A stretch of DNA of 62,101 bases, counting the filler, from Bipalium vagum (taxonomy: Eukaryota): NCBI GenBank assembly GCA_037834085.1. It is 3 parts of 3 records of this genome, joined end to end, with 100 filler letters (N's around TTAATTAATTAA, not from the genome) between each part and the next. Parts side by side here need not be neighbours in the genome. Positions count along the whole stretch, not along the records: positions 18,473 to 44,275 come from JBBMKC010176556.1; 2 more parts are not named here. One strand, given 5' to 3'. The notes beneath the pieces were generated by a model. That model was not told where the DNA came from. It ran no database searches and was given only the letters and a program-made list of their open reading frames with translations. Shown piece by piece: positions 1-62,101 of this stretch (positions are counted from its first letter, which is position 1; each line of letters starts with the position of its first letter). The position numbers and the translations under genes were made by a program.

Positions 1-283
1 TATTATTATTATTATTATTATTATTACAAAAAAATAAAAAAAGTATTTCATATAAAAATTTGATTATAAAATGTTGTTTGAAAACTCAAACAGAAAAAAT
101 ATTTTTATAACAAATACGAAAATATATTTTTTTCAAATCATTATATAATTTCAATTTTTGATACATGAAATTAAAATCAATTTTTAAAAAAATAATTATT
201 TATTAAAATAAATAATAAAAAAATTAATTAAAATTCATTGATTATAAAAATATTATTGTTAAAAAATTTCGAAATTAAACATT

Positions 284-950
284 TTAGGTCAACCGGACAA
301 AATTTTGATAAAAATATTTTAATTGAAAAATTAGAATTTTTCAAAAATAATCTATTTTAAACATTACCTTTCGCCACCTGTCAGGCAACTGAAGAGTCCC
401 TCAGTATGAAGACTCTTTGAGTTATAGCTAAACAAATCATCTGGGTTCGCTCTAATAGTATCCAGCAAATCAAACTCCATTCCGCCTAAAAAATTATGCA
501 GTGATCGGAATAAATGGTAATCAAAAGGAACAATATCAGGAGACTATGAGAGGTAAGCCTTTAAGTCGTCGTCATACCACTGGACTACTTACCAAACAAT
601 TCATAAAATGTGCGGTCTGTTATTAACATAATTTAAGACAAAAAACTCTTCGTTTTGTCGATTTCAGTCAAGTGGAATAAATTGTGACTTTAACATATCC
701 TTACTAGGAAGAATATTAGTGAGAATTGATCCCTGGTTGCTCGATAGAAAACAAAAAAATGGTACTTTACTCTCTAAAATCGCAGCACGCACGCAGTAAC
801 ACTTATTGCCATTGAAGATTATGTATTAATGTTTTTAACTGAGTTTCATCTACTTTACATCAAGATTTCTGTCTTGTGACCTCTGAATGTGGAACATCTT
901 TCATTTTCTATTATTGAATTGTCAAATAAGAATATTTTTGTTTATTAAAT
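284..950 (-). mobile_element. Degenerate mariner, 3' half
   Basis: The minus strand reads YSPDIVPFDYHLFRSLHNFLGG and then LPDRWRKV across frameshifts, which is the mariner YSPDLAPSDY motif and C-terminus. A TIR-like ttaggtcaaccgg lies at about 284. The other boundary is approximate. Confidence 0.75.
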
Positions 951-3489
951 TGTCAGCTTCAATAGATTATTATTTGACACTGGATTAACAAATTATCTTT
1001 CATTTTATTATTATGGTAATTTACATATTTCTTTTGTTTAAAGAAATCTTTATAAGCTGAAAAATATTAATTACTTTTATATAAAATGGGATATCTGAAA
1101 AATATACCATTTTAAAGTAAAATTTTTATGAGTCACAACAGATAATATTAATTAAGCAACTCTCACTAATTCAGATCAATAAACTATATTCAATACGGTG
1201 ATAAAATAAATAATAGAAAATCGAAAATCAAATCATAATAATATAAGGTCAAATTAATACTTTTAATATAATAAAATGGATGAGTACTGTATCAAATAAT
1301 ATAAAATCAAATAACAGATAAAATGAATAAATGAAAAAATCTGGTGTCGTATTAAATATAATAGGCTCCTGGATCAACCATGAGACCCTTATTAGCTGAT
1401 TCGTGATTGATCGACCTCTATCAAGTAGCCATGCAGCTTTGACAGCCAAAACATACCTTTAATGAATATTCTTTTACACCTTTTGAATAAAATATTTAAG
1501 TCTTTTTTTAAGAATGGTCGATTCTCGTTTTCTTTTCTTTTATCAGTTTTTCTCTTAATCTATTCAGCTCTAGAAGAGCCACCATATGGTTGATCACCGC
1601 ATTCCCAGAGCTCTGAGCGCATGTAATTTTACCTCTTTAGGACCTGAAAGAATGCTTTTGCAGGTATTGCTGCCTAACAGAAAGATAATTAATTATGACA
1701 TGCAGCATTAGCCGCTTAAAGGCATCAGTTAGCATTTATTGACGACTTCTTCTGATTAGTGAAATAAATAATTGCAGCGCCACAGAAGATATTAAAATAA
1801 TTTTCACAAAATCAGAGAGAAAAAGAAAGAGATCAATATATGAGGGGTTTCCTGCCATATAGGCCTTTTATTAAGTGGAAGCTTGCCTAATATGGCCACT
1901 CATAAAGGAAATCTTAACTTTTTAAAGTATTAAGTAAACAAAAATGAAGAATCTTTTGTGGCAAATCGTAGTACTGACCTGAAAAATATTTGAATACTTG
2001 GTAATAAATGTCCATTTGGAATTATTGTAATTTATTTGCATTGCATTTGATGTTGTTTTATTCAAATACATACAGGCCATTTAAGTTGTTTTAAATTTTC
2101 GTTATATTAAATAAAGAACAGATTTATATCTCATACCAATTTCCTTAGTATGTTTATTTGTTAGACTGTATGCACTTTTGTGTTTGCATTCTTCAATATG
2201 ACCAAACAATTGCATGTTTTTAAATTACCATTAAAAGAAAAATATTCTGCAATAATTTTTATTTAACGACTAATTATATTGTAGAAGTGCTGCCTTCATG
2301 ATACCACAAACTGATTCATATGGCCCTCGCAGGACTCTGAATTTGACATGCATGATGTACATGTATATAAATTATATACAGGGTACGGTGCTAGAATAAA
2401 GACAAATTTAAATTGAGATTTCTCTAATATTATAAATCATGAATAATTTAAATATTTTTTCCTTAGATCGATAATTTCAATATTATATCGAAACGAATTT
2501 TAAATGGCCAATCGGAACGAGTATGATAAAAGAGCTGCCGACATCGAAACTAGTTCAATTTAGTTAAATTATTTAAAACGAATAAATAAGAAATAATTTT
2601 AACAAATATTAGGTACATTCATAAGTTTTGAACCATTTTTTCATCGTTGGTTTACTAATCCAAATATTATTAAATAACTGCCGCGAAAATTTACATTGGT
2701 AATCAAAGCATTAATTTTTATAAATATATTAATTTTATTCTTTAGTTATTTTTAAAACCTGGGGCATTGTGATCAGTATGTTTTTAATTCACAATGTGTA
2801 ATTCTACCCTTAAAATTAGAACAGTAAGTATAGAATAATAGAATATAATAGTAATAATTATTTGATTATATACTTATTCTGGAACAGTTTATAAATGCTA
2901 GTCTTAAAAATCTATCTATTCACAAAATCCCATGTACCAGCCCAACAGTAAAATAAATGTAAATTCCATAAAATTTTTTTTTTGAATTTTGAAATCAACT
3001 TATCAAATATTAATAAATATTTTTGTCCATGTTAATAATAATGTTACATACACAATAAGGAACATAGAAAGTATAAATTAAAAAAAATATTATATACATT
3101 AAATGGGGATCACATTATTTTAAAAACAATTGCGGTTTTCATTAAAATTTGCCTAAAATTGTTCATCCTTTCAATTATGCTAAATGAAACTATAAAACAA
3201 TTTTTGTTATCGTTTTTCAATGAAATTAATTATATAATTATTTTGTTTCTGTCGGCTTTTGCATACCGTAAAATAATTCATTGAAATTTAATAATTAAAT
3301 TAACAAATAAACATTACAGAATTATAAATAATTTCATTTATATTTTATCATTTTTAATATAAATTAAAATACGATGATTTAAACAATTTTTAAAAACGCT
3401 TTTTATAAAAATATGGAAAATAAATAAAAAAAAATATTAAATCATTTATCATATTTTAATCTTAATAAATTAATTATCAATATATTATT

Positions 3490-4700
3490 TTGGAAATGGC
3501 TTTAATCAGCAATGGCAACCAGACTTCCAAGTGTCGTTCTTCTGATCATCATGATAATCACGTACGAAGTATAATTACTGAAAATACAGTCGAGCTTTTC
3601 AATGATTTCTTAACTTTTTCACATTAAAAATGTACTGGCACTATCCCTCAGATTAAGATCAAAACTAATAATATCTGCCATATGACAATAATCATAATAC
3701 TTTCACAAACAAAAATTTCCGAAGAATTACTTTTGCGTTACTTGAAATTTATTATTAGATTAAGAATAATGAAACAAAAATTTTATGTTTTCTACTAAAA
3801 TGGTTTTGTTCTGTAAGATTGTCTTCTAATTGTCCAAAAATCCTTAATTGATTGCTTGTGATTTTCTTTATTTTCGGATGAAAGAAATCTTTGGAATGAC
3901 TAACTGTGAAATGTTTTATTTTTTGATTAAGGAAGAATTCAAATAAATTTTAATATCCTTCCATCAATCAGTCATAACAATTGTTTTATGTACAATTCTT
4001 CTTTATATCATATCAACCAAGGGTTTTGTACTACGATTCTCATAAAATTCAATAAAACATTCCGTGTTTTTACCACGAGTTGCGCTGCCAACAAATCATT
4101 TCTGATTATGAAGGACTCGACCATGATGATATTTCTTTATGCTGCCAACGCTTCATAAATTTCAGTTATTTATTTTTCATCTCCAATAAGTCCTTGGTGA
4201 TTTTTATCATAAATAATGTGCACCAGAGCCAGTATAATTTTTTTGCTTTGTATGCTGATTTCCCAGCACAAAAATATATGAGAAATGAGATCGAAAATAT
4301 AGGTAACAAAACATTACGCAAAATATCAGGCTTATTCGTGCAAATTTGAGGATGAGGAACTTTAAATAATTTTTTTATCATTATTATAAGTACACTTTTT
4401 TAAATGGCTTAATATACTCCATGTACAAGGTTTATCACAATGTTTAATAATTATTTCAAAATGCTTTTATTAAATACAAAATTTTTAAAATTGTTTTAAA
4501 TGTTATATATTCTTACGATATGATAATGTCAAACTCTGTTGAAATTTGTTTCAAAGATTTTCCTTCATCATCCTCGAAATAATTACATATGCACAATACA
4601 TTCAATGTAATACCTGATTCATATTTAAGATAAACAATTTCCCTTAATCCGTTGCTGAAATGTTATTTTCTGCCATTCTTAATTTTAGGTTTGATAATTG
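3490..4700 (-). mobile_element. Merlin (IS1595/ISXO2-like DDE) transposase pseudogene
   Basis: Minus-strand translation with stops and frameshifts: ITEIYEA..KYHHGRVLHNQK*FVGSATRGKNTECFIEFYENRSTKPLVDMI*RRIVHKTIVMTD*WK..HFTVSHSKDFFHP..HKQSIKDFW. This follows the Merlin consensus VEIDE..RKYHRGR..QWVFGG..NRS..TL..I.SD.W..H.TVNHS..F..P..HTQ.IE..W. TIRs were not identified and the boundaries are approximate. Confidence 0.8.
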
Positions 4701-5189
4701 TAGTAATGAGAAAAATGATTATTGTTAAACAATTTTTAAAATTATTAAGCATTTTGAGAAACCCTGTAATTTAAATAACAGTTTTTATTTTAGACTACGA
4801 GAAAAATAGAAACATCAATTAGTCATGATGCGCATTTATCTAAAATTTTTATTTTTAAAAGGGCCCAGTGTAGGTGCTGCTGAAAAAGAATTTAAAAATT
4901 TCTTCCCGACAGTTACATTCCTAATAAAAATACCAAAAAAATAATAATATAATTTAAAAACAAAAATTATTAAATTTTAATTAATTAATCTAATTGAATT
5001 ATTTAAACAAATAAGGATAACAAATTGAAGTTAAGGAAATGCTTTCTTGAATCAATGAAGTAATAAATAAAAAATATTTGTGAAGTAATTATAAAAATCA
5101 TTATGAAATATCCAATGAGGAAAAATATTGTTAATATTTATTTTCACTTTCAAAGTTCAAACTTCAATCAAGTTCATTTCCATGAACAA

Positions 5190-5300
5190 TGTAGTAAGAA
5201 CAAGAATATAGCAAATGAAAATGAATTATTTCAAGTTTTACAAGACTGCTGGGAAATACCAGACAGATGTCAAGGTATAATTGACAATCACACTTAAGAG
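5190..5300 (+). mobile_element. Tc1-like transposase C-terminal remnant
   Basis: NENELFQVLQDCWEIP-DRCQGIIDN resembles the Tc1 C-terminus (L...L.EEW..IP...P.RC.AVI.N.G) with an internal deletion. Confidence 0.5.
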
Positions 5301-6196
5301 ATAAGTGGTCAGATATTTCTGGTTTTTAAGATAGTTTTTATTATTTCATGAAAGAAGTATTTAAAATAGGAATATTTTCAAAGAATTAAAATTTCTAAAG
5401 TGTAATGATATACTAAAAAAATAATATTGTTTAATATTTATTTTGATTTTATAAAAAATATTTCTATTTATTTATGCTAATATACATATCTAAAATAGAG
5501 GTATAAGCTAACAAATTATGAAACCTTAATTTTTGAGAATATTTAAGAGTAGAAATTTATTTTAATTTTACATTATTTCTATTATAAACATTATTTTTCT
5601 TTGATGTTTGGACATACTTTGATCTATTGCCTTAACAGATGATTTGATTTTAACCATCTCGCCATGGTTATGTTAATTTTGGATCAGATCCCATTATTTT
5701 TGTAATATTTCGTTTCAGTTTGGATAATACTAATAGACAAATGATGTCTGCGACCTTTAATTTAAAATTATACTCAATATCGAATTTTTGTTCGTCACGA
5801 TTTTCGTCTGGAACTAAGAGGCAGCAAATGAATGATGATTTTGTATTTGGTAGCATGAATAAAAATATTTTCTCCTTTGTTTTGGGATAAGGTTAATACT
5901 TCATTAGGATTATATTATTATTATTATCATGTATTTAATTATCATTTTTTAATTAATATTAATTATTTAATTACTATGATTTCTATAATGTTTTTCAACA
6001 TATAACTTCTTGAAGATAGTATCATCAAAAATGAAAAAGTATATTAAAATTTTTTATGAATAAAATGACCAATAATGTAAATTTGATTATAATATTTAAA
6101 TAATTATTTAGCACAACATTATAACAAATACAGGTTCATAAGAAAGAGAGAAATATTTAAAGTCAATATCAAAACAGCAAAATTTAAATATATTAT

Positions 6197-7085
6197 ATAT
6201 AGTCACCACTAAAGTGCTGTGAATTTTGACCAAGAAAATCCACGTTTTTAACAATTTATCTAACAAATTATTCTTCATTTGTTCATTCTCAGTCTAGTAG
6301 TTGAAGAATAACTTTTATAGAAATGCGTAGACTTATTTGAGAAGACGATAATATTCATTACCTCCAATGAAACAAAATTCTATACAAGTCTATAATGGCG
6401 TTTCATCTGTCTCTTATTATGACCTTTTTCTCGTGACATTGTCATATGGGATCCATTTCTCATCTCCCATTATAATCTTCAGAAAAACAACCGTTTTTTT
6501 CAACAGAGTATCGCAGATTGATAATTGAGTGATTCGATTCTTTTCTATTTTAGGAAGTTATTGGAAGCAAAAATATCGTAGTGGCTGATGATTCCCATTT
6601 ACTGTTTATGATCTTGAATGGTACTCTGGTATTTGGAATTCTTTTCTGCTACTTCTGAAACATTCAGGTCAAGATTTTGTACTATGTTATCCTGCCTAAT
6701 ATCAATATTACAAGGAGGCAAACAGAACGAGCATTTTTTTCGATTGAAATATTGGCTTTTGTATTTCAGGAACCATCTCCGAACCGTTTCTTTTGATATA
6801 ACACTATGTCCGTAGACTTTACAAATATTATTGACGGTAATTTGAACACTGTTACCTATCTTAAAATAAAATAACAATAAACTGTCGAAAATATTACTTC
6901 GGTTAATATATTTCTTAAACTCAAAAAATCACTAAATAATAATATTTTCTTTTTAAAAAATACTGTCTTTTATTTCAACGACTGGATTTTTTTTATTAAT
7001 TTATCTAAAGAAAAACACATGTATAACAGTATTAACTTAAAAAGAATTTATTAAAAACTTACAGGACTTTTCGGATGACCAAATT
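6197..7085 (-). mobile_element. Internally deleted mariner
   Basis: Imperfect TIRs: tatagtcaccactaaagtgctgtgaatttt and aaaacttacaggacttttcggatgaccaaa. The HTH ORF 6599-6877 (-) reads LFYFKIGNSVQITVNNICKVYGHSVISKETVRRWFLKYKS. Confidence 0.8.
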
Positions 7086-10000
7086 AATCTACGACATATG
7101 TATTTATCATACACTTTGCTAAAATTAATAAAAACAACAAAGAGAAATAATAATAACATTATTATAAGAATAAGAATTTAAAAAAAAGAAGAATAAAAAA
7201 ATTTCATGATATATTTAATAAAATGGTCAAAAATATAAAAAACTTATAATATATATAATAGGATACGAAATTCCGATCTAAAAAGTAGACAGCTACGTCT
7301 GTTTTTCCAAGCTAGCTGGTTGCGAGAGTATTTTAAACCTATGTATTTTTAACTTTCCTGAAAACCGACATGGATTCATTGTACTTTTCCTTTTTTCAAT
7401 AGAAAGATCTGTAGCAAAACCTAAAATAATTTTTGGGCGACATTTACAAAAAGAATCTGTATATTACATATTAAAGTCAATGTCATATTTGCTAATGACA
7501 AATAATTTTTCCAGAGATAATTGAGTCTCAAGATCTGAAGTTGATAAGTTCGTATCATTTACAAAAAATCGTTTTGAATAACTATTATATAAATTGCGAC
7601 ATAAAATAAATTAAGAAAATTTATTTTTATATTTATTTTACCCATTCTTTGTGAAATGTTATAATTTTATTTTATCACTTTCTGATTAAATTAGTTTAGA
7701 AACCATAGTGGTATTGCCTTGTTGGTAAAAAATATATGGTAAAAATATATAAAATGATATAAAGGTATTTAATTTTCTGATTCGTTTAAAATCGTTAATG
7801 TTAAATTTAATTAAGAAAATTAATTTTTTTAAAGAATAAAAAATAATATAAAAATCAAATTACCTTTGTTTACTCATTATATGTATAATTTTGACTCCAT
7901 CTCTTACAAAAATAAGTTAACATTCTGTTTCTATTAAAAAATTAAATTAGTATTGCATTTATATGTAAAATCAAACATTAAATAGTGTATATTGTTTAAA
8001 ATCGCTTCAGTTTAATAGAACAAAACATATTGACTTAATTACTTTTTACTTTGATGACTCTGAAAAACGAGGAAGTGTTATTAAAAGAATTAAATCATCC
8101 TAGTCGAATAAATAAGACGAAATCTTTTTATAATTTTGTTTAGGGACTAACCATAAATACAGAAGAACCTTTATGTTATTTAAGCAAAATTATTAATATT
8201 ACTTCAACATTGCTATCTTGAAATACCACTAGGGTCCTCCTAACTAAAACAATCAGATTAAGAACCCGAAGTTTAAGCAGTTTAGAGAAAAAAGGTCGAT
8301 ATCTGCAATTGATTTAATCAAATATCCAACATTGATTTTAATAATCAAGTTGAACTCTAAATCTAAAATTAACTTGAATTAGTGAGAACTAATCAGTAAC
8401 TTTTTGGTCAACTGAGAATCTGTCTTAAAAGTCAAATAGTTTCTCAATTTGCGTAGGAGCGTTTTTTCAAATTTCAATGACAAAAATAAAAGCTTTTATA
8501 CTTTTCATTTATGTTTTGAAGGAAATTCATTGGGTATTTTTTCTTATTAAATCTTTATTTTTGGAAGTTAATTTTATTGATAACAACAAATTACTATTAT
8601 TAGTAAGTGTCAGAGTAGTCTACTTACTATTTTTGGTAACTATTTTTCTAAAACAATTTCCAAAAATTCCCATTGTTTACATGAATCATTAATTTTTTAA
8701 TTACAAAACACAAAAATTTATCACATATCTATGATAAGTAATATATCATAGCTCTAACATTTCTGCAAGAAGCTCAATAATGAACTTTCCACCAAATTCA
8801 TATCTATTTCTTCAATAATACTATGCTAAAATAATGACTTTAAAATGATTATCACTTCAACGCAACCTTTTTGGGCTGATTAATCTTAAAAGCTTTTCTA
8901 TAATAATTTTGCTCTGGCCAATCATGTCATTATCTCCAAAAAACTGGCAGCTCTTTCACTGGATAACTATTAAACCATATTTAGGGTGATTTATTACCAA
9001 TTTTATTTGTTTATATCTAAAATACACAACCATAAATCAAGCACTGAAAGAAAATAAAGAAGTACACATTGACTTTGACATCCGCTTAAGATGTTTAATT
9101 CCAATTAATGAAGTATTATAGAAGAGAAAGAAATGTATAATAAAATTAAATAATAATTTTAATGATATACTTAAGTAAAATATTTTTTTAGAAATATTTA
9201 TTTTGTATTTTACGTTTTCTATGTTAAGATTCGCAAATGTTAAGATTTAAACGATTAAAAAATGTTTTTAAAAATATAATGTTGACCTACTATTTCATGT
9301 TATTGATAAAGTTTATAAAAACATTTTTTGCATAATTTTTTGCTAATTTAAGTTTAAAATAATAAACCAATACTTAAGAGAGAATGAAGTCCACGTCAAA
9401 TAAAATTAAAGTAAAATATATATATATATAAAAATAAAAATTTTTCCGAGTGGAACTTAGGTAATTATATTGTTAAATTAATTAATTAATATATTCAGCT
9501 TATAAGCGTAAATTCATTTACTTCAGTGTTTATGAATACATTATGTAAAACTAAAATTATAAAAAGTATCGATTTAAAAATTAAGCACCGTTCTACATAC
9601 GTTTTATAATGAAAAGAGGATGAAAAAAAATTTATTTTATTTATATTTTTCCAATATTTTTCAAGAAATTTAATTCACTTTTATGAAAATTTTACAATTG
9701 CATGTTGAAAACATGAAAGTTACTTTACATAAACTTTTCTTTAATTTATATTTTAGAAATATAAATGGTTTTCTAGTTTCAAATTAAAATAAAAATTATA
9801 TACAAGTAACAATATTATTAAGAATTCAGAACGAGTCTTATAATTAATTAAGATTTTGTTTATTAAAATAATATAATTGATTATTGGTTTATTTGGAGTT
9901 TAATCTAAAATTGCCTAATATCTAGCATAAGAAATTTTTTTTGGCACAAAGATTGTATTTAAGGGTAACGTGTGAATGTTATGAAAATACTTGCCAAAAT

Positions 10001-10669
10001 AAAAATATATCATTTTGTGATATAATCACTTCAGTTTAAAATGATATTCAAAGCACAAAAAAATTAATTTAATAAAAAATGTTTAATTAATCAATTTAAA
10101 TTATTTTCTATGTTGATTGAGAACACTGTCCATCAACAAAGGCTTTTCCTCAACATTTTTATATAATAAATCAAACAATATATTATGAAAGATCAATAAA
10201 TATTTCTTTGATATCAATCTATTTAATTACACATACACAATTACAAGTAAAAACTTTTTTTCGATCATCATGTCATAATCATTACATTAAAAAAATCTAT
10301 AAATCATTGAATCCGTAAAAATTGTTGCGAAATGGTTTGGAATATCAAAGTTTTTTTGTCCAAATTCCTTAATGAATGATGAAAAGGTAACTCAAAACTT
10401 TTAATAATTTTTCACAAAAAATCCCACTATTCATACAATTCATAAAACAATTGATTATTTTTGTGAAAACATTTTTGGTACACCCATTCGATGGCTTTTA
10501 TTGTCTTCACAATTCCTACAATCAAAAATGATTTTGAATAGCGGTTTTCCTGAAATTGTCGTTTAAATCGAATGTTTAAACCATACTATAATATTTTTAG
10601 ACTTTCGTATTTTCTGAACTAACATATGGTTAAGGATGATATTTTAAGATTTTGTGTTTGATAAATAAT

Positions 10670-10993
10670 ATACTGGTTGGGTTCAATAAATTGGCAAAAG
10701 ATTTGATAATTCATTATTTGAATATTTATTAAGATTGAAAAGCTTTGTTTAAATATTGTAATTTAACAAATTGATTTTATTTATAAAGCGGTACATTTAA
10801 AAAACCAAAAATGTCAAAAGAATACGACAGAAAACATATAATTATTCGCCTTTGCGCAGAGCGTACAGTTAAGCAAATTTCTGAGTTCAACAAAACCCCA
10901 TAATGTACTGCTTTTAATAAGAAAAATATGTATGATTCTTATCCTGATGTTTATTTATTAAAATTTTGCCAATTTGTCATGACCATCCTGTAT
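10670..10993 (+). mobile_element. Short non-autonomous Tc1/maT-type deletion derivative
   Basis: TIRs tactggttgggttcaataaattggcaaa and ttttgccaatttgtcatgaccatcctgta, with TA ends. The internal MSKEYDRKHIIIRLCAERTVKQISEF resembles the HTH start of Tc1/maT transposases. Confidence 0.6.
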
Positions 10994-11417
10994 ATAAATA
11001 ATCTTATATGTAATACAGAAAATATAATACCTAAATATAGAGCTTACTTTAAGCTTGTTGCTATTGTTAAATAAAATTGCTTTCATAAATTTATAAAATA
11101 AATTAAATTAGACTCCAAAATTTAATTTATTAAAAATTACATAAATCACTATGAGATCAATAATGAATCAATAATTTAATTTAAAAAGTATATATCGAGA
11201 AAATTAAATTAAAGTTTTTCTTCGTAATATTTCTCATAAGAATTCAGACAATTTTTAAAAACCGTATAATGTAAAATAAAAAAAATATGTAAAAATTCGA
11301 ATATTAAATAATTTCTTTTATAAACTTAATTTCTTTTTCCATGAAATTAATGTTTCTTTCCATGTTCATAATAATAATTTTGATACTATAATTAATATTG
11401 TCTCTTGTATTTTTCAG

Positions 11418-12670
11418 ACGAATATCTGTCAACCATTAGCCACCAGTGGTGTTTGATCTGGTACAGTCTTGACGTATTTTTCACGGCATCTACCATAATA
11501 CATCTATGTACCATTTCCATTGATAGGTATAATGCATTAAAGAATCCACTAAAAATCCATGGCCAAAAGCGATATAGGTCTTTGGTAATTCAACTGGTCT
11601 GTGCTTGGATTATTCCTTTTAGTATTGCATGTCCCCTGTTTTTGTTTGCAATGGAATTGGATAAAAACCGAGAGCACTCATCTTTCAAAGGGTGTGGTCC
11701 ACAAAACGCATATTTCATTTTAATTGCAACAATTGTTACATTTTTCATTCCATTAATAATAATGATTGTTACGTATATTTTAACGGTAAAAATTCTCCAT
11801 ATACAAAGAAAAGAGGCAGAGGGGAGTCTCTATTCGAATGCTGTAGCGTCATTGGTTTTCAAACCGAAATTGTCCAATTCTCACAGTAAGCTGAATACAG
11901 TTCCCTCCTTTAGGTTTAAGCATGAAAAGAAATCGAATAACGAACTTCGTAAGTTTTCCCTATCAAACCATCGAAAATCAATATCAACAAGTTGCTTAGC
12001 AAGTTTGATTGATTCTGAATTTAAAGAAATAGACAGTGATAATCACATTGAAATGAATCTTTTGTTGTCAAAAACAACTAAAAATACCTATGTGGATCAG
12101 AATTTAACGACCATGTGTAGCTCAGATAGTTTACGACCTTCAATGAACCAGTACGAGTCCAAAGAATGTTTGACTCAAAGACAGGTTTCATTCAAAGAAC
12201 AGAGGAAATCGAAAAACTGTTATTGGAAATCAAATACAGTTTGTACGGTTTTGGAAAACCCTCTCGCTCTAATATCAAATCACAGATCTTTCAAAATCTC
12301 CAATAAAGCTAAAGCCGATGACTACTCGCTCTTCTACATAAAAAAGAAGGAAAGTGAAAAGCAATTAAAACAGATAAATCGATCGAAAAAAGCCGTACAA
12401 ACTTTGGGAATTCTGTTTCTCCTATTTGTTATTTGTTACTTACCGTTTTTTGTGGCATATCTTGTAGATTTTTTCTTTAAAATATGCTCAATTTCTTCTA
12501 CAGCAGAGAAAATGCTTACATTTCTTGAATGGATCGGATATTCTGGATCCATGTTTAATCCGATCGTTTATCACTTTTTCAATCCCATTTTCAGACACAC
12601 GTATCAAAGATTAATGAAATGCCAATGTTATCGCGTATACATCCGGCATGCAAGCAGTAGTCAAAGATAA
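11418..12670 (+). CDS. Class A biogenic-amine GPCR, 5-HT2-receptor-like; terminal coding exon (TM3-TM7)
   Basis: Acceptor ttttcag|AC at 11417/11418. TM3 WCLIWYSLDVFFTASTIIHLCTISIDRY has D3.32 and DRY. TM5 is FFIPLIIMIVTY, followed by an ICL3 of about 200 aa. TM6 is KAVQTLGILFLLFVICYLPFF and TM7 is WIGYSGSMFNPIVY. The stop is at 12668-12670. These are close to 5-HT2A motifs ([35 protein letters not shown]). The exon encoding TM1-2 was not found in the window. Confidence 0.9.
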
Positions 12671-13056
12671 TTAAAAGTAATTCATTTATTTGGTTCAATT
12701 ATTTTATATTTTATAAATCAAAATTATATTTTATTAATAAAATTCTGTTAAGAAATGACAGTTCTTTTTAATTTTTCAATAATAATAATAATTATTATTA
12801 TTATTAAAAACACCAGTATTTTAATTAATTACATTAATCATTCTTATATATATAGAAAATAATAAAATATATAATAATGAAAATCAATTATTTCTATATT
12901 ACAGACCTTTCTCTCGATTAAAATGAAGTTTTTGGTTCCATTAAATGTTTCTTTACTAATCATGAAACCGAAATAATGAGAGTTGCTGGTAAAATTATTA
13001 ATATCGGGTGAAAGTTAGAGTTTCAAATATATAAAAACACTTAACTTATTCAACAA

Positions 13057-14320
13057 TTGGGTAGTCTAAAAATTTTCCGCCGATTTTGTTAATAGACGGT
13101 GAAAATGTTCTTTATGTAGTTTGATTGCAATTAATTTTGTTTTAATATATCATTTTATAATTTATTATAATCCTAACATTCAAATAACTTTAAAAAGTAG
13201 GCATTTTGGTTAATTAATAAAATTTTATTCATATTTAGAAATGGATATAAATAAAGAAGAAATTCGATACATAATGCAATTTTATTTCTTGAAAGGTAAA
13301 AATGCTACACAGGTAACTAAAAAGATTAATGCTATTTATGGAGTGGATACTGTTTCGGATAGTACAGTCCTTGAATGGTTCCCTAAATTTCGTTCCGGAA
13401 AGGTTTATGTCAAAGACGTACTTCGTTCTGGCCGATCAATCTGTGAAAAAGTCGATAAAATAATTAGGAAGGTTGAAGAATATAAGCAGCCACGAAATAG
13501 CTCAGGAATCGGGATTCATCATCAAACAGTTTTAAATCATTTGGAGAAATGTGGATATACAAAGAAACTGGATGTATGGATACCGCACAATTTGACTGAA
13601 GAGAATTTGAAAGACCGAATTTCAATATGCCAAACATTGTTAAATAAAAACATAATCGATCCATTTTGAAACGTCTTATTATGTGTCGAAAATGGACCAA
13701 GTACGATAATAACATACTAAAAAGGTTTTGGAAAAAATTTGGTATGACCTCACAAACTGTGGCCAAACCAAAAATGACTTCAAGGAAGATAATGCTCTGT
13801 GTGTGGTGGGATTACAAGGGAATAGTTCATTATGAATTACTCCAACAGGACAAAAAATAAACTCATTTACCTACTGTGTACAGTTGACAAGAGTACAACA
13901 GGAAATTCAAGAAAGCGTCCGAATTAATCAATAGGAAACGCGTTGTGTTTCACGATGAGAACGTCTAACCACATGTATCTTTCATGACGCAGCAAAAATT
14001 TAGGGATCTTGATTGGGCAATTTTTTTACATCCTCCATATACTCCTAATATAGCACCGTCAGACTATCATCTTTTTTGCTCATTAACCCTTAATGGTATA
14101 AAATTAAATTCAAAAGGGGATTACGAAAAACACTTATCTTACTTTTTGCCAATGAATCAAAAAAGTTTTACAGTGACGGAATTTTGGCTTTACCAAAAAA
14201 ATGGCAAGACTTTGTCAATCAAAAAGATAATTATGTAATTTAATAAATGCTTCAATTCGACTTTATTTTTCTAACTTTTTCATTTTACCAAAATCGGCGG
14301 AAACTTTTTAGACTACCCAA
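13057..14320 (+). mobile_element. Full-length inactive mariner (mellifera-like)
   Basis: About 30-bp TIRs ttgggtagtctaaaaattttccgccgattttg and caaaatcggcggaaacttttagactacccaa, followed by TA. A frameshifted transposase runs 13241-14238 with IRYIMQFYFLKGKNA, WIPHNL, IMLCVWWD and HPPYTPNIAPSDYHLF. Confidence 0.95.
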
Positions 14321-14334
14321 TATTTAAAAGCATA

Positions 14335-15537
14335 AAATGGCAAGGCTAAAAAGTTCTTAGACTTTAACAAAATAATGAATATATTTAAATAATATGCTGC
14401 ACATAAAAAATAATCATATATAGGCTTGAAACATATGGTTTGTTTAAATATTCTAATTTTTGTTTCCATTAGATATGATAAATTCAACATATATATAAAA
14501 ATGTAGTATTCCGACGTGTGATATGGTTTTTACTATTAAAGGGATCTACCAAGCAGGAAATTATTAATGAGTTGAAAGGGGTATATGGTGAAGAAGCACA
14601 ATGTGAGGCAACCGTCTATAATTGGATCCGCGAATTTTCATCTGGCCATAAAATTGTTTATGAAGCTTCCAAAAGTTGAAAACCTGCCCAAATTAATAAA
14701 AAAATTATTTTAAAATTGAAAGAAATTGTAAAACAAGAACAAAAAAACACTCAAGCTGAGCTGTCTGAGAACCTAAATGTATGCAAAAAAACCACCCAGT
14801 TGCTTCTAAACCAAATTGGAGTCCGACAGTTGTGTATCAGGTTCGTGCCGACATTTCCAACAACCGATATGTGGGTAGACAAAAAATAACTTATGAAAGG
14901 AATATTCGTCTTCTTGGTGTTGTTGTACCAATTTTATGGAATATCATAACTACAGACGAGATGTCATTTAGTTTCCGCATTCCTTACTCTAAAAGAGAGT
15001 AAAAAAAAAGAGTTTTCCAAAATGTAAAACCATCTAAATTCTTGCATCTGGAAATTTTGCATTGTAAATATGCTATGTTGACCTTCTTTTGCGATAGAAA
15101 GGGCATCTTGAAGCTTGTTTTACTGAAGAAATCATAAATTCTGATTACTACAGTGATCTTTTACTTGAAACTCGAACTATCCAACGCAAGCCTTGGAATC
15201 AGGATCTTTTTTCCTCCATGATAACACTTCTATTCATATATGAAAGAAATCCAAAAATACATTATCAAAAGCTAGATTTGTGCTGCTGGAAGGCACAACA
15301 GTCCAGATATGGCACCAATTGATATATTTGATGACAAGAATTTATTTCAAAGGATGATATGAAGGATAATGTGATAAAATCCCTCATGGAGAAGGATCCA
15401 AATTTTTTGAAATGGTCGATCGGTGAAATACGTGCGTCAATGTAAACGGTGATTATATCGAGAAATGAGACTTGAAATTTGTTCAGTTATCTTCATTATT
15501 TCTGGTAGAGTCTAAGTAATTTTTAGCCTAACCATGG
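14335..15537 (+). mobile_element. Full-length degenerate mariner (different family, irritans-like)
   Basis: TA-flanked TIRs aaatggcaaggctaaaaagttcttagac and gtctaagtaatttttagcctaaccatgg. Remnant transposase motifs: VYGEEAQCEATVYNWIREF, RFVP, IITTDE, FLHDN, PDMAP. Confidence 0.85.
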
Positions 15538-16949
15538 TAAACCTTATTTAGATTTCAAAACACTTAATTTCTTCTTCTTTAAAGTTACGAAATCTTTACG
15601 AAATACGAAAATCTCACAAAATTTATCTTAGTTATCTCTTTCTGTTCATGACAGTAATGTTCATCTATTTGTTTTCTATTTTATTCTCATTAATATCCAC
15701 AGATCCTTATCTCCAAAAATGTCTTGGTGAATTGCTCGATTTAGTTATTTAGATCCTATTAAATAGGCATTCACATCACCTGCATCTATGTAACGGAATA
15801 CTTAAATTTGTATATTCTTTAGGGTATGGTTTTATGTAAAAACCATTTTACAACATTAAAATTATTTTATAAACAATTTATGATAAACGAAATTAATTTG
15901 GTTTCATATTAAAAATAATTCTGATTTTTTAAGAACTTTATTTTATATTTTATAAATGAGAGTACACATTCATTTTATAATAAATATATTAACTGGCTGA
16001 TAATTATCAATTAATAATTATGCCTAAAATTCACCAATAGACTTAGGGAAATATATTTAGATACATCAGTTAAGATAATAAAAGAAAAATACAACAAAAA
16101 ACCTCGTGAATGATAAATTGGTTTCAATTAGTCTGTTTTTCTAATAGCGATCGTTAAGTGAAATGGGGACTTAGGTTTTAGTAATTAAACTTTCTAAAAA
16201 ATTAGATAAGAAAGATCAAGTGAACTTAAAACAGACCTATATATGAAAAATACAAAAGGGCCGAATAAATAGTTTTATTTATAAATTATACTATGGCGGA
16301 TATAATAATAGTTAAATATCATTCTAAAATAGTATTATAAAAAGGTACAGTAAAATTAGGTTGAATAAATTTTATTTAAATTTGTAAATTTTTCAGATTT
16401 TTTATGAGAAATTATAGTTTAAAGACAAGAATGAAAATTAGTAGATATTACAAGTCTATCAGAAAAATTTTTTACTTTGTACTGTATATATGTGTGTGTT
16501 TGTGTGATTATGTGTGGGTTTGTGTGTGCCTGTGTGAAGATGTGATATATGAGAAGTTTGAAGTATGTATCACAAAAAATGTTTTTATCAATTTATCAAT
16601 TTTTATCAATTGATAAAAAGCGTTTACTTGATAAATATATTGATTATGTTCACAAGATTATATATAGATTGTATATAATTCAATAAACTTATTTTTGAGT
16701 AACTTTGATTAACCAAATTTTTTAATTTTAAGATTTATAAATAAACTAAAATTAATCTGTCATATTTACAACAACTCTAATAGAAAACACTTTACTTGTC
16801 TCATTACAGGAAATAAAAAATATTATTTTTATAAATAGCAATCATTAATTTTGTCCAATATTAATATCAAATAAAAAAACCCAGGAATTTTCTAATGTTT
16901 ACGGTTTTAATATATTAAAAACACTTTTCCAAATACTTTTTTCCATTTG

Positions 16950-17407
16950 CAAATATTCTTTTAAAAGATTACAAACTCGTTCGTCTGAGATTTTAGCAAT
17001 TTCACGCATAATCATACTTGGACCTTTGTGTACAATTGCATGAATCTGTTCAACCAATTCCAGTGTTGACACACTTTATGAACGTCCACTGGTTGCATCA
17101 CCTTTGATGCTTATTCGACATTTGAACTCCACAGCCCATTGATGGACAGTAGAAAAAGAATGTGTAAAACTTTCTAATACTCCAACGATTTTTTCCTGTG
17201 AATTTCCGATTTAGCTTATCATTCAAGAACAAAAATTTAAAAACTGCTCAATAATTAATTTTCTCATACTAAAATAATAAATGAAAAATCAAATTCAAAT
17301 ATTTTCAAACAAAAGTTTACCTGTGTTATGTTGAAATATGATATATTAAAATATTTTTTCTTATGTTGGTTCATATGTGTTGCTTTCATTACTTTTCACG
17401 CGACCTA
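16950..17407 (-). mobile_element. Mariner 5' fragment (irritans-like HTH)
   Basis: The minus strand reads AVFKFLFL..SFSTVHQWAVEFKC..DATSGRS..ELVEQIHAIV. A TIR-like end lies near 17407. Confidence 0.7.
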
Positions 17408-18296
17408 AATTTCACAGTTTCCGCTATATTTAATGAAAAGTTATTTATCAAATCACCAGCTCTTGTCAAATGTAAATTTTGTTTTAATCAATAGAATTCT
17501 TCATAATCATCAAAAATTAATTAACATATTCCAGAAATTATATATATGAAATTCTAAATAAAATATGCTTTTATTTGTGCGAATAAACATTGAAAGATTT
17601 TTTATCCTTATCAAATAATAAATTGTAATATAAAAAGAAAATGTCTTGGTTGGCTTGAAATAAATATTTTAGATAATTTTATTTTTTATTCACAACTTAG
17701 TTAACCTCGATTTTTATAAGAAATTGCATTCATTTTGCGACTCAGTGGTTTTATTTCGTATTGATTTGATTTTAATTCTCATTTTTAATAGATTTTTCAC
17801 ATTGATTAACTGCAAAGAGAATTATTTTTCGACAATTTTTCTTTTTAAAAAATATTCTGTAATTTTTAAAAAGCTTATTAAACGAAGTCTAACTTAAATT
17901 TAATTTCTTTCCCCTTCATAATATTTCATATATATATTTCCTTTGGAAATGGTTTGCATAATTTTAAGTAATCAGTTTCATTTTCCTGTTAAATGAAATC
18001 AGGAATAATTGTCTAAAAATTAAGAGGACTGTCTATTTTCAAATTTAGCACATTCAAACTTCTGTTTTAAAATTGAATTGTGAATCTTATCTGTTTGGAA
18101 TGGATGGTATATATTTTATATAAAAATCATTTAGTTTTCTAATTAATTAAATAGTTCATGAAATGTACAACTTCTCTTAGGCTAATTTAATTTAGAGCAG
18201 GTGAATAGTTTTTAAATAATATCATTGGGAAATAAGCAGCCAATCAAATATATTAATAATATATCGATAACTAGTTAGAAATTATAATTATGATAT

Positions 18297-18301
<5 letters not shown>

Positions 18302-18372
<71 letters not shown>

Positions 18373-18472
18373 NNNNNNNNNNNNNNNNNNNNNNNNNNNN
18401 NNNNNNNNNNNNNNNNTTAATTAATTAANNNNNNNNNNNNNNNNNNNNNNNNNNNNNNNNNNNNNNNNNNNN

Positions 18473-18540
<68 letters not shown>
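18302..18540. repeat. (AAT)n microsatellite on both sides of an assembly spacer
   Basis: Perfect AAT runs at 18302-18372 and 18473-18540. Confidence 0.95.
18373..18472. other. Artificial assembly spacer (N44-TTAATTAATTAA-N44)
   Basis: Exactly 100 bp, with a 12-mer that puts stops in all six frames. Identical to the spacer at 44276-44375. Confidence 0.97.
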
Positions 18541-18541
<1 letters not shown>

Positions 18542-19710
18542 TTATTCATGACATTCATTCAAATAAAATGATTATAATGGATATTAAGAATTCCTATATA
18601 TTGCATGAATTTAAGATATATCGTCCATAAATCAGTAAATATAATAGTTTTGAGGAGAATAATAAATTATAAAATTTCAATTACTGACAGATAAAAAATA
18701 TTATTTATGAGTTTTGTGTAGAACAAACAGGAAACATTTTACTATCTAAATCTTAAAAAAATAAAATAAAGACTCATAAAATGCAAATTTATCGAACTCA
18801 CAAAGATTTTATGGAATAATTTTTCCATCAATAAAGGAAAAGGACTTTGCACATTGCACTCTCAATGAAATAAAACAGTTTATTTATATAATTTTACAAT
18901 ATATTATTTAATGTGAGTATTATAATATCGACTTTTCTGGTGTAATAACGTCATAAACATAAATGATCAACATTTATGATCAAGATCAACAGATTTGTGT
19001 TAAGAAAAAGTTACACAAAATTATAATATAAAATCAAATAAAAATAGAAGTTCTGACATTGAAATAAGCTATTTTACTACCTCTTATAACAATACGATAT
19101 TACTGAGATTTAGTGATGAACTGAACTAAATGGCTGACATCCACCTTAAGATCTATAAAAAAGAATAATGTAAAAATGGAGAAGCAAGCCCAACCTTCAA
19201 GTCCAAAAAACACAAATCACGTTCCAATGAAAACTTAAGCTAAATTATTGATTTTTTTATATTGATTTTTTAGTCATTATTTTATTTTTATTATTTTCAA
19301 AATATTTTCAAAATTTCATCATTATCATATTATTTTCTTATTATGTTTAATTTAATTTATGAGAAATTTAATTATTCAATACTTTCATTTTTTCAGGATT
19401 TTATTTATTTCTTGCTTTTAATTGCTCTAATATAAAATCAAATAAAAATAAAAGTTCTGACAATGGTATGAAATTGATATGAAGAGAAAATTGTAATATA
19501 TTTTGAAAATATAAATAAAAATATTTTCGTCAAATCAATTCTGCTTGCCTCATGCAATAAAATGTTTCAACAGATTTTTTAATCAATAATGAGATTTTTC
19601 ATATTTTACTAAAAAATCAATAAAAAAAAATAATAGTGTAAACATATGCGATGTGTGGCCAGCGGTTGGTCAGCTCATGATCAAATTGGTAATTTGTTTT
19701 TTCAGTCCAG

Positions 19711-22378
19711 ATGAAAGATGAAAAAAGCTTATGGTGCTTAAACCATGATGAGAAAAAGTACTTATAAAATATAGCATCGTCAATTAAATTCAGTGAAAAT
19801 TATTGATTGATAAATAGACAGACTGGAACTATCATTGATGGAATCCCTTGCAGAATTGGTTAAGAAAAATGATCGCGAAGAATTTCGTTCTCGGGTCCAA
19901 CGTGAGCTGAGCGATGAGAGAGCATTTCTGGATTTATTGGACAAAACGGAAAAGGAAAGGGCTGTTCAGTGGTGTAGAGAAAGTGATATATTTTTGTTGC
20001 ACAGAATGTTTACAAAGATTGACCAAGTCAAGTCAGTGGAATTTATTAAAGATAATTTGCCATTCTATAAAGCCCACCATTTACGGGACGATTTAGATCA
20101 AACCTGGCTCCATGTAGCCGTAGACAATAACAGAAGTCTGGCTGTCTTGGATTATCTAATTAACGATCTTCAGATCGATGTTGAAAAGACCGATTCCTCG
20201 AAATTCACTGTACTCCATATTGCCTGTCTCAAAGAACAATACAATAAAGGCGAGTTGGATTTGTTGATCAAATCGTCCGATCAACTGGTGGCATTGTCCG
20301 TTGAGGACGTAAGTCCCTTGGAATATGCTTGCGGAGACATTCGAAAGTTGAAAGACATCAAGAAGAACAAATTCGTCAAAATCAATGAGTTGCTGGCTAA
20401 AATCGATCGACTGTTCATCGGATTGCCCGAATGCGACGATTACCATTTCAATGAGAAAATATCCTTGGAAAATATGTGGCTTAAGTTATTACAGAAAAAC
20501 GACAAATATAGACTTATTAATCACATGAAGAAAGATGTGCATTTTGTTGAAAAGTTTTATTTGAAGAATGAAGACATGATTGAAATCATTTCCAACTGCC
20601 ATGAAAATGGTCAGGGTATTTTGACGTACGTTAAGAAGATAATCTCTCAAGACAACAATGGAATTCCAACTTTGGAAGATATCTTTACCCTTATTACCGG
20701 CCTAAGAGTGAAACAGAAGCAAATAACTGAAACATCAGAACATGAAAACGACTACATTCATTCAGCCTTGTTTATGGTTTTAATCACAGGGAGATTAGAA
20801 CTAGCTCCGCCATTGCTGACCTACTGTCAGTTCGATATCATCCCCTATGGACTTTTGACGTGTTTAGTTTGTTATAAATTGTCTAGAATTAAAGAATTTC
20901 CCGAGCAGGTTTTAGGAAATATTCAAAAAGTAAAGAATTTCTCGGAAAAATACTCAGCAATGGTGTTGAATAGAACGGTAATTCGAGATCTGACTGAAGA
21001 TAAAACCGTCGTTTCTCAGTATTTGAACAAGTCAGAAATTATTGGAGGTCAGAAAATTCTGGACATTGCCTATATGGGAGAATGTTCCAAATTTCTTGCA
21101 CTACCTACCTGTCAGAAGGCATTAACAAAGTTATGGTATGAAAAGAATCGGAAATGTGCTGCCTTGAAATTCTATTTGCACTCCTTCGTTCATTGTCTGT
21201 TCTTAATTATCTTGTCATACATTTTAGTCAACAATTTCTATGCCAAAGTCTCATCACTGGAAATCGTCTGTTACATCTATGGTATTGGATATTTAGCTGA
21301 AGAGGTTCGTCAGATATACATTTGTTATAAAGAAACTGGACTGACTACATTTTACGGAAAAGAAGCATCAAATTATCTTGATCTGGGTGCAATAGTTACC
21401 ATGTTGTTGGCTGCCATTTTACGAATGGCTCTTCCAATAGAACAGTTTCCAGATCAAGGAAATCAAGGTTCATATATGGAAAGTAAAGATTTCAATTTAT
21501 TTTTCATCAGATTGACATTGTGCATTTCACTTATTTTGTACTTTATGAGGATTATTTATTTCGGAGCAATTTTTGAACAATTGGGTCCAAAATTACAAAT
21601 GATTGCAGAAATGATAGTTAAAGATTTGATGCCTTTAATTTTTATATTTTTGGTATTTATAACGTCGTTTGGCGTGGCATTTCAATCATTGATGTTTCCT
21701 AATAGTTTCTATACATTAAAGAATAACAACACCTTTGAAAAAAAGTCATTGAAAGACGTTGTAGGCATCATTTTTCGACGATCTACTGTCACAATATTTG
21801 ACACCCATTATCCATTTGAAGAGCTGGAACATGATGAAGGCGGGTACATCGTGAATCAGGACGGTAAAACAGCCGTTTATTTTCTTTTGGTTATTTATAT
21901 GGTCGTCGTTAATGTCATGCTTACAAATTTGTTAATAGCACTATTCAGTTATACTGTTACAGTTATCATCCAGAAGTCTCGAGAATCATGGAAAGCTAAC
22001 AGATATAAGGATATCAAAGAGTACTATGATAGGTCTTTACTTCCACCTCCATTGAATTTGATTGAAATTATAGTTGAGATAATTTATATAAAATTCCAAA
22101 AACTCCATTCGAAAAATAAAGAAAGACCAACAAGTGATGAGATGAAATTGGTAGAAAATAACAATGATGGTTTCCATAAGGACCATTTTATATCATACAA
22201 AATTCTCCAAGCATTTGCCCTGAAAGATTGCCGTTATAAATTAGTGTTGAGTGAAGAAGATAAAGAATATGAAAGAAAATTTAGTATTAAGATGATAAAG
22301 AAAGGAATTGAAAATATAGAAAAAACGATTAAGTTAAAAAACCTCAAGCAGCCTTCGCAAGTTGCAGAAAAAAATTAG
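19711..22378 (+). CDS. TRPM-like cation channel with N-terminal ankyrin repeats (about 865 aa)
   Basis: An 847-aa ORF runs 19835-22378. A probable small first exon 19711-19757 (MKDEKSLWCLNHDEK) splices in frame over a 64-bp GT-AG intron to 19822. Ankyrin repeats: QTWLHVAVDNN, FTVLHIACLK, SPLEYAC. MHR4-like segments: LFMVLITGRLELA and ILDIAY..CSKFLALPTCQKALTKLW. There are 6 TMs, with S2 AEEVRQI, S3 NYLD, S4-S5 linker LGPKLQMI, S5 SFGVAFQSLMFP, S6 NVMLTNLLIALFSYT and TRP domain WKANRY..IKEYYDRSLLPPPL. Confidence 0.9.
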
Positions 22379-23015
22379 TTTATAAAAATGTCCAGATTCA
22401 TTAAAAAGTCTTAACTACTGAGACCACTGACCAGATGGTTTAACATGGACTTTAATCCTAATCATATACTTTTTATTTGTTTATTCTTTTGACAATTATA
22501 TTTTTACTTCGTTTATTTTCACTATTAATTTAAACTAAAATAATATATTATTATTATTTGGCTAATTAATTAAAATTTTAATTAAATTTATTAATATTTC
22601 TTGATATGAATTACTTAAAAATTCCAAATATAAAATAATTTAAATACTTATTAATTTTAATCTCTTGAACTCATTCAAGCAATAAATTACCTGTATAATC
22701 TATCAAAATATTTATTATATTTTTTATATATTCATTTTTTAAAAAGAAATGTTTTATAAGAAATTAATTATTCAACTTAAAAATGAAATGAAAGTGTGTT
22801 TTTAAAAAAAATAAATAATAATTTTTATAATAATAAAATTAAATAAAATAAAATAAATAAATATAATAAAATTTATATAGAGCAAATTTCCAAATATTTA
22901 TTAGACTAAGATTTTCAAATACTTAGAAATAATTAAATTATTTTTGTAAATTTTTTAAAAAGTAATTGAAAAAAATATTTAAAATTAAAAAATTTTAATG
23001 TTCCAAATGTTTATA

Positions 23016-23464
23016 CATTGTGGTCGTTAGAAAAACAGGAAATTAATACAATTAATTTTTATTCTTTTATTAGAATGTCGATTTAATAATTAATCAATCA
23101 TGTCGTTTTCAAAGATGTAATCTAATCTCAGTTATTTTGAGTTATTGGTAATTTTATGTCAGAAGTTAGAGGATTATCCGACTTTAATATGGATTATTGT
23201 ATCTTGAGTTGGTTACTAAGAAAGAAAAAATGTTCTGATATAAATAAAATTGGTAATCTGGAACTCATCTTACTAGATACCTAGAATAACATAACGCCAG
23301 CCGCAATTCAAAATGAAACAAAAACTGGGATTCCACGATTAAGAAAATGTGAACCAATGCAAGGAAGCCATTTTGGACATAGTATATGAATCTACTAAAT
23401 ATTTCTTGTGAATATTAATAAATAAAGATTTTCTAAGTTTCCCGTTTTTCTAATGACTCTTTTG
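23016..23464 (+). mobile_element. Non-autonomous Tc1-like element
   Basis: TA-flanked TIRs cattgtggtcgttagaaaaacagg and cccgtttttctaatgactcttttg. Internal remnant RLRKCEPMQGSHFGH resembles a transposase C-terminus. Confidence 0.75.
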
Positions 23465-23778
23465 TATATTTTAATTAAATAATAAAATGCAAAATGTTTG
23501 AAAAAAAATTTTAAAAAAAAATTTCATATTTATACTTTAAAACTATTAAATAATAATAAAAAAATTTTTTCAATATTTTATTAAAAAGAAATTTTCAGAG
23601 AATAAAACAATATTATTAGAACAAAAAAATGAATATATAATTTTGATATATATAATATTGTGCATAAAAATCTAAAACCGTTTGTTTAAATTTTATAATT
23701 GTAAAGTTCAGAATTAGTTTATAGAAGAAAAGAAACCAATGAATAAAAAATAATAATAAAAGTTTTATTATAATTAAC

Positions 23779-23865
23779 AGAGTAGTCGATACCAGAACGA
23801 TTTTCGTTTCCTAATTTTGGAAAATGGTAACCTGTCACTGACGGCAAGCCCAACGTCATTGACAT
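23779..23865 (-). CDS. Candidate first coding exon of a divergently transcribed gene, PPME1 (PP2A methylesterase)-like
   Basis: A GC-enriched 87-bp stretch runs from ATG to a phase-0 donor (TCT|gttaat) and encodes MSMTLGLPSVTGYHFPKLGNENRSGIDYS. It resembles the PPME1 N-terminus (SMHLGRLPS...RKRDFS) and sits head-to-head with C2CD3, as PPME1 does in human. No downstream exons were found. Confidence 0.45.
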
Positions 23866-24080
23866 ACTAAATTTGATTTTGCCTCTTACTGCAGAAAGTA
23901 ACCAATTCAACTATTGGAATTAGCTTGGAAACTTTTATCATTTGTTTATTTTTTTGAAATGTGTGTTTACAAAATTGAAAAATACACCAAAAGTTGGTCT
24001 ATTTCATAGAAAAACGTGGAAAAATTGGATTTTAAATGTATAAAAGTGTATTTCGTGTACAATTTCTTTTTATAATCTAT

Positions 24081-24094
24081 GCTGCCATGGTAAC
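24081..24094. promoter_or_regulatory. RFX X-box (ciliary gene promoter element)
   Basis: GCTGCCATGGTAAC has one mismatch to the X-box consensus GTTNCCATGGNAAC. It is followed by ATGGCG (YY1-like, 24117) and a strong donor gtgagt at 24181, consistent with a non-coding first exon of C2CD3. Confidence 0.65.
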
Positions 24095-26149
24095 TATTTT
24101 TTTCTGAATTATTTCTATGGCGTCAATAATGAATAAAAGCAAACAAATTACAATTTAATTCTTGATAATTTTATTGCGTTGTGAGTAATAATTTAAAGTT
24201 CAATTTTTATATTTAGTAACATTTTGTTTAATTTAAAGATACGTTTTAAACAAAAATATTGAAATAATTTTTATTATTTTAAAAACATTTTTGAATAAAT
24301 GAACATAAACGAAAATAAATTCAAACTTTTGAAAAGTAATTTGGTAAAGTTCTACTCAAAGATTTTTAAGGTTAAACCTTTTTTATGTGAATTGGTTCTG
24401 TTTAATATGGTTGAGTTTCCATTAAATTGATGAAGTTAAAGTATTTTCTTCCTGTAAGATTTAGAAGCTGGATAAAAGGTTGTTTTACTTGACAAGTTCT
24501 AAGAGGATTCTATTTGTGGTTTTCAGACTAGAATAAATGATATTGAAACTGTAAATCCCCAAACAAAACGATAGCTTTCATATAGAAAAGAATAGATTTA
24601 AAATATTGGATATCTCCATCAAAAAATTCAATGAAATTTTCTCTTTGATAAGAATTCGAAGAACTTGGTCATTTATGTGTTGTAAAAAAATTCCAGGTCG
24701 AAATATCCAACAAATGTTTTTAATATTTAATAACTTTCGAAAGGACTTATTCTGAGTTTGATCTAGAAGAACTATTTTTATAGATCTATATACTCGTACT
24801 ACCACAAAAGATTATGGGTATAATGTCTTTAATTTGTTATATAATTAATACAATTAGAAAACGTTGCAATTAAGTTTAATGTAGTAGAACACATCAAATA
24901 AATATAATATATCGTAAGCCTGAAAAAATTGTTGTAATGAAAATATCACAAAAAAAGATAATAATGTATCAATCTTATTGTCAAAGATATAATTAATTAT
25001 TATAATTATACAGTTCTATTAAAAGAAAAAAAACACAAGTGAAAATCAACATCCATACATTTCTCATTTATTACAAACAGAATTTTATTATGAATAAAAA
25101 ATTATTTTAAGTACCATTTATATTCTAGTAAATAGTTGAAAAACCATAATGAAATAAACTCTCTTACTATTTCTTATCTGACTTGTAACAATACGCTATT
25201 ACTGAGTTTTACTTGTCAGCTGAATTTGTTGGGTTAGCCAAGGGCACATACATGTGTACCCTGATAAAAAATATATGTTAAAGACCGAAAAAGGGTCTAA
25301 AATATTTATAATTACTATAAATTAATTATTAAGACTAATTAATTAATTATTAAAAGGGTCAGAAGAAATTAATAATAAAAATATTACTACAAAAATAATT
25401 TTTTTTAAAAATGCTACTGAATACTGTCCTGATAATTTAAACGGTATATACTTGCTGGAAAATACGCTCATGCAGTCGGTCGAGCCACCAAATGAAAATA
25501 TGTGGAGACTTCCAAATCAGAATAAAAAGACATCGTGATTTGTGATCCCAATGATTTTAAAAACAATGTTATTTATTAATAAAATTTTTTGTATTTTAAT
25601 ATTTATTTTATTTTGGATTTTATTATTAAATTAAAAAATTAAAATATAAATCAAATAATTAATGAATTATAATAATTATTATTATTACTTATATTTTAAT
25701 GAGTCACACAAAAAAATATAAAAATTTGGAAAAAATTAAATTAGTAAGATCAACTTACTAATAATAGAATTTAAATAAAAATAGTAATGATAAAATTATA
25801 CATAGTAATAAATTAAAAATAAAATTTAAAAACAGTAACAAAATGTTACTTAATATAAATTACATATTAAAAAATGGGTATATAAACCAAATTCAAAATA
25901 CAATATGGGCCGAACGACGAGAAAATTAATTGAAGACAAAGACAGAGACAGACACAGAATTCAGTCACAAGAAAGATCACGTGCAGTAAGAACATTAATC
26001 ATCAGATAGCACGAGGCAATTAACGAGCGAGTCAACATAAATATAAAAGACGGAAAGCAGATTTCATTTATAATTTAGGATTGTATATGCCCATCAGTGA
26101 GTATTCTATATTATAATATCTATAATTATATTTTAGTTAATTGATTAAT

Positions 26150-26296
26150 AATTCTAAAGAATTATACAATCATTATTATAATAAATAATTTCAAAATCCT
26201 AATTGGTAATTCTAAAGAATTATACAATTACTAAATAAATAAATAATAATTCAACTTAAATTTCATAGTTGGTAATTTTTAATAAAATTACACAAC
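26150..26296. repeat. Degenerate minisatellite (unit about 60 bp, about 2.5 copies)
   Basis: aattctaaagaattatacaat recurs at about 26150 and 26208, and in degenerate form at about 26275. Confidence 0.6.
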
Positions 26297-27523
26297 CTAT
26301 TAATTAATATCCTTATAAATAAGTGTTAGGGTTTAGCCCTAAAATCAAGTAATTATTTTGTTTACTTCTTCACTTCTGTCGGAGATTCTTTTTTTGTTTG
26401 TAGTTCACACACTTATTATGGTGGTGAATTACCTTCCTTGAGGGCTTTTGAGACGTTGATATTTTTATCAACGCGAAAAGATTCTGTTCTTTAATTAACC
26501 GTAAACCAAGGGAAAAGATTTCTTGTAGAGGATTGCTTAAAAGGCAACCACTCTTAACTTGTAAAAATCAATTTTTGAGTGTCAATAAAGTTTTGAAAAG
26601 TAATTAGTTTTCTCAGTCGATTAAAAATCATATTTACGAACACCTTCTACTCGTTAAGCTCTTAGTGTTAGCTCCAAATTTAAGAGACTTAACGTACATA
26701 ACGTATTGCACCAATAAATGACAACTAGAATTGGTACCATGGACTGCCCGAGGTTTTACCGGAAAATTGGGTTGAATTTCAGTTAAGAGGCAGAGTTACT
26801 AATCTGTTGATGATCTAATATATTTGATCTCCAATGGCAAAATACCTTGTTGTCCTCACTGATGGTATCCTCAAGTTAGCTTCGTCCTGCTGAGTTTGTG
26901 AAGGAGTGAAAAAACAGTAAATGTAATTAATGTCGTAGTTTAAATAAAACGTTACGAACAATCGTTTTTGCTCTGTTACGAGATTCCAGTATCTAACAGG
27001 GAACCGCCACATTCGCTAAACATATACACCATTGAGAAAGACCTGCAATCCGATTAATACTGACTTGTGAGACACAAATTAAAATAGGTATTTAACTGGT
27101 TTGAAATATGACATTTAAGTAAAATAGATGAAAGTTTTTTATTTTATAAAGTTTTAAAATTTTTTGTTAGCTAAAATATTTATTAAAAATATTTGAATCA
27201 TTAATAGTGAAAATGAATTAAAATTGTTAAATATTTTAAGAAAATTTAAATTCCAGAAATGATTTTTTTTATTTAATTATTATATAAGTAAAATTAATAC
27301 TAATATTTAAAAATAAGAATGTATTTTTAATTTTGTTAAATAAATTTTAACTTATCTCTAATTATGTGTTTTAATAAACAACAAAACGCACGTATCTAAG
27401 ATTTAACAAACTTATATTTGCGCGATATTTGTAATTAAATCACTAGTTTTTTAAATTTAAAATAATTTGTTATAAACTTTTTATTTTAATAGTTCTATAG
27501 AATTAATTATACTCAATTTGAAA

Positions 27524-30500
27524 ATGAATCAATCTGTCAATGTTGCAGTCTATACATCTTTGCCACCGAACATAAACAAACCAGAACCTTATTTTTATTT
27601 AAATTTGCATATTACTTATCTTAAATGGCTAAGTAAAATTCATAACAATTTCGAAGATATTTTAGTAAAAGTTTTATGGTGGGGAGAAGAAAGTGAAGGA
27701 GCAATATTTCATCCCCGTTGTGTAAACTTAGCTGGTTATAAGCAAAATGTTAGAACCCATGCAATGTATCCAGTTTGTGTTCCTTTGAAACATTTCTCAG
27801 CATATTTAAATGATATGGGCAAATTAGGAATTGATATTATAGACAAAAATAAAAAATTTGTGATCGGTAAAGCTTATGTTGATAATTTGGAACAATTAGC
27901 TTTTAACAAAGGTTTACAATCATTGTGTATAATTCTCAATGAAAAGAACAATAAAATTGGAGAAGTTATGATAGCAATGTCTTTGGAATCAGTTCAAAAT
28001 CAGAAAATAGTTGATCAAGATGTCTTTCAAAACACTGAGGTTAATAGTATTCCTAAAGAAAATTTTGCACCGAACATACAGAAAACAGTTATACATAATC
28101 GAGAAGCGATTAATGAAAAATTTTTAACAGACAGTATTGAAAAAGATGTAAAATCTGAAAATTTCCTTGACAAATTAATTGAAAAAAGCAAAAATATTAG
28201 AGAAACCATTTCAATAGATGTAAAGAACGATGAAATCAATAATGAAATATTTAAAAAAACATTTCCAAATTGCATTGATCATCCTGAAGGCTTGAATATA
28301 ACGGATCATGGCTGGCTCAACAATGTACTTCATAATCCCAGTGAAAACGATCTATCTGTCAATGACATATCTAAAATAAATACAGAATCGATTTTAAAAT
28401 TTTCAGAGAATTTTTCTCTACACAGACCGAAAGAAAACATTAATAATGACCGAGAAACGATAAAATTAATTGCCGGCAGTGACTCTTTCTCTTTGGAAAA
28501 TGGAGATTTTCGTGATAAATATCAATTCTTGTCCGATTCCGAAGCATATATTTTGAAAAAGCTCGATAAAGAAATTTCGTCAGACGATGATCCTTTTAAA
28601 AACGAAGAAATTATTGAGGAATTATTTTATAAAAAAGCGGTAACTTTCTTTTTTGCGTTTTATGTTTACTCTCCTTGTATTTGAGAATTTTTCAGAATTT
28701 TGTTATAATTGAATTTATTGATACAATCATATGATAATTATGTTTCTTAAAGTGTGCGGAGTCTAAACGTGATAATATCATTGACATGAAGATGAGCCAG
28801 AGAAAACTGGAACTAAGACGTGATTAAAAATTTTTCAGATAAAGTGAATTATAATTAGCAATAATAAATAGTGAAACTATAATTCACTTTGTATATTGTT
28901 TGTTCTATATATCAATTTGTGACTGTTAATATTTATTTATGAAAAAAAATTAGAAAATCACTTTAAAATTATATATTATTTAGTTTTTAATAAATAAAAT
29001 CAGTCATAAGTCTATTTTCATTTGATTAGATAATCTATCAAATTCAAAAAACTCTACTTTTGATATTTTTATTATTGTTATTATTTATTATTATTATTAT
29101 TATTATTTGACCGTGTTTTTATTATTATAATTATATTATCTTTAGTATTATAATCAAGCTTAGGCTCTTATAAATTTGGTGGAAATTAAATCTTTAAATT
29201 TACAGATGCCTGAAGATAAAGTGATATCAGAATCTCAGAATTCGCAGAATGTAAGATTTTTTATTTCTTTGGTTATATTTTTATTAAGCATGGTTAATTG
29301 TTCAGAAATAAGTTCAATATTTCAAGTTTTAGAAAATTTTATTCTAATTCAATGTTTAGATTCTTAAAAATCAATCAATAACTGATAGCATATAAGAAAC
29401 ATTTACTTGTATGGCAGATTTTAAATTTTATCGATTTTCTTCAGTGAATTTGACTAATAAAAGGGCTTTTCTTAGAAAATCATTTTTGAAATTATTTTTT
29501 TCATTTTTTTTGAAAAATTTTTGTTTATTGTGAAGAAAATTGATATCCTATAAAATATTTTGATGTCATCATATTTAAATCAAGATGTTAAAAATCCATA
29601 AATTTTACGTAACAACAAAGCATGGGAATATAGAAATAAATTAAATTATCATATAAGATTTTCAATTCTTTATTTTGTAATTTTTTGATTAATTTAATTA
29701 GTGGTTTGATTTAACAATTTTTTCTTATTAGAATTTTACATTATATACCTTAAAATTTAGATTTGTTAATTTATTTTATATATTTATTAAACTTATTAAC
29801 ATTTTTTGATAGTTTAACTTATGATTTTCTAGTTAAAATTCTAGTAGTATGACAAAAACTCCTTATTACGAGGATAAATCAAACATTTCCGATAATGATC
29901 GAATAAAATTAAATTTTAAAAACTGATTTTGCAAATATTCAGATCAAGATTTAGAAATATATTTTTCACTTAGTCTTTATTTGGGGGAGGTTTTACTTAA
30001 CTTTTTAAATTCTGTAAACGTTAATACAAAATATTAGTTTATTTAAAATTTTTACATTAAAATACATTTTTAAGTTTGTTGAGAAATTTTAGCTTCTTTG
30101 ACTAACATGTTTTTGATTTTTTAGGTTTAATTTTTAACCTAAATATGATATGAAGCTGTTATCAAATTTTACCTAAACAGATAAATATGAAATGAAAATA
30201 CACATCAAAATATTATGATGGTGCATATGAAATGTCTTTTTGCATATAATTTTTAGCTGTCAAAAATAACTGAGATAATTTTAAAGTCCCCTCATAATAT
30301 ATCCATTTTCCAACTTTTGACCTTACAAATCGAAATAAGACACGCAAAGCTGTTGTATGTCTTTCCAATTTCGCATAATGTTTGGCAAGATTATTGACCA
30401 ATTAAACTCTTCAAAACGTTGTTGTCAAGACTGTTTCCAGGTCTACCTCATGGTTTTTTTTCAAGGCTTGATTTGTCAGATCTGTATTTTTCAAACCAAC

Positions 30501-31765
30501 GTTGAATTGTCCGAATAGAAACTATATGATCCCCATGCACTTTTTGAAGATTCATACTTGTTGTCACATTATTTCCAAATAGGAACTCGAGATGAATATC
30601 ATAATCAATTCATAATTATCCATTTTTTCAGAAAAAATTAAATATGGCAAGCTAAAATTCAAATTTACAATCAATAACATTATTAAAACAAATATCATGT
30701 ATTACCTTGTTAATATATTATTTATTTTATGAGATCTTATTTATTTCAAAAATGCAATTAAAAAAGGCATTTCATATGCACCAACATAATATTAACTTTA
30801 GTTGATTGGAGGTCATAAGATAATTTCTTTGGAATGTTGTCAAATTCAAAATTTGGACTTGTTTAAAAATATTTTGAAAATAGTTGTTTCCTGATTGTTT
30901 TAAAGACCATGTCTTAACATTTGATTTAGGTAATTGGAATATCACATGTCAATATGCTTACAGTATGATTTTCATCATTTAACTCTTAAAGAATTTAGGA
31001 CCTGTAGAAAGAAAATTTATTTTTAAAAATAAATACTTTATGAAAATTTTGATTTTTTTTGTATCAAATAAATGTAATTATATATAATATATTTCTTCTT
31101 AAAATTACTCTTTCGTCATCTCTTTTGTTCGTTGTACTACACAATATTTTTAGATTCTTTTAACTTTTTAAATATTTTCAGTTTTATTTTTCATTATGAA
31201 AAAAATTAAAATTTTCAAATCAATATTTCAGAAAACCTCTGCAAATAATGTGCAGACCGTAGCGATGAATGAAAATGTTAGCAGCGATAAATTGAAAGAC
31301 TTTGAAATTTATCAAAGTCTGTCACAGCATAATAATTCCAGAAGTTGTTATTTTAGTGAGATCTGATATTTTCGTTTAAAAACTTTTTGATCAGATTTGA
31401 AAAATGAAGATTTCTGTTATAAATCGGACAAAGATTATAATCAACCTTGTGGTGATATATATGACGACGATGATGATAACTTTAAATCGATGCCAATCGA
31501 TAGTGCCGGACGGGATTGGTATAAGAATATTAGTTTCATTAAAGTGTGTCTTGATATGCTGTGGTTAAATTCTTCCCCACAACCATGGAATAAAAATTCA
31601 AGAAGTCGATCTCAATCATCGAATTATTCGAGTGATCGTGAAAAGTTGCGAAGATCTTATGACTCTGGTTCAAGCTTCAACAATAGTTCTAATTCTTATA
31701 ACGTTACGAAGCCACCTACTTCTCAAAGTTTTCAAATTATTTCGAATAAGTATGAATATTTATTG

Positions 31766-31804
<39 letters not shown>

Positions 31805-34800
31805 ACACTGATAAAATTAAATATAGATTGAAAAAATGGTATCTTAAAATAATGCCATATTGTAATGAGAAAAAACAAAATAATTTTTAAAAATGATGTG
31901 TGATTTCGAAAATCATAAAAATTAAATTATTCAATGTCTTTAAAATTCGTTTTTTGAAATATTCTTTTTTTATTCAACTGTATTAAATACTGTTTTTTCA
32001 AAAGACATTGATAATTTTAAATGTACACCAAAACTATGATCTTTCCCTGATGCAAAGATCATAGTTTTTAAATTAAAGAGATCATTTTATTTTAGTTTTA
32101 TGGAAATAATAAAAATCTGTACATTAAATATCCCTGAGGTTACTATAGTTTAAATTTAGAGGCATTACGACCATTTTTTGTAAAAATGATTATATATTAT
32201 TATTTTTTATTATTAATTACATTACATTGTTGTTTCTTTTTATTTATTGATATAAATTGAAATTATTTTTGTAATTTTTTAAATTATAAATTTATTGTTT
32301 ATTCATTTATTGATTTACTTTAATTTGCCATTCATTTGTCAATATCATAAAATTATCTATTTTCCATTTTAGTACCAAAGTTTAAAGAAATAAAAGAAAA
32401 AATGTGATCAAAAAGTGTAATTAAAATATTTTTATAATCATTCATTAATTCAAATTATTATAATTTTAAAGTTTATTGATTTATTTTGATTTTGTTAATT
32501 ACTTTGTAAGAATGTGAAGACTAAATTTTTTGTTTTGACTAAGTTTAATTTTAAAATATTGTGCTATTTTGATACTTTAAAACAATTATTTCAGTTTGTC
32601 AGATATTAGATTAGTAAAAAGATTAATTTTTGTAACCATTTTTCCGATTGATAAATTGCTTATATGAGGAAATTAACGGATTATTCCTTATTCCAGTAAA
32701 TATTACATTGATTACAAATTTCCTTCGAACTCGCTACAAAATACTGGATCGAAAACCGATAATATTTCATTTGACGTATCCTCTACAAGAATACCTGTTA
32801 AACTTTCAAGTTTCAATCAGAATGCTTCCGAATTAAATGGAGTGAAATCTTGGTCACTGGACCATGTTACAACATTTCCGATGACTTTAAATGACGGTTC
32901 TCTAATTCAAAAGTGGTGGAAAGGAAATATTCGGTTTAAATTAATTTCCCAAGATATATCGAAAGTTTGTTTGAAAATTAATATATTTAATCTTTGATTT
33001 AAACTATTAATCAATACTTATTTAACAATTTAAATTTGTTATGTCCAAGAATGAATGATTTTTAAGTAAATAATAAAATAGAATTTGTCAATCCAAAATC
33101 AGAACTTATCATAAATATGATGTATTTTTCTTTAAAATTATGAAAATGCGACATTAATAAATTAGACAATATTTTTATAAACTGGTCTTTATTATTATTT
33201 GTATTTTTATTATTAAACAAAGAAATTAATATAACATGAATTAATCAGAAATTGATTTTTTAAAACTTTTATTATTAATTAATTAAATTTTGCTAATTAT
33301 AATAATTATTACCAAGGCAACGATTTATTTGTCCATGTCCACTAAAGGTAAGCCTTTAATGGTTGGATTTTACTGTTCTTTTTAAAGTAATCAGAGATTT
33401 TTACACAAGATGAAGAGATTTAACCATATTCATATCCTATTTATCTAGATCGATTGACAAAGTCAATTTGATATTTCTGTTTGTTAGTCGACCTTTCTTG
33501 TTCATCAGACTTGATTTCTTCCAATATTTGAAAATATTTAGATTAAAATTATTAATAATTTAAATATAAAATTAAATAATGTCAACAATAAGATGTAGAG
33601 TGAAATCTTTGTAATACTCATAGAAACTATTAGGTGTGCGAATAAGTAGCCGGAATCCGACAATCTTTCACAGTTTTAAAATGCTTGGTAGTACATAAAT
33701 AATATATATGTTGTTTTAAAATATCAATATTTATCTTCCAAAGTTAAATATAAGAATGATTTGTTTAAATATTCTTCTTTAATTAAGAGTTAGAAAAAGC
33801 AGCATTTGCGGGAAGTTTTGTTAGAATACTTTTTCTCCAAGAAGACTGCTGCTGAAAGTCGCCGTTTATTAAAGGGAACATATGGGAAAGATGCTTTGTC
33901 AAAAACACAATGTTTTGAATGGTTTCATTGGTTAAAAAGCATCAAAGGCGATGATCAATTTGGGCACCCGAAAAAGTTCGATGATGAAGAATTGAAGACT
34001 TTTCTCAACCAAGATTCATGTCAATATCATTGGGAGTCGATCGTTTTACCATGGGAATGATTCAAAAACTAGGAAGATGTGTGCCATACGAATTGAGACC
34101 GAAAAACCTAGAACGTCGTTTGTGTATCTGTGAACAATTGCTTCAACGTCAAAGACAAAAATCCTTCTTGTCTTGTATTGTAACGAGCGATGAAAAATGG
34201 ATATACTACAGTAATCCTAAGCGAAAAAGATCATGGGGAGAGTCCAGACATACCTCTACATCGACGGCCAAGCGAAACACTCATGGTCAAAAGGCCATGC
34301 TATCCAATTGGTGGGATCAGATAGGTATACTATGTTATGAATTATTGCAACCAAAGGAGATCACTATCAACTCAAATAAAGAAAAAGCGACCATATTATG
34401 CCGAAAGGCATGATAACATTATTTTGTTACATGACAATGCTTGGCCGCATGTTTCGAAATTAGTTACTACATACATAGAAACCCTTTGATGGGAAATCAT
34501 ACCCATCCGTATAACCCAGATATCGCTCCCACCTGTTACGTTTACTTATCGATTACCACCTGTTCCGTTCCATATCGCATAGTCTATATCAGGGCTTCTT
34601 AAACTTTTTTATATATCGACCCCCTTCAAGCTTATGAAATTTTAAACGACCCCCTCCTCCATATAATGAAATATATATTAACCATAGATGTAGATGTAAT
34701 ATCGCACTATTTTACAATGTAAATAAAATAATGATTAAAGAATACGTACTCATTCATTTCACTCTAGATGACCAGCAGTTTCGTTCTTATGATGACACCA

Positions 34801-37800
34801 TAAAATGGCTTGATTTGGATCTCCTCATAAAATCAGGAATTTTATCAACTAAATAAATAACCGGATTTTCTTGAAGAAATACTTAAGAAAAAAAACTAAA
34901 GTTAATAATATTTATTATAGGAATTAAAAACATTTTTTGTTAGAAGTATTTTTCACCTGTTGCCACCACTTTCTCCAATATATCAAGTGGGCAACGGATA
35001 CCATTTTGAAAAAAAATCCTGATTTTATGAAGAGATCCAAGAATGGAGCCATTTTATGGTGTCATCATAAGAATGAAACTGCTGGTCACCTAGACTATGC
35101 AACATGGAACGAAACAGGCGGTAATTGATAAGTAATCGTAACAAGTGGGAACGATATTTGGGGAATACGGTGGGTGAGGTATGATTTCCCCTTTATTCCC
35201 ACGATTTTTCAAAATGGAATACCTTGCCCACCTGAAATATTGGAGAAAGTGGTGGCAACTGATGGACAATACTTCTAACAAAAAATGTGTTTAATTCCTT
35301 ATAATAAATATTATTAACTTTAGTTTTTTCTTCTTAATTATTTCTTCAAAAAAATCCGGTTATTTATTCACAAACCCAATATTATGATACGAATGCATTA
35401 TATTCATGATGTCTGACTTTGCTGTTACCCACTGAAAAATTAGAGATTCTAAAAATTTAAACTACAAAAAAAACCACTAACGATAAAATTAGTTTTATTT
35501 ATGAAGTTGATTTAAAACATCCAAAAGAATTATGAAATTCAGCAAAATATTTTCCATCTTGTCCCAAAAAATAAAAATAGAAGATACTTTATTATCAAAT
35601 TTTCAAAATAGATATTAATCTGAATATTTTAATGAAAAATTAATGTTTACACAATTTGATAAGAATATGGAATATTATATATAAAACTGCACTTTCTCTA
35701 TTTTTGTTATCCGGCTTGCTTTTTATTGTACTTTATCTAGAACCAGAAGAAAAGTATATATTGGTAATCAATTAATTAAATTAAAGACTTATATTTAAAA
35801 TTATTTCTCACAAATTATGAGGAAGATAATTAAAATTATGATATTTTACATTTTAACAATTGTCATAAAAACGAATGAATTTTCACGTTTTATTGTATAC
35901 TAACAATATTTTGGCCATTATCATTAAAAATTGAATAATTTCTTTTGAATTTTTACCATCTTACAAAATTTGGAATTCTTGTCATAGTTTTCTTATACGA
36001 CCGATTAAAGTTTGTATTCTGACACCCAATCACAGAAAGAAACTGTTGTTGGAATAGGAGTTGTACCGTTACGCAATATTATATCAACCAACAACTTTTA
36101 CCGACTGATACCGATACGATTGCCTCGAAGCAAATTGACGCGTAACAATGCTAGAGTAATTATTGGATCGCTGGCTCTCAGGACATCAATGATATTATCT
36201 AAAACAGACATCACTTTTCCATCCGATTCTAGATCACAGATTCAGGTAGCATCAGAATCAAAGAACAAATGTAAAAGTTATATTTATTCATTAATATTAA
36301 TGTAAATTGAAAGTTTATAATTCTATCAATCCATATTTTTTAAAAATTCAAATTTTAATCAATTTTTTTAAATTTAGAATTAATTTTCAATAAAATATTT
36401 TTAAGATATTAATTTAATATTTATGTATTTATTTTTTATTTTAAAAACGTGAAATAAAAGCATCACCAATGAAAATTTTTGGGAATAACTGAAAATTATA
36501 TTTATTGAATTAATAAACGATGCTATTATTCTTTACTTTTTATACATAATATTCGTTTCATTTTCTCAAGCCGATCCTTAAATAATTTATTCCACTCTAA
36601 ACTTAGTATTCTGAAAATGTGTGACAGTCTGATAATGTGGAATGCCTGTAAACCATATCTGATCAATACGAATCACATATTTATTTTTATTATTAAAATA
36701 TTTAGTATAATTGCGTAGTTTTTCATTCGACATTCTTTCAATTCTTTTTTGAACATGAACTATGAACCACTTGTTTTACTTTATCGCTTTTTATGAACTA
36801 TGAATAGCTATTTATTTACTTAATTAAAAAATCATCTAAAGGAATGGTTATGAGATGAATAGATTTTTCTGCAAATATGGAAACTATTTTTGGAAGTGCA
36901 TCGATATCAGCTGGTAAAATTTCTCATTGTGATTTTCTCATTTTTATGAATATATTCCTGATTCTACAATGACAATGAAGCAACCATGTTTTGAGGTTCC
37001 TTTAGTAAATTATTTGAATTTTGACACTTCTATGTGTAGATTACACTTTAGATTATGTTGTATACATCGGGAAAAAGGTTTCGCTAGCCTTAGAACTTAT
37101 GAAACGTATTTAAACCTAAGATTTTTTCAGTTATGTTTAAATCTCATCAAATTTTATTCGGAGACCTTTAAGTGATGAGTTTCAAATTTTCATTTAACAA
37201 CAAATTTTGATCTAAAACTTATTTTTTGATTTATCGCACAGAAAAACTCGTTGACATTTAAATTGGTCAATTCAATATGTTATGAATATGATTCTAGTAT
37301 ATTTTACAAGAAGATGAAAATTTTTATCCATTACATATGAAAACTAAGTAGAGTATGTCCCATAAATACTTGTGAAATTAAATTTTGCTTATCATTACAA
37401 GAAAAATATAAAGAACAAAAACCGAAGAATTCCTTATTCTTCCGTATAATACTTGATTAACAAGTTTTAAGAACAGGATCTCTGTTGCGAAAAAGTCCAC
37501 CAAACAGAAAATAAATTCAATGCAATATTGAGGGTATTGGAAGTATAACACCAATAACGTCTGTAGGTTCACTGGACGTTATTGGTTTTTTAAATTCACA
37601 AGTATTTATGGGACATATACTATATTTCAAGCAATCTAGATCAAAATGGAAAATAGGAATTGTTTGAATTTTTATTATTAAAAAGGATTCAATGATTTCT
37701 TTGATGGAATGAGTCACTTTTAGTTGATCACTAATAAAATATTAGGTTGTATCATAAAATGTCCAATTTCAAAAGATAATTTTTGCAAATGTCTTACAAT

Positions 37801-40800
37801 AATTTCTAGTGAAATTGAAGAAATATATTATATTAAATATGGTATTTTCATATTTGTTCAAATAATCCAAAAAAATCTCAGGAATAGCACACAAACTGAC
37901 AAATAAAAAATTTACATAGTTATAAAAATGAAAATTATGATATGCAGATTCTGAAGATGGTGAAAACAGAAATTTAGCATTCAGCAAAGATACAGTTAAT
38001 TAGATGATGTATTTGAAATTTGAAAAAGGTTGCGAACCCCGATAAAATGCAGACCATGGTCGATGCAGAATACTTCATGAAAATGACGATTAAAATTTTA
38101 ATTCAAATGTTCAGGATTTGGCCAAAGTATTCATTGTTAATCTCAAGACAATTACAAAACATTGAAAGAGATTTGTTAGATTAAAATTTTTTCAATAATG
38201 AGTTACGCATTTATTGAACCAATCACAAAAAAACAAGTGACTTGAAATTTGAAAAATTTTTTAGTTATTTAATGAAATGGATCCGTTTTAGTCATCATAA
38301 AAAGTGATTAAAAATACGTTTTCTGCAATAACCTAAGATATGCAGCACAATGGGTAAATCTCGACCAATCTCTGTCCTCGAATCTAAATCTACTATGTAT
38401 CCCAAAAAATCTGGTGGTCTATGGCTGATCTCATGCACTTTTCACTGATAGATCCTGGCGACACTTATTCAGCAGACAAGTACTGATTAGATCTAGAAAT
38501 GATGCACCAAAAATTAAGCACCAAATAGTCAACTGGAAAGGATTAATCTTACTACATACCAATCCATAGTAATATGTATGCAAAGACCTTGCAAAAACAA
38601 ACTGAACTATGGATAAGAAGATTGTGGCTTACTTCTAATTCCGTAGACTTTGCACGAACCAATTATCATTTCTTTAAAGCACTCCATAATATTCCAGGCA
38701 AAGAAATCTTTGAAAATTAGGATCGTATCAAATTGAGTATCTCCGACATCATCAATTCTAGAAAACCAGATTTTTACAAAAATGGTATTCAAAACCTGGT
38801 AATTCGTTGATACAAATGTTTTGAATGCAATGGTGACTATTTTAATTGAAAAAAATATTTCTTATATCTATTTCATTGTTTTTTCTATTTATCCTGTAAT
38901 CGGACATTTTATATGACACAACTTAATAAGTTTTGATATAACGATTTATTGAAGAAGCGAATAATTAGATTTGTAATCATATATTGCGGATTTTCAAAGT
39001 CAATAATAATTTAAGACTTGTAAATTCTGTGAAATTTTAAAATAGATATCTTAATACAAAAACTTAAGTTGAAAATATGTTTAAAAAACACTAAATATTG
39101 AAACGTGATTTCTTATATTAAATTATATTATGTTTATTGTTAATTTATAAAATATATGAGCTGTATCATTGCACTGAATAAACATTTCAAATATTTAGAC
39201 TCTCGATCGTTGAAGATATCTCCGAATTCTTATAATAAAAGGAATTTTCAAAAAATATATTCATTATCATCTCATACCAGTCCCTTACCGGTAGTCTCAA
39301 CAAAACTCGTAAGAATATTTGATTTCACCATTCTTCTGTGTTACACTGTTTTATTGACAGCAAACACCATTCACTCTTGAAAGTTTCTTGTATGTTTCCA
39401 ACATTAGACATATCAATCCGAAATCAACCAACAATGGATACAAGTCCAGTAATTTTTTTGAGTATTATTTCCACATTTAACTAAATTTAATATTGAGCAG
39501 TGCGTTATTAATAATATTATTATTATATTTGTTGTTGACATACAATGAAAGTTTAATTTTAAAATTAACTCAAGTTAAAAACTTTAACAATAAAGTTGGA
39601 ATAAATAATAATTTAGAATAAAAAATAATTTAATAAATATTTAAAATTACTAAATCTTTATTTTTAATACCTAAAAAATGAAAGTATGATAAAATAAATA
39701 TTTTAATAAAATAACATAATTAAATTAAAACAATAATTAATTATAAAGAATTAAAATTTTTCGGTAATTTAATTTTTTATATACAGATTTTTGCTATAGA
39801 TAAAATTATAATAATTAAACCGCTTGATGTTTTAATTATTAACTTCATCAACATATATAGTTAAAAACAACCTTTAGGTTCGATTTGTTTTAACTGTCTA
39901 ATTTAATCAACTTTTTCTAAATATTATATATTATATTTATTATATCTTTTCTTCTAAATTCTTGTATTTCTTCATAAATTAAGTTAAAAATATTTATAGT
40001 TAAATTTATATAATATTTTTTAGAAAATTAAAATAATTGGCACCTAAAGGTTATTTTTAACCACATATATGATGGAAATGATTTATCAGAAAATATAAAT
40101 TTAAATAAACAAATAATTAAAAAAGATTTTTTATAGCTAACAAGAGTTGCAATTTGTTTATCATTGGTCGACTTCTTTGGGCAACAAATCAAAAAATAAA
40201 ATCGCCAATTTTATGGGGCACAAGCAAAGTTTCTGAGAATCAGCCGGTTAATGAATTAGAGAATTTCAAATTGGTCGCAAAATCAACGCTCGTGTTAACA
40301 GGAGAAATTTTGGAAAAATTAAAAGACAATTATGCCATATTAGAAGTTTGGGATGTCAGTGGAGAAAAAACCAAAGAATCTTTGTTTGGATTAGTTAAGA
40401 TTCCGTTAAATATTTCTTATTTGAGCTTTAAAAATGAAAAAATACGTAATACCATTTTGAACAATGTAGTAAGTTTTACTTTATTTATTAAAATCTAAAA
40501 ATAATGATATTATATTTACTTAAATGTTTTCACTATTCTTAACCGCCAAAATAGAGAAGTTGGCGTACTGATTGATAATTATTGTATTTATCGGACTACA
40601 AAGAGCACAGTTCTTTTGGACAATAACAAATATTTTGACAGAAAAAAATTAAGTCAAATATTTTATTCTTATAAGTTATGATTTTCAAAGAATTACACTT
40701 TTTGTGATTTTTATGCACTATATTGTCATTGATACATATATTCCTGTTTTCTGGATGTTTGTGTTCATATTGTAAAAGTTGCTAACTGACAAGCCTTTAT

Positions 40801-43723
40801 TATGTTAACTTAGAAAAAAGTCTTTTTGAATTTATATAAATTATCATTGATCAATTTCTTCGACATTTATGGTCTCAATTTGCTTAGTTTCCGCTTTTGG
40901 CATCTGATGGTTGGATAAATATTGAAGATCCTTTAACTGGTAAAAGTAAAGGACAAATCCATGTTCTTCTTGCTATGGGATCACCAGAACAAATAAAGAA
41001 TTTACAATTTTCCAAAGAAAATACCTCCAATGGACACTGGAACAGAAACTTTTTATCCAGCAATTTCGCGAGTAGTGAATTGGGTAAGGAATAATTTCTG
41101 CTTTCAGATTTAAAGTTGTTCTTAGTCTATTTTAATACTTTACAATTAATGGCATTGTAATTTTTACATTTTAAGAATCATCTGCTTGATTATTAAAATC
41201 AAAAAATTGTTCGTATTAAAAATTTAAAATTTTTATTTTTCTAATTCATTACATTTATTGGTTTCGAATCTATTCAATTTTATTGTAATTATTGGGTTAT
41301 TCAAAGAGTCAATTTACTATTTTTAGTAGTTTTAGTAGTTTTAATTTTTAATTTCAAAATTTTATTTTTTTTTTAATTTCAATACATCATAATTTACAAT
41401 TGATTTTTTATTTACATTAAAAATAAAAAGTAAGTACAGCTTGACCCTCATTGTTTAAACTTTTCGTGTTTTTAAAGTGTTTCAAAAATGGAGAACTTTG
41501 TGAGGAATATTTTGTTCTTTTACTTCAGAAACGGAAAAAAAGCCACCGGGACCAGTAAGAAATTAGTGAAAGTTTATGGCGAAAATGTGATTAAAGAAAG
41601 ACAATGCCAGAAGTGGTGTGCTCGTATCCGTGGTGAAAACTTTTACTTCTGCCTGTCAGGCCTATTACGATTGTTATCGACAGAAAGGAAGTAAATTGGC
41701 ATTCGACGTCAGAGAAATTTTGAGTGCCTAGATTTGTCCGTTGGAAGCGCTCACAGTCATTTTAAGTCCCCTGGTTTCATAAAAAAATTAAATGTCTGAG
41801 TCCGGCACGAATTGAAAAAAAATCGAAGTCAATCGAATTGACATTTAAGATCAAATCATGAAACGCGAAGAAGGCAACGCATGATAACGTGCGAAGAAAA
41901 TTTTCTCATCTACAATAATGTCGACAGAAAAAGAAGCTGGTCTAAATAAGTTAAAGCGAAAGAGAACCAAGCAAAAGTAGATATTCACCAGTAGGTAGGT
42001 TATACTTTCAATCTGGTGGGATTTGAAGGAACTGTCTACTACGAGCTACTCCCTAAGTATAAACTATAAGTTCTGAAATCCACTGTGAGCAGCTACGGAG
42101 ATTGAGCAATTCTATTCAACAGAAACATCTTGAGTTGGTCAATCGAAAATGGTTGGTCTTCCACCACAATAACGCACGGACACATGAGTTTGATCACTCA
42201 TCAAAAATTGATCAAGCTTGTGTGGGATGTTTTGTTCCAGCAAATAATTAAATTTTGGAAATTTTCTTCTAAAAACCTTTTTTGTTTGGCTTCAATTTTT
42301 ATCAATGTATCTATAAATGTTCTTTTTGGTTCATTTTTCATAATATGTAAGAATAAACCTTAGTTACATAAATATTAATGGTAATAATAATGATAAATGG
42401 ATACGTGTAATAGTAAAATAAAAATACAATACACTTAGTCCAATGCTTCTCCATTAAATCAATTGCATGTCTGGTGAATTTCCTAAATTGTTCCTAAGTA
42501 CAGCTGCTATAGGTTCTTTATTTGATGCAAAAAACCAGTTACAAAGGAATTGTTTAAGGTTTCGGAAAAGATGAAAGTCGTTGGGAGAAAAATTTGAAAA
42601 TTATAGTGGATGTTTAATCCATTTTTAATGTGGTCTGTTCGTTATTACTGTAAATTCACTTTTTTGGGCTGCTGCTTGTCCTAATAAAAAATAATTGTAT
42701 TTTCTTCAACCTCTACCTATGTGAATCTTAATTTCCAATTGATTCAATAGGCTAACAAAATCGGAGTTTGTTTTTTATCTTTTCCTTGGTAATCGATTTT
42801 CAAAATAAATTTCTCATCTCAGATATCTGTTGCCATAACCTTCCCTATTGATTGTTCTATCTTTAGCTGCTTTAGAGCGGAATATCCAGCTTCTGTCCAC
42901 TGCTACGGCCTCTATTTTAATTTATTTTGATGATAGATTCATGTTTCATCGGCAGTTAAAAAATGACTTGTGAAATTAATTTATTCTAATTAAAACCCTT
43001 CAAGCACTCTTCGGAAAATTGTTCTCATATGTATTTTTGGTACATTGCTAATAAATTTGGCATTACTTTCAAAAAATCTTTTCATATCTAATGTACTTTT
43101 TAAAATATTCCGTACACATTCATCCGAGATTATCTTTCTACTAGCTATTTCATAAGTTGTTATATCTAGTGTTACACTAAACATTCACTGGATTTCATCA
43201 GTTTTTTTGTTGTGGATACAATTTTTGTACAACAATTGAGTAGATCATTCTCAATCATTTTAGGACTACATTTGAATGCAGCAACCAAACTTTTCTCTTT
43301 AGCATTTGAAGGATTCCATTCACCAACACACATTTACTATATCCGTATGAATTTTTTTACCCATAATCTTTTTTAAATAACTACTACTGCGCTATTTTTG
43401 AATTTTTACTTTTTTATTGTTATTAGGTTAACATTTAGATACTCAATTTATAGATTTGTTTGAAAATTAATATAATTTTTCCAAATAATAATTCCATTAA
43501 AACGTGAAGCGCCAAAAGGTTCACGTAATCCATAAATATATTATAAATTAATAAGATCTTAGCTTATTCTAACCTTAATAATCTTCATTTTCAGTTGAGC
43601 ACTCCTTTGAACTTGATATTGAGTCCCTAAGAAATTTGCATTTGGAAAAATATTCAGAAGGCTTGTTACAAGAAAGCTATATTTATATTCAATATTATTT
43701 TCCCTTGCAGAATAGTATGGCAG
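27524..43723 (+). CDS. C2CD3: C2 domain-containing protein 3 (centriole/cilium), 5' portion, multi-exon
   Basis: Phase-consistent GT-AG exons: 27524-28639, 29206-29250, 31232-~31343, 31395-31749, 32697-32964, 36036-36270, 39199-39308, 39361-39448, 40137-40468, 40888-41083, 43595-43723. Motifs TSLPP..VKVLWWGEESEG..HFSAYLNDM, YIDYKFP..IQKWWKGN, LFGLVKIPL..YLSFK, VLLAMGSPEQI and EHSFEL..YIQYYFP occur in the same order as in vertebrate C2CD3. The gene is cut off by the spacer at 44276. Confidence 0.9.
30213..30789 (-). mobile_element. Internally deleted mariner (cecropia-like)
   Basis: TA-flanked near-perfect TIRs ttatgatggtgcatatgaaatgtctttt and aaaaggcatttcatatgcaccaacataa. The HTH remnant reads VHGDHIVSIRTIQRWFEKYRS..GRP. 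Confidence 0.85.
33630..35379 (+). mobile_element. Mariner (mauritiana/Mos1-like) with internal insertion and inverted duplication
   Basis: TA-flanked TIRs ttaggtgtgcgaataagtagccgga and tccggttatttattcacaaacccaa. Transposase remnants: KKTAAESRRLL, VPYEL, IVTSDEKWIYY, WWDQ, LLHDNA, EKVVATDGQYF. Confidence 0.92.
34590..34761. mobile_element. hAT (Charlie-type) non-autonomous insertion
   Basis: Begins CAGGGCTTCTTAAAC. It is flanked by 8-bp near-duplicates gtctatat and ctctagat (NTCTAGAN-type target). The empty site is visible in the inverted mariner copy. The right TIR is not recognisable. Confidence 0.6.
35380..35680 (+). mobile_element. Protein-primed family B DNA polymerase remnant (Polinton/Maverick-like)
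   Basis: YYDTNALYS*CLTLLLPT, then SFIYEVDLKHPKEL*NSAKYFPSCP, then KLMFTQFDK. These match the pPolB motifs Y.D.N.LY....LP and EVDL.YP.EL.....FP.CP. Confidence 0.7.
37349..37624. mobile_element. MITE with Tc1-like TIRs
   Basis: About 30-bp inverted ends gtatgtcccataaatacttgtgaaattaaa and tttaaattcacaagtatttatgggacatatac. Internal hairpin accaataacgtc..gacgttattggt. Confidence 0.75.
37742..38926 (+). mobile_element. Full-length degenerate mariner (cecropia-like)
   Basis: TA-flanked TIRs ttaggttgtatcataaaatgtcc and ggacattttatatgacacaacttaa. Remnants WWSMADL and FYKNGIQNLVIR*YKCFECNGDYFN*. Confidence 0.85.
41292..42242 (+). mobile_element. 3'-truncated mariner (mellifera-like)
   Basis: Left TIR ttgggttattcaaag after TA. 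Reads MENFVRNILFFYFRNGKKATGTSKKLVKVYGENVIKERQCQKW, LSIWWDLKE, VFHHNNAR, LVWDVL. Confidence 0.85.
42430..43410 (-). mobile_element. Degenerate mariner (irritans-like)
   Basis: Minus-strand remnants IHTDIVNVL, EIASRKIISDECVRNILKSTLDMKRF, HFLTADET, SPNDFHLFRNLKQFL. Confidence 0.75.
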
Positions 43724-43956
43724 GTATATTAATATCTTGTTTTTTAAAAAATTTTTATTATGCTATTATCCTTTTTTATTATTATTATTTTTATTTTTAT
43801 TATTTGAACTGCAGGATAACTTTCAATATACTTAAAGTTCAGATATGAATTGGTTTTTAAAATTCTCAATTCTTTTTGACTTCATCAAATAAATTTATTT
43901 ATTTGATGAAGTCAATCTTCAAAAATTAATAATTACATGTATTAACGAAATTATTA

Positions 43957-44126
43957 CAATGAAACCTCATTTATTCGAAACGAGTAGGACACAAAAGATT
44001 ATAATGAATTATCCGAGTTTTGAATTAACCGACAAATAATAAATTAATAGGATGTTTTTTGGACTTAACCGTTTTCAAATTAAGAGTTTGCGAATTAATC
44101 AAGTGTGAATTAACGAGGTTTCATTG
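43957..44126. mobile_element. pogo/Tigger-type MITE
   Basis: TA-flanked TIRs caatgaaacctcatttattc and gaattaacgaggtttcattg. The subterminal gaatta(a/t)c motif is repeated. Confidence 0.8.
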
Positions 44127-44275
44127 TATAGAATTTCATGGAGTCGTCTATTGATTGTTTGGCGAGATATAGTACTTTGGATGTCACTGAGATCCTTTGA
44201 TATTCTACGAGAGGATTTAAATCTATCCTGTAAACATTTTCTGACAATAATCCGATCAAATCTTGCACTTGTTTT

Positions 44276-44375
44276 NNNNNNNNNNNNNNNNNNNNNNNNN
44301 NNNNNNNNNNNNNNNNNNNTTAATTAATTAANNNNNNNNNNNNNNNNNNNNNNNNNNNNNNNNNNNNNNNNNNNN
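44276..44375. other. Artificial assembly spacer (N44-TTAATTAATTAA-N44)
   Basis: Same 100-bp structure as 18373-18472. Confidence 0.97.
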
Positions 44376-44800
44376 TAACAATGATTTCTAGTATGTGTTT
44401 TTAAGCAGGTCGTACTTGAAATAGTTTTCGCCTATATATATATATATATATATATATCTATATATATTTATTTACAAATAATAATTCCAAATGAGTTTTC
44501 TAATGAACGAAAAATATTTTTCCATTAACGTTATTCTGTGTAGTGTCAATATTTATTTTAACATTAACATTGACAATGAATAAGAACCCGTAAGTATAAT
44601 TTCTGTGACAATAAACTATAAATGAGTTCTGTGAATAATCTTAAATTTATTAGTGCAATTACTATAAAAATATATGTCTCTAGTATTTTGTTTTATTTTT
44701 CTCTTAATCGTTAATTGTGAAGAAAACGGATTTTTTTTACTATTGTTAATTTTATTTTTATTGCTGCATTATAAAATGTACAAAATAAAATTGATCACAG

Positions 44801-47800
44801 CTATCTGGTCACGGAATGTTAAGCAATTATGGAATGTCTAAGTCTACATCTAACTTGGGAAATATGCAAGAAGGTCCAATGTTACGTAGTCAGTCTTCTA
44901 CAGTTTACAGTTCAAGCTCGTCCAATTTTTTTTCCAAACGAATGTTAAGTTCCAAAATAGGCAGACGGAAAAATAAAAATGGAGAAAATTCACGAGTAAC
45001 TTCTGAAAATTATGGTCAGCCTCCAGAATCAAGTTTTACTCGTACTATCTCAAATCCAGATGAAGTCTTGAAACGTAGACGACAACGCAAATTGGAAGCA
45101 AGAATTGAACAGTTTTCTGGTGATAATGAGACTGGTGAGTAATAAATAATAGTTTTATTTGAAAAATATTATTTTTGTAATAATAATAAAATTATAATTT
45201 AATGATTGTTTTTTTTATAATTATTTCATTAATTTATGTTTTATTTTTTTAACTTAAATTGATATTGTAAAATCTTATTGAAGTTTTATTTATTGATTTA
45301 TTTATTTATTTATCTCACTTATTCCTCAGTTCATGAAACCTTCTTGAAAACTTAATAAACAATGTAGTTTCCTTATCTTAAATTTTAGGTGGTACATTGA
45401 AAATATATGGAGATTCTATCAATTCGGATATTCCTTACAAAACTCTTTTATTATCAATAAATGATACCGCAGATAAAGTCTTGTCCGAAACTTTGGATAA
45501 ATATGGATTGGCTGAGGAAGATCACCGATTTTACCTTTTAGTTCAGCAGAATATTCCACCGAGAAGCGAAAGACTTCAGTAAGACAGTTTTGATATAAAT
45601 AAAAATTACCTTTAATTTTAAGTGGAGAACTGCCAGAAGAAATAATTCTACATGAACAGGACTGTCCTTTAGGTATCCTAGTTCACTGTCCCCCTAAGAG
45701 AGGAAATGCCACATTTGCTATACGTAGAAGAACACCACTTGATAAAATTCCATCAAAGCCAAGAATGCCTCCATTTTCACACCCCATTAGAAAAACACAG
45801 CTCCCCATTGTATCGAAAAACGTTTCACAAGACTTCAAAATTCGTAAATCGTCAGAATCTTCTATTTCCAATTTTCCCATCGACAATGTAACAGGTTAGA
45901 ATATACATACAATTTTTGGAAAAATTCACACTGTATGCTAAACAGATTACCCACGATTTGTTAAATTGATAGTAAGCAATGATCAAAACGTGGCAAATGG
46001 AAACGAAATTTTTTCATTGTCATCACTTATAACAAGTAATTCAAGCGATGCCCTACCTGTCGAAGGATCCAAATTTATTAAGATCGGTTCACAGCTATCT
46101 GCAGTTGGAAATCATCCAAATATATTTCTACCTCAAGTAAGTATAAATAAATATTATCAATTGTGCTTAAATCATATTTCAATAAGTATGATTTAATATA
46201 AAACCCCAATCTCGTTTGAATTTACCGAATCACTTTAAAAAAGAACTTATTAGATTGGAAAGAAAATAATGACGTCTTTTAAATATTCAAACTTGACAAC
46301 ATATTTCTTGAGAACATTTTTGTTTGAACGCATTAATTTATATATTATTTGAAAGCACATTACATTCCTATAGGTTTTAGTTTACTATTATTACTATTTT
46401 CTAATTTATATTATTTGAAAGTCATGTTAGAAAATTACCAAATACAAGCAATCGCACTATACGAGATCAAATTGGTCAATAGCACTGTGGAGATCGCTGA
46501 TAAAATCAATAAAGTTTTCTATATGGGTACAGCAAAAGTCCATACGCATAAACTGGTTCAAAATATTTAGGAGTGGAGATGAAAGCGTCGAAAATGAAAC
46601 AGATTGTAGACGTTTGGCAGTTAACAGTGATAAATTTAACATCTGACCGAGGCAAATTCACGTACAATAGCTCGATAGCTTGCCAAAGACCTAATAGTCA
46701 GTCACCCAAGCTTTTTTATTCCACTTCTACCAACTTCGGAAAATATCGAAGCTCGGTAAATGGGTACCTCATCAGTTGAATTATTTTTAGAAAATAGAGA
46801 AGATACTCCTCGTTTTGTGTGTTATAACAACGACCCATTTCTTCATCGCATTGTTACTTACGATGAAAATCAGATTGCCTATGACAATTGGTGGTGGTAA
46901 ACAAATGGCTAAACAGTAGCGAAACTCAACATCAGTTCGCAAACCCGAGTTTTACATAAAAAGAAAACCATGGTGTCGGTTTGGTACTCCATGCTGGCCT
47001 GATATATATAGTCACTAATTTTTTCTCCTCAGCTCTGATGTTGCAGAATAAAAACTTAGTTATGATGCTTCTATAATTGTTTTGATTTGAATTTGACCAT
47101 CTGAGCACAGTAGACATCAGGGATAATAATTTCACCTTTAGAAGGTTACTTATAAAGAAATGTACCTTGTTTGTACCGTGACTCTTTCGCTCTTTCACAT
47201 AGATATTGAACTAATATAATATTTTTAAAAAATAAATAATTTAAATATTTTATACTGTAAATTTTCAAATTTTATTATTATATGTTTGATTAATACAATA
47301 AATAAATATCGCACTTTTTTGATATTGATTTTATTCTATTTTGTCTTATAAAATTGACAATTTCTTAATTTTTTGTTAAGGTTTTAAAATTTTGGCCGTG
47401 TTACATTGACGAACATAACAATTAATTCAACAATTATTAGTTTCAGAGCTAAAATTTCTTAAAATGAAATGTCCATATAATTACCAAGTGTTAATCGATA
47501 ATTTAGATTTTAATGCTAAAATTTAATAATAATAATAAATAATATTTTATCATTTTTATTTTATATAAATTATAACTATTTGTTTGTTATCTAGCATTAA
47601 AATTTTAAATTATTTCACACATAACAGTAACACAGTCAAGTTCTATTTCCTTAAATTATATATTTTGCACTTCGACTCTTGTTTTTTTAAGTAAAAAAAC
47701 TTCTATCAATTCTATTATAACCGATTTATTTTTATTATTCTTCTATAAATATTAATTTTTTTTGGATTTTACGCATATATTATAGTTCAATAAATTCTAA

Positions 47801-50800
47801 CTAATAATTAGACCTATCAATAATTTTCTTAAGAAAACTCACATTTATTCTATTAGTAATCGAGTCTCTAAATCCATTCATTTATTTTATGACTTTTTGA
47901 TTATTTATTTTAACTTAAACAAAATTTTGTAATATTTCGAAGAATCTCAAGTAAATATAAAATGAATTTTTTATACTAAAAAAAGTTACATCAAATAATT
48001 TTAACGACCCTTTTTAATAAGGATTATTATCCTGACATTCGTCCCACTCACTGCCACATAAGCTCTAAATTGGATCTGCAGACGTCCTCAATGAAACTTT
48101 CTCTGACTCCAACACTTGATTCAACTTCTCGAATTCCAAAATATTGTTTGGTTTACATTAATCAACAAAAGATCGATAAGTCAACAAAATTGCAAGACGG
48201 AGACACAATACAGCTTGGAGATTCAGTCCTTTTCAGATTTGAAGATTCGGTAAGTGGTGGTCATTAATTCTTATATTTGAAGTTGTTTGTTTAAATAAAA
48301 CAAAAATCTGTTTAAAAATTAAACATCTCTTATATTGATAGCTTTTATGTTTTTATTAATTAAATTAAATACTTTATAATAAAACTGAAGTCTGAATATT
48401 TATGTTCTCACAACGCTTAAAAAATTATTTTTCAAATTATTAAAATATCAATTGATCAAAATTTCATTGATCATACTTTATTTTATTGATCGATTGATAA
48501 TTAATTAGTTGCATTGGATTATTTGTCAAACATTTAATTTAATTTAATTTAATTAATTTCATTGTTGTTAAATGTTTACATAAATAAATTGTTATAAACA
48601 ACTTTTTAAAAAAACTGTAATTCTAAAATTGAAATGCAAAATTCTAAAATTGAGGTAGAAATGGTATATATGTTAATTTCGATTTTAATTAATTCAAATT
48701 TATACTGAAATAAATAAAATGAAATAATATTTTAAGGATTCTTATATTTTTATTTTATCACAATAATTATAACAGAAATTAAAACTTGGACAAAAATATT
48801 ATTTTGATATTTTTCGTAAATGAAAAAAATCTTAAGTAATCTACAATTTTGTAATTTCTTCGTTCCGACGATACCTAATTTAAACAGATTTCATTATATT
48901 ATCAGGTTGACAAAAATGAAATGACAGGTTTCAGTTTTATTATTTCAAAGATGTTTTAATCAATCAATTTTTATGATAATAATTATTGTAGTCAAACTGA
49001 AGCACCAATTTCGCTTTTTGTTAAAGGGATATAAGTAAGCAGTTCAATTTAAAATGCTTTTTTTGCATTTTCTTGATTATGGTTGAACAATATATCCAAA
49101 TTTTCTTTCCTTATGAATTCAAGCTTCATCATAATACATGAGAACCAACTATAAAGATTTTATTTTCGCATGATGTGATGGTTCTGCAAGCAAAAGATAT
49201 TTTCAGAAATTTAAAAGTTATAACTTTAGTATCGAATATGATGACCATGGAGTTCCAGGTTCTGTCAAACGTAACGACCATTTGAAAGCAGTAGTTGAAA
49301 GCGAAATGAAAAAATCAGTTAGAAAACTATTTGAATACTTGATTGTCACCAAGTCACCCATTTCCACGCATTTTCAAGAGCTTTGTCAAATAAACAAAAG
49401 TTCTATAAACTGAAACCATGCGTATTAAAAGATACGGAAGAAAGTAGTAAATTCGAAATTTATTCTTTTTTAATTATTTGGGATTGAAATGACCCATTTT
49501 GTCTTAAATTGTAACCTGTGATGAGAAATTGACCTTGTGTACCTAAGCCTTCACCAAAGGAAACTATGATTGCTGTGATGTGGTTTACAGCTGGATTAAT
49601 TCAGTGTAACTTTTTAACACTTAATCAATCTATCAAACCTCAGTCATACTGCAACCAAATTGAAGTAGTGTACCAGAAGTTGTCTGAACACTTGTTAATA
49701 GAAAGGGATCTATTTTGCTCCATGATAATGCAAGATCACCTTTCGAGATTTTATCTCATCCAGATTATTCACCGGACCTCTCGCAATAAGATTATCATAT
49801 GTTCAAAAAGAAGGAAATATTTCTGATTGATAAGGTGGTTCGGAACCAAGGTGACGTTCAAAGTGACATTCTTTTGTTCGTTGAGTCCAGGAATTCTGGT
49901 TTCTATAAAAAGGGAATTTATGATTTATTGTCCAGATAGCAGAAGTGTATTGAGAACAATGAATAAAATTTGTTTCATACCTTTTTTGATTTAGCTTAGT
50001 TACTTTTATAAAAAACACCATTTCACGTTGGACATTAGATACTCTTGAAACCATTCGACGAAGCAAAACGAACTCGTTTATTCCTAAGCCATTATTTTTA
50101 TAAAAAAATATTATTTTGAGTGATGCAAAATGATATTATTTTACTTTTCATACTGAAACGTTCATCAAGATTTTTCCCAAATTCTATTTGTTGTGTAATT
50201 AACGATTTTAGAAATTTTAATGAATTTGAAGGAAATATAAATAAAAAGTTATATGAATAGTAAAGACTAAATTTTATTTTAAATTCTTTAAAAATTTAAA
50301 TATTGATATTAGAATAAATTCTGTAGAGTATTGACGAAATTCACAATGGTTAATTTTTCAGCCTGATATTGAGAATATGTCACCGAATAAAGTCTCCAAT
50401 TATCTCGAAGAAGACGCGGTGCATTCGGTTAAGGTTAACTATTTAACGGCTGATCTACCAGTTTCGATGAAGCATAGTTATAATTTAAATGAACAAATTA
50501 TCGACAAAATTATGGATTTATCCAAGGTATATGCTGAAAATGGTTCAAAGGATTTGTTTAGTTTCAGTGCTGATCCGATATTTCACGATTTGGATGATTC
50601 GTTTCGATTGACACCGGCCTATGTATTTTATTTGCTGTTGCGATCTAGCTTAGGGAATGATCGACATGTGGCTCATCTAACCAATATAGTTGCACAAAAT
50701 ATCGACGATGTGATTCAAGAGGACAAGGAGAGTGTGGAAAAAGAAGTGTTTTGGTTGAGTAATTCCAGTGAATTGTTGCATTTATTACAATGTGATAATG

Positions 50801-53800
50801 AACTGCGTCATTTTAGTGGTCACGCTCAAGATATTTTAGCCAGTGCCATAGAACAGTCTTTTACGATTTTACAGAGCCAATTTTCACAAGATTTACTAAT
50901 ATTACTACCATCATTTATCGATCCCGATGACTTTGATCTGGACGTGAGTTAAAATAATTTTTCATAATATTGATTTATTTATTTCTTTAATTATGGAAAT
51001 TATTTTTTTCATTCTTTTTAACGTGAATTTATTTTAGAAATAATTGTATATCTTTAAAAACGTGATAGAATTTTTATTTATTTTTAAAAGTCATTAGTTT
51101 TTTATTATGTAATTCGATTTAGAAAAATATAATTGAATCAATTTTCTTTGATAATAATTTTAATAAATTGATCATTAAATAAATAAAAAAATGAAAATTA
51201 ACAAAAAAAATTGAATTTTCTTAGAAGATGAACAAGTTTTTGAAAGATTTCTTGTATGGCATCAATATTTTTCCGATAACTCTTTAATTTCAATGACTAT
51301 GTACAGATACATAACTGAAACATGATGATTATTGTTTCTCTTTTAATAAAATTAGACATAATTATTAGATTTTTATGTAACAATGGTCAATATTATCAAT
51401 AAAATCTAATGTGTGGGCTTTTCAATTAGCAAGACAGTAGTTGAATATTATATAGAAAATGTCATTAATTTTTGGCTTATTTCAATGCAACTTTGATCAA
51501 AGCCATTTAATTAAAACCAAATAAAAATAACTGGTTTATATTTTGTAAACCTTGGCCTTAAAAAGTTTGTTACGACATCAATCTCGTAATATTGAGTAAT
51601 CGAGAATATTTTTATCAACATTCTTTTTGAACTTAAAATTAATACTTATTTTTATGATTTTTTATGGTGATTTCACTTGGAAACGATCTTGTTTTCAATT
51701 TTGATGATCGAACTTATTTCAGGATGACATAAGAGAAGATAATATCCCTTGCTCAATCCGACCCAGTGTTCTGGATACATATGGCGATATTGATCATCCA
51801 ATACAATACATGATGCAAACCTTATCTTTAACCTATACTTTGTTCCATAACTGTCAGGTCAACGTCGCATTGACAATTCAAATGTTCAGCCAGTTATTTC
51901 ATTTGCTAAATACTTGGTTATTCAATTCTGTGTTGGGAGACACGTCCAATTCTCGTGGTCATGTCATTGAGCCACTTCCTGTTTGCCCAGAATGGGGTGC
52001 TAGACTTTTTCGACGTCTTTCTCGAATTAAGGAATGGAGTGAAACTAATGGATTAGATGTAGCTGCTAATTGTCATTTGCAAAAGATGTATCAAGTAATA
52101 ATGAATATTTAAATGAAAACAGTGTTACACTTTAAAACTTGATAATTAATTTAAAGGCAGCTGAACTAATGGAGGCTGATAAGAGAGATTTAAACAATTT
52201 TGGAGAGAAATGTTTAGAATTTGTCAATATAAATGGTAACCAGCTGCATTTCTTGTTGGAGAACTGTGAAGATTGTCAACTACCAAATGCATGGATTGAT
52301 GTGGTGGTGAATACAGCAATTCAGGTCCGATAGAATTTATGAAAATAAATTGTCATTGGATCATGTTTTCACAGTGGCACAATCAGGCGTTCAATGAAGG
52401 TGTTTCTCAAATGAAAAGTGAATTGCCGCTCTTTGAAGACTTAAATCTTCGATTACCATTGCTTTTGCCTGCGGATGGATATTGCTGTGATCGAGGAATC
52501 GTCAGTTGTCCAAAAGATTTGAGAAACATGCTTGATTCTCTCAGCGGAATGTTGACATACAAGATGAACCCTCCCACGATCAATCAAGTGGATACAAGAT
52601 GGAAAACATATCTTGGACCATACGAAGTTAGTAAAATAACTTTCTTTTAAAAATAATTTATCTCTGTTAATCAATAAAATTATTTATTATTAAGATAATG
52701 TTTAAAGCGCAAATAATAAGTTGATAAATGTTCAAATAATTTGTAAATTCTATAATTAAGAAAGCGATCCGCTGAAACAGACTCAAAATTAATTTCCATT
52801 AATAAATCGAAACACTTTTCAAAAAGTATATTTTTAATAAAAATCAATTATGTAAACAAATCATTTTTTAAAATAATTAATATTTACCTCAAATTCCCCT
52901 TCTTTAAAATTCTTCATCTTCTCTACATTGCGTTTAAATTCCTTTCCTTACTTATCCTTCTATACGTAGCACCGACCGTGTATCTTCTTTTTCACCTAGT
53001 TTGGACTCTCATACCTCTCCATGTCTTTCTGTCGGGCTTTTAACCAGGCCTTTATCTCCGATCTTGAAATCCTGTTATTTGGTTACATTCCAGACATTGT
53101 ATCCTGATTCTCGTTCTTGTTAAAAGTCCCCACCCACCTATCCATCCGTATGTGTCTCCCGAAAATCATCATTGTTGAGCTAGTTCTGATTGTCTTCGGG
53201 TACGTTGCATTTAACATAAATTCTAGTTCCGGCAGCATGATGTCACACTTTCCGCTTCGTCTCCTTTGCTAGATGCGTTCAAACAGTCCCTAATTGTTCT
53301 TAATTGTCTTTATATCTGTTCATTTGTGTTATGGAGATATGGGCTTGAAAAAAATAATTTGATACCCATGGAATCAGCCATTTATCTTATTCTTTTTGAG
53401 TCGAATGATTTATCGCAATCCGTATGGATCTCCGTAATTAAATATTCATTTTTCCATAATCACCTGTTTTATCGTCTTGTCGTCCTGTTCTAGGAAGGGT
53501 CCATATATGTAAATATTTTTGAAATCTTCTTGAGCGGCAAGTTTTAAAGTCGATTCCTTTGTTTTCATCGTAATCACTTTGTTTCTTTGACATGATGGAC
53601 ATGATTTCGTCTTCTTCGCTACTATTTTCTGCAAGTCTACCATGTCTTGAACTTCTATCTGATTCTAAAAATCAAGAATTTTTAAACGGTTAAAATCAAA
53701 AAATTAAATAATTAAAAGGAAATCTCTTTTTATTTTATTTAAGAACTAATTAAAAATAAAAATTAATCTTTTTATTTATTAAACAAAATTATTAATATTA

Positions 53801-62101: not shown

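Follow-up and report, generated by a model that had tools for sequence, protein, structure and literature searches.

The stretch of DNA analysed here (the window; 62,101 nt, filler included, from the Bipalium vagum assembly GCA_037834085.1) contains, in the part derived from JBBMKC010176556.1, a real, intact and intronless channel gene, which runs on the plus strand from ATG 19838 to the stop at 22378 and encodes 846 aa (Table 1). The frame opens at TTG 19835/ATG 19838, just downstream of two in-frame stops, and the chance of 846 codons staying open at the local base composition is P ~3e-34. The original prediction had described one intact ORF of ~865 aa at 19711-22378; its integrity and its end stand, but the ATG at 19711 lies in a different frame, which terminates after 18 codons (MKDEKSLWCLNHDEKKYL*), so that the protein has 846 rather than ~865 residues. 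A single 6811-nt contig from sequencing run X1 spans the gene and both flanks with zero differences; this run, the only one found to contain the locus, is DNA-like, and none of the RNA runs searched contained the gene. An Rfam scan of the 19711-22378 piece gave no match. The GC-rich island located 5' of ATG 19838 is single-copy in the genome.

Table 1. Features of the ankyrin-TRPM-like channel gene, in window coordinates, with residue numbers of the encoded protein
Feature	Position	Strand	Basis
Complete single-exon CDS, ankyrin-TRPM-like (TRPM_MCLZ-like) channel, short subfamily	19838..22378	+	846 aa + stop
N-terminal ankyrin-repeat domain, aa 1-197	19838..20428	+	Ank_2 matches in homologues, AF2 domain model
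Cytosolic region equivalent to MHR3 + MHR4, aa ~198-433	20429..21136	+	hhalign, VIA-align, PF25508 in relatives
Contracted pre-S1 junction, W433...F445, 12 residues	21134..21172	+	Residue counts between conserved columns, alignment A2
S1-S4 voltage-sensor-like domain, aa 441-578	21158..21571	+	AF2 helices; residues mapped to Schistosoma TRPM_MCLZ numbering
S4-S5 linker, S5, pore helix, filter I653-F654-D655, S6, aa 583-703	21584..21946	+	AF2 helices, alignment blocks
TRP helix (W718-K-A-N-R-Y723...E728-Y729) and LPPP motif, aa 706-740	21953..22057	+	Motifs, alignment blocks, AF2
Two long C-terminal helices, aa 767-795 and 806-836	22136..22345	+	AF2 secondary structure, VIA-align

Sequence and structure comparisons identify the bulk of the protein as TRPM-type. 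The top 60 phmmer matches in the PDB are all TRPM chains (best E 2e-24), and hhalign with a canonical TRPM profile places aa 206-754 on aa 558-1216 of a 1403-aa TRPM (probability 100, E 2.4e-82). The full-length AF2 model (pLDDT 86.5, pTM 0.83) contains six transmembrane helices and the TRP helix and, in both Foldseek and VIA-align, falls on TRPM3, TRPM4, TRPM7, TRPM8 and TRPM2 from MHR3 onward. In particular, VIA-align superposes the model from aa ~198 to 846 with Z scores of 17-20, entering TRPM4 at residue ~405 and TRPM3, TRPM7 and TRPM8 at residues ~417-440; the aligned ranges begin at model aa 197-206 and extend to aa 835-846. Because the profile and structure alignments begin at aa ~198-206, MHR3 and MHR4 are kept and only MHR1/2 (SLOG) has been replaced. 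The proposal that ankyrin repeats stand in place of MHR1-3 thus went too far, whereas the MHR4-like region, six transmembrane segments and TRP domain that it also included are backed by hhalign, VIA-align and the AF2 model. The TRPM2-like domain PF25508 is significant in 8 of the 27 family members, and the motif strings LGPKLQMI, SFGVAFQSLMFP, NLLIALFSYT, WKANRYKDIKEYYDRSLLPPP and LWYEKNRKCAALKFY all occur in the translated ORF. Toward the C-terminus, the two long helices align with the rib and pole helices of TRPMs, with Pfam TRPM_tetra (PF16519) remaining undetected. Searches of the protein with SLOG (LSDAT_euk, PF18139), NUDIX and alpha-kinase profiles yielded no match, in agreement with the anticipated lack of NUDT9-H and of a kinase tail, and the long pre-S1 linker is missing as well, also as anticipated. 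The selectivity filter reads I-F-D, without the canonical glycine, and pore-helix V651 occupies the position of a conserved aromatic residue, Y1038 in Schistosoma mansoni, where Y1038A is a published pore mutant.

The ankyrin domain consists of ~5 helix hairpins, three of which are recognisable from the sequence at aa 84-176 (nt 20087-20365), in good accord with the ~3 repeats originally placed at aa ~85-170, even though Pfam Ank_2 reaches only 23.5 bits at aa 82-137, below its 27.3 cut-off. At the matching aligned columns, Ank_2 passes in close homologues, with scores of 37.2 (C210929), 44.2 (P0002) and 27.5 bits (P0001), and the PDB structures matched by the AF2 model of aa 1-205 (pLDDT 85.9) are exclusively ankyrin-repeat domains, such as Espin1-AR, KANK2, ankyrin-G and DARPins. 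Across the family, Ank_2 is present in all 27 members and LSDAT_euk in none. Taken together, these analyses show an architecture in which an ankyrin domain is followed by MHR3/4, S1-S4, S5-pore-S6, the TRP helix and the C-terminal helices.

The same ankyrin-for-SLOG layout is found in TRPM_MCLZ of parasitic flatworms (Smp_333650 and its fluke, tapeworm and monogenean orthologues; named the 'TRPM-like' clade by Rohr et al. 2026), which shares with the 846-aa protein MHR3/4, the TRPM-type transmembrane core, the TRP helix, the lack of an enzymatic tail and a scarcity of introns, with three exons in S. mansoni (PMC10788528) and one in Bipalium. The S. mansoni channel, Sm.TRPM_MCLZ, has been described as 'TRPM-like', devoid of MHR1/2/SLOG and equipped with N-terminal ankyrin repeats (PMC11731825, PMC10788528, PMC12861061). 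Since this architecture has been published for Smp_333650, and the two proteins fall in the same tree clade, the suggestion of a possibly uncharacterised channel class fails; the original prediction had itself named prior description of the architecture as the result that would overturn it, and its caveat about ankyrin-like repeats in flatworm TRPMs was right.

Trees of the transmembrane core were obtained in two quick IQ-TREE runs (SH-aLRT only, no bootstraps, no outgroup) and are unrooted because the sole non-TRPM TRP protein to hand, the TRPA1-like P0215, fails to align to the core HMM. In these trees, the 846-aa protein belongs to a clade of 28 rows (SH-aLRT 96) or 26 rows (97) that includes 18-20 neodermatan TRPM_MCLZ orthologues. 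Among the latter, cluster P0170 comprises S. mansoni XP_018647895.1 and S. bovis CAH8481013.1, the accession used for TRPM_MCLZ (PMC10788528), and carries all eight reference residues (H827, H831, Y864, E868, R943, H946, Y1038 and Y1117) at their published numbers. Within the clade, a short group formed by the 846-aa protein, C210929, P0001 and P0002 is sister to the assemblage of the long Bipalium paralogues, P0006/P0008 and neodermatan TRPM_MCLZ (SH-aLRT 94-95). In both trees, TRPM_MCLZ has nearer relatives in the long paralogues C202017 and C9135 than in the 846-aa protein; judged from these trees, the latter is not a one-to-one orthologue of TRPM_MCLZ, and, because the long paralogues are closer, the properties of TRPM_MCLZ carry over to it only by inference. 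The 846-aa protein is a shorter relative of TRPM_MCLZ within the flatworm 'TRPM-like' lineage and does not constitute a new channel class.

The two differ in several respects. The Bipalium protein has 846 aa compared to ~1380 aa in TRPM_MCLZ, with ~205 versus ~420-450 residues ahead of MHR3, 12 versus ~140-155 residues in the pre-S1 segment and 87 versus ~230 residues at the C-terminus. The pore-helix position occupied by V651 is Tyr in the others. Canonical TRPMs (TRPM2/3/4/7/8) superpose on the model over MHR3, MHR4, S1-S6, the TRP helix and rib/pole, and the E-x-x-Q/N-x-x-D, LGPKL, NLLIA and TRP box motifs are conserved between them, including choanoflagellate and Nematostella TRPM2, and the 846-aa protein; unlike them, the latter has an ankyrin N-terminus and lacks SLOG/MHR1-2, NUDT9-H, the kinase, the filter Gly and the pre-S1 elbow. 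TRPS (ced-11-like; Himmel et al. 2020) is, like the 846-aa protein, a divergent TRPM relative outside the canonical clade. However, TRPS combines SLOG and Nudix with undetectable ankyrin repeats (PMC7306681), the opposite of what is seen here, and membership in TRPS was ruled out on these features, the tree being one without labelled TRPS sequences. The same architecture is also present outside the clade, in ankyrin and Ion_trans proteins of Macrostomum lignano (UniProt 'ANK_REP_REGION domain-containing', e.g. PAA51132.1), a group that is sister to the 26-28-row clade and in some members of which PF25508 is significant; these uncharacterised database entries are longer (985-1365 aa) and retain a full pre-S1 segment.

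The Bipalium genome encodes four intronless paralogues, this gene included, two of which, the 19838-22378 gene and C210929, belong to the short subfamily (818-846 aa), characterized by a reduced ankyrin domain and by 12 pre-S1 residues, compared to 64-195 in relatives (residue counts in alignment A2). A word-index protein search, queried with both the full protein and the transmembrane core (aa 440-760), returned only P0001, which reflects the limit of the index and is no sign that further relatives are absent. The missing pre-S1 segment is without characterised precedent in the TRPM-like lineage, and the short subfamily, in which the ankyrin domain is reduced and pre-S1 nearly deleted, may be new, a modest novelty.

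Could the short form be a damaged copy? A retrocopy derived from a longer ankyrin-TRPM-like gene, either unexpressed or in decay, whose reduced ankyrin domain and lost pre-S1 would represent damage, would fit the lack of introns, a length below that of the relatives, V651 in place of the conserved pore aromatic, the weak ankyrin score and the failure of the gene to appear in any RNA run. Yet all Bipalium family members are intronless, the long ones (C202017 and C9135) too, P0008 is likewise a single ORF, and the improbably long open frame is intact. Furthermore, the short layout with its 12-residue junction is kept in C210929, P0001, P0002 and P0005 at 41-58% identity, and is therefore old and maintained, and the two short paralogues differ by a dN of 0.37 while dS is saturated. 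We consider decay very unlikely. Even less probable, in our assessment, is a canonical TRPM with SLOG/MHR1-2 exons that are unrecognised or lie off the 1.36 kb of upstream contig, such that ATG 19838 would be internal. Such an arrangement is accommodated by JBBMKC010176556.1 extending only 1365 nt 5' of this ATG, by the lack of an RNA run covering the locus and by the existence of multi-exon SLOG-bearing TRPM genes in the Bipalium genome, but in all four paralogues stops lie directly upstream, at most 9 codons from the Met, the N-termini are co-linear, with five homologues starting within ~10 aligned residues of one another, and the ankyrin domain is modelled with high confidence from its first residue onward (pLDDT 93-95). 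Moreover, a profile search finds PF18139 on none of the four paralogue contigs, and SLOG is present in 0 of 27 relatives, the functionally cloned schistosome cDNAs included (PMC10788528).

The ankyrin repeats also raise the question of whether the transmembrane core comes from an ankyrin-bearing TRP family (TRPA, TRPC, TRPN or TRPV) and is merely TRPM-like, all the more so as TRPV6 chains appear in the VIA-align list at Z ~17.5. Those alignments, however, have an rmsd of ~19 A, compared to 3.7-6 A for TRPMs; the exclusively TRPM character of the top 60 PDB sequence matches, the score of -9.5 bits obtained by the TRPA1 protein P0215 against the core HMM and the continuation of TRPM homology through MHR3/4, a region that to our knowledge is missing from other TRP families, leave this origin almost no credibility.

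We thus favor, with a probability of about 0.85, the reading that the gene product assembles as a tetramer into a non-selective cation channel, probably permeable to Ca2+, of the flatworm 'TRPM-like' lineage that contains TRPM_MCLZ. In TRPM2/4/5/8, the Ca2+ site is made up of a motif with E-x-x-Q in S2 and N-x-x-D in S3; because this motif is kept in the 846-aa protein (E489/Q492/N512/D515), Ca2+ would probably act as a co-activator. Conversely, control by nucleotides or ADP-ribose would be precluded because SLOG and NUDT9-H are both missing. The ankyrin domain could form a peripheral cytosolic ring or a partner-binding surface. The drive for gating would come from the cavity lying between S1-S4 and the TRP helix, the predicted meclonazepam site of Sm.TRPM_MCLZ, where all six predicted contacts are retained: H827, H831, Y864, E868, R943 and Y1117 correspond to H448, H452, Y485, E489, R571 and Y729, respectively. 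The variable S4 residue is Y574, as opposed to His in drug-sensitive African schistosomes; schistosome channels with Tyr here are the less sensitive ones (PMC10788528). In the reference TRPM_MCLZ channel, meclonazepam evokes Ca2+ signals and currents (PMC10788528, PMC12861061).

As an anthelmintic drug target, TRPM_MCLZ has been validated, and studies of it to date are confined to parasitic flatworms. The Bipalium genes demonstrate that the ankyrin-for-SLOG design also occurs outside the parasite clade, in the form of a small family of intronless genes; the kin of this family are exclusively flatworm, and its tree position points to a species that is probably free-living. The family also informs the question of whether the ankyrin N-terminus arose in flatworms or was inherited from an ancestor. 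A single branch of the unrooted tree separates every ankyrin group from all the sampled SLOG TRPMs of mollusc, fish, rotifer and flatworm, and on the SLOG side LSDAT_euk is detected in 53 of the 70 long members. Conceivably, flatworm ankyrin TRPM-like channels are not the product of a recent domain swap but an old lineage that parted from SLOG-bearing TRPMs ahead of the diversification of canonical TRPMs and preserves the ankyrin N-terminus, the short subfamily being a natural 'minimal' TRPM that works in the absence of the pre-S1 elbow; we regard this scenario as unlikely. If true, it would call for a revision of the conclusion, published from data that included no flatworm, that the TRPM/TRPS ancestor had no ankyrin repeats (PMC7306681). 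The stripped-down form, with its short ankyrin domain, altered pore helix and no pre-S1 elbow, provides comparative material on the essential parts of the channel and the drug pocket, as well as a smaller construct for structural work.

The channel encoded in the Bipalium vagum window (residue 1 is the methionine at 19838) consists of an ankyrin domain (residues 1-197), MHR3/4 (198-433), a transmembrane (TM) core with the TRP helix, and C-terminal helices, with ankyrin repeats substituting for MHR1/2 (the SLOG module). This layout emerges from searches and models taken together. The best 60 PDB sequence matches to the TM half (residues ~445-786) were all TRPM chains, including choanoflagellate TRPM2, TRPM4, TRPM3, TRPM5, TRPM7, and TRPM8 (E 2e-24 to 3e-14). 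The full-length AF2 model, for which 56 sequences were aligned, is of high confidence (pLDDT 86.5, pTM 0.83) and displays S1-S6, a pore helix, the TRP helix, and two long C-terminal helices; it retrieved TRPM3, TRPM2, and TRPM4 in Foldseek at E about 1e-16. In VIA-align, model residues ~198-846 superposed on TRPM structures (Z 17-20, rmsd 3.7-6 A over 430-510 residues), the match beginning at residue ~405 of TRPM4 and ~417-440 of TRPM3/7/8 and nvTRPM2. All these comparisons agree with the predicted TRPM-type core of six TMs and a TRP domain. The profile of the ankyrin-bearing family matched the canonical TRPM profile with a probability of 100 (E 2.4e-82), aligning window residues 206-754 with residues 558-1216 of a 1403-aa mollusc TRPM. 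With the profile match starting at residue 206 and the superposition at ~198, MHR3 is retained, and the original prediction that ankyrin repeats replace MHR1-3 holds for MHR1/2 only. The repeats themselves were recovered when residues 1-205 were modelled alone (pLDDT 85.9; structural matches to ankyrin-repeat domains only), although the Pfam ankyrin hits in the window protein all remained below threshold (Ank_2 on residues 82-137, 23.5 bits versus a cut-off of 27.3). No Pfam match to SLOG, NUDIX, kinase, or Ion_trans was obtained in the window protein, in line with the predicted lack of NUDT9-H and kinase domains.

An exhaustive HMMER search over 1.84 billion representative proteins yielded 27 matches below 1e-30, and all matches with a readable origin were flatworm proteins, from Opisthorchis, Dicrocoelium, Schistocephalus, Macrostomum, and Fasciolopsis; a second search added Schistosoma, Trichobilharzia, Fasciola, Calicophoron, Sparganum, Taenia, Echinococcus, and Anoplocephala. 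Ank_2 was present in all 27 full-length members tested, SLOG in none, and the TRPM2-like domain PF25508 in eight. Of 70 long proteins from the opposite side of the tree, 53 contained SLOG, and the single protein with an ankyrin match also carried SLOG. The long paralogues C202017 and C9135 combine a strong ankyrin match (Ank_2 E 4e-31) with a full pre-S1 segment and Ion_trans. Canonical multi-exon SLOG TRPM genes occur in the same genome as well (contigs C231732, C5161, C219661, C218019, and C225221), with PF18139 E-values down to 1.7e-25.

Two maximum-likelihood trees of the TM core (143 and 75 rows; LG+C20+F+G4, quick search; unrooted, with SH-aLRT support only) united the window protein, its paralogue C210929, and the homologues P0001 and P0002 (support 99), which, with the fragment P0005, constitute a short subfamily. 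This group is sister to all other members (94-95) of a 26-28-row clade (96-97) that also includes the long paralogues, P0006/P0008, and 18-20 neodermatan orthologues of TRPM_MCLZ, the schistosome meclonazepam target. C202017 and C9135 lie nearer TRPM_MCLZ than the window gene does and are candidate co-orthologues of it. The next group outward comprises Macrostomum ankyrin channels, and a single branch (92-94) separates all SLOG TRPMs. A second, very long-branched Macrostomum lignano group with ankyrin and Ion_trans domains (P0117, P0104, P0059, P0133, P0123, P0105, and P0122; up to 1694 aa, Ank_2 E 4e-53) belongs, in the unrooted tree, neither to the TRPM_MCLZ-like clade nor to the SLOG TRPMs. 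Given unrooted trees, the ankyrin N-terminus could be either an old feature or a flatworm swap. The 1781-aa P0038, which clusters with Macrostomum P0033, bears on the route of domain exchange: it carries Ank_2 (residues 133-219) and SLOG (279-539), followed by the TRPM2-like domain and Ion_trans. The protein is either a genuine TRPM with both N-terminal domains or a product of model fusion.

The claim of a possibly uncharacterised channel class fails under one of the refuting conditions originally set, because this architecture has already been published and the window protein belongs to the same clade. Sm.TRPM_MCLZ (Smp_333650) has a long N-terminus with ankyrin-like repeats and three exons (PMC10788528), has neither MHR1/2 or SLOG nor an enzyme domain (PMC11731825, section 3.1), and, on account of the ankyrin repeats at its N-terminus, was placed in a "TRPM-like" group adjoining other TRPMs (PMC12861061, Fig. 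1 legend). Our cluster P0170 contains S. mansoni XP_018647895.1 and S. bovis CAH8481013.1, the latter being the TRPM_MCLZ accession of PMC10788528, and its members carry H827, H831, Y864, E868, R943, H946, Y1038, and Y1117, each precisely where it was published. Neither free-living flatworm members of this clade, nor the intronless family of this genome, nor a short subfamily lacking the pre-S1 segment were described in the literature searched. One broad TRPM evolution study inferred an ankyrin-free TRPM/TRPS ancestor and did not sample the flatworm phylum (PMC7306681); another does not mention flatworms (PMC13143021). Opisthorchis viverrini P0004 (KER32702.1, 1906 aa) contains two complete TM cores (residues 687-1020 and 1366-1698). 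It represents either tandem duplication or gene-model fusion and is reminiscent of the exon 3a/3b duplication reported in trematode TRPM_MCLZ (PMC12861061).

The short subfamily has about 205 residues before MHR3, compared with about 280-320 in the long paralogues and P0008 and mostly about 420-450 in neodermatan TRPM_MCLZ. Only 12 residues separate the conserved W433 from F445, whereas almost every other ankyrin-type or canonical TRPM has 64-195 at this junction; thus, the pre-S1 elbow is missing, as originally predicted for the long linker. The window protein carries E489/Q492 in S2 and N512/D515 in S3, which match the E-x-x-Q and N-x-x-D Ca2+ site of TRPM2/4/5/8 structures. Its pore sequence is T-V651-T-I-F-D655, with Val replacing a conserved aromatic residue, and, unlike canonical TRPMs, it lacks the filter Gly, as does the entire TRPM_MCLZ clade. 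Every residue predicted to contact meclonazepam is conserved (H448, H452, Y485, E489, R571, and Y729), the two pocket histidines being specific to the ankyrin clade. At the variable S4 position the window protein has tyrosine (Y574), as in the less drug-sensitive Asian schistosomes (PMC10788528). By analogy with Sm.TRPM_MCLZ, the protein would form a tetrameric, probably Ca2+-permeable cation channel, gated via the cavity between S1-S4 and the TRP helix, with Ca2+ probably acting as a co-factor; nucleotide or ADP-ribose control would be absent, and the ankyrin domain might provide an outer cytosolic layer or partner-binding surface.

Coordinates of the channel genes and neighboring features
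Feature	Location	Strand	Remarks
Window channel ORF	19835/19838-22378	+	846 aa from Met at 19838
Paralogue C210929			833 aa; 53% identity to window protein
Paralogue C202017	L009:2937-6212	+	1091 aa, intronless
Paralogue C9135	L010:3438-6647	-	1062-1069 aa, intronless
P0008, relative of long paralogues	L016:1298-4516		1072 aa, one uninterrupted ORF; Logan DRR639838 contig
Canonical SLOG TRPM gene	C231732 16657-18484 (L012-L014)		multi-exon
GC-rich island	19640-19700		about 140-200 nt upstream of ATG
C2CD3 homologue, first coding exon	27518-28684	+	PF25339 C2_C2CD3_N, E 1e-35
ORF downstream of C2CD3 exon	36012-36305		
ORF downstream of C2CD3 exon	40154-40498		
Decayed mariner/Mos1-type transposase	33806-34413	+	HTH_48 and partial Transposase_1 in two overlapping frames

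The ORF listing bore out a single long frame ending at 22378, and the chance of a frame this long at the local base composition is about 3e-34. The ATG at 19711, originally proposed as the start of a product of ~865 aa, lies in a different frame that closes after 18 codons. The four paralogues found in the genome (440 Mb in 272,664 contigs), window copy included, are each one uninterrupted ORF. That the gene is a canonical TRPM with SLOG exons hidden upstream is unlikely: two stop codons directly precede the window ATG, the open frame upstream of Met spans at most nine codons in every paralogue, and the N-termini of all four and of the homologues P0001, P0002, and P0003 coincide within about ten aligned residues. 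Several multi-exon SLOG-domain genes exist in this genome, but none on the four paralogue contigs. The run search found no RNA run holding the channel locus, the sole run with the locus being DNA-like. A decaying retrocopy is similarly improbable, as the two short copies, window and C210929, differ by a dN of 0.37 with saturated dS.

The channel-bearing piece (18473-44275) is very AT-rich, with 19-25% GC in intergenic and about 35% in coding stretches. The two ORFs downstream of the C2CD3 exon look like additional exons of a multi-exon C2CD3 gene; introns are thus normal in this genome, whereas the channel gene has none. The GC-rich island, set within otherwise ~20% GC DNA, has no Rfam match; it is single-copy in the genome and could belong to the promoter or the 5'UTR.
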